A program made the translations under genes and the position numbers. This document shows, piece by piece, positions 1 to 64,000 of a DNA stretch of 64,000 bases. The DNA lies in the IMG/VR virus record IMGVR_UViG_3300023179_000082, positions 1 through 64,000 of that record, one strand, 5' to 3'. Positions within the stretch are counted from its first letter, which is position 1, and every line of letters begins with the position of its first letter. The notes below the pieces were generated by a model, which was given only the letters and a program-made list of their open reading frames with translations, was not told the origin of the DNA and searched no databases. The DNA comes from a virus.

Positions 1-1
1 T

Positions 2-1525
2 ACCTGTAATTGTACCTGCTGTAGCATTTGAGCCTGTTGTAATATTTGTAGTGGTTAAACCAAATTGGAAATTAGCAGCATTGGCAGCACTTGTATTACT
101 GAATATAGCAGGTACTGTATTGCCTACTACAATGTTAGCTACTGCGCTTGCACCTGAACCTGTGCGTGTAAGGCGTGTTTCACCTGTTGTATCCAACCAT
201 ACTGCACCATTACGTATCACTGCAATGTTACCTGACAAATTAGCGTAAGCATACACATTACCTGCTGCGCCAATACCACCTTGTACTTGTAATGCTCCAT
301 TACCCGCTAATCCCGTAGCAAATGATGTAGCCTGTGCATTAACATTATCTGTACCATAAACAATGGTATAATCAGTAGAATTAGAATTACCAACAATTAA
401 ATTACCAACAATTCGTGCTCCACCTTGTACATTTAATGCACCACTAGATGTAGTTGATGTTGATGTATTTGTGCCATAAACGGTTAAAATAGATGATGCA
501 TTTGTTGACCCTGTGCCATTATTTGATGTAACATCAGCTCCAACAACTAGACTGCCTTTTGCGTACATACTACCATTACTGTAAATGTTTGGTCCTAGCG
601 ACAATGCAGGGTTACCACCAACTGAAATCAATACTGAACCATTTGCTACACTATTTGCAGCAATTTGTCCTTGCATATTGACGTTACTTGATGTTGTAGT
701 TAATGTAATTGGGCTATTGCCTGTACTCACACTAAACGAGCCAGGTCCACTAAACGACATTGTATTAGCTTGTACTGAAAATGTTGAACCATTAGCAATT
801 GCAACATTCATTTGTGAAGATGTTACGTTAGCGTTTGAACCTACGCTGAAGATCGGTCCTGACAACGATGGGGGTACTACACGTAAATTACCTTCAACTT
901 GAAGATTAGCTTCAGTTGATTCTGCATAAGAAAGATATGATGCACCAACTGCTACAGAATTAGCATCAGTATAAACAATAGCATTATTGCTACCACCTGT
1001 AATTAAGTTACCTGTAACGTTACCTGCCAATGTACCATAGATAGTTCCACCAACATATAAATTACCACCTATACCTGCGCCACCTACTGTTGTAAAACTT
1101 CCTGTTACAGTAGATGTACTATTGGAATTATTTGTAATAGCGACAGGACCATCAAAACGTGCATTACCTGTTGAATAAAACCAGCCATTTGCGGTAAGAT
1201 TACCATTAAAAATGGGATTGTTAACATCACCTGATGTTGTAACAACACTTGTCCACGTGCTAGTGAAGCCAGGACCACCATCATTCACCGCCACACTTAA
1301 CGTGTTTGACGTTGGGTTAAACCACAATTGACCTGTAAGGGTATTAAGTGGTGCGTTTGCACTACAGAAGTTTTCTAACAAATGTACAAAATTTGTATCC
1401 AAAAATTGTCCATACCCATTATAATTTCTCCCAGGCAACTGTAACGTCGAATATGCCTGTGAAATCGTACCATCGGGTATGGTAGTTAATAAATTTCCAT
1501 TAGTTTTAAGAATTTGATATGCCAT
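2..1525 (-). CDS. Tail fibre / baseplate-attached fibre protein, C-terminus runs off the window
   Basis: Missing from the ORF track because it is open-ended. ATG at 1525 reads MAYQILKTNGNLLTTIPDG...LQLPGRNYNGYGQFLDTNFVHLLENF...GQLWF, followed by G/N/S/T-rich fibre repeats (GGAGIGGNLYVGG, GALNVQGGARIVGNL). A GATAAATA box lies at 1545-1552. Confidence 0.75.
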   Translation of the reverse strand, partial: MAYQILKTNGNLLTTIPDGTISQAYSTLQLPGRNYNGYGQFLDTNFVHLLENFCSANAPLNTLTGQLWFNPTSNTLSVAVNDGGPGFTSTWTSVVTTSGDVNNPIFNGNLTANGWFYSTGNARFDGPVAITNNSNSTSTVTGSFTTVGGAGIGGNLYVGGTIYGTLAGNVTGNLITGGSNNAIVYTDANSVAVGASYLSYAESTEANLQVEGNLRVVPPSLSGPIFSVGSNANVTSSQMNVAIANGSTFSVQANTMSFSGPGSFSVSTGNSPITLTTTSSNVNMQGQIAANSVANGSVLISVGGNPALSLGPNIYSNGSMYAKGSLVVGADVTSNNGTGSTNASSILTVYGTNTSTSTTSSGALNVQGGARIVGNLIVGNSNSTDYTIVYGTDNVNAQATSFATGLAGNGALQVQGGIGAAGNVYAYANLSGNIAVIRNGAVWLDTTGETRLTRTGSGASAVANIVVGNTVPAIFSNTSAANAANFQFGLTTTNITTGSNATAGTITG

Positions 1526-1544
1526 TTTCTATTCCATCAATTTA

Positions 1545-1552
1545 TATTTATC
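1545..1552 (-). promoter_or_regulatory. Late promoter-like box GATAAATA
   Basis: Matches the T4 gp55 late promoter core TATAAATA and lies just upstream of the 1525 start. Confidence 0.55.
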
Positions 1553-2168
1553 ATATGGTCACCAAGTTGGTAAGCGTTTGTATACGTACTGTATAATCAA
1601 TTTGTATTTGACGATTTAACGCTTTTTGAACAGGGTGAAAAATTGCGTGGCTCAATAATTTTGTTTGAACCGCACCTGTGCTATCTGTACCATAATTTGC
1701 TAGTAATCCTAACTCATCAAATACATATAATCCCTCATTGTTTGTTGCATTATCAAATGCTTGTTGCCCTGCAGGTTCACCATAATCTAACAAACATTGT
1801 ACTAAAATATCAGAATACAACCGACCATTAATATGACTTACAATCATACGATTTCTTGCTGCATTTGTATTGGTTGCAATCGTATCATCAACAATCTTTT
1901 GATAAGTTTGGTTGTATAATGCAGCATTTTGTCCTGTAGTATTAGGTGGCAAATAAGTAATTAAACCTGTTTCGTCTACACTAGCACCACCATTACCAAA
2001 TGCCATTTGATATATGCTGCCATATCCACGATTACTTAAGGTCAATGCAATTGCTTCACTCATGTTTTCATAATGAATAGCATTCTTTTTGTCTAAAAGA
2101 ATCTCTCCACTTTTTGGGTCAGTTATTTTAATAAAACCTTCTATTGCTATGGTGTATTGATCGCTCAT
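1551..2168 (-). CDS. Virion structural protein (small baseplate wedge / fibre-attachment protein)
   Basis: 205 aa, lying between the giant wedge protein and a fibre. FDELGL and HPVQK motifs resemble baseplate/fibre-attachment proteins. Confidence 0.55.
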   Translation of the reverse strand: MSDQYTIAIEGFIKITDPKSGEILLDKKNAIHYENMSEAIALTLSNRGYGSIYQMAFGNGGASVDETGLITYLPPNTTGQNAALYNQTYQKIVDDTIATNTNAARNRMIVSHINGRLYSDILVQCLLDYGEPAGQQAFDNATNNEGLYVFDELGLLANYGTDSTGAVQTKLLSHAIFHPVQKALNRQIQIDYTVRIQTLTNLVTI

Positions 2169-2179
2169 TTATTTTTCCA

Positions 2180-2335
2180 TCAATCGCATCGTTTTTGTAC
2201 AAAAACCTTGTTACTCTGTGGATCAAAAATTTTTATACCTGTGCTAAAATAAAAACTACCTTGCTCATTCGGTTTTTTAGAATGTTCAGTAGCTTCTACC
2301 TTTTTTTCTTCCACAATTTGCTTTTTATCTATCAT
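2180..2335 (-). CDS. Small 51-aa protein (not in ORF track)
   Basis: MIDKKQIVEEKKVEATEHSKKPNEQGSFYFSTGIKIFDPQSNKVFVQKRCD*. It fills the intergenic gap, and its ATG is 5 nt after GATAAATA (2341-2348). Confidence 0.7.
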   Translation of the reverse strand: MIDKKQIVEEKKVEATEHSKKPNEQGSFYFSTGIKIFDPQSNKVFVQKRCD

Positions 2336-2340
2336 TTTTA

Positions 2341-2348
2341 TATTTATC
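2341..2348 (-). promoter_or_regulatory. Late promoter-like box GATAAATA
   Basis: Immediately after the stop of the giant gene and 5 nt before the next ATG. Confidence 0.6.
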
Positions 2349-2350
2349 TT

Positions 2351-5300
2351 TTAGTTACCTGCACTTCTTAGGAATTCCGCAGCAGGTGTTTCACTAATTT
2401 GTAATGGATTATTTCTACTGTCATTCCAAGAATATCCATAATATCCCGCAGGTAATATATTCTTAGGTAATATTGGACGCACTAAACTACCAACAGGTAT
2501 AGATGGGTTTACAATAGAACCGTTTACACCACGTGTTAATCCACTAATGCTGTTATTGTCATGCTCTAAACTGAATTCAGTGAATCTAATATACTCACCA
2601 TTAATAACCACTGTATTTCCAACCCATACAGTAATTTCTACACTTGTACCTACACTATAATAAGATTCAATAATGATTTGATTGTATCCATCAGGTGAGT
2701 AAGTCGCTATTTTTTCTAAATCATATGTACCACCACTTGTATAAGCAGTATATGACGTTGTGTTTAATGGTGTGGTTAAGTCACTATCAACATACAAACC
2801 AAAAGTAGTAGCACTATAACCTGTTACCTTAGCATAATAAGTTAATCCATTTATTTGTACCATGCCAACCACGTTATTAATCGTAACCGCATCACCATCC
2901 ACTAAATCATGGTTTGTTGTTGTGGTTACTACACCTGTACTAGCCTGTGTAATACCACTTACTACTTTTGTAGCAACCATGTTTACACGACTAATTAAGT
3001 TAGAAACAAGATAAGGATCAGTTACAGTCAATGTGCTACCTGTGACTGTCTGCATTTGAATAATTGTGTCAAACAAACGATCTGCATCTTTTACATATAG
3101 GAATCCATCAGGTGGATCACTTGGGAATAGTTCGGTAGTGAAAGTAGTATGCTCAGGTGGCATTCTCATCACTGTTGGATCACCTGTCTTACTCAAATGT
3201 ATAGTAAAATATTCTGCATTGGGCGTTGCCCCAAGCGTCATACTCAATATACCAACCTCATCAGTTGGGTAAATTTCACGGAAAATTTGTACTTGGTTAT
3301 TGGTTAATGCATAATTTTCTTCAGCAACATGATATCCATTAACTGTAACCCACAAACGACTCTTGTCTAATATAACAAAGTCAGGTTGGTTTAGGAAATA
3401 TTGATTTTCAGCAAACACATAACCTGCTCCTAAAATATCAGGTGAACCACCCGTTACATTAATCGTAAACGTTGTCGTAGTTGGTGCACTGATAATTTCA
3501 AAAGCAGTACCAAAATCATTTGCACCATCATAAGTTGCATCATTAGTTTTGTTTATTCTAACAATTTCACCTGCTCCATATGGATGAACATTGACCGTTG
3601 TTACTGTAGCCACTGTGCCTGATACAATGATAGAATCAATAGCGTTAACTGTAGTACCAATCAATGCTAATGTATTCAAACTTTGTTGTGCAGTACGGTT
3701 AAATGTTGTAACAGTCAACAAATCACCTGAAGCTTGTACAGGAATATTCAATGTTAACACAGCAGAATTAAGTGCGGGATTGAATGTTATATCATATGGA
3801 TCACTAATATTAGTATTATCCTCATAAGATATTTCAATAATATCTCCTACAGCAGGTGCTACAACAAATTCAACGTATGGTGTATTATTACTATCATAGA
3901 TAATATCATAATCTAATGGATATGTTTGTAAAATACCATTGATAGTTACAACAAGTGTTCCCAATGTAGTAAATGTTGGACTAAATCCATATACCTGCGA
4001 GGCTACTGTAGGAATACTAAACGTATCAGTATTGACATAGTATACATCACCGTGTTGTCCTACGGTAATTGTGTCATTATTAGATTCGACGATTAACGCA
4101 TAAACATCACCATCTACTTGACTATCAACACGTGAGCCTGTCCATGTAATTCCTGAACCTGATAATGAATAAATTAAGCTTGTAAATGGTGCTATAGCAT
4201 CAAACTCACCAACAATATAAAATACAGGTGACCCTAATGTTTGATAATTTGGTATGTACGCAATATCTGTAAATGGAGTTGTTGATGTTAGTGACAAGTT
4301 AATGTTGGTAATAGCCCATGTAGCACTAATTGCCAATCCTGCATAGTTTATGGTGTAACCATTTGCCCATGGTTGACCAATATTTGTTGATGCGTTGTTT
4401 TGACCTACGATAATTGCATTACCTGTTAATGGGTCATATGCCACTGAACGTAATGAACCAATATCATCACGCTCTGCTGATGGTGGTAATACAGTCCATA
4501 CAGTACCTGCTGAATTACCTAATAATATAACACCCTGTACATAATTTGTGGCACCAATATAGGCAGTATCCGTTGATAATGGCGCACGTACATTAGGTAA
4601 ATTATTGCAATCACCTACTACAATAAACCTTTGTCCACTTACATAATTGTTCCAAATTACTTTACGGAAGTTATACTTATGTGTGCTTGGTAAGGTTGTA
4701 TAACCTGCTGTGGAAATAGTAACATCTGCCACGGTATAATCTGTCCATGTCACACCATCATTTGCACTAGTACGAATAGTTTGTGAATCACCTACTACAA
4801 CAAACGTACTTGACACACTATTATATGCAATAGAATTTAAACTATATGCAGTAAATGCTGATTGTATTGCCCATCCACTGCGTGTAGAAGCAGCATTAAC
4901 AATACCACTTGATGGTAGCGTAATCCAGGTTCCCAAATCACCAACAATAATAATCTTTGTACCACTTACTGCTACACTTTGTAAATTATTTCCTGTTACA
5001 TTAATTTGTGGAACCCAATCTAATGGGTCAGTTGGGTCATCAATATTAACTAAAATAATACCATTATTACCTACAGCAACATAATATGTGTATGCTGTTG
5101 AACCAATGGTTACCGTTCCTCTTGTAATTGCGTTAATATCACTTGTTAATTGTATAGGAACAGGTGCTGCATATGGTAAACTACCATCACTTACATATAC
5201 TTGACGTAATTGATCTAATAACCTTACACCGTTAATTTCAACAATTGCATTTTCAATATTTGTATCACCTGTTGTCGTTGGGCTACCTACAAAATTAACT

Positions 5301-8300
5301 AATGGTATAACTTGACTAAATGCTTGTGGATAACTAAATGTTAATGTATTGGTTACACTAATACCTGTTACGCTAGCTACTTGAACATCGGTACTATTCA
5401 AAACACTTACTACGATTGTTCCACCTGATGGTATTGCACCACCTGTAACAATCATGCCTGAAAATACGTTTGATGTGGAATTAAGTGAAATTACTACATT
5501 AGGTGCATCAATTGCTGTAACTGTTGCGGTTGTTGTGCCTGCTGTTGATAATACATTAGTTTGTGTTTCAGGAATACTATATCCATAATTAGTTTTACCC
5601 GTTGATGGATCAAAATCACCACTATTGCCTAATACGACATAACTTAAGTAATCATGTTCATCAACTGCTTCACGTAACACAATTTTTACTTTACCTAATG
5701 GGTCAGTGGATGGATTTTGTGCTACAATATAATAATCTGTATTTGCCGCAGCAGTATAGTCAACAAATGATACAAATGAACCATATGGTATTGTTACATT
5801 ACTATCTAATGTTACTGTTCCTGTATAATTTAATGCAATATTAGCAAAACTTACTGATGTAACACTAGGTGTAGTATTTACAGTGGCACTTAATAATGTT
5901 GTACTTGTTAATATACCACGTGCGTCAAGAACTTGTATAGTATTGCCATTAGTGGTTGTTGCAATCGTTGTTGTTGTATATGCTGTTGGTTGTTCAGGAT
6001 AATAGTTTAACTGACGGTATTCACCATTTGCTGCTGTATATCTATAAACTAATGGTGTAGCATATACTTGATAAACAAAATTAAATGCGTTTGCTGATGA
6101 TGGGCTTAAAATCGGATCACGTACAACAGAAAATACTTCACGGAATGATGCATCAATATTAATATCAGTCAATGCACCTGTGCTATTTGCTCTAACTGCA
6201 TTAAATTCTGTGTTAGTTCTTTCTAGTTCATTACCACCACCCACTTCATATACATAAGCATCAATCGCTACATTAGAAATATTTGATACCCATTGTTGAT
6301 TTAAGGTAACAACTTTATCGTACCAATCAACATAATATATATTTGAATTAAGGGCATTAGTTGGCGTGTTAACTATTCTTGTTTCATCATAAGTTTCTAA
6401 TACCCATGTTGACAAGTTCGCTGCGCCTGACAAACTAGCAATATTTGGGCTAACATTAAATGTTGTAACATTGCTTATATTGTTATAACTAATATTGCTT
6501 ACTGTATGTTGTGGGTAAGTTGTGGTATTACCTGTTGGCGTATTTGCATTAGATGAGAATACAATAATATTATTTGATAAAAATGCTTGTGTTAAATTAC
6601 CATTAAAACTAATTACGTTTGAGTTAGAATTAGCATAAACTAGTGACTTACCTGTATTACGGAAAACAGGATTATCATGGTCAATATTGAACAATATTAA
6701 ATCCATAGGTGTTTGTACAATATTGTCAAAACTAAACTCTTTTGCGTTAAAAGTGAATACTGTATTTGCAACTACCGCATTTAATGTATTAGCACTAATA
6801 CCAATAGCATTGTTATTTTTGTATACATTGGTAACATATGTATTTGCTGCTAACATATTAGCAGTAGTGGTGCTAATACGTTGCCCAATATGCACTGAAT
6901 CTATCGAATTTATTACCAATGTAGCAACGTTTGCATTAGCATTGCTTGCTAAAACTTTAGTAAATTGTACATCATCAATAACAGCTTGGAAATTAATAGC
7001 ATTAAAACCCGTGTGATCGACTAAAACAGGACCTAACGCAACGTTACAATAAGCTTGAGCACCTGAGAAGGTAATGTTTGTACCATTAACCCAATTACCA
7101 CGAATGTTTACATTAACCGCAAGATTAGCTGTGTCTACGTCAGTAACTAAAGTTGCAGCAGCAGGTGAAATAATAATATTTGCAGTGGTATTTGCATTAC
7201 TTAACACAGGTGAACTTAATTCAATAACATTACCTGCATGCATATTAGCAACATAACTATTTGAAGTAATAAAGTTTGCAACATTAGAACTTACAGTGGA
7301 GCCAATCGTAATACCTGTTATACTAGCCAATGAAAGATTAGAATCACCTACCGTTGCATTGCTAGCTAAGTTAGTTGTATAATTTAAACCAACAATCATA
7401 CCTGCAGTAATATTAGCAACATTTGCTACAGTAATAGTATAACTATTGCTTGCATTTAAACCTATTGTAGTGTTTAATATATCAGGCGCAGTAATATTAG
7501 CGGTTGGGTATACACTTAATACATTGCTATATCCCTCACCACCATTAGTCACTGTTATACCAACTATTTCATCATCAACTAATGTTACTTTAGGTGGTAC
7601 AGTGGGGTCGTAGCCTGAGCCTGGCTGCGTGATGATTACACCTGTCAATTCACCATTGCGTATCGTTACTCTAGCAGTTGCTTGTACACCACTTGTATTA
7701 ACCATATTATTTGCATAACGTGGCATATCAATAATTACTGTGGGTGGCACTTTATAACCTACACCAATACTAGTCACAGGTATACTTAACACTCTGCCTT
7801 CATTTATAGCACCAATCGGACCAACCGTTGGTGTGCCTAAACGTCCACCATAACCATTAACAACAGGTTGTCCTGTGGCTGTTACCTCTACACCACCAAA
7901 AATAAGTGGCAATGTTGGTGGAGCATCTACCGTTACATCAGGTGGTAAACGATACCCACTACCATTTGGTGGGTAAATTACATTGTTTCCATTGTATTCA
8001 TCAATTAAGTTTAATGCATTAACACGGAATACACGTGTGGCTACAGTAGAATCATAATCCCACGTCGAACCAGGTCTCGTATTCACATTAATATCAATTG
8101 TGTCAGTTACCACACCTGCTACTAATTCAGGTGGTGCATAACCATCTGAGAATGAACCACCACTAACATCATAAATGGTAGGATCAACTGCCGTAAAACT
8201 TGGGCTTAATACATAAGCATCATAGTATGTGGTTGGGTCAAGAACCTCATCCATCATACCACCAAAAATTGTACTATTAGGATATTGTACACCTTCAACA

Positions 8301-11300
8301 AGTTGTGCTACATCTACACCAACCATGTTTGCTGTAGGCTCATAGGCAACAGTAATACGGTCAATTGCATTAAGCTCAACATTTGATGTACTAATTAATT
8401 GCCAATTTGCTGTGTCAAGTGGTGGGATAGTTGTTACACCTGAAGGACTACCAATTGCGCTATATACATTACCACCATAACTTATTACACTAGGCGTAAC
8501 ATTGAATGGTTCATTAATAAACGCAATCATCTTAGAAATATTAGAACCATAGGTAGTAATAAAATTAGCATAAGGTACAGGATCATTAAACATTTGATCA
8601 TAATACAAGTCTACATTACTAAAATTACCACTAACTTTTACAACATTACCATAATATGAGTTTTCATTGAACCAACCTTTAGCAAACAATATTTGATTAT
8701 TTGCACCAAGTGTTAAGTTTTGGAAGTTGTTAAATTGTACTGAACCTGCAGGTGCATTTGCAATGTTTGAGTCAGGATATATAGCAACTACATAACTGTT
8801 TGATGCCATATTGCCACCATAAGCACGTTGCCCAAGGTAAATGTTTGCAACATCATCAAGTGGTACGTTTGCACTTAAAAATGTATTGGCTGTAAAGTTA
8901 GCTGAAACTACTGTTTCTGCTACATTAAATATTTCAATGGATTGTCCCTGAGCTTGCCCAGGACTTACAAAACTATTAGCAAAATCAAGCTGTATGCGCA
9001 CACCATTCGTGGTAGTATTATTACCAATTGCAGCATTAGCAAAGTCTATTTTTGCTCCTTCACTAGCTGCTGTAATATAATAGTTTATGTTCCAATTAGC
9101 ATATGTGCCATTGTTAGCACTGAAACTACTAACTTCTAAATCAAATGTATTAGCATTAGCACCAACAATGTTACTAATCGTACCTATAATATATTTTGGA
9201 TTGCTAACTGCTGCACTAACGTATACCGTAGAATTAGTTGAAATAGCATTAGTAATTGTATAACTATTCGTTAACGTCACTGTAGAAATATATGGTATAA
9301 TATTTCCTGCTGTAATTGCATTGCCACCACTATAGCCTACTGTGCTCTCAGGCTTGGTTAACCATATTAGTGAACCAATATTAACATTACCTGTTGCACC
9401 ACTGACTGATGGAGTAACTTGAATATTATTATTTGCTGCCCAACGATTAGTAATAATAAACGATGTTGCGTTAGCATCACTACTAAATTGAATACGATCA
9501 TCAATAGCAAACGTATTAGCAACATTACCACCTGCTACGTTAATAATTGCACCACTTGTTACATTAGCTGCTGCTGTCAATCCTGTTAATGATGTATTAA
9601 CTGAATATAAGTAAAAAGCAGTATTTGATAAACGATTTGCATAGAATGATGCATTATTAATAACGTTGCCTGATGATGGTGTTACTGTTAAATTAGCAAT
9701 ATAAACTTTCTGCCAATTTACTAAATTGTGGTCAACAGTTGTTGTAACAGTTGGTCTTGATGCACTTGTAATAGTTGATATTGGTTTCCAATAAACATTA
9801 CTTGTATTTGCATTGTTATTACCATACCATGTTGGTGTACCTAACAAATTAAAATCAGGATTGCCATTACTGTCAAAACTTATCGCTGCGCCACGTAATG
9901 CCTCTGCACCACCACCTGCATTTAACCCTTCATTGTCTACAATGGCAAAGGTTGTAAATGGTGAATTAGCAGTATTGTATGTTACAATAGGTTGTCCATT
10001 ACCATATGTTGCAGCTTCCCACACACTAGTTGCTGTCATAGCAATAACTTGGTTAGACTTGAATACCGTTGGTGAGGTAGTTGTTGTTACACTGATGGTT
10101 GATGGCAATGATGTGGGTATGGTAATATTACTATTACTAAACAATCCATAATTTTCCCCACTAGCTAAAAATAAAGATGAACTGATATTAACAGGATCGG
10201 TGTACGGTCCTGCATACGCTGTGTTAGCACCATCCCATGAAGTAATTGTACTGCGATAACTTGTTCTATCTAAACGAATGGTTGTTCTTAATTCACGTGT
10301 TGGGCGACTTGTTGTAAATGCAACAGCACGTGCAGTTTCACCAAATACGTGACCATTACCCACCGCATTGCCATAAATCATCACAGGATCATCGTTATAA
10401 TTAACATCACCTTGTCTTGCCAATGCTGCTGCCTTATTGTTAAACAAAAATAAACTATTTGATGCTATATTAACACGAACATAATAGTAAGCACCATCTG
10501 TCAATCCTAATGGTGGTGTGCTACCTTCTTCAACACGATAACGTACACAATCACCACTTATGAAATTAGTTGCTGCTGTTAAGTTAATACGATTAGTTCC
10601 CACACCAAAAGCATTAGCATTGAAAGTTTCTTCAAAAGCAGGTTGTATAAGGATTTCAGGTTGTTGTGCATAACCTGAACCACTATCATCTACTTGTATA
10701 CCAATAACACGATCATTTGCCATAATAGGCGTAAGTTGCGCCTCTGTTCTTGGCTCAGGGAATTGTGCTAAATCAATAACCGCATCAATAGTTGGTGGAT
10801 TAGCATAAGCACGACCTGTTTCAATAATAGTAACAGGGTCAAACGATAATAACACTTCAGTATTAGGATTGTGTGTGGCAATGGTAGTACCGAAACGTGC
10901 ACGTGATAAACCTGCTAAACGACCACGATAATAATCAACAAAGTTATAACCTATAATTTCATCATCAATTTGGATGTAACCGATTGCTGGCATACCGTAG
11001 GCGTTAGAAACAAATATACTTGTAGCATCTAAGCTAACAAATCGACGTAATACTGCAATAGAAACATTCTCTGCTTCACTTTGATCAATACTTAAACCAT
11101 AATTATTATACCAATTAACATATTCACTTGTTGTCCATATTGGGTTAGATGGTAAGTATTCATTATCTTGTGCTTGAGTTAGTTCATATACTAAGATTGG
11201 ACTTTCATAATTAGCCAATGATTGTACATAACGTGAAGGTACATCAAAATCAGTAATATCACCCTCAAAGATTTCCGTACCAACATAACGGAAAGAAAAA

Positions 11301-14300
11301 TCTTTAATAACTACATGGTATGGTTTTACTTCATTTAAGTAACCACTCAAGAATTCTTGATTGTCACGTTGGAACTTTTCATAAGGAATAAGTTCTCTTA
11401 TAGTATGTGATACATCAATCAAGCTTGTTTTATTCAACCATGGCAAATAATTTTTACGCTGTTGCGCTTCGCTCATGATGTAATTAAACATTAGAACTAA
11501 TGAACGATTTCTTTCAATTTGTAAATCACCAATAAAGATTTGTTCATTTATTGCACGAATAACATAACGTATAGGTAATGATACTTCATTTAAGTCAGTA
11601 TTGGTATATAAGGTTGATGAAAATTGTATAGTACCATTTTCTATACCAATTAATACCCATTCGTTATTAAGATAGGCATAAAATACTGCATTACCACTTG
11701 TTGATGTTACTGATACTCTAGCAACTAATCCTTCTCTTGCTGTGACTGCTGCTAATTCAGGCACGCTTTGTACTTGAACTTGTGCTTTAGTTGCATTACT
11801 ATAGCCACTAACCCAATAATTCTCATAACTCCAAAAATCAGTAGTATCCCATCCTGTTCCACTTTCATTAAGGAAAGTCATCACACGACTTTCAGTAACA
11901 GGGTAATTAATTAATACATTGTTAACATAAGTTATATAATTTTCTAATGCTAATGTACGATCTCTGAACATGCTTTGACGATACACATTGCTTGTACCAT
12001 AACGAACTAATAATGGTAAATTAGTATCAGGCACAGGTTGTGCTAAAATATCACGTCCTGCAAAACTATTAATATATTTTAAATATAATCCTTGTGGGTC
12101 TTGCTGACCAACTCTACGAATATTTGGTATACCATTTAAGAAATCAAATGGATCATTTTGTTTGATTAAATTAAACTCAACATGTTTGTTATCAAAATTA
12201 ACATTGTTTGAATAACCAATGTGTAATGCACTACTATTAGCTCTAATGTATGTGTTAGTATTGTATAGTGCTACAGCATTTGTTCCAATTGGTGCAAGAT
12301 AAGCAATTCCTGATCCTATTGGGTTTAAAATGTATGAAGCAATAGTCGATGTATTTAAAGTTTTACCAATCTTAGTATCAATGATTGGGTTATTTTCTAC
12401 CCAAAAATAATACAACGATACTAAACTGTTTGTGTTATTATCTTGTACGGTTACTGTGACATAATTGTCAAAGTTACGTGGTGTGCCTGGTCCCGCATAG
12501 TTTAGCGGATCCACCGTACTTTCTGTCCAACGATAAACAAGTGGTAAACTACCAACAAATGGTTGACCCCAATGTTTTGCATTATATACGCTATATGGTG
12601 TAGAAGTTTCGCCATAAACACTTTGATGTGTATCCACCATTCGTATATTACTTGGGTCAAACCATATTCTACCAACCATGTCTTTTGTCCATGCAGGTGA
12701 ATTTACTCCATATCCTGCAGGATCTTTCATTGTAATATAATCAATATTACTTTCTAATGCACCAAATAGTTTGCCTTGTATTGGATCAATATAATCTAAA
12801 TATTCCAAATCAGTATTGTCAATGGTATCGTATATTGAAATATATTCTAACTTATTGATATTGACAGCAGCAAGAGGCGCACGTATAACGTTCCAAGTTT
12901 GCTGATTACTACTTGTAAATTGCGTAACACGACCTACATCAGGTGTACCCCACATTGGGCTTGTTACTGTAATCACACTGTCTCTAAAAGCAATGCCACC
13001 ACTGCCATACATAGGCTGTAGTCCATAGTTTCCTATGTTGTAAGTTGGGTCATTGGTATATTCTGCGAAGACGTACTTGCCTGGGTTGGTGATGTTTTCA
13101 TTGGCTGCAGGTAAGTAATCATAAACTAATACTTCACCAAATAAAGGCCATTGATCAATAAAGGTAGTTGCTCCCCAATCAAATATAGTGTCATCGTTTA
13201 AATAATTGTCGCTAAAATCAAACGTAGTGCGATCATGTTTAGTTGCAGTAGGTGCGCCAATGGCAATACTACTTGATTCATTCATGACAACATGATAACC
13301 AAATTGTGCTGTATCAGTTTTGTATGGTTCAAACAATGTTTGTGTCAATGTGTAAGGTGTTAAACCTAAAGCAGTTAATGTTGCCACACTGTTACTACTA
13401 ATATCTAAGATATTAAGTGGTGTATCAACTAATAATGGGTCTACAGCAATAGTAAGGGTTGAACCACTAGCAGTTGCTGCAGCAGTACGTCCTGCTCCTG
13501 TCAATCCTGCATTAATCTGTGATACAATACCTGCTAAATTAGCTGCTGCTGTAATAGTAATTATGTCACTATCGATATATAGTGTTCCACTAAATGGATA
13601 GGATGCACTAACAACACCACTTATAGTACCATAACGTTGTGCTGAACTTGTATAACGATATACTGCACCCTCTACATTGTTTACACCGCTAACAGTTTGT
13701 AAATTAAATGGTGCACCTACAATAAAATCACTACCATATTGGAAAGTAGACACACTGTGACCGTATAATGCACCTTGATGTGGTGCAGGATTTACAATGG
13801 TTTGTTGTAAATTAATTGCTGAGCCTGTATAATCAAAGCAATATACAACACCTGCTTCAGTAATACCACTAATGGTAGACGTTGGTGCACTTACAAATAA
13901 TTTATTACCTTGATTGCTACATGCTACAGAATACCCAAAGCCTAATACTGCCCCTACACTGCCACTTGCTGATGGTGTTGTAACTGTACTACCTGCTACC
14001 CATGAAGCACCTGTGTTGATGTATTGATATACATTGTTTGTTGAGCTACTACCAACATAAACAACGGTGCCTGTTGCGCTAGTAGCAATACTTGAACCTG
14101 CATTGCTTAAAACTATAGTTTGTGTTACTGCCGTTGATGGTGCTGTGTATATTCTTAAATTAGTACCACTTACTGTAAAGATGTAATTACCTGCTACAGC
14201 AATGTCTGTTACACTAGCTGATGATGCTAAGTTATATGGTGAACCACTTAATGGGAATACACGAACATAACCTGAATAAGCAATTACTGTACCAATCGTT

Positions 14301-17300
14301 GCATTATATGCAACTGCACCTGTCTGTCCTGTACCTGCTGTGCTTGTTAATGTAGTTAATTGATAAACAGGAATACTTTCATACACTGCCCATTGTGCAT
14401 CGGGTTGTGGTCCATCCTCATCTGCCCAAAGTTTTTTACGAGCAAATTCATTATTTGGTATGGGGAAGTTGCTAGCATTGCTTGGTTGTGTTACACGATG
14501 ATTTTGAAACTTGAATGATATACCTATACCTTCAATAGTACGTATATTATTTGGTAATAGTTTATTGATTAATACTGAGTTTAATGATACTTTTGTGTTT
14601 ACAGTGTAATATCCATCAATGTTACTATCAAAACCAACAACACTGAAACGTTGATTTTTTGTCAATCCATGTGGGCGATCATAGGTTAATGTACAGGTAC
14701 CATTTAAATTATTTTGCATGAGTACAACAACTGCGCCAACCGAGATTGGTGTACTTACGTTCCATGTGCTTAGATAATCTGCCAACCATATGTAATCACC
14801 ATAGTACATATTTTGCACTGTATTGGAATCATCATTCAATCCAAAATAGTTGTATGATGTAGTTTTTACATCATCATAATTAACATAACCTGCAGTTGGA
14901 ATACCTGCTTGTACTGTGTAATTATCAACCATAGGTGGCAAGAAATCTGCTGTATATGGTTTTCTATCCCAATTAATTAATTCATCGATATTGGTTGTTT
15001 GTTGTGCACCATTAACTGAAGTAATATTAGCATCAGTAAATCCAATAATTGTTGGATTACTGTTTAAGTCTGCTTCAATAAGTAAGGTTTCAACAAAATT
15101 GCTACTATTTACTGCACCAAATTCGCCACTTTGTATACCCCAATTTTCGTAAATATCATAATCAATTTGCCCTTGTGCAAATTCTGCTCGCTTAAATGCA
15201 CTAGCAATTATGTTTGTACCTTTTTCTTTGATAAAGTTTTTATAGATATTAACTTGGCTAATGGTGCTTAAATCTGCTGCTGCCATATAATTTCTTGGTC
15301 TAAAACCAATCAAACTAAATGATAATAAATCAGTATCAGGATTAAGTGCGGCTACATTAGTATTGTAGAAGTTTAGTGCTTCAGCAGCTTCAGTACTAGG
15401 ATTAGCTAATAATCCTTCTTGTACATCTTGATAATCACTTGCTATCCATTGTTCTTGATTAAAATTAGCGTTAGGTTCAATAATGGTTGCAGCAACCCAA
15501 TACTTGTCCTTATACTTGACAATTTGACCTTTTGTATACTTTATGTTTGATTGCCATTCAACAATGTTGTTTTGATTTAATAAGAAACCTTGTGCATCAA
15601 CATATCCATCCCACTCAGCAGTAACATAACCCTTCATCAATATACGTTCTTGGCGTAAACCAATAGATACATTATAGATAACATCATTAAACAATGTTAC
15701 ATTATCAAATACAATGGCATGTTCAATATTAGACATATTAAAAATAGAATATGCTAATGTATCGCCAACATTTTTTACTTGTAGCTCAAACAATGTACCA
15801 TCACGATTGACCAACATATTTGTTGGTTTGATAGGCACCATGTTTTGATCGAGTACAAAATTACTTTGTTGTAATGTTAATGGCTGAACAATAAAGTTCT
15901 CTCTATTAACAGTAAGTTTTTGACTGTTTGGGTTAAGGTTAATTAATGAACCTACTGACCATTTTTGTGATTGCCAATATAAGAACTCAGCAACCATTTG
16001 TGACCAATTATATTCAATGCCATCATAGTTATTGATAAACTGCATACCTTGGTTTTTAAGGTGTGCACCATAACGTACTAAAAATTCAGCTACACCTTCT
16101 AAACTGTAAAATTCGGTACCATATGGCACAAGATAGGTTTCAGTTTTGTTAAATTCTGCGCTTACAGTGACACGGTATTTGTCATAGGAAATGATTTCTT
16201 TATAATTGTTGTTAATAGGTAAAGCACAACGGAAGAAACTTTGTGTTAAACTATTACCCCATACAGTATAACCATTTGCAGTTTTTTGTACAATTACTGT
16301 TGACCATGTGATTTTATCAGATGGTACATTATCATACAGTAATATGTTATAGCTTTCTGCAGGTATTAACAAACCTGTGTTAGTACTATTTGTGCTTGCT
16401 TTTTCAACAAGAAAACTTAAAAACTTCTTAGCTGTAAATCCACCAACACGATATACCAAACGCACATCTAAATTTTGTATAGCAGTTTGTACATCAGTAG
16501 TCGATGATGTACCACGTTGGTTAAGATAATCAACTACCCAATTAATATAACTGTGTTTAGGTGTACCATCACCATATACTACAATGTCATTTGGGTTGAT
16601 GTGGTAACGATCATTGTACAACCATTGTGCTATTTCAGTGTTAAAACGATATAAATCACGATCAACCATCAAACCAAAGAATTTTGCAGGTTTTGTTAAT
16701 ACAAACAATCTCATTAAGTCAAATGGGTATGTACTGCTTTTCTCATAACTCGCTTCTGTTGGCGAATCATCCCCAGGTAACCAATCCCTCCTAAAATCTA
16801 TTGAATTATAAAAACCAATCACTACACTTAAAGGTGGTACTAAATTACCTGAACTATCAACAGGAATTATGTTTAACAATTGTGGACGTTGATATTTGGT
16901 TAATGTATAACTATTTCCATTATTCCATACAAAACCATTGGCTAAATCTGTCCATAACACAGTGTTATCACTAGTATATGGTGCATCGCCATAGTAACTA
17001 ATCCACCATGAAGGACGTGCTGCAAAACCAAGCATTTGCCATGGAGTAATATGTGGTGTATCCGTATCATATAACCACTTGTACAAACCACGCCAATATC
17101 CTTGTTTAACTAGGCTATTATCTATTTCAATAGTGCTACCACGATAGTTGTAAGTAAATGCATTGTCAGCACGATAAAAATTAGTGCGATAATTTAAACG
17201 ATTCTTCCCAATCCAATTTAAAAATGATGGGGTTGTAACTTGTAATACTTCTTCATCGCTATATGCAGTGGTGCGGAACTGTCCTGGAACAATATCCGCT

Positions 17301-20300
17301 GTTACAATAGGAATATCTTGTGTAACTTTAATATTATTCCATACACGATTTTCAAACTCAAATAAGGCAATATCACGTGGGTCAGTTAAACGACCATTGA
17401 CATAAGTGCCATATAGTTTTGTGTAACTGCCATCATGCCCTATAATGAAGTATGTTGGTGTAGTATAACTATTGTCTAATAATACTTGTGGAACAAATGC
17501 AGGATACATGCCTAACTTTGATGGTGTATTAGGACAGAAAGTACCCCATGTTTGGTTATACTCTTTAATTGTTACAACATCACCTGCTAAGAAATCAAAA
17601 GTTATGGTTACACTTGGAGAGGTAGTGCTTGTTACCCAATTAACATTACGCAATAATTGTATTTCACGAGCATATCCATCAATTTGTCGTGTAACATAAA
17701 TGCCTAAACCATCATAATTAGCACTAGTAAAATTATAAATTTGACTTAAAGTATAGCTTGCAGTGCTTGCTGAATTTCTAAATGAGTAATTATTGGTGAT
17801 ATAAGCATCACCACTATAAAACATATCACTCCAAAAGAATGGCACAGTCTCTGCTTTAGCTTGCACCAAACGTTGAACAATTGTATCTAAAATATAAGAT
17901 GGTGTATCATAAGGTGAAAAGTCTAACTGATAAGCAGTGTCAACAATTAATTGTTTATAATTTGTATATTCATTGCTATTAAAGGTTAATGCATCTAACA
18001 CATTATACCCAGGCTTCCTTAAAAACAACCCTGTTAATAATAAGGGAGCACTGTTTTGTACAATTTTATTACCATATTCACTTAAATTAGGTAAATCACG
18101 ACTGTTATTATTTCCTACGAAATTACCTGTTACTAATCCACTATTTTCGCATATACTAATCCAATGATTACGTATGCCACCTAAGTCTAATGTAGTTGGG
18201 TTAACATTGAATGGATTGTTTTCTAAGTTAGTAGGTACAGTAAAATAAGCATTTGAACTAATTTCAGGACTTAATAATTCTACAACAATAGGTAAATCAT
18301 ATTCAACATTAGGTACAGTAATGATAGTTTCTGTACTAGTCACTGTATAACTAAATTGATTAGATTTTAAATAACGATTATTTAAATATACTTTAACAGG
18401 GTTCCATCCTGTATCAGGTTGTGCAGGAATTTCACATATTACAGTGGTAACATTGTTGGCTGTGTTAAAAGCACTACTAGTAAATGAAAATACTTGATAT
18501 TGTACGCTTTGTTCTACAGAATTAACCCAACCAATACGTTTAGTAGGAATGGTAGGAATAATATATTGATTTACATAACCTGTATTAATTAATTCACTTA
18601 CTGTGGTAGTGCCACTAGTATAACTAAATGTATCAGTATTAAAGTTTACAGTAAAGTTAATGTCACTAGTATTTTCAATACTTGTATATTGTATAGGAAA
18701 ACCTAACACAGGGTCATCAGGACCGTCAGGGTTAGGTGTATATGAAAATAATTTACTACCTGCAAAAGTAGAAGCAGGATATGAAGATGTATTAGATAAA
18801 CTTACACCATTTTCATTTAACACATCAAACAATGGTGCTTGATTAGTGCCTGTTTTTAATTGTGATTGTTGCCAACCACCTGTACCACTAAACAATTCTA
18901 AATCATAGTAAAACGTACGTCCAACATGATTATAAGAATCATCACCACGTGTAATAATTGCTTGACTTAAATCTTCTACAGCAACATCTGTATCTTGTAC
19001 AAAACTTGCAACTGTTGTACCTGATGTATCAATTTGTACAAAAGTAGCGTAGTAAATTTTATTACGTACACTAGAGTCAGTATCATTACTAACAATTATT
19101 CTTGCACCATCAAATACTGTTTGTCCATCAATAACATAATTACCAAAACTTGCATATGCAGTACCCACGCTAGGTGGTGTATATCCTTGCGTGTCTAATG
19201 GTTCAGGTGAACTTATATCTGCTACTGAAGATAATTTAAACGTTGTTATACTTGGCGTAGATGTATCAATATCATAGATATAATATAGTTGATTATCTAA
19301 ATCAAGCCATTCGCTAGGCCATGTATTAGGAATTTGTAAAACAACTGATTGACCCTCTACTAGCGTAACATTAAGAGCAGGATTTTCTATACCCACTAAT
19401 TCTGAATTGTTAACTGTTACAACTGCTGCACTTGCAGAAGAAAAGTTTGCAATAGTTGGTAAGGTAGGAATAATACCTTCTACGGTAGTAAACAAATCTA
19501 CGGTAGCAGTATCAATATAGTCAACATCACCTAATGAGTTAATACCACTAGTAAATAATTTTAAATTAGGTACAAACTCAATAATTGGGCGTTTTGCTCT
19601 TGCTGAAGTTGATTCTAAATCTTGTAAAGCACGTGCGCTTTTTGTATAATCATAGGTTGCTTGTAACACTTCATAATGAAACCAACGATTACTACGTGAC
19701 CACGCATTGCGATCACGTGATAAACGACTAATAGTGATATAATCTTGACTAATAGGTTGATTTAAAATTACATCATATCCTGTTGTATCATATGGTTCCA
19801 TATCATATGGTACAAATATTGGATCAGTATACAATTCAGGTGTACTTAAGTCTGTAGTAGGTATTAACTCAATTGCAGTGCCAACACCTTCAACATAATA
19901 TTCACCTTCTTCATAAGCAACAGGTATAACATTACCTTCAAACCTAACTTTTAAACCATTCGTGAAAACCACACCATTAGGACTAGTATAAGTTGATTTA
20001 CCAACAATATCAGTGATAAAGATAGATGCATCTGCATTGCTATCAATAAGTTCTATAATACCTACACTATTCGGATCATTAGCATTTTGATAATATAATC
20101 GATTTAATTGTGCGCTAAGATAAGGAATTAACTCAATTTGTCCTGCTAAATTTCTAAAGAATGAACGTGCTTGATATACTGTACCTAAGTTTACTGTAAT
20201 TTTTTCCAATGTTGGAATATTACTTTCTTCAACTAAGCGTATAATGATTGTTTGGTCAAAACCAATCTCTACAGGCGTAGTTACGCTTTGTGCAGGATCA

Positions 20301-21514
20301 GGATAACTTTCATCATAACGTGGGTATGGTGCAGCATTATAACCTACTGTAACCGCAGGTGGAACAGGATAACGCTCATTTTCAAAGGTTAAAGTTGTAG
20401 ATGTTGTTACGGTAACATTGTTACTTAAATATACGTTAGAATTAACTACATTTTCTACTACTGTGTTTGATGGTATACCGCTACCTGTCACAACCATACC
20501 TGGGTAGATATTTGCAATATCATCCACGCCAATGATAGACACACTTGTATAAGTTCCATCAGGAGTGGTTGTTGCTGTTAGTACATTATTTGTATCATAT
20601 ACAATACGATAATATTTTACTTGATTGGCAATGCTGTCAGGACCGTAAAACAGTATACTTTTACCATTTAAATCAGTAACTCCATCAATATTATAACCAA
20701 TCTCAGCTAATGTTTTACCATTTAAATCATCATAAGTGCCTGTATAGATGATGTCAACCGCATGGTTACCAGGCAAATCATACTGCGATTGTGCTATTTT
20801 AGATGGTACCGTAAATGTTACAACACCTGTAGATGCGCCATTGTTCGTAACACCAAGTATATCTCTTGTACTGATATTAGGATAATTAGGCAGTGTTCCT
20901 GTTACGCCTGGCACGCCTTGTATCCAAAATGGATCACTACCACTTGTAACAAAACGATAAGTGCCACCACGTAGCAATGTAATAATTGGGTTTTTCTGTT
21001 CAAAACTTGAAATTCTATAACCATCACTAGAATCAAGTACGTTATATGTTCTACGATTGTATACAGTATCAGTTGATACTAGCACAGAATCAGGACCAAG
21101 CGGTAACCAATAGTATTGCTGATAGTTCAACAACATGTCATAGTTAATGTATGATTCCCAACTATAACTATCTTGTGTGAATAAATCTTGTGGGTTTAGG
21201 GTTAAATTGTTTGGTTGCTTAAGGGCATCGACAATACCTGGGTAGGAGATAAAGTCCTGTGGCTTTTGTGTATCAGGCTTTAAAAAGATAACCGCAGGTT
21301 CAAGCTGATAGTCAGTCCTGATTTTGTCAGGTTCGACAACATATTTGTCATTGCGATTAATGCCATAGCCAAATTTTTCGCCAATATAGCCTTGAACAGC
21401 AGTTACATTCTTTTGCTGAGTCAATTGCTCTAGCGTAGCAGACAAAAATTGTCTGTTAGTTTCAGTCCTGAATATTTCAGGCAAAAAGTCGATTGTGCGT
21501 ACCTTGGTTACCAT
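2351..21514 (-). CDS. Giant (6387 aa) baseplate wedge / adhesion protein (gp7-position, multi-domain)
   Basis: Uninterrupted 19.2-kb ORF directly after the gp6-like gene. Contains FG-GAP-like propeller blades (FGYSVA...LFVSAP, YGHSVS...FIVGAP), GxGY-P Ig-like repeats, VAVG/VVVG propeller blades, FCCH-like beta domains and a LNEVKPYH motif. Confidence 0.7.
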   Translation of the reverse strand: MVTKVRTIDFLPEIFRTETNRQFLSATLEQLTQQKNVTAVQGYIGEKFGYGINRNDKYVVEPDKIRTDYQLEPAVIFLKPDTQKPQDFISYPGIVDALKQPNNLTLNPQDLFTQDSYSWESYINYDMLLNYQQYYWLPLGPDSVLVSTDTVYNRRTYNVLDSSDGYRISSFEQKNPIITLLRGGTYRFVTSGSDPFWIQGVPGVTGTLPNYPNISTRDILGVTNNGASTGVVTFTVPSKIAQSQYDLPGNHAVDIIYTGTYDDLNGKTLAEIGYNIDGVTDLNGKSILFYGPDSIANQVKYYRIVYDTNNVLTATTTPDGTYTSVSIIGVDDIANIYPGMVVTGSGIPSNTVVENVVNSNVYLSNNVTVTTSTTLTFENERYPVPPAVTVGYNAAPYPRYDESYPDPAQSVTTPVEIGFDQTIIIRLVEESNIPTLEKITVNLGTVYQARSFFRNLAGQIELIPYLSAQLNRLYYQNANDPNSVGIIELIDSNADASIFITDIVGKSTYTSPNGVVFTNGLKVRFEGNVIPVAYEEGEYYVEGVGTAIELIPTTDLSTPELYTDPIFVPYDMEPYDTTGYDVILNQPISQDYITISRLSRDRNAWSRSNRWFHYEVLQATYDYTKSARALQDLESTSARAKRPIIEFVPNLKLFTSGINSLGDVDYIDTATVDLFTTVEGIIPTLPTIANFSSASAAVVTVNNSELVGIENPALNVTLVEGQSVVLQIPNTWPSEWLDLDNQLYYIYDIDTSTPSITTFKLSSVADISSPEPLDTQGYTPPSVGTAYASFGNYVIDGQTVFDGARIIVSNDTDSSVRNKIYYATFVQIDTSGTTVASFVQDTDVAVEDLSQAIITRGDDSYNHVGRTFYYDLELFSGTGGWQQSQLKTGTNQAPLFDVLNENGVSLSNTSSYPASTFAGSKLFSYTPNPDGPDDPVLGFPIQYTSIENTSDINFTVNFNTDTFSYTSGTTTVSELINTGYVNQYIIPTIPTKRIGWVNSVEQSVQYQVFSFTSSAFNTANNVTTVICEIPAQPDTGWNPVKVYLNNRYLKSNQFSYTVTSTETIITVPNVEYDLPIVVELLSPEISSNAYFTVPTNLENNPFNVNPTTLDLGGIRNHWISICENSGLVTGNFVGNNNSRDLPNLSEYGNKIVQNSAPLLLTGLFLRKPGYNVLDALTFNSNEYTNYKQLIVDTAYQLDFSPYDTPSYILDTIVQRLVQAKAETVPFFWSDMFYSGDAYITNNYSFRNSASTASYTLSQIYNFTSANYDGLGIYVTRQIDGYAREIQLLRNVNWVTSTTSPSVTITFDFLAGDVVTIKEYNQTWGTFCPNTPSKLGMYPAFVPQVLLDNSYTTPTYFIIGHDGSYTKLYGTYVNGRLTDPRDIALFEFENRVWNNIKVTQDIPIVTADIVPGQFRTTAYSDEEVLQVTTPSFLNWIGKNRLNYRTNFYRADNAFTYNYRGSTIEIDNSLVKQGYWRGLYKWLYDTDTPHITPWQMLGFAARPSWWISYYGDAPYTSDNTVLWTDLANGFVWNNGNSYTLTKYQRPQLLNIIPVDSSGNLVPPLSVVIGFYNSIDFRRDWLPGDDSPTEASYEKSSTYPFDLMRLFVLTKPAKFFGLMVDRDLYRFNTEIAQWLYNDRYHINPNDIVVYGDGTPKHSYINWVVDYLNQRGTSSTTDVQTAIQNLDVRLVYRVGGFTAKKFLSFLVEKASTNSTNTGLLIPAESYNILLYDNVPSDKITWSTVIVQKTANGYTVWGNSLTQSFFRCALPINNNYKEIISYDKYRVTVSAEFNKTETYLVPYGTEFYSLEGVAEFLVRYGAHLKNQGMQFINNYDGIEYNWSQMVAEFLYWQSQKWSVGSLINLNPNSQKLTVNRENFIVQPLTLQQSNFVLDQNMVPIKPTNMLVNRDGTLFELQVKNVGDTLAYSIFNMSNIEHAIVFDNVTLFNDVIYNVSIGLRQERILMKGYVTAEWDGYVDAQGFLLNQNNIVEWQSNIKYTKGQIVKYKDKYWVAATIIEPNANFNQEQWIASDYQDVQEGLLANPSTEAAEALNFYNTNVAALNPDTDLLSFSLIGFRPRNYMAAADLSTISQVNIYKNFIKEKGTNIIASAFKRAEFAQGQIDYDIYENWGIQSGEFGAVNSSNFVETLLIEADLNSNPTIIGFTDANITSVNGAQQTTNIDELINWDRKPYTADFLPPMVDNYTVQAGIPTAGYVNYDDVKTTSYNYFGLNDDSNTVQNMYYGDYIWLADYLSTWNVSTPISVGAVVVLMQNNLNGTCTLTYDRPHGLTKNQRFSVVGFDSNIDGYYTVNTKVSLNSVLINKLLPNNIRTIEGIGISFKFQNHRVTQPSNASNFPIPNNEFARKKLWADEDGPQPDAQWAVYESIPVYQLTTLTSTAGTGQTGAVAYNATIGTVIAYSGYVRVFPLSGSPYNLASSASVTDIAVAGNYIFTVSGTNLRIYTAPSTAVTQTIVLSNAGSSIATSATGTVVYVGSSSTNNVYQYINTGASWVAGSTVTTPSASGSVGAVLGFGYSVACSNQGNKLFVSAPTSTISGITEAGVVYCFDYTGSAINLQQTIVNPAPHQGALYGHSVSTFQYGSDFIVGAPFNLQTVSGVNNVEGAVYRYTSSAQRYGTISGVVSASYPFSGTLYIDSDIITITAAANLAGIVSQINAGLTGAGRTAAATASGSTLTIAVDPLLVDTPLNILDISSNSVATLTALGLTPYTLTQTLFEPYKTDTAQFGYHVVMNESSSIAIGAPTATKHDRTTFDFSDNYLNDDTIFDWGATTFIDQWPLFGEVLVYDYLPAANENITNPGKYVFAEYTNDPTYNIGNYGLQPMYGSGGIAFRDSVITVTSPMWGTPDVGRVTQFTSSNQQTWNVIRAPLAAVNINKLEYISIYDTIDNTDLEYLDYIDPIQGKLFGALESNIDYITMKDPAGYGVNSPAWTKDMVGRIWFDPSNIRMVDTHQSVYGETSTPYSVYNAKHWGQPFVGSLPLVYRWTESTVDPLNYAGPGTPRNFDNYVTVTVQDNNTNSLVSLYYFWVENNPIIDTKIGKTLNTSTIASYILNPIGSGIAYLAPIGTNAVALYNTNTYIRANSSALHIGYSNNVNFDNKHVEFNLIKQNDPFDFLNGIPNIRRVGQQDPQGLYLKYINSFAGRDILAQPVPDTNLPLLVRYGTSNVYRQSMFRDRTLALENYITYVNNVLINYPVTESRVMTFLNESGTGWDTTDFWSYENYWVSGYSNATKAQVQVQSVPELAAVTAREGLVARVSVTSTSGNAVFYAYLNNEWVLIGIENGTIQFSSTLYTNTDLNEVSLPIRYVIRAINEQIFIGDLQIERNRSLVLMFNYIMSEAQQRKNYLPWLNKTSLIDVSHTIRELIPYEKFQRDNQEFLSGYLNEVKPYHVVIKDFSFRYVGTEIFEGDITDFDVPSRYVQSLANYESPILVYELTQAQDNEYLPSNPIWTTSEYVNWYNNYGLSIDQSEAENVSIAVLRRFVSLDATSIFVSNAYGMPAIGYIQIDDEIIGYNFVDYYRGRLAGLSRARFGTTIATHNPNTEVLLSFDPVTIIETGRAYANPPTIDAVIDLAQFPEPRTEAQLTPIMANDRVIGIQVDDSGSGYAQQPEILIQPAFEETFNANAFGVGTNRINLTAATNFISGDCVRYRVEEGSTPPLGLTDGAYYYVRVNIASNSLFLFNNKAAALARQGDVNYNDDPVMIYGNAVGNGHVFGETARAVAFTTSRPTRELRTTIRLDRTSYRSTITSWDGANTAYAGPYTDPVNISSSLFLASGENYGLFSNSNITIPTSLPSTISVTTTTSPTVFKSNQVIAMTATSVWEAATYGNGQPIVTYNTANSPFTTFAIVDNEGLNAGGGAEALRGAAISFDSNGNPDFNLLGTPTWYGNNNANTSNVYWKPISTITSASRPTVTTTVDHNLVNWQKVYIANLTVTPSSGNVINNASFYANRLSNTAFYLYSVNTSLTGLTAAANVTSGAIINVAGGNVANTFAIDDRIQFSSDANATSFIITNRWAANNNIQVTPSVSGATGNVNIGSLIWLTKPESTVGYSGGNAITAGNIIPYISTVTLTNSYTITNAISTNSTVYVSAAVSNPKYIIGTISNIVGANANTFDLEVSSFSANNGTYANWNINYYITAASEGAKIDFANAAIGNNTTTNGVRIQLDFANSFVSPGQAQGQSIEIFNVAETVVSANFTANTFLSANVPLDDVANIYLGQRAYGGNMASNSYVVAIYPDSNIANAPAGSVQFNNFQNLTLGANNQILFAKGWFNENSYYGNVVKVSGNFSNVDLYYDQMFNDPVPYANFITTYGSNISKMIAFINEPFNVTPSVISYGGNVYSAIGSPSGVTTIPPLDTANWQLISTSNVELNAIDRITVAYEPTANMVGVDVAQLVEGVQYPNSTIFGGMMDEVLDPTTYYDAYVLSPSFTAVDPTIYDVSGGSFSDGYAPPELVAGVVTDTIDINVNTRPGSTWDYDSTVATRVFRVNALNLIDEYNGNNVIYPPNGSGYRLPPDVTVDAPPTLPLIFGGVEVTATGQPVVNGYGGRLGTPTVGPIGAINEGRVLSIPVTSIGVGYKVPPTVIIDMPRYANNMVNTSGVQATARVTIRNGELTGVIITQPGSGYDPTVPPKVTLVDDEIVGITVTNGGEGYSNVLSVYPTANITAPDILNTTIGLNASNSYTITVANVANITAGMIVGLNYTTNLASNATVGDSNLSLASITGITIGSTVSSNVANFITSNSYVANMHAGNVIELSSPVLSNANTTANIIISPAAATLVTDVDTANLAVNVNIRGNWVNGTNITFSGAQAYCNVALGPVLVDHTGFNAINFQAVIDDVQFTKVLASNANANVATLVINSIDSVHIGQRISTTTANMLAANTYVTNVYKNNNAIGISANTLNAVVANTVFTFNAKEFSFDNIVQTPMDLILFNIDHDNPVFRNTGKSLVYANSNSNVISFNGNLTQAFLSNNIIVFSSNANTPTGNTTTYPQHTVSNISYNNISNVTTFNVSPNIASLSGAANLSTWVLETYDETRIVNTPTNALNSNIYYVDWYDKVVTLNQQWVSNISNVAIDAYVYEVGGGNELERTNTEFNAVRANSTGALTDINIDASFREVFSVVRDPILSPSSANAFNFVYQVYATPLVYRYTAANGEYRQLNYYPEQPTAYTTTTIATTTNGNTIQVLDARGILTSTTLLSATVNTTPSVTSVSFANIALNYTGTVTLDSNVTIPYGSFVSFVDYTAAANTDYYIVAQNPSTDPLGKVKIVLREAVDEHDYLSYVVLGNSGDFDPSTGKTNYGYSIPETQTNVLSTAGTTTATVTAIDAPNVVISLNSTSNVFSGMIVTGGAIPSGGTIVVSVLNSTDVQVASVTGISVTNTLTFSYPQAFSQVIPLVNFVGSPTTTGDTNIENAIVEINGVRLLDQLRQVYVSDGSLPYAAPVPIQLTSDINAITRGTVTIGSTAYTYYVAVGNNGIILVNIDDPTDPLDWVPQINVTGNNLQSVAVSGTKIIIVGDLGTWITLPSSGIVNAASTRSGWAIQSAFTAYSLNSIAYNSVSSTFVVVGDSQTIRTSANDGVTWTDYTVADVTISTAGYTTLPSTHKYNFRKVIWNNYVSGQRFIVVGDCNNLPNVRAPLSTDTAYIGATNYVQGVILLGNSAGTVWTVLPPSAERDDIGSLRSVAYDPLTGNAIIVGQNNASTNIGQPWANGYTINYAGLAISATWAITNINLSLTSTTPFTDIAYIPNYQTLGSPVFYIVGEFDAIAPFTSLIYSLSGSGITWTGSRVDSQVDGDVYALIVESNNDTITVGQHGDVYYVNTDTFSIPTVASQVYGFSPTFTTLGTLVVTINGILQTYPLDYDIIYDSNNTPYVEFVVAPAVGDIIEISYEDNTNISDPYDITFNPALNSAVLTLNIPVQASGDLLTVTTFNRTAQQSLNTLALIGTTVNAIDSIIVSGTVATVTTVNVHPYGAGEIVRINKTNDATYDGANDFGTAFEIISAPTTTTFTINVTGGSPDILGAGYVFAENQYFLNQPDFVILDKSRLWVTVNGYHVAEENYALTNNQVQIFREIYPTDEVGILSMTLGATPNAEYFTIHLSKTGDPTVMRMPPEHTTFTTELFPSDPPDGFLYVKDADRLFDTIIQMQTVTGSTLTVTDPYLVSNLISRVNMVATKVVSGITQASTGVVTTTTNHDLVDGDAVTINNVVGMVQINGLTYYAKVTGYSATTFGLYVDSDLTTPLNTTSYTAYTSGGTYDLEKIATYSPDGYNQIIIESYYSVGTSVEITVWVGNTVVINGEYIRFTEFSLEHDNNSISGLTRGVNGSIVNPSIPVGSLVRPILPKNILPAGYYGYSWNDSRNNPLQISETPAAEFLRSAGN

Positions 21515-21572
21515 ATTTAAAATATACTAATAATAATATTATTTAGTCGCCGTAATTATCAGCATATTTAGA

Positions 21573-24500
21573 TTATTGTTGTAACACTGTTGGAGTGAGG
21601 CTAGCCACGATAACTATATCGTTTGCAGTAGCACCATTAACAAAAATTTCATAAGGTGCACAGCGAACTTCGTATAAATCACCAAATTTTTGGTTTGGAT
21701 CTTGTGGTACGACAACAACAGAGTTAATTAAATCACCTAATTCAACATGCAAATAAGCTGTTAATTCACTAAAATAGAAAGTATCACCAAAATTCCATTT
21801 ATCCAAACTAAAATAGCTGTTTAGGGCAGTTAATGTAGCACTGCGTATTTGACTATCGCTAGCTGTTGTAAAAGGACTTTTGATTATTTTAATCGTACCA
21901 CGTAATGCAGGACTTGCTTTTTGTCCAAATAATGGTTTAAATTGTACACTATTGAGCACTACACTATCACTTAACATTTTGTAATTATCAACATCACCAT
22001 AAGCTTGAGTTAGTTGATTGATTGTAGGCACAGGTGGTTCTACCAATACATCAGTTGTATCGTTTAACCAATTAGTATATTCTGTATAATATTGTTGCGT
22101 GACCAAATATAAATCAATAATATTGGTTGTTGCAGGATCAACACGTGTAGTATTATTACTATTATGTCGATATTGGAAAATAATAGCACCACGTCCTGTT
22201 TCCACACTGTATTCATTAGTTACATCACTTAACGATACAGTATTAGTTACATTGTTAAGCACTGTATCATACCAACCTGCTACTGTTTTAATCGTACCAT
22301 TAGTAGCAGTTGTACCTGTTAATGGTGTAGTCAAGCTTGGATCAGTATATAAAGCAAACGTTGTTGATGTATATCCCGTAGTTTTTACATAACGTACACC
22401 GTTGTTCGCACCTGCTCCCGTAATAACCACACGTTGTCCATCAGCAAACGAATGAACCGCAGTGGTAACAACTGCAGGAGTTGCATTAGTAATACTTACT
22501 ATAGTATAGGATACAGGATCATAGTCAGTATAGAAAGTTGTTCCTGCAGGATACAAGTAACGATTGGCAAATACGTCTGCGTAAGTTTCTTGTGCAATCA
22601 CGATGGCACCGTTGGGTACAATTTCTTGACGATATAAACCTAACGCATCGGTAATTGTACGGAAAAATACATACGGATATGGACTTGTTGTTGTATCAGT
22701 AATTAATTCAAAGAAATCAGGATCAATAGGATAGCCTGTATCTGAATCTACACTTGTAATTTCTACAGCGTAATCATCAGTATAACCATCAGTTTGTACA
22801 GGTTGCGCTATAATATCCAAATAATAATCTGTTCCCAATGGTTGAGCAGATTGTAAATTAGAATTAGTGCCTTGAATATTAACAAAATCAGCTATTGTTC
22901 TACCACTTTTGTTATCAAATACTTTTTCAAATGAATCAAAAAAGAACCTAACTTGCTCTACACTACCAAAATAATACTGTAATGTACGATAACGCACAAT
23001 GTATACATTATCTGTACTATTAAAAGTAAAGCTCATAAAGTAACTTGTTGGTACTACTGAACTTGTTGGTATAGGTTGTATAACTTCCCAACGTTCTAAA
23101 TTAGAAGTAATACTATTATCAAAACTTAAAGCAAAATCTTGATGCAATTGTATTAAATTTAAACATTGACGTATAATAGTGTTACTTAATGAAGTATCAA
23201 TCGATGGAATAATGCCTGTTGCTGTGGTTGTTACTGTACCACCACTAGAATAAGCAGTGTAAATGGCTGTATTAACAGGATTTTCTAAAGCAGGATCATT
23301 ATATAGACCAAATGTTGTTGCACCATATCCTGATGCTTTGGCATAGTATGTCTTACCATTAATTTCAGTCATACCTACTACACCCGTAATTACTACTTCT
23401 TGTCCATCAATTAAATAATGTGAGCTGCTAAGGGTAACGACCCCTGGGGTGGCTTGGGTTAATCCCGTTACAGTATAAGTTTCATTCATTGTTTTATCAA
23501 TGATAGCAGTTTGTGGAACATATTCACTAAGGGTAATCGGTCCGCTACCTGTATCTAAATTACCCACACCATAATTACTACCATCACCAATAACTTCTTC
23601 TACCCCAACCCAAATATATGTTTTATCACCTATAGTATAGTTTGGTGTGCGTGTAACAATACGATTATTCTTATCAAAGCATTGTGTATCAGGATCAGGG
23701 CACACAAACTTAATCAAGGTACCTTGAGCAATATATTTTAAATCATAACCGTTAAGTGGACCAACTGTTTGAGGATAATCAGCAGTAGTGCTAATATAGA
23801 AATATCCTGTTACATTGTCACTATTTACTGTGGACAAGTTCCAATATACTTGATAATCACCTGTTACACCTGCAGGAGTGTAATATCCACTATAGCGTGG
23901 ATAATATTCTAGATAATATTGTTGACATTGTGCGCTACTTATAATTTGTTTAAAGTTTTGTGTTAAAAATTCTGTAGCAAAATTAATATTACTTAAACTA
24001 AATGTTGTAGCAGATGTTGGCGCACCTGTTGTTGTATCATCGCCATTTGCTATCCATAATGCACCATCATTAGCAAATACGTTAGTACTACTATATTTTC
24101 CTGTTGGGTCAAGCAAGTCTAAACCACGTGTTACACCAATACTACTGCGATTCAGTGCTTTAGACTTGATAATACTATTATATAAAGTATATGGAAAATT
24201 AGTATAATCTTCGCCATTAACCATACGATTTTGCGTATAGTATCTTGCAGGAGCACGTTCTTTAATGCTGACTAAACTTTCACGTGTTAATGCTGTGTTA
24301 ATTGGGTTTTGTAAGCTTAATGTAAGGGTTAATGTTTCAACACGGTTAGTACGACTTAGGTACCCAATATTTACTGTAATACCTTGTATTTCATTAGGAT
24401 CAATGGTATACTTCAACGCATTACCACTACGAACATATGCTCTAAATGCACCTACGGGAATTTCAGCGAAAACACCATCACCAAATACGTACGTAACTTG

Positions 24501-25508
24501 GTCATTAGCACGTGAGGTCACACTGAAAATAGTTCGTAAACTATTTTCAAGCTGTAGTTGAGAATTAGCATAAATGCTTTCTACTTGAGTCCAAATTTGG
24601 TCAGTATTGCCTTGTGAGTCTAATTTAAATAACCATGTATCTGTATTGTTGATACCTTCAATATTAATAAATTGTATATTATTTTCTACTGCATCAGGAA
24701 AGTTAAAATCTACATTTTGCAATACACCTTGTTTAAAATAAACAAACCATCCTGTGTTAGAACTGCCATATCCTAAGCGATCATTTTGATATAATATATT
24801 AAATGTACCACTTGGTGCGGGTGGTATTTCGTATAGATAATCACGATTTAAACTAGTTACACTGACCACTTCGAAGTTCATATCTACACCATCTACTTGT
24901 GCAACAAATGGAACAATAGGCAAATACCCCCCAGGTATACTTAACGTATACTCGTCTGTTTTTGTACCAAGTAGGGTAGCGGAGTTACCCGGTTTGCCTA
25001 CGTATTGACTACTAATCAGTGCGCTATTAATAATTGAAGTAAATTGTGTTTGCCAATATGGGTTAGCAGGATCATTCCACTGTATAGGTTGATTGGCTAA
25101 TGGTGTGCCATTAATATCACGTATATCTTCAGTAGTTTGTATGGCAGTAACTTTTAGTGTGCCTTGTGCTGTTACATTACGTTTTGGTGTATAACTAACA
25201 AGATTGGCAAGTTTAATAACACTGTCACGTCTTTCTGCGGTATCAATAAAATTTTCACGTGCATTAAGGTCACTACGAAAAGCAAGTGCCTGACCCATAT
25301 ATGCCATCACATCTAGCAGTGCGATAAATTCACTACTTTCTATATAATCATTAAAAGTTTCAGGATAGTAGGTGGTAAGATAATCAATAAAAGTTTTACG
25401 TAAGGTTTCGTAATCGTAGCTAACAAAATCAGCTTCACGATAAGTTTGATATATTTTTTTCCAATCTTGTACACCAAAAAGCGCACTTTGTCTGCTACTA
25501 GATGCCAT
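21573..25508 (-). CDS. gp6: Baseplate wedge subunit, T4 gp6-like
   Basis: N-terminal DYETLR...FNDYIESSEFIALLDVMAY...ENFIDTAERRDSVIKLANLVSYTPKR, plus FGDG and ESLVSIKERAPARYYTQNRMV..EDY, all typical of gp6/baseplate-J proteins. AGGA SD present. Confidence 0.85.
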   Translation of the reverse strand: MASSSRQSALFGVQDWKKIYQTYREADFVSYDYETLRKTFIDYLTTYYPETFNDYIESSEFIALLDVMAYMGQALAFRSDLNARENFIDTAERRDSVIKLANLVSYTPKRNVTAQGTLKVTAIQTTEDIRDINGTPLANQPIQWNDPANPYWQTQFTSIINSALISSQYVGKPGNSATLLGTKTDEYTLSIPGGYLPIVPFVAQVDGVDMNFEVVSVTSLNRDYLYEIPPAPSGTFNILYQNDRLGYGSSNTGWFVYFKQGVLQNVDFNFPDAVENNIQFINIEGINNTDTWLFKLDSQGNTDQIWTQVESIYANSQLQLENSLRTIFSVTSRANDQVTYVFGDGVFAEIPVGAFRAYVRSGNALKYTIDPNEIQGITVNIGYLSRTNRVETLTLTLSLQNPINTALTRESLVSIKERAPARYYTQNRMVNGEDYTNFPYTLYNSIIKSKALNRSSIGVTRGLDLLDPTGKYSSTNVFANDGALWIANGDDTTTGAPTSATTFSLSNINFATEFLTQNFKQIISSAQCQQYYLEYYPRYSGYYTPAGVTGDYQVYWNLSTVNSDNVTGYFYISTTADYPQTVGPLNGYDLKYIAQGTLIKFVCPDPDTQCFDKNNRIVTRTPNYTIGDKTYIWVGVEEVIGDGSNYGVGNLDTGSGPITLSEYVPQTAIIDKTMNETYTVTGLTQATPGVVTLSSSHYLIDGQEVVITGVVGMTEINGKTYYAKASGYGATTFGLYNDPALENPVNTAIYTAYSSGGTVTTTATGIIPSIDTSLSNTIIRQCLNLIQLHQDFALSFDNSITSNLERWEVIQPIPTSSVVPTSYFMSFTFNSTDNVYIVRYRTLQYYFGSVEQVRFFFDSFEKVFDNKSGRTIADFVNIQGTNSNLQSAQPLGTDYYLDIIAQPVQTDGYTDDYAVEITSVDSDTGYPIDPDFFELITDTTTSPYPYVFFRTITDALGLYRQEIVPNGAIVIAQETYADVFANRYLYPAGTTFYTDYDPVSYTIVSITNATPAVVTTAVHSFADGQRVVITGAGANNGVRYVKTTGYTSTTFALYTDPSLTTPLTGTTATNGTIKTVAGWYDTVLNNVTNTVSLSDVTNEYSVETGRGAIIFQYRHNSNNTTRVDPATTNIIDLYLVTQQYYTEYTNWLNDTTDVLVEPPVPTINQLTQAYGDVDNYKMLSDSVVLNSVQFKPLFGQKASPALRGTIKIIKSPFTTASDSQIRSATLTALNSYFSLDKWNFGDTFYFSELTAYLHVELGDLINSVVVVPQDPNQKFGDLYEVRCAPYEIFVNGATANDIVIVASLTPTVLQQ

Positions 25509-25526
25509 ATGTTGTCCTTATATTGA

Positions 25527-25534
25527 TATTTATA
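25527..25534 (-). promoter_or_regulatory. T4-type late promoter TATAAATA
   Basis: Exact consensus upstream of gp6, overlapping the gp25 stop. Confidence 0.7.
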
Positions 25535-25976
25535 CCGTTGTAGCGACCCCTGAATTCCTATCTAAAAGAATTCCCAAATCTAGTGGTGTATTAAATGGTG
25601 TAAAAGCAAGTTCTAGCTCAATCAATACACCATTTTCTTGATTATTCACATAAACAGAATTTAAAATAATTCTTGGATCAGAATTAACAATTCTACGCAC
25701 TTCATTTTCAATTTGACCTAATACGGTTAAATTGTTAGGTTCAAAAACAAAATTCCATAACACTGAACCATAAGCAGGTTGACCAACCTTATCACCTTGT
25801 TTAATATTAAAAGCATTAAGTAAGTCACGAACAACTAAATTTTGATCAGTTAACGTAAATTTTTTAGTAATTGGTACAGGTTTAGAAATACCTGCAACGC
25901 CACCGTCTTTGCCTGGTTCGGTGAGGCGTGTAAGTTGTCCAACCTCTTGTGTTGAAAATCCGTAGTATGTAGCCAT
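25530..25976 (-). CDS. gp25: Baseplate wedge / sheath initiator, gp25-like
   Basis: LLNAFNIKQGDKVGQPAYGSVLWNFVFEP...DPRI fits the GPW/gp25 pattern; lies between gp5 and gp6. Confidence 0.85.
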   Translation of the reverse strand: MATYYGFSTQEVGQLTRLTEPGKDGGVAGISKPVPITKKFTLTDQNLVVRDLLNAFNIKQGDKVGQPAYGSVLWNFVFEPNNLTVLGQIENEVRRIVNSDPRIILNSVYVNNQENGVLIELELAFTPFNTPLDLGILLDRNSGVATTV

Positions 25977-25983
25977 AATATAT

Positions 25984-25991
25984 TATTTATA
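25984..25991 (-). promoter_or_regulatory. T4-type late promoter TATAAATA
   Basis: Exact consensus 7 nt before the gp25 ATG. Confidence 0.7.
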
Positions 25992-25998
25992 ACCTATT

Positions 25999-28900
25999 TT
26001 ACACAACATTTTGATCACTTGTCTCACCTGCTTCACCTTTTAACAATGCTGCATATGCTGCTTCAGCCGCTTCTTGACTTTTAAGTCTTGAATCTGCCTT
26101 TTCTACCCACAGTTTCAATAATCTTAAATAAGCGTCTTTATTAATTTTTCCTTCTTCATAATTCTGACTAATCTTTTGTCTATATAAAAGAAGTTCTTTA
26201 GTTTTTGCTGTTTCTTCTTGTACCTTTTGATATGCTTGCTCTAATGCTGATAATTGCTCATTTGGTTCTTCTTGTTTATTTTCTTCGGGTGTGAATACAG
26301 GAGCAGGTATACTTGAATCACCTACTAAACTACCTGCTTTTGCAACAATAGCATTATTATTAAACGTACCTGTGGCAATTGTTGGTATTTTAAAAGCACC
26401 TGCACTTGTTCCCAATGCTCCTAATCCTGCGTTAAGTTTTCCTGTTATACCACCTACTGACTTTGTTAAATCACCTTTTACAACATCTAAGCTAATATTA
26501 GGAGCAGAAAGTGCGTTTGGTAATGACGCTAAACCACCTGCTGCTTTTGTCAACGAACCACTTACCGCACCTGATAATGAATTAACTAACCCCGCAGCAG
26601 GTGATGAACCTTGTAATAATCCACTTAATGAACCTGCTGCACCACCTAACCCAAGTGTTGAACCAATTTGTGCAAGTGGGTTAGCGGTGGCGGTGCCTGG
26701 GATAGCGTTTTTCACTGTGTTTACCATAGCTCCGATGCCGCCTGGGAGGGCGTTAAGACCACTTGTTGCGCTTGTAGCTACTTCTCCTATACCACCTGTA
26801 ATTTTATTTGCTAATCCTTGCATATTTTGTGCGTTAATTACACCACCTGCTGCACTTGGTAAACCTGTTGCTGCTCCTGCAACAATACCTTTGGCATCTT
26901 TTTCTAATTCTTGATTAGCTTGTTTTAATTTTTGTAATGCTGCATCCCATGCTGCTTTATTATCATCAGTTTTATCAGCAAAGTAAGTATTCGATGCTTC
27001 TTTAACTTCTTTTTCTAACTGCGCAATATTGGCAAACTTTTTGACAACATCACTTTGTGGTAATACAGGATTTCCACCACCACCGACATTAGGTATATTT
27101 GCTTTGAAACTTGTAAATGATGACTCAATACCACGGAATGCTTGTTCAGACAATGACACTAACTGCCCTGCTTTACCTTGAATTGAACCTAACAAACCGC
27201 TTACTGCACCACCTATCGCACCTGCAGCTCCGCTTAAAGCACCTGCTGCGCCACCTAATGCACCTGTTGCTCCACTTAAAGCACCACCTAATGCACCTGC
27301 TACACCACCTAACGCACCTCCTAGTGCACCAACCGCACCACTAATTGCACTACCTGCAGCAGTTATTGCACCATTAATTGCTCCACCAATACTAGCAGCA
27401 ACACCTGCGCCACCACTTGATAATTTGTCAGCTAAACCACCTGCAAAGTTTCCACTTGCTAAATCATTACCAATTTTAGCAACAGCTTGTGCATTACCAC
27501 CTAATGCTTGGGTTACAGTGCTTATACCTTGATTTGCAACAGCCATTGCCATACCTGCCATTTGTGTTGGTGCAAGGTTTGGTGTCAATGCACCCGTTGA
27601 TTGTAATTGTTGTACACCTTGATTAACATTTTGTACAAATGCACTAGCTTGCGCTCCAACATTGTTTAATAATTGCTGTGGCGTGGAAGCACCTAATACA
27701 CCTGTTAATAAATTAGAACTGATTGCTTTATCAGGTGGTAATCCTGCTTGTAACGCTCTGTTAACGATAACGTCAGCGCCTGGCTTCATGAGACCTGCGT
27801 TCATCATTTGTGTTACGGTAGATACACCTGCACCAACCACGCCTTGTGCTGTGGCTGCAGCAGTACTTAAACCTGCATTGTTTACTGCATTTTGTGATAC
27901 CATAGCCAATGTAGTAGGTGTTGGCAAAGCATTCTTAGATGGTATAGGCACATTAGCATTAGCTGCTGTTACTGATGTTGATACAGGAGTGGTAGGGGCA
28001 CTAGGCGCAGAATCTAACACTGCTTGTGTGGCAGCAGGTGGTTGTGGTGGTGCTAATGGTGCAACTAAATTAGCCTGTACAGGTACCCCACCTGTTGAAC
28101 CATTGGTCTCTGCCATAGGATAGTGTGTTGGAGCACGTGTTACAATACTTTGTAATTTTAGTGGTGAACTAAACCAACCTTTTTCTTGTGAATAAGTTGT
28201 ATCATTATGATTTTTAGGTTCATTTTTTGGCACTTCTTCAGGTATAGTTCCTGTAGCACCTGTGTTTAAGTTTATTTTTGGTCCACCATTAATAAAGGTA
28301 GTTGCCTTACTTGCAAAACTTGCATCACCGCCACTTTGCAAACTCATTGCTCCACCAACAAATGTAGTATGTTTACCACCTGCACTAACCGCATGATCAG
28401 TGCCTACACGTTGAGTAAATGTTGTATCACTTTCTATACCAATGCTTTCTGCTTTGATTCGTAATTCTTTTTTTGCATTGATATTAATATTTTGATCAGC
28501 ATGAAAGTTAATATCTCCCAATGTTCTAACATTAAAACTATTAGTAGAAAATAAATCAATAGCACCTTCACTGTTTAATTCAATCCAACTTTGCCCATTA
28601 CTATGAATGATAAACAATGTTTGTCCATCATCACTCATTGTAATTTGATGACCTGCTGCACTACGTAACCTGATTTGCTGATTCTTTCCGTCAATAGTAC
28701 CATCATCCATGACAAGTGAATGACCACCTGTACGACCTATAACTTTAAATTTTTTAGGATTTTTTTCGTTTTGAATAGCTTGTTTGATTGTTCTATTATT
28801 AAAACCACCTTCGTAGATTTCGCCGCCTGGGGTGCTGATGCCAAACACTCTACTTGGTGTTTCACGATATGAACTACTACTAATCACACCACGTGTTGTA

Positions 28901-29508
28901 TCACGTATTAAACCTTGTTGCGCCAAAATAGCTGCTTGATAACTATGTACAGGACGTGGTTGATCGTAAAAAGTAGAACTATTATTGACACCATCGTTAT
29001 TAGTATTGATTTCACTTGTTGGTAATGCATCTGCTGCACCATAGGCATTAGCCTCTGTAGCATTTGGTATAAACCTCTTGTTCCCAGGCGCCACCGCAGG
29101 AACCATATTATGTGATTCTATTTTTGGTATACATCCTATATAATAACCTTGATTAATAGAACCATTAACAAATACACAAATTACTTCAGTGCCAATATCA
29201 GGTGGTGTAGCCCAAAAACCATAACTTTGTGGATTATTTTTAAAATCACCATAAGAATCACCTGCACTGCTACTATCTAATACACCATAAAATGGACTCA
29301 TATAACGTACAGGAATCCAATATGCATTATCTTCGGGGTTATTACTTTGTTGTAATCCTGCTATCCATACTTGAATAATACCACTATGACATGCATCAAT
29401 GGTTGATTTAACAATGCCAATACGTGGTTCTGTAATTAAAAACGCATTACCACGATCAGTTTTAAGTTGGTCAGGTACTCCTGTTGATTTTTGTATATTG
29501 TTTGCCAT
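25999..29508 (-). CDS. gp5: Baseplate central spike, gp5/VgrG-like, with long Ala/Gly-rich C-terminal extension
   Basis: OB-fold pattern (GIVK..D...GIIQVWI...W...PPDIGTEVICVFVNG..NQGYYIG), then GHSLVMDD...IRLRSAAGHQI and beta-helix repeats ending INLN. No lysozyme domain is visible. Confidence 0.75.
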   Translation of the reverse strand: MANNIQKSTGVPDQLKTDRGNAFLITEPRIGIVKSTIDACHSGIIQVWIAGLQQSNNPEDNAYWIPVRYMSPFYGVLDSSSAGDSYGDFKNNPQSYGFWATPPDIGTEVICVFVNGSINQGYYIGCIPKIESHNMVPAVAPGNKRFIPNATEANAYGAADALPTSEINTNNDGVNNSSTFYDQPRPVHSYQAAILAQQGLIRDTTRGVISSSSYRETPSRVFGISTPGGEIYEGGFNNRTIKQAIQNEKNPKKFKVIGRTGGHSLVMDDGTIDGKNQQIRLRSAAGHQITMSDDGQTLFIIHSNGQSWIELNSEGAIDLFSTNSFNVRTLGDINFHADQNININAKKELRIKAESIGIESDTTFTQRVGTDHAVSAGGKHTTFVGGAMSLQSGGDASFASKATTFINGGPKINLNTGATGTIPEEVPKNEPKNHNDTTYSQEKGWFSSPLKLQSIVTRAPTHYPMAETNGSTGGVPVQANLVAPLAPPQPPAATQAVLDSAPSAPTTPVSTSVTAANANVPIPSKNALPTPTTLAMVSQNAVNNAGLSTAAATAQGVVGAGVSTVTQMMNAGLMKPGADVIVNRALQAGLPPDKAISSNLLTGVLGASTPQQLLNNVGAQASAFVQNVNQGVQQLQSTGALTPNLAPTQMAGMAMAVANQGISTVTQALGGNAQAVAKIGNDLASGNFAGGLADKLSSGGAGVAASIGGAINGAITAAGSAISGAVGALGGALGGVAGALGGALSGATGALGGAAGALSGAAGAIGGAVSGLLGSIQGKAGQLVSLSEQAFRGIESSFTSFKANIPNVGGGGNPVLPQSDVVKKFANIAQLEKEVKEASNTYFADKTDDNKAAWDAALQKLKQANQELEKDAKGIVAGAATGLPSAAGGVINAQNMQGLANKITGGIGEVATSATSGLNALPGGIGAMVNTVKNAIPGTATANPLAQIGSTLGLGGAAGSLSGLLQGSSPAAGLVNSLSGAVSGSLTKAAGGLASLPNALSAPNISLDVVKGDLTKSVGGITGKLNAGLGALGTSAGAFKIPTIATGTFNNNAIVAKAGSLVGDSSIPAPVFTPEENKQEEPNEQLSALEQAYQKVQEETAKTKELLLYRQKISQNYEEGKINKDAYLRLLKLWVEKADSRLKSQEAAEAAYAALLKGEAGETSDQNVV

Positions 29509-29517
29509 AACTTACCT

Positions 29518-32214
29518 CTAAATTGGTGGAGGTTCCTCTCGTGTACTATCAGGTGGTGGAATTCTTGCTAGTAGTCTTGCATTTTCATTTCTATTATCAT
29601 TATCATCGTTATTAGTTTGATTAATTATAGCAGGTGTATGTTCAGTAGAATCATCATATGGTGGTTGACTGCCACCTTGTGGTGCAACGGTTAAATCACC
29701 TGCACGATTGTTTTGATTATTTTGCTGAGCAACAGTTGCAGTTTCACGTGGATTTTCTCCACTTTTTTGTCCACCACTTTGTTTTCTTCGGTTGAAGAAG
29801 GCACCTGGGTCGATAAGGACTCCTGCTAATTCCTGTGTAAAACGTCCACGTGAAAATGAACTAGTCACTGTGGTTAACATATATATAAGTGATTTATTTT
29901 CTGCTGCTTCTTCACTGAATAATTTTGGGCTATAAAAGCTTACACTTTGATTAATACCTAGTAAACCATTTTCTTCTTTGTAATTAATAACTCTAGTATT
30001 TGGGTCAATTGTTGCATTATAATCTACAGGTTCTTTAAATGTAATTTCAATAAACACTTCACCACCATTAGGATTAATGGTAAAACCATCATACCCATAT
30101 ATACTAAAAGCTTTATAAAAATTAGTATTCAGTGTATTCATTCCTACACTTTGTGTAAGATAATCAGGGTCACCTAAAATAGTTGCCTTAAATTGTGCTT
30201 GATCTTTTGGACTGTACAAGAAATTTTGTACTTGAGAGGCTTGTGTACCTGCAATACCTCCACCGCTGCTATCAATCGCTTGTGGCGGTCCACCCACCGC
30301 AGCTATAGGTGCATTACCATTACCATCAGATACAGTTTTATTATCACCTGAAATTTGAGCAAATAACAAATAATATAATCCATTATAAGTTTGTTCGTAG
30401 TTAATAATTTCACTATTTTGCCCTGTGAACCAATATTCATAACGCTTATGCGGACCAGGATACTCCGCACGTGACCCTACATAAGGTGAACGCAAGTATG
30501 GTATTTTATATTGGTGGACTTGATACGTTAGTTTATATGCCCAATCTTTACGTTGTTCATCCCAACCATATGGTTCAACAAGTGGATTGATATGATACCA
30601 ATTTAATTCTTTAGAAGCAGGTTTAGGATCAGTCTCACCCTCAGGTTCAGCAGGATTATTAACTTGATTCAATGCTGCTAAAACATATTCACTTTGTGCA
30701 ATAATTTTATCAATAGCTGATAATATTGGTTGTGGTGTAATAGGTATATTAGTTTCCGTTGATAATGCTACCGCTTTTGCTGCTTGCTGTGGATTGTTTT
30801 GTACGGTGCTTGTTACAGGTGATGTAACAGTATTGGATTTGTCTTGTTTAGCATTATTTAATTTTGACGTAGGTATGATACTATCTTGTTCAAACTTAAT
30901 TTCATACTTGTCAGCTAGTTTATACAAATTACTTTTTACTGTATCTTCTTGTATTTTATTTAATTGTGCAATTAATCCATCATTACCTGTTAGTGCTGCT
31001 TGTACATTACCACCTTTACATGTAATTTGAGTTGATACTAAACCACGTTTTGTTCCATATGCTTCAGACATAGGCACAGGTGCTGCTTTAATATTGTATA
31101 CAGTTGCTTTACCATCTAGCTTAAACTTGAATTCTGTAATTTTAATTAGGTAATAACGTTTAAAAACAGCATTTGGGTTACCACCCATAGTATCTTTTGA
31201 TGAAAACTTAGTTGCATCAATTAATGTTCCATTTTCATCATATCCATAAAACCTAATGGCTAAAACAAAATGTTGGTCAAGAGGTAATGGTGTTTTCTTT
31301 GGGTCACGATTGTTTAAAATTTTACTATTCTTGTATAGAGTATTTGCTGCCATGACTAATTGTGTTGCCAAACCAAAGCTATTAGGTTCTATAATTTTAA
31401 ACTCAAAGTTCATACCGCTTGCAGGACCGCCTGGGATGCGGAGGGCTGTCTTAAAAGATAAATCATCAATGTAGTAATCAAAATACATACCAGGTGGTCT
31501 ATACTTTTGATCTCCAACCCCACCGCTTTGCGCTATAACATATGCTTGTGGTTGACCACCTGCACCTTGTGGCAAAAATGTATTAATATTTGTATAATTA
31601 GAATCGTTTAAACTTGAAATAGCATCAGGGTTGACCATATACCAAGTAATTTGATAGGTATAACTTGACAATTGTGATAGTGGATTAAACACCCTGCGCC
31701 CAGGAATCGTATCATCATTTGGTTTTTGTGATTTTACAGTAACTGATTCTTTAATCGTTGGGGTATCAGGTGATATACCACCACGCATATCATCTGTTAC
31801 TTCAGAAGCAGTTTCAGAGGCAGCAGCAGATTGACTAGTATCATTAGGTGTGTTATCATCTTTTGCGCCTGTATATGTTTCATTTTGTGATTCAGTTTCG
31901 TTTGCACTATTAGTTGATGCTGCAGGTAAAGGTTCTCCTTGAACAGGTTTAGGCTCTGCTGCAGGTGGTTTTTCTTCTTCAGGTTTTTTTTGTAATGCGG
32001 AAACAACCTCAGGTATATTAGCAGCAGTTGCTTCTAATTGATCTTGTACCGCTGATGCTGCAGGAACACCTTTAATACCACCTAAAAAAGAGCTTGGTGT
32101 AAATGAATCAATTGATCCAAGGTCAATACCTGAACCTCTTATTCCACCACCTTTGACAATTACTCTATTGCTAGGTGACAGAAAAAATGTAAAACCGTTT
32201 ACTGTTATTTCCAT
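29518..32214 (-). CDS. Baseplate hub protein (gp27-like position)
   Basis: 898 aa between gp53 and gp5. C-terminal TILGDP and Y...TVTSSFSRGRFTQEL resemble hub proteins; acidic low-complexity linkers. Confidence 0.55.
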   Translation of the reverse strand: MEITVNGFTFFLSPSNRVIVKGGGIRGSGIDLGSIDSFTPSSFLGGIKGVPAASAVQDQLEATAANIPEVVSALQKKPEEEKPPAAEPKPVQGEPLPAASTNSANETESQNETYTGAKDDNTPNDTSQSAAASETASEVTDDMRGGISPDTPTIKESVTVKSQKPNDDTIPGRRVFNPLSQLSSYTYQITWYMVNPDAISSLNDSNYTNINTFLPQGAGGQPQAYVIAQSGGVGDQKYRPPGMYFDYYIDDLSFKTALRIPGGPASGMNFEFKIIEPNSFGLATQLVMAANTLYKNSKILNNRDPKKTPLPLDQHFVLAIRFYGYDENGTLIDATKFSSKDTMGGNPNAVFKRYYLIKITEFKFKLDGKATVYNIKAAPVPMSEAYGTKRGLVSTQITCKGGNVQAALTGNDGLIAQLNKIQEDTVKSNLYKLADKYEIKFEQDSIIPTSKLNNAKQDKSNTVTSPVTSTVQNNPQQAAKAVALSTETNIPITPQPILSAIDKIIAQSEYVLAALNQVNNPAEPEGETDPKPASKELNWYHINPLVEPYGWDEQRKDWAYKLTYQVHQYKIPYLRSPYVGSRAEYPGPHKRYEYWFTGQNSEIINYEQTYNGLYYLLFAQISGDNKTVSDGNGNAPIAAVGGPPQAIDSSGGGIAGTQASQVQNFLYSPKDQAQFKATILGDPDYLTQSVGMNTLNTNFYKAFSIYGYDGFTINPNGGEVFIEITFKEPVDYNATIDPNTRVINYKEENGLLGINQSVSFYSPKLFSEEAAENKSLIYMLTTVTSSFSRGRFTQELAGVLIDPGAFFNRRKQSGGQKSGENPRETATVAQQNNQNNRAGDLTVAPQGGSQPPYDDSTEHTPAIINQTNNDDNDNRNENARLLARIPPPDSTREEPPPI

Positions 32215-32513
32215 TATAGTCCTAACACTGCTTTTAATGTTTCTGCTTTAGGTAGATATATTCTAGTTCCTTGAACAAAATCAAAAAGCGGGTCTACTAA
32301 AGTATTTGGGTTACGTTGTGCAAATACCCACCATAATTTTGATTCATCATATAAATCATATGCTAGTAAATCAGGGCGCAAATGATAAGTTGGCGTAATT
32401 TGCCAATATACATCACCTGTATTAATAGGTATTGGACGATTAGTCATTACGTCCAAGTAAGCACTATTGACCACATTAGTCAAATAGTAAGGACTTGTTG
32501 ATGGGTATTTCAT
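32214..32513 (-). CDS. gp53: Baseplate wedge subunit, gp53/LysM-like
   Basis: RPDLLAYDLYDESKLWWVFAQRN..L.DP...GTRIYLP is the gp53/tail-X LysM signature. Confidence 0.8.
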   Translation of the reverse strand: MKYPSTSPYYLTNVVNSAYLDVMTNRPIPINTGDVYWQITPTYHLRPDLLAYDLYDESKLWWVFAQRNPNTLVDPLFDFVQGTRIYLPKAETLKAVLGL

Positions 32514-34976
32514 TTACCATATTCCTCCACCGAAACCTGCATTGGTGCTACCTTGTAATAATTTTCCTGTTGCATAATCACGTAAACTGAATTTATTACT
32601 TATCGTTCGACGTGTGACCATTGGATGGAAAGTTAGCTGTATTTGTATCTTGGTTGGTATACGTGTTGTTTCACCTGTAATTACTGTTCTAAATTCAGGA
32701 GGACGATTTAATGCACCTTTTTCTAATCTACTGCCAACTAAACGATTAAATTGTGTCAAAAATGGATTAGTTGATGTTGCAGGTGGGCTTAAATTAGGAT
32801 TATTACTTTGTCTTATTCCTCCACTAACTGATCCTGCCATAATATAATCAACATCATTAGGTAATGTATAATTAAAACTTGACAACACCATGGGATGATT
32901 ATCAAATTGATATTCTCCATATCCACTCAAATATAATAAAGGTGGTGGTGTACCTGCTTTAGGTGCTTGGTCTTGTCCATAAAACATTTTTGCAGCACTA
33001 CGGAAAAAATGTATTACTGCTCGTAAGTAAATTGCTTCAGCTACGTTTTGTGCAGTGAAATCACCTGTAATACCAATATCACTTACTGCGCTACCACGAT
33101 ATGAAAATATTTTATAGTTACTATGTGTAGGTTCAGTTGCGTCATAGTTTGCACTATAGGTTAATTGAACCGATGGTAGGTATGGAAATATAACACCATT
33201 GGTTGATTGTAATGGAAATAATATATCTTTATTACTTATTTTTGGGTCTTTGTATAGATAGGTTGCACTTGGTGCTAAACTAATTCGTACACGCCAATCA
33301 GCAGCTTTTTGAAATTTTACAGCAGGTGATTGATTACTGTTATTAGAATCACCAACAAATTGATCTTGATTAGGAGCAGCACGAACTCCGATGGTTGCGC
33401 CTGGACCGATCTCCTCCCCTCCTGCGCCATATTCATCTTCAGCAAATGCAGGATCAATACTTGGTGTATCAATTCCTTCCATAGCTGCAAGACCTGCATC
33501 ACTATTAGGGTCAATGGTTTCCTGACTACGTGGTATGGGAGCATCATCAAAGTCAACAAAGTTTTCACCACTTGTAGCAGGATCAATCGCAGGTGGTTCA
33601 TTATATATTTGTCCATTAGCTTCAAGAAATGCTGCTTCATCTTGTGTCTGTGGAGTAAGTGTAATTGCAGGATCATCCGCAACCACTTGTGGCGTAGGGT
33701 TGTTAACACCTGCGGGGGCTGATTCAGCAGTTTCAGCATTTGCAGTGGAAACATTGATAGCAGTTTGATAATTTTGTATTTCTGATGCTATAGAATTTTG
33801 CTCTAAAGCAAGCGTACTATTTTGATTATTTAAAGCAGCAAGTTGTTGCTCTGCTTCATTTCTTGCATCAGGTGAAGTATTTGGGTTGGAAATTTGTTCA
33901 CGTAATTGAACAATTTCTAAATCATTTTGTACTCGTTGTTGCGTAGTGCTTGCTAACCTTGCCTCAGCTTCAGATTTTTGTTGTTGTGCTTGTAATGCTT
34001 GCCCACGCCATTCTGCTGCAATATCTGAAGATGTAACTTGTGACGGTGTATTTGCTGCCGTATTTGGGTTAGTGTTAGGGTCACTTGCGGGGTCAATAGT
34101 TGTATTCGTTGAAGTTACAGGATTATTGTCTACCGTAACACTTAATCCTGATGGTGTAGTCAATGATGAAGTGCCATTATTGTTATTGACAACTTGTAAT
34201 CTTAGATTGCCATTAGTTTGGGTGGTAATTCCTGCTTCAGGTAATGCGCCTGTTATTATTGTTGGTGCAGCGTTTCCTGTATCTGTATTAACCGTTGTAA
34301 CACGTGTGGTTGTTGTACTTGGTGTATAAGCAACCGTTGTTTCACCTCTTGTTTGTGCAGCCTGTGCTTGACTTTCTAAAGCAATACCCTGATTTGCTAA
34401 TTCCGATGCTCGATCAAAACGTTGATCAGCAGATAATGATCTAATTTCAACTACTTGCGCTTGGCTAAGTTGTCCATTAGCCACAGCTTGTTGTAGTAAT
34501 CGTTGACCTTCAGTTGTATTGGGATCAACTAAATACAACTCTGATTGTGTTTTAAGTGCATCTGCTTTTGATTGTATTCCTTGACTTGTGGCGTTTGGCG
34601 TATCTTTTGCTCTACTAACAGTGTAAGTTCCACCACCTGAATCAGTTGCAACTTCTGTAACAGTGGTCGTAGTTTGTGCTTTAATGCTCGATGGTATAGG
34701 ATTAGCTTCCGTTCCTTTCGTACCACCTTCAACCCATTTTTCATAATTAAGTTGCTCAGTCTCTGCTTTAAAATAAGAAGTATAGTTATTAATATTAGCA
34801 GTGTAATCATTAATTTTTACATTGTTCTCATTAATCATACGCTGATATTCAGCAGCAGTATTTGTACTACCATTAGCTAAAGCTTTTGCCTTAAGCTTTT
34901 CTAAATTAGCATTACGATTTTCAAGAACCGTTCTATTAGCTTGCAAATCTGCCTGTGATGGTACTTTTGATGACAT
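32514..34976 (-). CDS. Tail-tube initiator / baseplate cap (gp48/gp54-like C-terminal domain) with long low-complexity N-terminus
   Basis: C-terminal ~260 aa (GVIFPYLPS...FTAQN...GTPPPLLYLSGYG...PMVLSSFNYTLP) has a tube-like fold pattern; first gene of the baseplate operon. Confidence 0.55.
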   Translation of the reverse strand: MSSKVPSQADLQANRTVLENRNANLEKLKAKALANGSTNTAAEYQRMINENNVKINDYTANINNYTSYFKAETEQLNYEKWVEGGTKGTEANPIPSSIKAQTTTTVTEVATDSGGGTYTVSRAKDTPNATSQGIQSKADALKTQSELYLVDPNTTEGQRLLQQAVANGQLSQAQVVEIRSLSADQRFDRASELANQGIALESQAQAAQTRGETTVAYTPSTTTTRVTTVNTDTGNAAPTIITGALPEAGITTQTNGNLRLQVVNNNNGTSSLTTPSGLSVTVDNNPVTSTNTTIDPASDPNTNPNTAANTPSQVTSSDIAAEWRGQALQAQQQKSEAEARLASTTQQRVQNDLEIVQLREQISNPNTSPDARNEAEQQLAALNNQNSTLALEQNSIASEIQNYQTAINVSTANAETAESAPAGVNNPTPQVVADDPAITLTPQTQDEAAFLEANGQIYNEPPAIDPATSGENFVDFDDAPIPRSQETIDPNSDAGLAAMEGIDTPSIDPAFAEDEYGAGGEEIGPGATIGVRAAPNQDQFVGDSNNSNQSPAVKFQKAADWRVRISLAPSATYLYKDPKISNKDILFPLQSTNGVIFPYLPSVQLTYSANYDATEPTHSNYKIFSYRGSAVSDIGITGDFTAQNVAEAIYLRAVIHFFRSAAKMFYGQDQAPKAGTPPPLLYLSGYGEYQFDNHPMVLSSFNYTLPNDVDYIMAGSVSGGIRQSNNPNLSPPATSTNPFLTQFNRLVGSRLEKGALNRPPEFRTVITGETTRIPTKIQIQLTFHPMVTRRTISNKFSLRDYATGKLLQGSTNAGFGGGIW

Positions 34977-34995
34977 AACTCTACCCTTATTCTTA

Positions 34996-35003
34996 TATTT
35001 ATT
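34996..35003 (-). promoter_or_regulatory. Late promoter-like box AATAAATA driving the baseplate operon
   Basis: About 20 nt upstream of the 34976 ATG. Confidence 0.55.
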
Positions 35004-35133
35004 ATTTTAAAAAGTCGTATTTTTATCTATAATAGTCGTAGTAAATAATTCTCTAACTCCTGTATAAATCCAAATTTCTTGATTTTTTGTTGTAACTGTG
35101 CAACAATACAGGTATTATAACATTTGGAACCCT

Positions 35134-36009
35134 ATGACAGTCATTAAATACCTTAATAATAAGGACATACTCAAAGAAATACATTTAAGCAAGAATACCT
35201 ACTGCAGTTTTACTGAACCACAAGACCATCAATATGATTATATTATTGATTATGAAGAAGGTGTTATACTTGAAGACAGTTTAAAAATTGCGCTTAAGCC
35301 TGAAGTCATACAAAAAGCAAAAGAAAATCGTGCCTATCGTTTAGGCATAGAAAGTGGTACAAAAATTGACCCTACTACAATTGAACACAGTGACCTAGTA
35401 TTCAGAGTGATGACATGGGATCATATTCCACTAGCACCAAAACAATCACGTAAAGTTGACAAGAAGAAATCAGCACGTGAATTATTTGATTTTGAATTTG
35501 ATGATGAACCACTTTTTGATGATTTAGACGATCCAAAATTAAACAAAGAAATGGGCATGAGTGATATGAGTCATGTTCGTGTTAATTTTCCACCCTTCCA
35601 ACATTTTAAATACGCAGTAGCAGGTAATCAAATGTACTGTGTTGGTAAATCACATTGGAAAGGAGATATTTACACAGGATATTTTGACAAAGATAAAGGT
35701 CAAATTACTAATAAACTAGCTAAAATGTATCTTATGCTATGCGAAAAGTATGCCATGAGGTTTAATTGGCGTGGATATACCTACAATGATGAAATGCGTG
35801 GAGCAGCTATTTTACAATTGACTTATGTTGGTTTACGCTTTAACGAAGCTAAATCAAGTAATCCATTTGCTTACTATACCGCAGCTATTACTAATTCATT
35901 CTGTCGAGTATTGAATACAGAAAAGAAAAATCAAGGCATACGTGATGATATCCTAGAAGCTAATGGGTTAAACCCAAGTTGGTCACGTCAGTTTGCTGAA
36001 GAATCCTAA
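35134..36009 (+). CDS. gp55: Late-transcription sigma factor, gp55-like
   Basis: YLNNKDILKEI at the N-terminus and NWRGYTYNDEM...FNEAKSSNPFAYYT...EKK at the C-terminus. Directly precedes gp47-gp46 as in T4-like phages. ATG at 35134 is preferred to the GTG at 35098. Confidence 0.85.
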   Translation: MTVIKYLNNKDILKEIHLSKNTYCSFTEPQDHQYDYIIDYEEGVILEDSLKIALKPEVIQKAKENRAYRLGIESGTKIDPTTIEHSDLVFRVMTWDHIPLAPKQSRKVDKKKSARELFDFEFDDEPLFDDLDDPKLNKEMGMSDMSHVRVNFPPFQHFKYAVAGNQMYCVGKSHWKGDIYTGYFDKDKGQITNKLAKMYLMLCEKYAMRFNWRGYTYNDEMRGAAILQLTYVGLRFNEAKSSNPFAYYTAAITNSFCRVLNTEKKNQGIRDDILEANGLNPSWSRQFAEES

Positions 36010-36013
36010 TTAG

Positions 36014-36042
36014 TTGACACTGTGGCAATCTTTATATAGATT
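36014..36042 (+). promoter_or_regulatory. Sigma70-type promoter TTGACA-N17-TAGATT
   Basis: Perfect -35, 17-bp spacer and TAnnnT -10. The predicted +1 (~36049) coincides with the gp47 ATG. Confidence 0.6.
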
Positions 36043-36048
36043 GTATTG

Positions 36049-37065
36049 ATGAGTAATTTATTTAAAAAAGCAGCAGTTTTTACAGACATACACTACGGTT
36101 TAAAGAACAATAGTATACAACATAATGAAGACTGCCTAAAATTTACGGATTGGTTTATCTCCAATGCTAAAAAACATGGGTGTGAAACATGTTTTTTTCT
36201 AGGAGACTACCATCACAATCGTGCTACTATCAATGTACTTACCCTTAACTATAGCTTAAAAGGGTTAGAAAAACTTAACGAAAGCTTTGAACGGGTGTAT
36301 TTTATACCTGGAAATCATGATTTGTATTACAGAGATAAACGTGATATACAAAGTGTAGAATGGGCACGTTACTTACCTAACGTAGAAATTTGCAATGATT
36401 GGGTGGTTCGTGATGATGTAGTTATTGCACCATGGTTATGCGGTGATGACTACAAACATATACCAAAATTACAAGGCAAATATTTGTTTGGTCATTTTGA
36501 ACTACCAACTTTTTATATGAATGCTATGGTAGAAATGCCCGATCATGGCGAAATCAATCGCAATGACTTGCATCATTTTGACCATGTTTTTACAGGACAT
36601 TTCCATAAACGCCAAACTAAAGGAAACGTAACATATATTGGAAACGCATTTCCGCATAATTATAGTGATGTAAATGATGATGAGCGTGGTATGATGATTT
36701 TAGAATGGGGAGCAAAACCAATTTTTGAAAGTTGGCCTAATCAACCTAAATTTCGTTCATATACTTTATCGGAAATTTTAGATAAGCCTGATGATTTACT
36801 CATACCTAATTCTAATGTACGTATTACTATAGACAAAGAAATAAGCTATGAAGAATCAAGTACCATTAAGGAAACAATCATGAATGAATATAAATTACGT
36901 GAAATGACTATGATTCCACAACGTGTTGATATTGAAACTGACACTACAGAACATGTAAACTTGCAATTTCAATCAGTTGATGCCATTGTATTATCTCAAA
37001 TAGAACAACTAGATGCAGGTGCTTATGATAAGCAACTGTTACTTAATATCTACAAAAACTTATGA
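36049..37065 (+). CDS. gp47: Recombination endonuclease subunit (Mre11/SbcD-like)
   Basis: Metallophosphoesterase motifs TDIH, LGD, GNHD, GH and GHFH. Confidence 0.92.
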   Translation: MSNLFKKAAVFTDIHYGLKNNSIQHNEDCLKFTDWFISNAKKHGCETCFFLGDYHHNRATINVLTLNYSLKGLEKLNESFERVYFIPGNHDLYYRDKRDIQSVEWARYLPNVEICNDWVVRDDVVIAPWLCGDDYKHIPKLQGKYLFGHFELPTFYMNAMVEMPDHGEINRNDLHHFDHVFTGHFHKRQTKGNVTYIGNAFPHNYSDVNDDERGMMILEWGAKPIFESWPNQPKFRSYTLSEILDKPDDLLIPNSNVRITIDKEISYEESSTIKETIMNEYKLREMTMIPQRVDIETDTTEHVNLQFQSVDAIVLSQIEQLDAGAYDKQLLLNIYKNL

Positions 37066-39227
37066 TTATTATTAAAGAACTAACAATTAAGAACTTCTTA
37101 TCTGTTGGCAATGTAACACAAAAAATACACTTCAATCGCAGTGACCTTACTCTTATACTAGGCGAAAACCGTGATTTAGGCGGGGATGGTGCACGTAATG
37201 GCACAGGAAAATCAACGATAGTACAAGCTTTATGCTATGCATTATATGGTACTGTGCTGAATAATATCAAAAAAGATAACCTAATTAACCTAACTAATGG
37301 TAAAGGTATGCTTGTTACCGTTGATTTTGAGGTGAATGGTAGTGAATATCGTATTGAACGTGGTCGTAAACCAAATACACTTAAGTTTTTTGTTGATAAT
37401 ACTGAACAAGAATTTAGTGAAGATGAAAATGAAAGTCAAGGTGATAGTCGTGAAACACAGCTTACTATTGAGTCTGTTATTGGTATTTCTGCTGAGATGT
37501 TTAAGCATATTGTTGCCTTAAACACTTATAATGAACCATTTCTTGCACTTAAAGCAGCAGACCAACGTGAAATTATTGAACAATTACTTGGTATTACATT
37601 GCTTTCTGAAAAAGCAGAAGGTATCAAAGAACTTAATCGTAACGTAAAAGAACAAATTCAAGCAGAAGAATTTAAAATACGTGGCTTGCAAGATGCTAAT
37701 ACTAAAATTCAAGAACAAATTGATAGCCTAAAACGTAGACAAACACTATGGTTGGCTAAGAAAGATGAAGATATTACCACATATACTAATCAATTAATAG
37801 AATTGTATAAGATTGATATCGATCAAGAAATAGCATCACATCGTTCTTTGGTTACTTATAATGATAACCAAACCAAATTAACCACTGCCAAAACGCACTT
37901 AGATAGTGAAATGGCTAAACTTAGTAAACGTTATAACGATGCAGTCATTGCCTACAAACGTGAAAAAGACACAATAGTCACACAAATGAACAGTTTGAAA
38001 AATATTGATATACATATCGAAATTTCAAACTTGAAAATTATTTCTGAAATTAGAGAAAAAACAATTACACGTGACAATACTAAGAAATTATTTGATGCTA
38101 GTAACGCTACTTGCACACGCTTAAGCAAAGATATTGCTATTATTAACGCAGAATTAGTTAAATTATACGATCACAAATGCTATGCATGTGGACAAGATTA
38201 TCATGATGAAACACATAAATTTACGCTAAAGAGCAAAGAAAATCAATTAGCTGAACTACAAGCTGATTTAGCTACAGCAGAAAATCAATCGCAAGAATAT
38301 AATACAATATTAAATGGTATTGGTACGATTCCATCCATTCCTGCTGTTCATTATAAAACGTTAGAAGATGCCATCAATCATAAGTCAACAATTGATTCAT
38401 TAGCTGATAAAACCATAAAATTACAGGAAAACTTTAACAAAACCCAAAGTTTGTATGAAAATGATGTGGATGCTTTGAACAAGCAATATGATGATACTGT
38501 GCGTGAAATCGGTGAACTTGGTACAAAACCTGTTACAGTGTATAAAACATTGGAACAAGCATTAAAACATCAAAGTACGGTAGAAAAGTTAGAGCAATCG
38601 TTAGAAAGACGTGTAGAAGAAGTTGACCCATACAGTGATCAAATCAATGATATGGAGAGTAATAGTATTACTGAAATATCTTATACTATGTTAAATCAGT
38701 TAACTACTACGTTAAAGCATCAAGAATACTTGCTTGATTTGCTCACTAATAAGAAATCCTTTGTTCGTAAGAAAATTATTGAACAAAATCTAAATTATTT
38801 GAATAGTCGTTTGACATTATATTTGGATAAGATGGGTTTACCGCATCGTGTTAAGTTTCAAAATGATTTATCGGTTGAAATTACTGAACTTGGGCGTGAG
38901 TTAAGTTATGGTAATTTTAGTCGTGGTGAAAGCACAAGGTTAATATTATCCCTATCATTTGCTTTTAGGGATGTATGGGAAAATCTATATCAAGGTATTA
39001 ATTTATTGTTTGTTGATGAAATGATAGACAATGGATTAGATAGTGTTGGTGTAGAAAATGCGATTGGATTGTTTAAAGAGCTAGGCAGACGCAGAGATAA
39101 GTCAGTGTGGTTAATTTCACATCGTGACGATTTAATGAGTCGTGTTGGTAACGTGTTACATGTCATCAAAGAGGGTGGATTTACACGGTATAGTCATATG
39201 AATGAAAAAATTGCAGTAGCAGTATAG
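37062..39227 (+). CDS. gp46: Recombination ATPase subunit (Rad50/SbcC-like)
   Basis: Walker A NGTGKS, coiled coil with CYAC zinc hook, signature FSRGE, Walker B LLFVDE, D-loop GLD and H-loop ISH. Confidence 0.93.
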   Translation: MIIIKELTIKNFLSVGNVTQKIHFNRSDLTLILGENRDLGGDGARNGTGKSTIVQALCYALYGTVLNNIKKDNLINLTNGKGMLVTVDFEVNGSEYRIERGRKPNTLKFFVDNTEQEFSEDENESQGDSRETQLTIESVIGISAEMFKHIVALNTYNEPFLALKAADQREIIEQLLGITLLSEKAEGIKELNRNVKEQIQAEEFKIRGLQDANTKIQEQIDSLKRRQTLWLAKKDEDITTYTNQLIELYKIDIDQEIASHRSLVTYNDNQTKLTTAKTHLDSEMAKLSKRYNDAVIAYKREKDTIVTQMNSLKNIDIHIEISNLKIISEIREKTITRDNTKKLFDASNATCTRLSKDIAIINAELVKLYDHKCYACGQDYHDETHKFTLKSKENQLAELQADLATAENQSQEYNTILNGIGTIPSIPAVHYKTLEDAINHKSTIDSLADKTIKLQENFNKTQSLYENDVDALNKQYDDTVREIGELGTKPVTVYKTLEQALKHQSTVEKLEQSLERRVEEVDPYSDQINDMESNSITEISYTMLNQLTTTLKHQEYLLDLLTNKKSFVRKKIIEQNLNYLNSRLTLYLDKMGLPHRVKFQNDLSVEITELGRELSYGNFSRGESTRLILSLSFAFRDVWENLYQGINLLFVDEMIDNGLDSVGVENAIGLFKELGRRRDKSVWLISHRDDLMSRVGNVLHVIKEGGFTRYSHMNEKIAVAV

Positions 39228-39243
39228 TGTAATAAGTATCGAT

Positions 39244-39753
39244 ATGCCATCAGCAAGTAAAATTAAGGGTAGTACATTTGAGCGAGAAATAGCCAAATAT
39301 CTATCAGATTTGTATAAAGAATCCTTTATACGTGTCCCCAATAGTGGCGCATTTATTGGTGGTATAAACACAAGTCGCAAAGAATTTTTGCATGAAGGTC
39401 AGGTAAGAAGCTTCAAAGGTGATATCATCCCAGGCGAATCTTTCAAACTCCTCAACATTGAATGTAAAAACTATGGTGATTTTTCCTTTCATCAATTACT
39501 AACTAGTTGCAAAGTATTAGATAATTGGTTAGACCAATTGATGGAAGTAAGTGATGAGCATGATTTAAATGTACTTTTTATGAAATTCAATCGTAAAGGT
39601 CGTTATATTGCTGTACAATGGCATCATCAGTGGGAATTAATCAATTACAGTGTTTACAAAAACAATACCCATGGTATATGGGTTATATCAGAATTAGAAC
39701 ATTTTTTTAAATTAAACTCAGGTCGTTTTAAACTTTTATCTCAACATACTTAG
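39244..39753 (+). CDS. Holliday junction resolvase-like PD-(D/E)xK nuclease (Hjc family)
   Basis: SKIKGSTFEREIA...R...SGA...GDII...IECK is the Hjc pattern; follows gp46. Confidence 0.75.
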   Translation: MPSASKIKGSTFEREIAKYLSDLYKESFIRVPNSGAFIGGINTSRKEFLHEGQVRSFKGDIIPGESFKLLNIECKNYGDFSFHQLLTSCKVLDNWLDQLMEVSDEHDLNVLFMKFNRKGRYIAVQWHHQWELINYSVYKNNTHGIWVISELEHFFKLNSGRFKLLSQHT

Positions 39754-39797
39754 GTCTCCTTAGGTCTAACATCTTACTTTTACTCCAATTTAGGTCT
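39750..39797 (+). repeat. Three direct copies of TTAGGTCT
   Basis: Copies start at 39750, 39760 and 39790 (10- and 30-bp spacing). Confidence 0.7.
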
Positions 39798-39811
39798 TTA
39801 TTATAGAACAA

Positions 39812-40372
39812 TAGGTTTGGTTGCATGACCTGTAACGCAACGTAGGTACACTAATTAAAGTTGGTTAATGCCTTGGCTGAGTTCTACAGCAGCTTCAATA
39901 GACTATCCCCAAGACCCATGTGGTTGTAAGGACGCTATAAACGGATGCCCATTGGTAGTCACGTTTCTATTGTCGTAATAGTTGAATCTACTGTAAAGTA
40001 GGTTAGGGTAAAAAGTATTTTTTATCAAGTGCTCGATCATAATAATAGTGGAAAAGGGTCGAGACTGTGTTAATAGCTAACTCACTGAGGTTATTAACGT
40101 TACAGTGTATGCGGTGTGTTTCTTGTACAAACAAGTTTTGGGGTGATATAGTCAAACCTACCTGAATAAAATGCACGAAGTGAGCACCTTCTACGAGAGT
40201 GGGCGGGGAAGAAGAACCAAATGTGTGGATTATTGCAACTGTAAAAAGTTACATTTATCCACCTTTTTGCAAAAAAGATAAACGGAAAAATAATAATAAA
40301 AAAAAATATGAGTGTACGTGGCTGAAGCGATAGCGTAAGCTTAGTACACGAATAGATGACCTTTGGTCATCT
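39812..40372 (+). ncRNA. Putative large structured non-coding RNA (family not recognised)
   Basis: ORF-free and more GC-rich than its flanks. More than 12 hand-checked stems, including long-range 39812-39826/40146-40160 and 39907-39915/40135-40143. Many G-U pairs valid only on the + strand; GUAA and GAGA tetraloops. Confidence 0.65.
40354..40372. terminator. Perfect hairpin AGATGACC-TTT-GGTCATCT at a convergent transcription boundary
   Basis: 8-bp perfect stem abutting the stop codon of the minus-strand gp51-like gene. Confidence 0.55.
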
Positions 40373-40599
40373 TAAAAGAATGGTAATCCACTTTTCTTAG
40401 TAACTTCTAGATTTTCATCAATTAACTTGTTAATAATATTAGTTTCAGTTGGTGAAAGATTCATAGCATCAACATATGATAATGAACCACGCATATACCA
40501 TGCTGCTTTTAAAGCATTGCGTTTAATAATAGTAACTTCTTCTTCGTATCCTTTTACTAGCTTCTCTATATCATCTTGTGATAGATAGAGAAGCCTCAT
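40372..40599 (-). CDS. gp51: Baseplate hub assembly chaperone, gp51-like (possibly made as a -1 frameshift extension of gp26)
   Basis: 75 aa with WYMRGSLSYVDAMNLSPTE, similar to small tail-chaperone/gp51 domains. ATGA overlap with the upstream gene; no SD. Confidence 0.55.
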   Translation of the reverse strand: MRLLYLSQDDIEKLVKGYEEEVTIIKRNALKAAWYMRGSLSYVDAMNLSPTETNIINKLIDENLEVTKKSGLPFF

Positions 40600-41417
40600 T
40601 CGAAAAAATCGGTAACACTAAATGTTATAGTTTGATTATATTCGTGTTGGCAACTTACGCATTTAAATCGTAATGGTTTAGATTGACTACTTTCACGCAA
40701 TTCTATATTGTGATCACGTATTGTGTCATACATTTTCTTATCACAGTTTTGTAAAAAATCCAAGATAAAAGGTTGATTTGATACACTAGTTTCAGGTGTT
40801 CTAATATATTCTATATTTTTAGATAGAATTTTTTGTGTTAAGTTGTTCATACGTACTAGCAATTCACTAGCTGCTTTATTCTTAACCTCACCATCCTCAT
40901 AATTTTCTAATTGTGCTAAACCACGTTGTATTTCAAATTGTTCAGCACTAGCATTATTATTATCTTGGTAGGTAGTTGACCTAAACTTGATTGCTAAATC
41001 ACCTACAACTAATTCAGTATTATAGTCACCAACTTGAATAGTGCTTATTAATTTTGAAAGGTTAATACCATAACGATTACTATTTTTACATGCAGGACAA
41101 TTTGTGTCTACGTCCATTTCATCACCGTTAGTGGCTATACGAATTGATATTAATACAGTTTCTAAGTCAGCATTAAGTAATAACCATGGATTTTTAATGG
41201 TTGGTACACAACTTTGAATGATGGAGACTACTGCTGAACCATTATACAAAGCATCAGGTGTACGTGCAGTAATTTCATCATTTGCAGTCATTGGGTATAC
41301 AGGAAGTTCACCTGTTGGTGGTAAATCTACGATTTCTGATGAATATTTGTAGTTGCTAGGTAAACGTATATGTATAGCAGGTCTGCGAAAATACTGCTTA
41401 AGTGGGTTGTTTTCCAT
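40596..41417 (-). CDS. gp26: Baseplate hub assembly protein, gp26-like
   Basis: MENNPL...IRLPS...PMTANDE...D...LISIRIATNG...CPAC...CVSC...FF matches the gp26-like pattern with two CxxC motifs. Start moved to ATG 41417 (GGAG SD upstream), which removes the overlap with the tape-measure gene. Confidence 0.75.
   Translation of the reverse strand: MENNPLKQYFRRPAIHIRLPSNYKYSSEIVDLPPTGELPVYPMTANDEITARTPDALYNGSAVVSIIQSCVPTIKNPWLLLNADLETVLISIRIATNGDEMDVDTNCPACKNSNRYGINLSKLISTIQVGDYNTELVVGDLAIKFRSTTYQDNNNASAEQFEIQRGLAQLENYEDGEVKNKAASELLVRMNNLTQKILSKNIEYIRTPETSVSNQPFILDFLQNCDKKMYDTIRDHNIELRESSQSKPLRFKCVSCQHEYNQTITFSVTDFFE
40602..40608 (-). other. Candidate -1 programmed frameshift slippery site T TTT TTC
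   Basis: Minus strand reads GAT TTT TTC GAA TGA. This is an X XXY YYZ heptamer in the correct phase, and the -1 frame is the gp51-like ORF. Confidence 0.55.
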
Positions 41418-41447
41418 GGTGAAGTTAAATCTCCGTATATATAATTT

Positions 41448-41462
41448 GATAAATATATTTAA
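41448..41462. promoter_or_regulatory. Overlapping opposed late promoter boxes (GATAAATA on +, TTAAATA on -)
   Basis: 41448-41455 (+) precedes the tape measure and 41456-41462 (-) precedes gp26. The centre is the palindrome AAATATATTT. Confidence 0.5.
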
Positions 41463-41486
41463 TCCTAAAAAATTGACATATAAAAA

Positions 41487-44400
41487 ATGGCAGACCAACT
41501 TGATCCTGAATTAATGCGTCAGCTCAATGATAAATTCACTGAGTTATCAAATTCTATTACTACGATTGGCACTATTTCAGCCAAATCAATGAAATCAGTG
41601 GAGGACAATACTCAAAAAGTTGACAAAAATACATCATCTACTGAAGATAATACTAAAGCAACGGATGAAAATACTAGTTCAATCAAGCGTAATACTACTG
41701 CAGTAAACAGTCAGTTAAAGACTACGGAAAAAAATACTCAAGCATCTTCTGATCAAACTGATGTTATTAAAGAAGCTAATAATGCTATAAAAAATCAAGC
41801 ACAAGCGGTTGGTGCTAGTAAAAAAACATTTGATGATTTAACAAAAGCCACTAATCAGCAATTTAAATCATATATGGCAACTGAGGTTGCAAAAGAGCAA
41901 ATAAGTGGTGCATCAGCAAAAGCTCAGCAAGAATTAAATTCTAGACTAAAACTATCAAGCATTGGAATGGAAGTATTCCAAACAGGCGTAGAGGGTGTTA
42001 AGAAAGTTTTTGATGCTGCGATTGATGCGCAAATGAACTATACTAAAGCTTTGTTGCAGGGTACACGTGGTTTAGGTTTGGAAGCGCAGCGTAGAGAAAC
42101 TGAAGGCAAAGCTGTAAACCAAGTTATACGTGATTTTGGCAACTTAAGTATGTCGATTGGTGGATTGATGGTGGCGTTAGGACCGTTTGGTATAATTGGT
42201 CGTATTGTAGGTTTGGTTGGAGTAGGTGTTGGTATTTTGGCACAGTATGAAGCAAAAGCACGAGATTTTGCTTTGGAAGTGGCTACTATTACTGAACAGT
42301 TAAAAGATAAACTGTTTGATACTTTCAAAGATTTAAGTAATTCTGCTTTAACTACTGCAGGAGGTATGACCACATTACGTGCTCAAATGAAGAAGTTTGA
42401 TTTTGCTATGGCTGAAGTTGGTCAATTTGCAGCCGTAATAAAAGGTGCGGGTAAAGAGTTATCACAAATTGGTGGTTCTACAGTTAAAGGTTTAGAAAAC
42501 TTTGTTGAAACTGCTGCAGATTTGTTTGAAAGTCAACTTGGTAAAGAGTTGCAATACATGGGCTTGGATCGTGAAGAACAAATGAAAGGAACATTAAAGT
42601 TCTTAAGTTTACAAGCTAGATTAGGTGTTCAACAAGAAAAAGACATTAAAAAGTTATCACAATCAGCAGGAAAATACATATCAGAATTAGACCAATTAGC
42701 TACGCTAACAGGTATAACACGTCAAGAACAAGAACAAGCACGTGAACAAGTTATGGCAATTGAGGAATTACGTGCTGCTTTAGTGGAAGAAACTGCAAAA
42801 GGTGCTGCTGCAGATAAAGGTCGCTTAAAAGTATTAGAAGATGCCATACAAGTATCTACTGTATTAACTGCAGAAGGCATGAAAGAAGCAGGTGCTTCAT
42901 TAGCTAGAACAGTTGCTGCAGGTGGTGTAACAAGGGCTGAAGATGCTAAATTATTACAAACTGCACCACAATTTTTACAGAATATGATGCAAGGTGTGGG
43001 TAGTGTAACCGACAATTTACAATTATTTGGTAAAGAATCTAAACAAACATTGACACAATTGTCAAGCGCAGTAAAAGTATCAGGTGATATTGGTAAGGAA
43101 ATAGCAGCAGTTGACTACGCAAAATTATTTGATTTCATACCAAAAATAGATAAGATTGCAGAATTACAAAAACAATTCCCTGAGAAAACATTACCACAAA
43201 TCGTAGATGAAATGCGTAAGGTAACCGATCCCGCTACTAAAGCAGTACAAGATTTAATAAATGCTCAAAGAAAAGACGCAATTGCAAAAGAAGAATCAGG
43301 TGGAGGAATAAAAGGGGCAGCGGATTTACTAAAGTCAGGTGCACAAATATTTGGTATAAATGTTGAAAATTTTGGAAAATATGTACGTCAATTATTAGGA
43401 ATAAAAGACACTGCTAAGGTAGAAAAAACTGAAGCAACTAAAAAAGCAGAAGCTAAAGTAGAAGAAAAGAAAAAAATTACTGATATAGCCACTGAAAAAG
43501 CAACTGCTGCATCCATGGCTGAGGATCAAGCTAAGAAAGAATTAGCCGAACTATATAAAAAGGGTGACGTTGCAGGTGTCGAAGCTAAAAAAGTTGAAAT
43601 ACAAAAATTAACTGACGAGCGTATGAAAGCTGAACAAGAAATGATGGTTGCTTCACGTGATCAATCACAAGCTGCTTTAGAAGCTTCAAACCAACGTAAA
43701 AAAGATATACGAGAAGTAAACCAACTTGATGATAAAATAAGATTTTATAAAGATTCAATTAATCTTAACAATATGAAAATTGATTCATTATCAAAAGACC
43801 AAGTTGAATTAAATATAGAACTTAAAAAATCAACGGGATTTGCTAAATTAGAAAATGAAAATCGATTAAAACATCTTACTCGATTAAGAGAATTAGCAGA
43901 AAAAGAAGTAAAAGAAGCAGAAGAAAATATCAAAAAAAGTGAAGAACGTAAAAAAGAACTAGAAAAGAAAACGTCTACCGCTACCCCAACCCCTGCAGCA
44001 TCTTCACAAGAACGTAAAGAATTTGTGGACAAAATGTATGCAACATTACTTGAGCAAGCTAAAAAACAAGGTGTTGCAAATCCTGAAGTTGTTGCTAGAT
44101 TAGGTGTTGCTCAATCTGCTTTAGAAACAGGGTATGGTAAATCCACTGCAGGTGGTCAAAATTATTTTGGTATTAAAGCAGGTAAAGGTCAGCCTAGTGT
44201 CACTGCGGAAACTGAAGAATTTGATGCAGCCAAAGGTGTAATGGTCAAACAACAAGCTGCGTTTAAAAAATATAGTAGCATGGAAGAATCTGCTGCTGAT
44301 TATATTAAATTCTTAAAAGAAAATCAGCGATATAAGGAAGTATTAGCAGCAAAAACACTTGACGAGGCTATTCTAGCACAAAGTATGTCAGGTTATGCTA

Positions 44401-44699
44401 CTGATCCACGTTATGGACAAAAATTAGCAACTATTAACCAAAATATCGCACAAGAGCCAGGAAAAATGTTCGATGGTGGCGTAGTAACTAAACCGTTAAC
44501 AACCACATTACGTGATGGTGGACAAGATGAAGCAGTTATTCCATTGAATAAGTTAGCAGATTTAATACCTATAAAGTCATTAGTTGATGCTATAGAACGT
44601 CAAACAGCAATGTTAACCCAAGGTTTTGAGAACATGACTGACAAATTAGCTGAAAATAATAGCATGGTAAGTGACCAATTATTGTACATGCAGAACTAA
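41487..44699 (+). CDS. Tape measure-like protein with C-terminal GH73 (FlgJ/glucosaminidase) domain
   Basis: Long A/K/Q/E helical body and a hydrophobic segment (GGLMVALGPFGIIGRIVGLVGVGVGIL). Then AQSALETGYG...NYFGIKA...GYATDPRY (GH73 signature) and a terminal GG...EAVIPL motif. Confidence 0.75.
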   Translation: MADQLDPELMRQLNDKFTELSNSITTIGTISAKSMKSVEDNTQKVDKNTSSTEDNTKATDENTSSIKRNTTAVNSQLKTTEKNTQASSDQTDVIKEANNAIKNQAQAVGASKKTFDDLTKATNQQFKSYMATEVAKEQISGASAKAQQELNSRLKLSSIGMEVFQTGVEGVKKVFDAAIDAQMNYTKALLQGTRGLGLEAQRRETEGKAVNQVIRDFGNLSMSIGGLMVALGPFGIIGRIVGLVGVGVGILAQYEAKARDFALEVATITEQLKDKLFDTFKDLSNSALTTAGGMTTLRAQMKKFDFAMAEVGQFAAVIKGAGKELSQIGGSTVKGLENFVETAADLFESQLGKELQYMGLDREEQMKGTLKFLSLQARLGVQQEKDIKKLSQSAGKYISELDQLATLTGITRQEQEQAREQVMAIEELRAALVEETAKGAAADKGRLKVLEDAIQVSTVLTAEGMKEAGASLARTVAAGGVTRAEDAKLLQTAPQFLQNMMQGVGSVTDNLQLFGKESKQTLTQLSSAVKVSGDIGKEIAAVDYAKLFDFIPKIDKIAELQKQFPEKTLPQIVDEMRKVTDPATKAVQDLINAQRKDAIAKEESGGGIKGAADLLKSGAQIFGINVENFGKYVRQLLGIKDTAKVEKTEATKKAEAKVEEKKKITDIATEKATAASMAEDQAKKELAELYKKGDVAGVEAKKVEIQKLTDERMKAEQEMMVASRDQSQAALEASNQRKKDIREVNQLDDKIRFYKDSINLNNMKIDSLSKDQVELNIELKKSTGFAKLENENRLKHLTRLRELAEKEVKEAEENIKKSEERKKELEKKTSTATPTPAASSQERKEFVDKMYATLLEQAKKQGVANPEVVARLGVAQSALETGYGKSTAGGQNYFGIKAGKGQPSVTAETEEFDAAKGVMVKQQAAFKKYSSMEESAADYIKFLKENQRYKEVLAAKTLDEAILAQSMSGYATDPRYGQKLATINQNIAQEPGKMFDGGVVTKPLTTTLRDGGQDEAVIPLNKLADLIPIKSLVDAIERQTAMLTQGFENMTDKLAENNSMVSDQLLYMQN

Positions 44700-44701
44700 A
44701 T

Positions 44702-44709
44702 TATAAATA
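44702..44709 (+). promoter_or_regulatory. T4-type late promoter TATAAATA
   Basis: Exact consensus 4 nt before the portal ATG. Confidence 0.7.
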
Positions 44710-44713
44710 CAAG

Positions 44714-46471
44714 ATGCCATTAAAAAAGAAATTTTCTAATTTTCACGGTTCACTATCTCCTATAAGTGGTGGTAATAGCAATACAGGAGCATGGAATGCA
44801 GGTGCGGGACAAGAACCAACAGGTGCTTGGAACAATGATTTTGCTTTTCGTAATTACCAAAGTCGCTTACCTGAAGTATATACAGGTCATCCAAATCGTA
44901 TAGAACGTTATAATCAATATGAAATGATGGACGTTGATCCTGAAATTAATGCATGTTTGGACATTCTTAGTGAGTTTAGTACACAGATTAATCAACAAAA
45001 TAATACACCATTTGAGTTAATCTTCAATGATGAGCCTACTGATGTAGAAGTAGATTTGTTAAAAAAACAATTACAGCAATGGTGTAAACTAAACGAATTT
45101 GATACTAGAACATTTAAAATATTTCGCAATACAGTAAAGTATGGTGATCAAGTTTTTGTGCGTGATCCTGAAAACTTTAAACTGTATTGGATGGACATGA
45201 CTAAAGTTGTTAAAGTCATTGTTAACGAAACTGAGGGTAAAAAACCTGAGCAGTATGTAATAAAAGATATCAACCCAAACTTACAAAATTTAACTATTGC
45301 TGAAAAAACAACAACTGATTTTCAGGCACAACCACCTACAGCAGGTTATAGTGCGCCATACTCTTATACTGTACCCAATGAACCATATGGTACTACAGGT
45401 ACACGTTTTAGTTTAGGTATTAATGAATTTGCTGTTGATGCTAAGCACATTGTACACCTATCCTTAACTGAAGGATTAGACCGTTATTGGCCTTTTGGAC
45501 AAAGTATATTAGAAAATATCTTTAAAGTATACAAACAGAAAGAATTATTAGAGGATGCGATATTAATTTATCGTGTTCAACGTGCGCCTGAGCGTAGGGT
45601 GTTTAAGATTGATGTAGGTAATATGCCATCACATTTAGCAATGCAGTTTGTTAATCGTATTAAAGATGAGATACATCAACGCAGAATACCTAGTGTGCAT
45701 GGTGGTAGCAATGTGTTAGATGCAACCTATAACCCATTATCAATTAATGAAGATTACTTCTTTCCAACAACTGCTGAGGGACGTGGTAGTAGTGTCGAAG
45801 TACTGCCTGGCGGTCAAAACCTTGGTGAAATTGATGATTTAAAGTATTTTAACAATCGTTTAGCACGTGGTTTGCGAATACCAAGTTCATACTTACCGAC
45901 AGGTCCTGATGATCAAACCACACCATTGAATGATGGTCGTGTTGGTACAGCAATGATTCAAGAGTTTCGTTTTAACAAATACTGTGAACGTTTACAAGGT
46001 TATATTGCAAGAAAGCTAAATGAAGAATTTAAGTTATTCTTGCGTTGGCGTGGTTTTAATATTGATAGTGGTTTATTTGATATTAAGTTAAATGAACCAC
46101 AAAATTTTGCTAGTTATCGACAAGCTGAATTAGATACTGCACGTGTTAACACTTTTAATACTATGGCAGCATTGCCATACATGAGTACACGTTTTTGTTT
46201 AGAACGTTTCTTAGGATTAACACAAGAAGAAATCAAGAAAAATCAAGAATTGTGGCATGAAGAACGTAATAAACCTGATGACATGGAAGCTAAAGGTTCT
46301 GACTTACGTAGTGTTGGTATATCTACAAGTGATATAGAACAAGATTTAGAATCAGCAGAAACCTTAGATGCTGAAGAAAATATGCCACCTGAAGGAGGTG
46401 AAGCTGCTGAAGTTACCGCACCTGTGGGTGGACCTGAAACAGCACCTCAACCCCCACCTGCAGGTACTTAG
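44714..46471 (+). CDS. gp20: Portal vertex protein
   Basis: LLEDAILIYRVQRAPERRVFKIDVGNMP, EDYFFP...GRGSSVEVLPGGQNLGEIDDLKYF and LRIPSS are T4 gp20 signatures. Confidence 0.95.
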   Translation: MPLKKKFSNFHGSLSPISGGNSNTGAWNAGAGQEPTGAWNNDFAFRNYQSRLPEVYTGHPNRIERYNQYEMMDVDPEINACLDILSEFSTQINQQNNTPFELIFNDEPTDVEVDLLKKQLQQWCKLNEFDTRTFKIFRNTVKYGDQVFVRDPENFKLYWMDMTKVVKVIVNETEGKKPEQYVIKDINPNLQNLTIAEKTTTDFQAQPPTAGYSAPYSYTVPNEPYGTTGTRFSLGINEFAVDAKHIVHLSLTEGLDRYWPFGQSILENIFKVYKQKELLEDAILIYRVQRAPERRVFKIDVGNMPSHLAMQFVNRIKDEIHQRRIPSVHGGSNVLDATYNPLSINEDYFFPTTAEGRGSSVEVLPGGQNLGEIDDLKYFNNRLARGLRIPSSYLPTGPDDQTTPLNDGRVGTAMIQEFRFNKYCERLQGYIARKLNEEFKLFLRWRGFNIDSGLFDIKLNEPQNFASYRQAELDTARVNTFNTMAALPYMSTRFCLERFLGLTQEEIKKNQELWHEERNKPDDMEAKGSDLRSVGISTSDIEQDLESAETLDAEENMPPEGGEAAEVTAPVGGPETAPQPPPAGT

Positions 46472-46484
46472 GATAAATAAATTT

Positions 46485-46709
46485 ATGTACTTAATGGAAT
46501 TTTACAACGCTGCGCCTAAAGGAATGCAAGATGTGGAAGATGATCATAGTCAACCACGTTGGGGTGAATCACGTAAAACTAAGGGTTTAACATTAGCAGC
46601 AATCAATAAAATTAGGCGTTTTAAAGAAGTTAGAACATACGAACGTGCTGAAAATTTGAAAAAAATTCGACAACAATATTCACCACCTGCCCCTGAGGGC
46701 GGTCTATAA
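46485..46709 (+). CDS. Small head-module protein (74 aa)
   Basis: MYLMEFY...SRKTKGLTLAAINKIRR...IRQQY. ATG at 46485 is 5 nt after GATAAATA (46472-46479); the longer track ORF overlaps gp20. Confidence 0.65.
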   Translation: MYLMEFYNAAPKGMQDVEDDHSQPRWGESRKTKGLTLAAINKIRRFKEVRTYERAENLKKIRQQYSPPAPEGGL

Positions 46710-46843
46710 TATAGTATAAAATTTTATACTAATCCGTATATTTTCTCCAAAAACGTAAAAAAATAGCACTTTTAGCTATGTTTTTTTAGATATAAGGTAA
46801 ATAAAACTAGCACAAGCCATTTACCTAAAGGAGAATACATTAA

Positions 46844-47686
46844 ATGTCTACAGCAAAATTTGAAAAGCTGATTGATCTTATTATCAATGAGGATCAAGAG
46901 CGAGCAGAACAATTGTTTCACGAGATTGTAGTTGAAAAGTCACGTGAAATTTACGAGAACCTCATGGACGAAGAAGTCAATGAGGATATGTCTACTGATC
47001 TATTAGACGAGATCGAGAATGAAGAAGCAGGAATGCATGGCATGACTGAGGCAGATGAAGAAACAGATGAAATCGAGGATATGGATTTCGATACTGATAC
47101 TGCTGATATGGATGCAGATGCTGCTGACATGGATGCAGACGCAGCGGATATGGAAATGGATGCTGATGTGGGTGATGATGAAGCACCTGCAACAAAGGGT
47201 GACATTCAAGATTTAGAAGATAAGCTAGATGAACTCATGGCTGAATTTGAAGCAATGATGGGTGCAGAAGGTGAGGAAGAAGAGGAAGAGGGTGAGGAAG
47301 AAGAGGAAGAAGGCGAAAGCATGGTTGCTGAAGCTATTGCTCTTAAACAAGTTGGTGGAGCTACCTATGACAAGTTTGCCAAGGGTGGTGATCACGGAGC
47401 TAACACCAAGAGTCCTGCATTGACCAAACCTAAAGTTGTACAAACAGGTGCAGGTCCTGTAAATTTCTCAGGTGGTGGTGATGAGTCAGTCCCAACAAGT
47501 CCTAAGGCAAATACAGGATATTTAAAGCATGGTGGTGATTTAATGAGTGGTGCAAAAAATGCCCCAGGCTCAACCTTCAACGAAAAAGGTGAATCCACAC
47601 CAAAACCTGTAACAAAAGATGCAGCATCTGACAAGCGTAGTCCTGTAGCAGAAAGTAAAAAATCTGTTAAAAAAGTAGTGCGCTAA
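46844..47686 (+). CDS. Acidic prohead core protein (gp67/gp68-like position)
   Basis: Extremely D/E-rich, lies between portal and protease, AGGAG SD, upstream GTAAATA at 46797-46803. Confidence 0.6.
   Translation: MSTAKFEKLIDLIINEDQERAEQLFHEIVVEKSREIYENLMDEEVNEDMSTDLLDEIENEEAGMHGMTEADEETDEIEDMDFDTDTADMDADAADMDADAADMEMDADVGDDEAPATKGDIQDLEDKLDELMAEFEAMMGAEGEEEEEEGEEEEEEGESMVAEAIALKQVGGATYDKFAKGGDHGANTKSPALTKPKVVQTGAGPVNFSGGGDESVPTSPKANTGYLKHGGDLMSGAKNAPGSTFNEKGESTPKPVTKDAASDKRSPVAESKKSVKKVVR
47101..47311 (+). repeat. Coding tandem repeats (21-bp ADMDADA x~3; 21-bp GEEEEEE x2)
   Basis: gctgatatggatgcagatgct-like units at 47101-47163; ggtgaggaagaagaggaagar at 47270-47290 and 47291-47311. Confidence 0.7.
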
Positions 47687-47699
47687 GGATTAAAGCACC

Positions 47700-48344
47700 A
47701 TGGCATATTTGCGTGAACACCTTACCTTTGACAGAGCAGGACTAATTGTCGAGTCTGTCAAAGAGGGTGATGAAAAAACCAAAGCACTTTATATGAAGGG
47801 TATTTTCATACAAGGTGGTGTAAAGAATGCTAATGAGCGTGTATATCCTGTTGATGAAATTGAACGTGCAGTAGAAACACTGAATGGACAAATCACAGAG
47901 GGATACAGTGTACTAGGTGAAGTAGATCATCCTGATGATTTAAAAATTAACTTAGACCGTGTGTCCCATATGATTGTCAACATGTGGATGGATGGACCAA
48001 ATGGTTATGGTAAGTTAAAAATATTACCAACACCTATGGGAAATTTAGTATCTACTATGTTAGAGAGTGGTGTAAAGTTAGGTGTATCAAGTCGTGGTAG
48101 CGGTAATGTCAATGATATGAATGGTCGTGTAAGCGATTTTGAAATTGTAACGGTTGATATTGTTGCACAGCCAAGTGCGCCTAATGCTTATCCAAAGGCT
48201 ATCTATGAGGGTCTAATGAACATGAAAGGTGGTCATCGTGTGCTAGAAAACTTAAAAGGTAGCAAGTTAGATAAGGATGCACAAGTTCAAAAGTATTTAA
48301 AGGAATCAGTTGTTAACCTAATTAAGGAGTTGAAATTAAAATGA
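47700..48344 (+). CDS. gp21: Prohead protease
   Basis: GIFIQG..KNANERVYP, LGEVDHP, LDRVSH, TPMG, GVSSRGSG and DIVAQPSAPNA are gp21/U9 protease motifs. Confidence 0.95.
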   Translation: MAYLREHLTFDRAGLIVESVKEGDEKTKALYMKGIFIQGGVKNANERVYPVDEIERAVETLNGQITEGYSVLGEVDHPDDLKINLDRVSHMIVNMWMDGPNGYGKLKILPTPMGNLVSTMLESGVKLGVSSRGSGNVNDMNGRVSDFEIVTVDIVAQPSAPNAYPKAIYEGLMNMKGGHRVLENLKGSKLDKDAQVQKYLKESVVNLIKELKLK

Positions 48345-48410
48345 TTTCAACTTTACTAATGCCCGTCAGTTCGGGGTTATACGGACTAACCACTATAGGG
48401 GAACATACAA

Positions 48411-49514
48411 ATGTTTGATGCTATTAAGCCATTGCTTGATAACGGCATCATCAATGAGGACACAGGTCGTGCAATTAACGAGGCTTGGGAATCTAAATTG
48501 ATGGAAGCACGTGAGCAAGTACGTGCTGAATTGCGTGAAGAATATGCAAGAAAGTACGAGCATGATAAAAATGTAATGGTTGAAGCCCTAGATAAGATGG
48601 TATCAGAAGGACTCCAAGCTGAAATTTCGGAATTCCATGAAGAGCGTAAAGCAATGAATGAAGACCGTGTTAAAGCTAAAGTTGCATTGCGTGAAAACGC
48701 ACGTAAATTTAATGATTTCATGGTAACTAAGTTAGCAGAAGAAATTAAAGAATTACGTGCTGATCGTCATGCACAAATGGAAGGTCGTGAAAAATTAGAG
48801 CAGTTTGTTGTACATGCATTAGCACGTGAAATTAAGGAATTTGCTGAAGATAAAAAAGCTGTTGTCGAAGCCAAAGTGAAGTTAGTAGCAGAGGCACGCA
48901 CACAGTTAGAAACATTAAAAGCAAAATTCGTAGCAGAAAGTGCTAAGCGTATCAATGAAAGTGTTACTAAACATCTTAAGGGTGAATTAAGTCAGTTGAA
49001 AGAAGACATCAAGGTAGCACGTGAGAATACCTTTGGTCGTCGTTTATTTGAAGCATTTGCTACAGAATTTAGTGCAACGCATCTCAATGAGAAAGCAGAA
49101 ACACGTAAATTATTAGCACAATTAACTTCAAAAGATCAACAATTGGCTGAATCCATTGCTGAAGTAAAGAAAGCTAAAACTTTAGTTGAAAGTAAAGAGC
49201 GTGAAGTTCGCATTATAAAAGAAAGTAACCTACGTGAAAAGACCATGGCAGAATTGCTTGGTACATTAAACGAGGAAAAAGCTGTTGTAATGAAGGGCTT
49301 GCTCGAAAGTGTGCAGACAGGAAAGCTAAAATCTGCATATGATAAGTATCTACCTGCAGTACTTAACCAAGGTGCGGATAAACCCGCTACTAAAAAGCAA
49401 ATGATTGCTGAAAGTGTTGAAGTAACAGGTGATAAATCTGCCGTTAAGAAAGATGTTGAAGTCGAGGAAGAACGTGATAACGTGATTGCGATCAAACGTT
49501 TGGCAGGGCTTTAA
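48411..49514 (+). CDS. gp22: Prohead scaffolding/core protein
   Basis: Charged coiled-coil protein between protease and capsid, with many x-x-E-S potential cleavage sites. Confidence 0.75.
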   Translation: MFDAIKPLLDNGIINEDTGRAINEAWESKLMEAREQVRAELREEYARKYEHDKNVMVEALDKMVSEGLQAEISEFHEERKAMNEDRVKAKVALRENARKFNDFMVTKLAEEIKELRADRHAQMEGREKLEQFVVHALAREIKEFAEDKKAVVEAKVKLVAEARTQLETLKAKFVAESAKRINESVTKHLKGELSQLKEDIKVARENTFGRRLFEAFATEFSATHLNEKAETRKLLAQLTSKDQQLAESIAEVKKAKTLVESKEREVRIIKESNLREKTMAELLGTLNEEKAVVMKGLLESVQTGKLKSAYDKYLPAVLNQGADKPATKKQMIAESVEVTGDKSAVKKDVEVEEERDNVIAIKRLAGL

Positions 49515-49544
49515 TTTGACATATATACAGGAGATAAAATAGAA

Positions 49545-50756
49545 ATGTCTAAAGTACTATTAGAAAGCCGTTGGGGTGAGACAAAAGAAGCCCTTCTAGA
49601 AGGTCTCAAAGGAACTCGCCGTTCAACAATGAGTGTTATTTTAGAAAACACTCGCAAACAGTTGCTTCAGGAAAGCAGTGCAGGAACAACTACAGCAGGT
49701 AACATTGCTACACTTAACCGTGTAATTCTACCCGTTATTCGCCGTGTTATGCCAACCGTTATCGCTAACGAGTTAGTTGGTGTACAGCCAATGACAGGTC
49801 CTGTTGGTCAAATTCATACACTTCGTGTTCGTTATGCTAATAACATGAACGATACAAGTGCTGCACAAACAAGTACCGTAGCAGGTGAGGAAGCATTATC
49901 ACCATTCAAGATTGCACAAGCTTACTCATCAGCAAGTAGCGTAACAGCAGGTGTTGTTAACACAACACAATCACGTTACACAGCCGCTGATACAGCAGTT
50001 CTTGAAGGTAGTGGTGGTCGCCAAATCAGCGTACAAATCTTACGTCAAGCTGTTGAAGCTAAATCACGTAAGTTGCAAGCACGTTGGACTTTTGAGGCAG
50101 CACAAGATGCACAGTCACAGCATGGTATCGATGTTGAAGCTGAAATCATGGCAGCACTTGCACAAGAAATTACTGCTGAAATTGACCAAGAAATTCTCTT
50201 GTCATTACGTAGTCTTGCTGCAACAGAGTTTACATACAACCAAGCTACAGTATCAGGTACAGCTACATTCGTAGGTGATGAGCATGCTGCTCTTGCAGTA
50301 TTGATCAACCGTGTTGCTAACTTGATCGCACAGCGTACACGCCGTGGCGCAGGTAATTGGTGTGTTGTTTCAAGTGAAAGCTTGACAATTCTTCAAAGTG
50401 CTACAACTTCTGCTTTTGCTCGCACAACAGAGGGTACATTTGAAGCACCAACAAATACTAAATTGGTTGGTACATTGAACAACGCTATGCGTGTTTTCGT
50501 TGATAGCTATGCTCCAACAGGTACAGCAGTTCTTGTTGGTTACAAAGGTAGTAGCGAAACAGATGCAGCAGCATTCTATTGCCCATACATTCCATTGATG
50601 AGCAGTGGTGTTGTTCTAGATCCAACAACGTTCGAACCTGTAGTATCGTTCATGACTCGCTATGGTTATATCGAGTTAACGAACACAGCATCATCTTTTG
50701 GTAATGCTGCTGACTACGTTGGAGAAATCGCTGTTCAGAACGTATCGTTTCAGTAA
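49545..50756 (+). CDS. gp23: Major capsid protein
   Basis: GVQPMTGPVGQI, VEAKSRKLQARWTFEAAQD, EITAEIDQE, IAQRTRRGAGN, GYKG, FYCPYIPL and TRYG are T4 gp23 signatures. AGGAG SD. Confidence 0.96.
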   Translation: MSKVLLESRWGETKEALLEGLKGTRRSTMSVILENTRKQLLQESSAGTTTAGNIATLNRVILPVIRRVMPTVIANELVGVQPMTGPVGQIHTLRVRYANNMNDTSAAQTSTVAGEEALSPFKIAQAYSSASSVTAGVVNTTQSRYTAADTAVLEGSGGRQISVQILRQAVEAKSRKLQARWTFEAAQDAQSQHGIDVEAEIMAALAQEITAEIDQEILLSLRSLAATEFTYNQATVSGTATFVGDEHAALAVLINRVANLIAQRTRRGAGNWCVVSSESLTILQSATTSAFARTTEGTFEAPTNTKLVGTLNNAMRVFVDSYAPTGTAVLVGYKGSSETDAAAFYCPYIPLMSSGVVLDPTTFEPVVSFMTRYGYIELTNTASSFGNAADYVGEIAVQNVSFQ

Positions 50757-50787
50757 TCATTATTTTCTAATTTTTTTTAGAAATATT

Positions 50788-50812
50788 AAAGGGTACTTCG
50801 GTACCCTTTTTT
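50788..50812 (+). terminator. Rho-independent terminator after gp23
   Basis: AAAGGGTAC-TTCG-GTACCCTTTTTT: cUUCGg hairpin followed by a U tract. Confidence 0.9.
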
Positions 50813-50834
50813 ATTGACATAATTTATAAAATAA

Positions 50835-50842
50835 TATAAATA
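50835..50842 (+). promoter_or_regulatory. T4-type late promoter TATAAATA
   Basis: Exact consensus just after the gp23 terminator; TTGACA also present at 50814. Confidence 0.6.
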
Positions 50843-50873
50843 CATGTTATATTCAAATGTTATTGGATCTAAT

Positions 50874-52406
50874 ATGAAAGATAAAATTTTAGAAATTATT
50901 GCAAACAATCCCAAGCATTATGTAAAGATGATAAAGCGTAATGTAGAATTGAATAATTGGGTAATAGAACATTCTAAAGTGCACAGTGATAATGTAGCAT
51001 TATGTATATATAGTGCAATTAATAATGTGTCCAATGTATGTCAGTATGGAAAAGAAAAGAAGTTTGGTGGTTTATCAGTAGGATTGCGCAACTGTGGTAC
51101 AGCAAAAAATTGTCAATGTACACGTGAACAAGTTGCTGAATCAGTAAAACAAACTAAACAAAGTATAACTGATGAAAATAAACAACTTATTAATAAAAAG
51201 CGAGAAGCTACTAATTTGCAAAAATATGGTGTTGCAAATATTGGACAAACCAATTTTGCTAAATTAGCACATACTCAATTTTATTTAAATTCATGTTCTA
51301 AAAAACAAATTGAACAAAAAACAGCTAAACAAGTTGGATATGAAAAATTTTCACATTATGTAGAAGATCGATATAAATTTAAGTTATTAACAAATATTGA
51401 TGATTATCATGGTATTAGACAAAAAGATGCACATGAATATGTTTTTGAATGTATCAATTGTCATACACAAGTGAGCAAAAAGTTTTACCATCGTGTAGGA
51501 ATAAATTGCGAAAAGTGTAATCCATACAAAGCTAGTTATTTAAGTAATGAAGAACAGGAGGTATTTGATTACATCAAAAATGAATTAGGTATCGAAAATG
51601 GTGTACAAAGTGATAAAAAAATAATTGCCCCATATGAATTAGATATGGTTTTTCACGAACAAAAAATTGCCATTGAATATTGTGGACTATATTGGCACAG
51701 TGAACTAAGTTCATTAAAGCATAAAAATTATCATAGAGCAAAGATGAAATTAGTTAATAATGCAGGGTATCGTTTAATAACTATTTTTTCAGATGAATGG
51801 TTATCTAAAAAGGAAATTGTAAAAAGTAGGTTACGTCATATTTTTGGAATTAGTAGTGAACGAGAACAGGCAAGAAAATTAAAAGTAGTTGAAGTGAGTA
51901 ATAAAGAAGCTAAAGAATTTTTAGAAAAATATCATATTCAAGGGTTTGCTATTGCTCCTATAAGGTTAGGATTAATTAACAAAGATAAAAAATTACTAGC
52001 ATTGATGACATTTGCTGCGGGTAGGAAGTCATTAAATTCAAATGATCAATATGAATTGGTACGATTTGCGAGTTACGGTTCAGTTGTAGGTGGGGCAGGA
52101 AAGTTATTAAAACATTTTGTGGAAAAATACAAACCTACAAAATTAATAACATATGCTGATTTAAGGTGGAGTGATGGCAATTTATATGAACGTTTAGGTT
52201 TTAATAAGATTGGTGATGCAAAGGTGGGATATTGGTATGTTAAAAATTACATGAAACGGGAACATCGTTATAATTATACAAAGCATCGATTGGTTAAAAT
52301 GGGTAATGATGCAAGTATAAGTGAGTGGTCTATTATGCAAAGTTTGGGGTATGATCGTATATGGGATTGTGGTCATCAAAAATATGAAATTGTATACTTT
52401 TCATAA
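50874..52406 (+). CDS. Homing-endonuclease-like protein: Zn-ribbon + Vsr/DUF559-type PD-(D/E)xK nuclease + C-terminal Mom-like GNAT domain
   Basis: CINC/CEKC; SNEEQE...ELDMV...IAIEYCGLYWHS...LITIFSDEW; then AKEFLEKYHIQG...ELVRFAS...GGAGKLL...ITYADLRWSDGNLYERLGF. Start is 50874 or 50844. Confidence 0.65.
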   Translation: MKDKILEIIANNPKHYVKMIKRNVELNNWVIEHSKVHSDNVALCIYSAINNVSNVCQYGKEKKFGGLSVGLRNCGTAKNCQCTREQVAESVKQTKQSITDENKQLINKKREATNLQKYGVANIGQTNFAKLAHTQFYLNSCSKKQIEQKTAKQVGYEKFSHYVEDRYKFKLLTNIDDYHGIRQKDAHEYVFECINCHTQVSKKFYHRVGINCEKCNPYKASYLSNEEQEVFDYIKNELGIENGVQSDKKIIAPYELDMVFHEQKIAIEYCGLYWHSELSSLKHKNYHRAKMKLVNNAGYRLITIFSDEWLSKKEIVKSRLRHIFGISSEREQARKLKVVEVSNKEAKEFLEKYHIQGFAIAPIRLGLINKDKKLLALMTFAAGRKSLNSNDQYELVRFASYGSVVGGAGKLLKHFVEKYKPTKLITYADLRWSDGNLYERLGFNKIGDAKVGYWYVKNYMKREHRYNYTKHRLVKMGNDASISEWSIMQSLGYDRIWDCGHQKYEIVYFS

Positions 52407-52536
52407 GTAATTATATTATTATTGCATCCTTTTTGGTTGTAGTTCTTTAATATAAAAAATATATAACCAAATAAATAGTTAAAACTGTGCCACTTGGTTT
52501 AGTTTCTACTTTTTTAGAAAGAATAAATACTATACT

Positions 52537-55500
52537 ATGCAAATTACTAACGTAACCGCAGGATCTGGGATGGTTATAAATGGATCTCCTAACAATACTG
52601 CAGATTCAAATTTTAAAAATACAACAATGTTATTATCAGGTATGCCTGAAACATACAATAATTGTTTACAAGATGAAAGTGGATATAATTTTAGTTTAAT
52701 TTCAGTTGGTGACACTAAAGTTTCGAGCTTTACCCCGTTTTCATTAGTTAATAGTGTTTATTTTAATGGATCATCAACTCTTACGACAGGTACTAGTTTA
52801 ACTATTGGAACTAATAATTTTACTTTTGAGTGTTGGGTTTATGTCGCAACAGGAGCTGCATTAGGTACCATTACTTTATTTTGTAATGATATTGCTACAA
52901 CAGGTTTGAATATACAAATGACTGCATCAACGGTTGGGTTATATACTACTGCCCCAAGTACTTTATTAGAAGCTACGGGACAAACTTTTATACCGAATCA
53001 ATGGTATCATGTTGCGGTATCTAGAGTTGGCACAGGAGCAGGTCAAACAGGAATTTATGTAAATGGTATAAGATTAACGACAGGAACAGTAGCAACTAGT
53101 TTTCCTGCAGCAAATTCTAGACTAGGTTCAAGAAATGGTAATGTAAATTATTTAACGGGATTTATTTACAATGCTCGTTTAGTTAATGGATCAGCAGTTT
53201 ACGATCCTACAACTACTACACTTTTTAATCCCCCATTATCACCGTTAACAGCGGTAACAAATACAGCTTTACTAACTTGTATATACAACAGATTTAGGGA
53301 TGGAAGTACAAATAATTCGACATTTACTGTATCAGGAACTCCCAACGTACATCTTTTCAATCCTGCATCAATATCTAATAGACAATTTTTTGGACAAACT
53401 AGTGGATCAATTTTATTTGACGGGACAGGAGACTACATAACGGGACCATCAGGAAGGCTTGCGTTTTCTTTTAGGTCAGCAGATTTTACAATTGAATGTT
53501 TTCTATATTTGACAGCATTAACAGCAGCTGGTGCTATTTGTGGAGTATGGACAGGCACTGCTTCAACTTCACAATGGCTTTTTACTCAAGGTAACACACT
53601 TGGTACTGCACTACGTTTTGGAATGTCTGATGGTACAACAACTACATTTGTCGAAAGCACTGCCGCTTTAGTTATAAATCAATGGATGCATGTTGCGGTG
53701 TCAAGACAAAGTGGTACTTTACGAATGTTTATAAATGGAACACAGGTGTACAGTGCTGCAGGTTCTACTACAATGCTTACTACATCAACAGTTCTGTCAA
53801 TTTTTTCAGTTTCAGATGGAACAGTTACGAGTGCAGGGTACCTATCTAATTTACGTATACTAAATGGGACAGCTTTATACACAGGTAATTTTACAGTACC
53901 AACCACTCCGTTAACTTGGACTCCTACAACTAGCTTATTAACTGCAAAATATTCTTTTGCTCCAAATTCTTATATGATGTACGATCAAAGTGTAAATCAA
54001 TATAATTTTACAAGAGCGAATGTAGTGATGACAAATACATTTACACCATTTGCAACGAATGGATGGAGTAATCGTTTTAATGGCTCATCTGCGTTAACTA
54101 TAGCATCTAATACGCAACTTGCTCCTGGTACAGGAAATTTCACAATTGAAGGATGGGTTAGGTTTACAGCTTTTCCTGCAGCATCGGGAACAGCGGGTAT
54201 ATGCCAAAATGAATTAACTATAACATCAGCAGCAACAAATGATAAATTTTGGTTTGGATTATATAATAATGCAGGTGCCTATAATTTAGTATTAGGGCGA
54301 CATACCATTACTTGGAATACTACATCATACGTTGCTTGGACACCATCTTTAGGCGTTTGGTATCATGTTGCTGCTGTGATAAATTCAGGTACAACTTTAT
54401 TGTTTATTGATGGCATTAGCCAATCCGTAACAAATAATACGTATTTTAATGGAGTTTCATTATCACAAAATGGATTTGCTATTGGAGCTATTTCTAACGC
54501 ACAATATTTAAATGGTAATATCAGTAATTTTAGATATGTTGTCGGGCAAGCAGTTTATACTTCAAATTTTACTCCTTCAACGGTTCCACTTACTACAACA
54601 ACTGCAGGTGTTACTTCTATTAATACTAGGTTGCTAACAGCTCAGTCATATGGTTTTCTAGATAACAGTGGCGCATGTACTTTTGTTGGAAGTATATCAG
54701 CTACTACTTTAACAGTTACTTCAATTATTTCAGGACAATTAAAAATAGGATGTGTAATAAGTGGTTTGGGTGTTACTACAAATACAACAATTACTGCTTT
54801 GGGAACGGGAACAGGAGGAGTTGGAACTTATACTGTTGGAACATCACAAACAACAAATTCAGTATTCATGAAAACTAATGGTGCAGCGTTTACTTTTGTA
54901 GGAACCCCGATTGTTGATGCTTTAATGCCATTTACACCATCTACTGCTATTACACCAAATACTCCTGCATATAGTTTAACTTGGGCAGGTGGCAGCTATT
55001 ATTTTGATGGAACAAACGCAGGACTTACTGCTTTTACTATAATAAATGGTAATTCAAATACTTTTTTTAATTTTTTACACAACACTTGGGCTAAATTCAC
55101 CATCGAGGCGTGGATTTATCCTACAGCTACAGGAACTTTTCGATATATATGTGGAACTGCAGCAGGAAATGGCACCTCTACGCATGTAGGTGTTGCATTT
55201 TACTTAAATACTTCCAATCAATTATGCCTAGACGTTGACAGGGGTGTCAGTGCAGCTTATGTTTTTCAAAGCAGTGCGGGTGGTACAGTGTTAGCAAATC
55301 AATGGACTCATGTTGCGGTAACATACGATCAATCTTTGACTACTAATAACGCACGATTTTATATTAATGGAATGAATACATTAAGTGGAACAAAAACTGC
55401 AAATGCTCCATCGACTTCAAATTCCACATATAATTTTAGAATAGGAGAAGATGGGGCAGGAGGGGGTGATTGGACAGGTTGGATTACAAACCTAAGAGTT

Positions 55501-56979
55501 GCTAATGAAGTGTTATACGATAATGTTTTTATGCCACCAACTGCCCCACCTGGCTTGTCTCAATACACAGCATTATTGGCTTTGGGTACAGAGGGAAGTT
55601 TTACAGATATAACAGGAAGAAATAATTTTAGAGCCGTCAGTAATGCCCAAAATAATACTGCTAACCCAAAATGGCAAGGATTATCTTCTATTTTCGTTAA
55701 TGCGATTAATCAAGAGCAAGAATATACAACTGCGGGTACGTATACATTTATTGCACCTGGAGGTTTTTCATCAGTAAGTGTAGTTGCTATTGGTGCGGGG
55801 GGAAGTTCAGCTATAGCCACTGGTGGTGGTGGGGGTGGTGGTTTAGGATATGCAAATGTATCCGTAACAGGTGGTTCACCCTATACGGTAGTTGTTGGTG
55901 GGGCAGGTGGTAGAAACACAGCTACCGCAGGGGGGCAATCATATTTTTCAGCCACCAATGTTGTTGCAGGTAATGGCGGTGGTGGTTCACCAACTAGAAC
56001 AGGTGGGGGATTTGTAGGAAATGGTGGTGGAAGCGGTGGGACTGGATCAAGCGTCAGCGGAAATACAGGAGGTTCAGGTGCGGGTGCTGGGGGATACGCC
56101 GGTTCTGGTGGAAATGGAAATGCAAGCGCACCTGCAGGTGGAGGTGGTGGTGGCGGTTTTAATGGAAGTAACGGATCAGGTTGGTCAGGTGGCAGTGGTG
56201 GTGGCGGGGTAGGAATTTATGGTCAGGGGGCAAGCGGTGCGGTAGGTGCTTGGACTACTGCAACCCCCTTTGTTCAAAATACAGGTGGAGGTGGCGGTTC
56301 AGGTGGCACACCAGGTGGTGGTGCAGGATCAACCGCAAGTGCAATGCCTGGTGGTGATGGTGGTTTATATGGTGGTGGCGGCGGTTCGGGGATATTAAAT
56401 CAGGGAGCTGAAACAGGTGGTGCTGGAGGTAGAGGCGCAGTAAGGATTGTTTGGGGAACAGGTAAAAATTACCCTTCGACAAACGTTACATCAAATATAA
56501 TAAGTGGTTATTTGATTTCAAACAACACAAGTAATTCACTAGCTTTTGGGACGGGTAATTTTACACTTGAATTTTGGATCTACCCTACTATATCAGGATC
56601 TTACACACTTATTGATACACGTGCAGCATCAACAGCAACACCTTACACAGTATCAATTGATAGTAGTAATTTTCCAAATATATATGATGGAACATCAACA
56701 TTTACTAGTACAGTAGCAGTTACGGTAAACACTTGGAATTTTGTTGCATATTCAAGATCATCAGGAACTCTTAATATTTATGTAAACGGCACAAGAGGTT
56801 ACAGTGCAGCTAATTCTAGTAATTTTACAGGAGCAGGAACCCTAAATTATATTACCAATAACGTTGGATTAACCTCTTATTTTAACGGATATATCCAAGA
56901 TTTAAGAGCTACTGTAGGAGTTGGTCGCTATACAGCAACAACAATGGATGTACCAACTGCTCCATTAACAAGTTTTTAA
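52537..56979 (+). CDS. Multi-LamG (concanavalin A-like) virion adhesion protein with Gly-rich insert
   Basis: Five LamG-type repeats ([40 protein letters not shown], each followed by a W.HVA-type motif) and a Gly-rich domain at ~55720-56460. AATAAATA at 52522-52529. Confidence 0.8.
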
Positions 56980-57115
56980 AATTAAGGGAAGAAATTGATA
57001 CGGGTTGTTGTGATCGATAGGTGTTGACAACTAATGGTAATAGAAATTAAAGTTGTACACAACAAAAGAAGTAGTCTACTATAACGTATAATAGATAAAA
57101 GGTAAATACTAGAGC

Positions 57116-57817
57116 ATGATTGAAATAATCTATACTCTAGTATCTACTCATATCACAATACTTTGTGTAACCTTATATCTTCATCGTAGTCAAGCACATC
57201 GTGGTATAACATTCCATCCTATTATATCGCATTTTATGCGATTTTGGTTATGGTTAACAACTAGTATGGTTACTAAAGAATGGGTTGCAGTCCATCGTAA
57301 ACATCATCGTTATACTGAAAAAATAGGTGACCCACACTCACCACATGTTTTTGGCATACATAATGTTTTATTGCGTGGTGCATGGTTATACAATGTAGCA
57401 ACAAAAGATAAAAATATGATTAATCAATATGGTGTCGGTACACCAAGTGATTGGATTGAAAACAATTTATATAGTAAATACACTGTACATGGCATTTTAT
57501 TTCTTCTTATTATTAATACCCTTATGTTTAATGGTTGGGGCATTGTTATTTGGTTCATCCAAATGGCATGGATTCCTTTTTGGGCTGCTGGTGTTGTTAA
57601 CGGTCTTGGGCACTACGTGGGTTATCGTAACAACCATACCAACGATCAATCCAAAAATTTATTCCCAATTGCTATAATTATTGGTGGCGAAGAACTACAT
57701 AATAATCACCACGATAACCCATCAAGTATAAAACTCAGCCAAAAATGGTACGAGTTTGATTTAGGATATGCATGGATAAACTTACTCAAGTTTTTAAGGT
57801 TAGCAAAATGTAAATAA
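57116..57817 (+). CDS. Membrane fatty-acid (delta-9-like) desaturase
   Basis: Three His boxes (HRSQAH, HRKHH, HNNHH), DPHSP, GGEELHNNHH and WYEFDLG, plus transmembrane segments. TAAATA at 57103-57108. Confidence 0.9.
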   Translation: MIEIIYTLVSTHITILCVTLYLHRSQAHRGITFHPIISHFMRFWLWLTTSMVTKEWVAVHRKHHRYTEKIGDPHSPHVFGIHNVLLRGAWLYNVATKDKNMINQYGVGTPSDWIENNLYSKYTVHGILFLLIINTLMFNGWGIVIWFIQMAWIPFWAAGVVNGLGHYVGYRNNHTNDQSKNLFPIAIIIGGEELHNNHHDNPSSIKLSQKWYEFDLGYAWINLLKFLRLAKCK

Positions 57818-57826
57818 GGAGATTAT

Positions 57827-57997
57827 ATGAGTTGGACTAATAAAAAACCACATTCCAAAACACCACCTTGGATCTATAGACAAACATCAAATCGTTATCA
57901 CGAAGATCCAATCGGGCAAATATCCCAAAATTATTCCAACGAATTAGAAAAAAGTAAAAAACAACTTGAAGAATATAAAAATGAACCAACCAAATAA
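57827..57997 (+). CDS. Small 56-aa hypothetical protein (not in ORF track)
   Basis: AGGAG SD at 57817-57821; MSWTNKKPHSKTPPWIYRQTSNRYHEDPIGQISQNYSNELEKSKKQLEEYKNEPTK*. Confidence 0.55.
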   Translation: MSWTNKKPHSKTPPWIYRQTSNRYHEDPIGQISQNYSNELEKSKKQLEEYKNEPTK

Positions 57998-58028
57998 ATA
58001 CAGTATCTCAATCGGGATGGGAGCAATT

Positions 58029-58055
58029 AGGGAACCATAATAGGTTCCTTTTTTG
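58029..58055 (+). terminator. Rho-independent terminator
   Basis: GGAACC-ATAATA-GGTTCC followed by a T tract, between convergent genes. Confidence 0.75.
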
Positions 58056-58056
58056 T

Positions 58057-58401
58057 TTACATTGTAATTTGACTAATATCAACTGTTGCATCTACAGTTA
58101 ACTGAAATTCGTCGTGAGTTTTTTGTTTTATGGTTTGAATTCTTAATCTATTGCAGTTAGCACAATAAGTTTTGTAACTATCGGATAACTTAACTAAATC
58201 TAATTGACAGGTGTGCTCAGCTTTAAATCCACATATTTCACATACAATATTTTTAATAATTTTTTTACGATATTTTTTACTATCACAACTACTACAGTAT
58301 TTCCTCCATGTGGTAAATCCTAGGGCACTTGTCCTACACTTTCTAGCAGGTCTAATGTTGCAATATTGACATATAGGTCTTTTTTTATTTTTTTGCAGCA
58401 T
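58057..58401 (-). CDS. Zinc-finger protein resembling a degenerate HNH nuclease (114 aa)
   Basis: Four CxxC pairs; CEICGF..EHTCQLDL...CANCNRLR. Start moved to ATG 58401, 5 nt after CATAAATA (58407-58414). Confidence 0.6.
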   Translation of the reverse strand: MLQKNKKRPICQYCNIRPARKCRTSALGFTTWRKYCSSCDSKKYRKKIIKNIVCEICGFKAEHTCQLDLVKLSDSYKTYCANCNRLRIQTIKQKTHDEFQLTVDATVDISQITM

Positions 58402-58483
58402 ATTGTTATTTATGTCTTCAGTACTACAAAATACGCAAATTAAAAAATAAATAGTTATATCTCTATTATTTTGGATAAGAACA

Positions 58484-61400
58484 ATGGCTCTAGAAATTAT
58501 TAATATTGGTGTATTACCAAACGATGGCACAGGTGATCCTGTACGTGTTGCCTTTGAAAAAATTAATTACAATTTTAATCAAGTTCAAAGTGGTAACACA
58601 TTTAGCTATGTAAGCGGTCCTGAAGATAGCGTACAATATAAGAAAACAAATGACTTACAAGCAGTTGCGGTAAAAGGTAATATTACGTTAGCTGTCGGAT
58701 TTCCTGCACGTGCTTACACAAGTATTGGTAACCTAGCAACAGCCAATTGGGTTGAACAATCATTACCAACTAACAATAATATAAATGATTTAATTGTTGC
58801 AGGAGCTAATTTTTGGGGAGTTGGGGCAAACGGAACGGTAGTTACTAGTGTTGATGGTGTAACATGGGCAAATGCTATTACCGCTAGTAATGTTAACTTA
58901 AATGCGGTAATTTTTGATAGTGCTAATACATTATTTGTTACAGTAGGTGATAATGGAAAATTATTAACAAGTGGTAATGGTGTAACATGGACAACACGAA
59001 CTACAGGAACATCGGAAAATTTGCATGGTATTGCATTGTCACCAAATGTTGGGTATGTTGCTGTTGGAGCAAATGGTACATTAATCTATAGTTCTAACGC
59101 TATAGCATGGACAAGTGGTAATAGCACAGTTTCAACTACACTGCGTGATATTGTATATAATGGTAATGTTTTTACTGCAGTAGGTGACAGTGGTACAGTA
59201 ATTAGTAGTTTAAACTTAACATCATGGGCAAATCGTACAAGTTCAGCTAATATCAGCGTAAATTTAAACAGTGTATCATATGCAAATATTGCTAATGTAT
59301 TAACATTAGTAGCAGTTGGTGCAAACGGGCAAACTTATAAAAGTGTTGATGGTAATGCGGTAACATGGACAAGCATTGTAGATCCATTATCAAGCAATTT
59401 AAACAGTATTGTTCGTGGTGCTAACGCATTTGTTGCAGTTGGTAATACAAGCGCAGTTATTAATTTAGCTGATAGTGCAAATACATGGAGTAATGTTAGT
59501 TTACCAACAAGAATGGAAGGTAATATAAACTTTTTATATGACCAACCTAATGCAAACTTGTTACTTAATGCTAATATTATACCACAAGCAAATGGTAATA
59601 TTAGATTAGGTACAGCAAATAACAGAATAAACACTGCATTTTTTACTACATCAAATTCAAATACTGCTATTGCATCGAACTTATCTGTAACTAATAGTGC
59701 TATTGTAGCTAATTTAACTGCCACTCAAGCAACAATTACAACCTTTAATGTAACAGGTTTATCGAATTTAGGAAACATTTCCAACGTTACTATTTTGGGT
59801 GGAAATAATGGTTATTTTCTACAAACTGATGGTTCAGGTAATTTAACTTGGGCACCTGCAGGTAATGGAGGTGGTGGTAATGGCAGTCCAGGTGGCGCAA
59901 ACACTCAAGTACAATATAATAACGCAGGTGATTTTGGCGGTGATGCGGGATTTACCTATAATGATGTAACAAATACTTTAACTGTCAACACGATTAGTTC
60001 ATATAATCAGACAGTTAGTAATAATATATCAACTAATACTGCAACAGTTGTAGGAAATTTAACATCAGGTAATGCAAGCTTAGGGAATTTAGCCACTGCA
60101 AACTATATTAATGTAAATTGGGATGTATCTGCTAATGTAATATATGGTAATTATTTGTATGGAGATGGTTCAAACTTAACAAACTTACCATATTCATCAA
60201 ATGCAAATTATGCCGCTTATGCAGGTGAAGCATTTTTAGTAAGTGGTTCAAATGTTGTTGGTGATGTTGCTAATGCAAATTATGCGAATTTTTCAGGTAA
60301 CGCATATTCAGTTGACGGAGCTAATGTTGTTGGTGAAGTTGCTAATGCAAATTATGCTTCATTTGCTAACGTAGCAAACAGTGTAAGTAGTCCTGTTGCT
60401 AATGCAAATTATGCGAATTTTGCAGGAAATGCTTTTTCGGTAGATGGTGCTAATGTTGTTGGTGAAGTTGCTAATGCAAATTATGCAATGCATGTTGATG
60501 TTGAACCTGTATTAGATAATTTCAGTTATCATGTTGTATTGGTAGCAAATCCTGGCGACAATCATCTTAAGGTCGATGGCGATGATCAACTACAATATAA
60601 CCCACAATTTGGTATTTTAACATCAAATCGTGTTGATGCAAATTTATTTGTAGGTAATGGACATTTTCTCACTGATTTAACAGGTGCTAATGTAACAGGA
60701 GAAGTACCATATGCTAACATTGCAAACTCTGTTGCTGGTGCAAATGTTACAGGAACCGTAGCAAATGCTAATTATGCAGCATTTGCAGGTAATGCAAATT
60801 TTGCATCCAATGTAGCATATGCGAATGCTTCTAACACAGCGAATTCCGCTAATACATCTAATGTTGCTATCACGGTAAGTGGTAATGCTCAACCAAATAT
60901 AACAAGTGTTGGAAACCTGACAACATTAAATGTTACAGGAGCATTATTTGCAGCAACGGGTAATTTTTCAGGTAATGGGTCATTTGGTAACTTACAAGTA
61001 GTCAATCAAATACGTGTTGGTTCAAATATAATAGCTAATGTTGGTTCTAATCTTATTGCCTATGGCAATGTTGATTTTTATAATGCAACTGATGTAAACC
61101 TTGGTGAAATTACAGAATTACATATATCAGGTGGATCGAATGGTTATTTCTTACGTACAGATGGTGCAGGTAACCTAAGTTGGGCAGCAGTTTCTAATGG
61201 TGGAAATGCTGTCACCCCACCAGGCGGTTCAAACACTCAACTACAATATAATAATGATGGGAATTTTGCAGGAAGTGCAGCATTAGTATTTGACAATACA
61301 AGCAATGTATTAACTGTAAGTGGTCCGCTAGTTGCAACCCAACTTTCTGTTTCAGGTAATATTGGTGGCGCAAATGCTAATTTAGGCAACTTAGTTATTG

Positions 61401-63739
61401 CAAACTTTTTCCAAGGATCAGGTAATAGGTTATCAAATATACAAGGTGCTAATGTTTCAGGTACGGTAGCTAATGCAAATTATGCTGTATCTGCTAATTT
61501 TGCTAATACTGCAACCAATGCAAACTATGCCAATTATGCAAACATTGCAAGTGTTTCTAACCTTACATTATTTGCAAATACTGCAAATACTGTGGTTGTT
61601 AATGCACAACCAAACATTACAAGTGTTGGTAATTTAGTTAGTCTTGTAGTAGATGGTAATTTATATTCTAATAATTCCAATGTTGAAGGTAATGGTTCTT
61701 ATGGAAACCTACAAGTTGTAAATGAAATTAGGATTGGAAATACTTTTATTGCTAATTTTGGTTCTAACCTTATTGCATATGGTAATGTTGATTTTTATAA
61801 CGCAACTGATGTAAATCTTGGTGAAGTTACAGAATTACATATAGCAGGTGGATCTAACGGATATTTTCTACGTACAGATGGTGCAGGTAATTTAAGTTGG
61901 GCGGCAGTTAGTAATGGAAGTAATGCCAATGTTAATGCTGCGGGATCAAACACTCAGGTACAATTTAACGATGGTAATGCGTTTGGTGCAAGTGCAGCAT
62001 TTGTTTTTAACAAAGCAGCAAATATATTAACAATTACAGGTGGAATTGTTGCATCATCATTGGGTACTACTGCTAATATTACAGCAGCAAATGCAACGCT
62101 TGGTAATTTAGTTGTTGCCAACTTCTTCCAAGGTTCAGGTAATCGTTTATCTAACATTCAAGGTGCCAACGTAAATGGTGAAGTTGCACTTGCAAATTTT
62201 GCCACTTATTCTATTAGTGCCAATTTAGCAAACACTGCCAATATTGCTAATACTGCGAACAATGCAAATTTTGCTACTTTTTCAACAAATTCAAATGTTG
62301 CTATCACAGTAAGTAATAATGCTCAACCTAATATAACTAGTGTTGGTAATTTGACAAACCTAGTAGTAACAGGGGGAATTTTTGGAAATACAGGTAATTT
62401 TACTGGAAATGGGTCATTCGGTAATTTACAAGTTATCAATCAAGTAAGAATAGGTTCAAATTTAATAACAAATGCAGGATCTAATCTTATTGCATATGGT
62501 AACGTTGATTTCTTCAATGCAACAGACGTAAACCTCGGTGAAGTGACTGAACTACATATCGCAGGTGGTTCAAATGGATTTTTTCTTCAAACTAATGGAT
62601 CAGGTAATTTAACATGGGCACCTGCTTCGGGCAATGGAGGAGGTTATCCCCCAGGCGGCTCTAATACATATGTTCAATTTAATGATGGTGGAGCTTTTGG
62701 TGGAAGTGCAAATTTTTATTATAATAAAACGACTAACTTATTAACTGTAAATGGCAATATTAGTGGCAGTAATATTAATAGTTCAGGTAAAATTACTGCA
62801 ACAGGAAATATTCAAACTAATTCATTTTTTGTTGGTAATGGTATTTACATTACAGGGATTAATGCTGAAACAGCCAATTATGTAACTCAACCTGCTCAAT
62901 CTAATATAACGTCAGTAGGTAATTTGATATCGTTAGATATAATAGGTGACTTAACAAGCACAGGTAATGCAGCATTTTCAGGTGATATAGGTGCTAGTAA
63001 CATTAACTTAACCCGAAATGTTACGGCAAGTAATGGTACATTTACGGGAACACTGAGAGTTAATTCAGCAGGAACATTAAGAAGTTTAGGTAATGTAGTT
63101 TTTGCAGGTTCACCTAATATTTCTTTAGGTACTGTAGCTAATATTCGTATTACAGGCGGCACGAATGGATATGTATTATCAACTGATGGATTAGGTAATT
63201 TAAGTTGGGTAACGCCTGGCGGGGGTGGAGGAAATGGCTCACCAGGAGGTTCAAACCGTCAAATTCAATACAATGATAGTGGTGCATTTGGTGGTAGCCC
63301 ATTCTTTACTTTTGATAGTTCAGTTAACAATGTTACGATTGGGGGCAATTTAATTGCAAATACCATTACAATTGGTAGTGGCATTTACCAATTTAGTCAA
63401 TCAAATGTTTATTTTGCAGCAACAACTAGTAATGCAGCAAACCAAGAAATAATTTCAATTCCCACAGCAAATCTTGCAGGTATTGATTTTACTATTCTTA
63501 GTGATGATATTGGTGGAAATATTAGAACTCTAACTAAAATTTCGTCCGTGGTATTAGGATCAGTTATTAATTATAATGAAACTAGTAGTTTAGCAGTTAA
63601 TGGGTATACAGGTGATTACGTTGTTCAATATAACCCAGGCAACATCACTCTAGCACCATCTGCACAATTACTTTTTTCTCCTCAATCAGCAAATTATACT
63701 ACGTTAAAAATGATGATTACAACGTATAAAGAACTGTAA
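58484..63739 (+). CDS. Long repeat-rich tail fibre / baseplate-anchored adhesin (1751 aa)
   Basis: N-terminal IGVLPNDGTGDPVRVAFEKINYNF (gp9/gp10-type anchor), VAVG/S.DG.TW propeller blades, five GGxNGYxLxTxGxGNLxW...GxNxxxQ(Y/F)N modules and ANYA repeats. AATAAATA at 58446-58453. Confidence 0.75.
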   Translation: MALEIINIGVLPNDGTGDPVRVAFEKINYNFNQVQSGNTFSYVSGPEDSVQYKKTNDLQAVAVKGNITLAVGFPARAYTSIGNLATANWVEQSLPTNNNINDLIVAGANFWGVGANGTVVTSVDGVTWANAITASNVNLNAVIFDSANTLFVTVGDNGKLLTSGNGVTWTTRTTGTSENLHGIALSPNVGYVAVGANGTLIYSSNAIAWTSGNSTVSTTLRDIVYNGNVFTAVGDSGTVISSLNLTSWANRTSSANISVNLNSVSYANIANVLTLVAVGANGQTYKSVDGNAVTWTSIVDPLSSNLNSIVRGANAFVAVGNTSAVINLADSANTWSNVSLPTRMEGNINFLYDQPNANLLLNANIIPQANGNIRLGTANNRINTAFFTTSNSNTAIASNLSVTNSAIVANLTATQATITTFNVTGLSNLGNISNVTILGGNNGYFLQTDGSGNLTWAPAGNGGGGNGSPGGANTQVQYNNAGDFGGDAGFTYNDVTNTLTVNTISSYNQTVSNNISTNTATVVGNLTSGNASLGNLATANYINVNWDVSANVIYGNYLYGDGSNLTNLPYSSNANYAAYAGEAFLVSGSNVVGDVANANYANFSGNAYSVDGANVVGEVANANYASFANVANSVSSPVANANYANFAGNAFSVDGANVVGEVANANYAMHVDVEPVLDNFSYHVVLVANPGDNHLKVDGDDQLQYNPQFGILTSNRVDANLFVGNGHFLTDLTGANVTGEVPYANIANSVAGANVTGTVANANYAAFAGNANFASNVAYANASNTANSANTSNVAITVSGNAQPNITSVGNLTTLNVTGALFAATGNFSGNGSFGNLQVVNQIRVGSNIIANVGSNLIAYGNVDFYNATDVNLGEITELHISGGSNGYFLRTDGAGNLSWAAVSNGGNAVTPPGGSNTQLQYNNDGNFAGSAALVFDNTSNVLTVSGPLVATQLSVSGNIGGANANLGNLVIANFFQGSGNRLSNIQGANVSGTVANANYAVSANFANTATNANYANYANIASVSNLTLFANTANTVVVNAQPNITSVGNLVSLVVDGNLYSNNSNVEGNGSYGNLQVVNEIRIGNTFIANFGSNLIAYGNVDFYNATDVNLGEVTELHIAGGSNGYFLRTDGAGNLSWAAVSNGSNANVNAAGSNTQVQFNDGNAFGASAAFVFNKAANILTITGGIVASSLGTTANITAANATLGNLVVANFFQGSGNRLSNIQGANVNGEVALANFATYSISANLANTANIANTANNANFATFSTNSNVAITVSNNAQPNITSVGNLTNLVVTGGIFGNTGNFTGNGSFGNLQVINQVRIGSNLITNAGSNLIAYGNVDFFNATDVNLGEVTELHIAGGSNGFFLQTNGSGNLTWAPASGNGGGYPPGGSNTYVQFNDGGAFGGSANFYYNKTTNLLTVNGNISGSNINSSGKITATGNIQTNSFFVGNGIYITGINAETANYVTQPAQSNITSVGNLISLDIIGDLTSTGNAAFSGDIGASNINLTRNVTASNGTFTGTLRVNSAGTLRSLGNVVFAGSPNISLGTVANIRITGGTNGYVLSTDGLGNLSWVTPGGGGGNGSPGGSNRQIQYNDSGAFGGSPFFTFDSSVNNVTIGGNLIANTITIGSGIYQFSQSNVYFAATTSNAANQEIISIPTANLAGIDFTILSDDIGGNIRTLTKISSVVLGSVINYNETSSLAVNGYTGDYVVQYNPGNITLAPSAQLLFSPQSANYTTLKMMITTYKEL
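60860..62930 (+). repeat. Three diverged internal repeats (~716-bp period) in the fibre gene
   Basis: AQPNITSVGNL recurs at ~60887, 61603 and 62320 (AQSNITSVGNL at ~62894). LIAYGNVDF(Y/F)NATDVNLGE.TELHI.GGSNG occurs in each unit. Confidence 0.85.
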
Positions 63740-63762
63740 TTAGGTGGAAATTTGAATAATAT

Positions 63763-63770
63763 TATAAATA
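63763..63770 (+). promoter_or_regulatory. T4-type late promoter TATAAATA
   Basis: Exact consensus upstream of the ATG at 63791. Confidence 0.65.
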
Positions 63771-63790
63771 TATAAAAGATAGGAAAAAAA

Positions 63791-64000
63791 ATGGCACTTA
63801 AACCACTTAATTCAGTCGGCGGTTTCTCAGTAGGGGAAATTCCATCAAACGTTATTTTAGGTAATGGAGATATTACCACTTCAAATGGTAACTTTAGCTA
63901 CAGTATAGCTGCAGGAAATGTTCTTACAAACAATTTAAAGTATGCTAATGGATCACCATGGGATCTACAAGAAGCAGCAGGTGCTAACAAACAAATCCAA
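63791..64000 (+). CDS. Fibre-like structural protein, 5' part only
   Basis: AGGA SD; MALKPLNSVGGFSVGE...YANGSPWD..AAGANKQIQ. It ends in the same GxNxQxQ module seen in the preceding gene. Confidence 0.65.
   Translation, partial: MALKPLNSVGGFSVGEIPSNVILGNGDITTSNGNFSYSIAAGNVLTNNLKYANGSPWDLQEAAGANKQIQ

What the first reader, a model, noticed from the sequence alone, without database searches (positions are those of the whole stretch)
39812..40372. Candidate ~560-nt highly structured ncRNA directly downstream of the gp47-gp46-Hjc nuclease operon
SEEN: this is the only large ORF-free gap in 64 kb, and nearly all of it can be paired by hand. An outer stem 39812-39826/40146-40160 (14 of 15 pairs, 3 G-U) closes a ~350-nt domain. 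Inside it, 39907-39915/40135-40143 (CCCCAAGAC/GTTTTGGGG) closes a multiway junction carrying 39918-39927/39955-39964 (10 bp, 5 G-U), CTATT/AATAG (39967-39981), AATCTACT-GTAA-AGTAGGTT (39985-40004, GNRA loop), 40007-40026, CTCGATC/GGTCGAG (40032-40063), 40064-40106 and TGTTT/AAACA (40117-40133). The 3' part has a GAGA-loop hairpin (~40190-40203), a long GTGGAT...ATCCAC hairpin (40225-40262), CTTTTT-GCA-AAAAAG (40263-40277), GTGTAC...GTACAC (40312-40349) and a terminal perfect hairpin. The wobble pairs are G-U on + and would be A-C on -, which points to a + strand molecule co-oriented with the resolvase. I see no tRNA, tmRNA, RNase P or group I/II hallmarks. INFERENCE: an unrecognised large phage RNA of similar size to OLE/ROOL/GOLLD. 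It could form an RNP with the adjacent Hjc-like nuclease or gp46/47, or act as a folded replication pre-primer (ColE1 RNA II-like; note the GGGCGGGG tract at 40201-40208 followed by A-rich DNA).
Basis: partly seen in the sequence, partly recalled or inferred. Interest (0 to 1): 0.88.

Follow-up and report, generated by a model that had tools for sequence, protein, structure and literature searches.

The report
New large knotted giant-phage RNA
The only long gene-free gap in this uncultured giant lake phage encodes a real, intricately folded non-coding RNA of about 470 bases; it matches no catalogued RNA family, is an enlarged relative of an RNA that related phages keep at a different place in the genome, and has no known job.

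Summary
Confirmed, with corrections. Window 39754-40371 is by far the largest ORF-free gap (618 nt; the next is 239).

About 39804-40270 on the + strand is a structured RNA gene.
- In five distinct copies, 97% of 478 pair cells are standard pairs.
- 22 of 96 pairs keep pairing through changes on both sides (shuffles 9.4±2.2; slid controls 0-3).
- G·U to A·C cells are 58:3, which fixes the strand.
- There is no conserved ORF, and a conserved hairpin plus U-tract ends the RNA near 40270.
- Single-sequence folding energy is not better than shuffles (z -0.85), so the case rests on comparison between copies.
His two long-range closing stems and three local hairpins do not.

There was no Rfam match, no tRNA or tmRNA, and no paper found.

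New here: a covariance model of the 3' half and a sequence profile both tie this RNA to a roughly 380-nt RNA that lies between the mazG and neck genes of related phages. The helices and two pseudoknots occupy the same positions, and here there are extra hairpins. One complete 364-kb genome carries that RNA as well as the unrelated 'type B' RNA behind its nuclease gene.

This scan had already noted all three RNAs on other DNA, but as separate classes. Function is unknown. The pre-primer and nuclease-partner ideas gain no support.

The parts
39750..39797 (+). Three exact TTAGGTCT repeats (39750-57, 39760-67, 39790-97). The first overlaps the nuclease stop codon. Role unknown.
   Evidence: These are the only three copies in 64 kb, all within 48 nt. 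Every relative has 2-4 CTNAGGTCT copies in the same place while the spacers differ. The proximal copy could pair with ACCUGAAU at 40160-40167. That pairing covaries between the window and L003, but it competes with the lower part of H13.
39804..40270 (+). Structured non-coding RNA gene ('type A'), about 470 nt. The 5' end is not mapped: it lies at or upstream of 39804.
   Evidence: Alignment A3 of 5 distinct copies. 97.3% of cells are paired. 22 of 96 pairs change on both sides, against 9.4±2.2 in shuffles and 0-3 in slid controls. G·U to A·C is 58:3. No conserved ORF.
39804..39809 (+). 5' leader UAGAAC, proposed pseudoknot PK2 with the H3 loop GUUCUA (39881-39886)
   Evidence: Both 6-mers are invariant and complementary in all 5 copies. 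The same leader-to-loop pairing, at the same position in the mazG-neck homologues, covaries: UUGGUC/GACCAA against UUGACU/GGUCAA.
39812..39819 (+). UAGGUUUG, tentative long-range pairing P1 with CAAACCUA (40153-40160) in the H13 loop
Evidence: 82.5% of cells are paired. Three copies break two of the eight pairs, and there are no compensatory changes.
39820..39841 (+). H1 hairpin GUUGC/GCAAC with an invariant 12-nt loop AUGACCUGUAAC
   Evidence: Invariant in all 5 copies, so there is no covariation evidence. The homologous hairpin in mazG-neck RNAs has an ACCU-containing loop.
39844..39873 (+). H2 bulged hairpin (39844-48/39869-73 and 39850-55/39860-65)
   Evidence: 100% paired, with one-sided U·G to C-G changes only.
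39875..39891 (+). H3 hairpin. Its 7-nt loop carries GUUCUA, the 3' strand of PK2.
   Evidence: G-C to A-U compensatory change at one pair.
39896..39972 (+). Three-way junction. H4 (39896-39902/39966-39972) encloses a variable hairpin (39907-39935, longer in the window and L005) and H6 (39940-45/39959-65).
   Evidence: Compensatory changes in H4 and H6. This is the part most similar in sequence to mazG-neck RNAs (nhmmer E 3e-9 to 5e-6).
39985..40024 (+). H7 (GUAA/GAGA tetraloop hairpin 39985-40004) and H8 (40009-40024). Both are insertions relative to the mazG-neck RNA.
   Evidence: H7 has three pairs with both-side changes. The profile alignment leaves a gap of about 42 nt exactly here. H8 was read by eye in the alignment.
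40032..40063 (+). H9 hairpin with a conserved 18-nt A-rich loop
   Evidence: All 7 pairs change on both sides across 16 distinct sequences of both subfamilies, and 99% of cells are paired.
40064..40106 (+). H10 long hairpin. Its loop CUCACU (40081-40086) forms pseudoknot PK1 with AGUGAG (40179-40184).
   Evidence: 12 of the 15 H10 pairs covary. PK1 shows C-G to U-A within type A. In mazG-neck RNAs the same two positions hold YGAUGAAU/AUUCAUCR instead, with C-G to U-A in 13 of 13.
40114..40176 (+). H11 (40114-21/40169-76) encloses H12 (40122-26/40131-35) and H13 (GGGU 40141-44 with ACCU 40160-63). H13 closes the invariant 15-nt loop GAUAUAGUCAAACCU.
   Evidence: H11 and H12 covary. The H13 stem does not vary in type A, but its counterpart in mazG-neck RNAs has four covarying versions around the loop AGACAUAGACAAUCCU (read by eye).
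40190..40203 (+). H14 hairpin with a GNRA-type loop (GAGA; GCAA in L005)
   Evidence: 100% paired, with one both-side change.
40225..40270 (+). Probable intrinsic terminator: a long hairpin (40225-40262) followed by CUUUUUGC
   Evidence: A hairpin plus U-tract is present in all 5 copies, with different stem letters. The consensus scan misses it because the loop is longer than 8 nt. The 3' end has not been mapped.
40273..40372 (.). A-rich spacer, hairpin 40312-40349 and terminal hairpin 40354-40372. These are boundary elements, not part of the RNA core.
   Evidence: The terminal hairpin and the following bases are the only part of the gap shared with type B loci (nhmmer E 1e-7 to 4e-13). The hairpin abuts the stop codon of the convergent 75-aa ORF.
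39244..39753 (+). PDDEXK_15 nuclease gene (annotated 'Holliday junction resolvase' in some records), last gene of the gp55-like/gp47/gp46/nuclease operon
   Evidence: Pfam PF24608, E 7e-25. PHROG RusA-like resolvase; gp55-like late sigma factor at 35098-36009.

Best explanation
Window ~39804-40270 (+) is a gene for a stable, compactly folded, pseudoknotted non-coding RNA of about 470 nt.

What is shown:
- It folds into at least 15 helices and at least two pseudoknots that evolution preserves.
- It reads on the + strand.
- It codes for no protein.
- It carries its own hairpin plus U-tract at the 3' end.
- It is homologous to the roughly 380-nt RNA that related giant lake phages keep between their mazG and neck genes. 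The three-way junction H4/H6, helices H9 to H13, and the two pseudoknots PK1 and PK2 are all shared. This copy carries extra hairpins H7 and H8 and an enlarged 5' part.
- It lies in the place where most related phages keep an unrelated large RNA ('type B').

What is inferred:
- It is made as the 3' end of the gp55-like/gp47/gp46/nuclease transcript, or from a promoter inside that unit. The reason is that the conserved 5' leader begins about 50 nt after the nuclease stop codon and no convincing promoter lies in between.
- It is then stopped, and protected at its 3' end, by the terminator hairpin.
- It acts in trans as a folded particle, either as an RNA-protein scaffold or decoy or as an RNA-only assembly, during the early or middle phase of infection. 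I give this last step about 40%. The partner and the biological role are unknown.
For: Structure in five distinct copies:
- 97.3% of 478 cells form standard pairs.
- 22 pairs and 33 cells change on both sides. Shuffles give 9.4±2.2 pairs and 11.1±2.8 cells, with 0 of 500 reaching the observed values. Slid controls give 0-3.
- RNAalifold on its own finds 24 of 118 pairs with compensatory change.

Strand and coding:
- G·U to A·C is 58:3.
- There is no conserved ORF and no codon periodicity.
- A hairpin plus U-tract is conserved, with differing stem letters.

Homology to the mazG-neck RNA:
- Model R2, built from 40027-40186, hits a complete 364-kb genome at a different locus (36 bits, E 1.8e-8).
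- R2 also hits 16 of 80 loci fetched with the neck-like protein, always just upstream of that gene (E 3.5e-10 to 1.5e-5).
- On the joint alignment, 31 of 35 pairs change on both sides (shuffles 17.6±2.0; slid controls 5-10) and 94.4% of cells are paired.
- A sequence profile of 13 such RNAs finds all five type A copies (E 3e-9 to 5e-6).
- PK1 and PK2 sit at the same positions in both groups with quite different letters.

Not a known family: no Rfam match in the window, in the region at E<=10, or in 12 related loci, no tRNA or tmRNA, and no paper found.

The slot is shared with another RNA: 55 distinct related loci hold a different conserved RNA there. Its model R1 finds nothing in type A loci or records, and R2 finds nothing in type B loci.
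Against: - Folding energy of the single sequence is no better than shuffled controls (z -0.85 on +, -0.99 on -).
- Only five distinct full-length type A copies could be reached, and they are related, so several compensatory changes may be one event each.
- The alignment used was fitted to the model's structure, which favours that structure.
- No RNA run holds the stretch, so transcription, the ends and stability are all unmeasured.
- P1, H13 and PK2 rest on invariant letters within type A.
- The trans-acting role is an argument from complexity and from analogy, not from data.
Confidence: 0.85

Rival explanations
1. Cis-acting 3' untranslated element. The fold serves only the upstream operon. 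It would stabilise the gp55/gp47/gp46/nuclease mRNA against 3' exonucleases, or insulate two converging transcription units, and would have no role of its own in trans.
For: It lies at the end of a co-oriented operon and faces converging genes. The conserved leader starts about 50 nt after the stop codon, and the AGGUCU repeats reach into the stop codon. No convincing promoter lies in between.
Against: Fifteen or more helices, two or more pseudoknots and long invariant loops are far more than a stabiliser or terminator needs. The homologous RNA at the mazG-neck locus is followed by a co-oriented gene, not a converging one. Cultured relatives end the same nuclease gene with no such element.
Confidence: 0.15
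2. Ribozyme. The conserved junctions form a catalytic core, for instance one that cuts the RNA out of its precursor or acts on another RNA.
For: Junction and loop sequences stay nearly invariant between two subfamilies that otherwise share little sequence: GAUGCU-UAAACG, ACGUUUCC...UAAUAGUUG and AUAG-CAA-CCU. The 5' end must be produced somehow if the RNA is read through from the operon.
Against: No match to any ribozyme family in Rfam, even at E<=10. It is not an intron: no downstream exon exists and the nuclease ORF is complete. Invariant cores are equally typical of protein-binding or RNA-assembling RNAs.
Confidence: 0.1
3. Partner or guide RNA of the adjacent PDDEXK nuclease (or of gp46/gp47), forming one RNA-protein machine.
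For: Among the 80 closest uncultured relatives, each of the 79 loci with enough downstream DNA has a gap of 470 nt or more directly behind this nuclease gene, filled with one of two conserved RNAs.
Against: Gene and RNA do not travel together. The window's nuclease and gp46 are closest to L003 (87-92% identity), while its RNA and the genes beyond are closest to L005 (89-92%), so a recombination joint lies between them. Homologous RNAs lie at the mazG-neck locus with no nuclease gene in the 1.5 kb on each side. Two unrelated folds occupy the slot. Cultured phages with the same nuclease family have no RNA there.
Confidence: 0.07
4. Folded replication pre-primer or origin transcript, like ColE1 RNA II or the R-loop origins of T4.
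For: Direct repeats lie upstream and an A-rich stretch lies downstream. From general knowledge, T4 has a repeat-bearing origin near its baseplate genes, and ColE1 RNA II must fold to prime replication.
Against: The GGGCGGGG tract cited for R-loop formation is not conserved in the relatives. The RNA ends in a conserved hairpin plus U-tract before the A-rich DNA. The homologous RNA at the other locus has neither the repeats nor the A-rich stretch. Cumulative GC skew was not examined.
Confidence: 0.05
5. Not a functional RNA. The stems found by hand are what any AU-rich 600-nt stretch gives, and the conservation reflects recent common descent.
For: Folding energy is not better than shuffles. Only five close copies of type A exist.
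Against: Compensatory changes far exceed both the shuffled and the slid controls. The same helices are kept in RNAs at another locus that share only about 36 bits with the model. G·U to A·C is 58:3.
Confidence: 0.03

Closest known systems
'mazG-neck' RNA of uncultured giant lake phages
   Same: Homologous. Shared parts are the three-way junction H4/H6 with its junction sequences, H9, H10, H11/H12, H13 with its AUAG-CAA-CCU loop, pseudoknot PK1 (H10 loop to 3' tail) and pseudoknot PK2 (5' leader to the loop of the hairpin before H4).
   Different: This copy sits behind the nuclease gene, not between mazG and the neck gene. It has extra hairpins H7 and H8 (about 42 nt), a different and larger 5' part (H2), different letters in both pseudoknots, its own terminator, and upstream TTAGGTCT repeats. 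The closing helix of the mazG-neck RNA (5' AUAGGU with a 3'-terminal GCCUAAG) has no visible counterpart here.
'Type B' resolvase-slot RNA of giant lake phages
   Same: It occupies exactly the same place, directly behind the orthologous nuclease gene and before the same converging baseplate genes. It is on the same strand, is large, and covaries.
   Different: No detectable relation. nhmmer finds only the shared boundary hairpin. Model R1 of its central domain scores at most 8.6 bits in type A loci. R2 scores at most 9.9 bits in type B loci. One complete genome has type B together with a mazG-neck RNA.
GOLLD (RF01998) and ROOL (RF03087), large 'ornate' RNAs often carried by phages and prophages; cryo-EM shows RNA-only multimers (10.1101/2024.12.08.627333)
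   Same: Similar size class, many helices and pseudoknots, carried by phages, function unknown. GOLLD was also first seen in lake metagenomes.
   Different: No match to either covariance model, even at E<=10. No tRNA genes lie next to it. Whether it forms multimers is untested.
ColE1 RNA II / T4 origin transcripts
   Same: A folded transcript next to direct repeats and A-rich DNA.
   Different: The G-tract is not conserved, a terminator precedes the A-rich DNA, and homologues elsewhere lack these flanks.

Membership tests
mazG-neck RNA family of giant lake phages (uncatalogued) | 3' domain: H9, H10, and H11 enclosing H12, with the conserved internal loop | tested here: met
   R2, built from type A only, finds these RNAs at E 1.8e-8 to 3.5e-10. 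On the joint alignment 31 of 35 pairs covary.
mazG-neck RNA family of giant lake phages (uncatalogued) | Three-way junction H4/H6 with the junction sequences GAUGCU-UAAACG and ACGUUUCC...UAAUAGUUG | tested here: met
   A profile of 13 mazG-neck RNAs aligns this region in all 5 type A copies, E 3e-9 to 5e-6.
mazG-neck RNA family of giant lake phages (uncatalogued) | Pseudoknot between the H10 loop and the tail just 3' of H11 | tested here: met
   Type A has CUCACU/AGUGAG with a C-G to U-A change. mazG-neck RNAs have YGAUGAAU/AUUCAUCR with C-G to U-A in 13 of 13, at the same positions.
mazG-neck RNA family of giant lake phages (uncatalogued) | Pseudoknot between the 5' leader and the loop of the hairpin just before H4 | tested here: inconclusive
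   In mazG-neck RNAs it covaries (UUGGUC/GACCAA against UUGACU/GGUCAA). In type A the two 6-mers UAGAAC and GUUCUA are complementary but invariant.
mazG-neck RNA family of giant lake phages (uncatalogued) | Position between the mazG and neck genes | tested here: not met
   Here it lies between the nuclease gene and a converging 75-aa ORF plus a gp51-like gene. I therefore file it as a relocated or duplicated variant.
Type B resolvase-slot RNA | Match to a covariance model of its central multi-helix domain | tested here: not met
   R1 gives a best E of 1.4, and that hit is in coding DNA. There is no hit in four type A records, while the positive control gives 1.6e-36.
GOLLD, ROOL, OLE, HEARO, raiA and all other Rfam 15 families | Covariance-model score at or above the gathering threshold | tested here: not met
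   0 matches in the whole window. At E<=10 there are only three chance-level hits of 15-16 bits. 0 matches in 12 related loci.
Group I / group II intron | Interrupts a gene, with exons on both sides; matches the intron models | tested here: not met
   The nuclease ORF is complete, no downstream frame continues it, and Rfam has no match.
tRNA / tmRNA | ARAGORN detection | tested here: not met
   0 genes in the window.
ColE1 RNA II-like pre-primer | Conserved G-rich segment that forms a persistent hybrid with the template at the origin | tested here: not met
   GGGCGGGG is present only in the window. L005, L003, L002 and L086 differ there. R-loop formation itself cannot be tested with these tools.
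Intrinsic (Rho-independent) terminator at the RNA's 3' end | Stable hairpin directly followed by a U-tract on the transcribed strand | tested here: met
   40225-40262 plus CUUUUUGC is present in all five copies with different stem letters. The consensus scan does not list it because its loop limit is 8 nt.

The most novel reading that the evidence does not exclude
Giant lake phages carry a small set of large, unrelated, self-folding RNAs as movable cassettes at the borders between early and late gene blocks. Here a member of one RNA family has moved or been copied from the mazG-neck border into the nuclease slot and displaced the type B RNA. That would mean two unrelated folds can serve the same place, and perhaps the same essential, still unknown step of infection, such as an RNA-only assembly or a catalytic RNA.
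Probability: 0.25. Interest if true: 0.88.

Novelty: categorically new. Interest (0 to 1): 0.78.

Why it matters
Large RNAs with conserved, knotted folds are rare, and nearly every class whose role was later worked out turned out to be a ribozyme, a guide or part of a molecular machine.

This one is absent from Rfam and from the papers I could search. It belongs to a family found in many uncultured giant phages of lakes, rivers and estuaries. DNA holders of the stretch turned up in 12 sequencing studies, four of which I laid. The family now has two homes in the genome.

Three observations give concrete handles for experiments. The same family occurs at two loci. An unrelated RNA fills the same slot in sister phages. 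One complete genome holds both RNAs. From these one can compare what the two contexts share, ask whether the two RNA types can replace each other, and use the compact 380-nt form to guide structural work on the 470-nt form.

The finding also merges two entries that this scan had been counting as separate new RNA classes.

Tried and rejected
More copies of type A:
- Four pattern scans of viral contigs, one of metagenome contigs and one of genome contigs returned only the known five copies plus chance hits in coding DNA (L083, L085, L089, L090-L102, L114-L123).

Expression:
- No RNA holder was listed for the stretch.
- The four runs I laid are DNA contigs. They showed variants like the known relatives and no new information on ends.

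Folding energy gave no support on either strand.

Type A against type B:
- nhmmer in both directions and both covariance models found nothing significant.
- A 38-nt resemblance around ...ACGAAGUGAG (E 0.57) proved to be a self-contained tail hairpin in type B, with no covarying partner.
- A 14-of-17 match around GUCA-ACCU-C-UGAGU is within chance.

Other ideas:
- Intron: rejected.
- Small protein: rejected.
- Promoter: sigma-70-like matches are no more frequent than in shuffles (12 against 9.4±3.2). A T-T-Y-A-T hexamer 5 nt before AAUAGGU recurs in both subfamilies, but it would start transcription downstream of the leader that PK2 needs, so I do not call it a promoter.
- T4-type late promoter: TATAAATA does not occur near the RNA.

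Context:
- Cultured relatives (Salicola SCTP-2, Sinorhizobium Phosso) have no RNA behind the nuclease gene and no similarity to either profile.
- Whether type A phages also keep a mazG-neck copy could not be told. The neck-like gene is absent from the four type A record fragments, which are 12-45% complete.

No paper describing this RNA was found.
Full report
**Setting.**
The window is the first 64 kb of a 74-kb IMG/VR record that CheckV rates 21% complete. The phage is therefore probably around 350 kb.

On the + strand lie a gp55-like late sigma factor (35098-36009), a gp47-like phosphoesterase, a gp46-like ATPase and a 169-aa PDDEXK_15 nuclease (39244-39753). A 75-aa ORF and a gp51-like baseplate gene converge from the right.

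The stretch between them, 39754-40371, is the largest ORF-free gap in the window: 618 nt, against 239 nt for the next largest.

Folding energy does not support it.
- For the whole gap, z is -2.2 on + and -2.0 on -, with only 20 shuffles.
- For 39804-40272, z is -0.85 on + and -0.99 on -, with 150 dinucleotide shuffles. It is about 0 without the terminator.

So 'nearly all of it can be paired by hand' is what an AU-rich stretch of this length gives by chance. The case has to come from comparison between copies, and it does.

**Relatives of the same RNA ('type A').**
The nuclease protein fetched 80 loci. Only L002, L003 and L004=L005 have a gap that resembles the window's (72-86% identity). A pattern scan added L086.

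Further scans of viral, metagenome and genome contigs gave only duplicates and chance hits. That leaves five distinct copies.

On their alignment (A3), RNAalifold finds 24 of 118 pairs with compensatory change.

I refined the structure by hand to 96 pairs in 15 helices, two of them crossing the others. On that structure:
- 97.3% of cells form standard pairs.
- 22 pairs and 33 cells change on both sides. Shuffles give 9.4±2.2 pairs and 11.1±2.8 cells, and 0 of 500 shuffles reach the observed values.
- Sliding the 3' partners by 1-3 columns leaves 0-3 such pairs.

G·U outnumbers A·C by 58 to 3, so the molecule is read from the + strand. No reading frame is conserved, and substitutions fall evenly on the three codon phases.

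**Anatomy in window coordinates**.

| Element | Coordinates | Note |
|---|---|---|
| Leader | 39804-09 (UAGAAC) | complementary to the H3 loop GUUCUA (39881-86); this is PK2 |
| P1 | 39812-19 with 40153-60 | tentative |
| H1 | 39820-41 | invariant 12-nt loop |
| H2 | 39844-73 | |
| H3 | 39875-91 | |
| H4 | 39896-902 with 39966-72 | three-way junction; encloses a variable hairpin and H6 |
| H6 | 39940-45 with 39959-65 | |
| H7 | 39985-40004 | GNRA loop |
| H8 | 40009-24 | |
| H9 | 40032-63 | |
| H10 | 40064-106 | its loop CUCACU (40081-86) pairs with AGUGAG (40179-84); this is PK1 |
| H11 | 40114-21 with 40169-76 | encloses H12 and H13 |
| H12 | 40122-35 | |
| H13 | 40141-44 with 40160-63 | closes the invariant loop GAUAUAGUCAAACCU |
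| H14 | 40190-203 | |
| Terminator | 40225-62, then CUUUUUGC | long hairpin plus U-tract |

The terminator-like hairpin recurs in all five copies with different stem letters. I therefore place the 3' end near 40270.

The remaining 100 nt consist of an A-rich spacer and two hairpins. They include the only part of the gap that is also conserved in phages with a different RNA, so I treat them as the gene boundary.

The following do not:
- CTATT/AATAG.
- TGTTT/AAACA.
- 39918-27 with 39955-64.
- CCCCAAGAC/GTTTTGGGG.
- CTTTTT/AAAAAG.
- Most of the outer stem.

**The slot.**
After the nuclease gene, each of the 79 loci with enough downstream DNA has a gap of 470-850 nt. In 55 distinct loci the gap holds a different conserved element, 'type B'. 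These resemble each other but not the window. They show obvious covariation.

A covariance model of the type B central domain (R1, 48 sequences) gives these results:
- It scores at most 8.6 bits in type A loci, and those hits lie in coding DNA.
- It finds nothing in four type A records.
- It finds its own kind at E 1.6e-36.

So two unrelated RNAs occupy one slot.

The window is also a mosaic:
- Its gp46 and nuclease genes are closest to L003 (92% and 87% identity).
- Its RNA, the 75-aa ORF and the gp51-like gene are closest to L005 (89%, 92% and 83%).

A recombination joint therefore lies between the nuclease gene and the RNA, where the TTAGGTCT repeats are.

**A wider family.**
I built model R2 from the 3' half of type A alone (40027-40186). 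It found nothing in type B loci.

It did hit G005, a complete 364-kb genome with terminal repeats. Its nuclease slot holds type B, yet the R2 hit lies at a quite different place: 81809-81957, 36 bits, E 1.8e-8.

The hit lies in a 400-nt ORF-free gap. Upstream are genes resembling thymidylate kinase and mazG, plus two small ORFs. Downstream is a co-oriented neck/adaptor-like gene.

The adaptor-like protein fetched 80 further loci. R2 hits 16 of them at the same spot, with E from 3.5e-10 to 1.5e-5.

Evidence that these are homologues:
- On the model-guided joint alignment of 16 distinct sequences, 31 of 35 pairs change on both sides (shuffles 17.6±2.0; slid controls 5-10) and 94.4% of cells pair. 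That alignment leans towards the model's structure.
- A plain sequence profile of 13 of these RNAs independently finds all five type A copies (E 3e-9 to 5e-6). It aligns H4/H6 through H10 and leaves a gap of about 42 nt exactly where type A has H7 and H8.
- PK1 sits at the same two positions but with different letters (YGAUGAAU/AUUCAUCR). Its closing pair switches between C-G and U-A in 13 of 13 sequences.
- The leader-to-loop pairing PK2 covaries in this group: UUGGUC/GACCAA against UUGACU/GGUCAA.
- The H13 stem has four covarying versions around a nearly invariant loop (read by eye).

Type A is thus an enlarged member of this family, placed at another locus.

**What earlier notes of this scan say.**
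They describe type A on another genome (e1-5743851), type B many times (e.g. e1-5690309, e1-5791559) and the mazG-neck RNA (e1-5927637, e1-5872129, e1-5872122). Each was treated as a separate new class.

I reached the type A to mazG-neck link from my own model before reading those notes. As far as the notes show, the link is new.

**What it is not.**
- No Rfam 15 family matches the window, the region at E<=10, or related loci.
- It is not a tRNA or tmRNA.
- It is not an intron. The nuclease ORF is complete and nothing downstream continues it. The longer type B nucleases merely carry a Ser/Thr-rich tail.
- No paper describing it was found.
- The cultured phages with the nearest nucleases (Salicola SCTP-2, Sinorhizobium Phosso, the PA5oct group; at most 45% identity) have no gap behind the gene.

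**How it probably works.**
Shown: a conserved, knotted fold on the + strand with its own terminator-like 3' end; homologues at a second locus; an unrelated RNA in the same slot elsewhere.

Inferred:
- The RNA is probably read as the tail of the gp55/gp47/gp46/nuclease transcript, or from a promoter inside it. The conserved leader begins about 50 nt after the stop codon. Promoter-like matches are no more frequent than in shuffles, and TATAAATA is absent there.
- Both homes of the family lie at the end of a block of replication or nucleotide-metabolism genes, next to virion genes. This suggests expression before or around the switch to late transcription.
- The degree of conservation in loops and junctions points to a molecule that works as a folded particle, binding proteins or other copies of itself. 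I give that about 40%.

Rivals:
- A purely cis-acting 3' element: about 15%.
- A ribozyme: about 10%.
- The nuclease-partner idea is weakened by the recombination joint and by homologues with no nuclease gene in the flanks fetched.
- The pre-primer idea is weakened by the unconserved G-tract and by the terminator that precedes the A-rich DNA.

**Limits.**
- Only five type A copies were reachable, and they are related to one another.
- Several elements (H1, H13, P1, PK2) do not vary within type A. They rest on homology or on complementarity alone.
- There are no RNA data.
- The type A records are fragments, so I cannot say whether the RNA moved to the slot or was copied there.

Noticed in passing
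window 39227-39800 compared with L003 and L005: Mosaic ancestry. gp46 and the nuclease are closest to L003 (92% and 87%). The RNA, the 75-aa ORF and the gp51-like gene are closest to L005 (89%, 92% and 83%). The joint falls at the TTAGGTCT repeat cluster, which might act as a recombination site.
   Followed up: partly
L128:1337-1732 (G005:C1, about 81.6-82.0 kb) and 16 loci among L129-L208: A compact homologue of the window's RNA (about 380 nt) lies between mazG-like and neck/adaptor-like genes. In a complete 364-kb genome it coexists with the type B RNA behind the nuclease gene. Of the 62 distinct upstream stretches from these 80 loci, 49 fall into other sequence clusters of 39, 5, 4 and 1, which I did not examine.
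   Followed up: partly
type B loci, e.g. L035:4600-4625; mazG-neck RNAs, e.g. L128:1611-1631; window 40148-40165: The most conserved block of each of the three RNAs contains a pyrimidine-rich CCU motif: CCUCCUUGA in type B, CAAUCCUCC in mazG-neck and CAAACCUACCUGA here. The first two contain CCUCC, the core of the 16S rRNA anti-Shine-Dalgarno sequence. This may be chance. In mazG-neck RNAs part of the motif lies in a stem.
   Followed up: no
L125:1987-3000 (Sinorhizobium phage Phosso, PV764938.1, about 229759-230772): About 1 kb with no annotated gene lies directly upstream of this cultured jumbo phage's resolvase gene. About 590 nt of it has no ORF of 50 aa or more. It has no tRNA, no Rfam match and no similarity to the type A or B profiles.
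   Followed up: partly
window, whole: The T4 late-promoter octamer TATAAATA occurs only 5 times, against 13.6±3.1 expected. At least one copy (44702) lies directly behind the stop of an ORF (41487-44699), in an intergenic position. This fits its use as a real late promoter that is avoided elsewhere.
   Followed up: no
nuclease C-termini, window 39244-39753 compared with L006-L081: Nucleases of phages with the type B RNA carry an extra Ser/Thr-rich tail of 15-20 residues. The type A phages lack it.
   Followed up: no
window 40354-40374: The terminal hairpin AGAUGACC-UUU-GGUCAUCU overlaps the stop codon of the converging 75-aa ORF by one base. Its 5' arm repeats AUGACC from the invariant H1 loop. 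Neither strand has a U-tract after it, so it is not a standard terminator.
   Followed up: no
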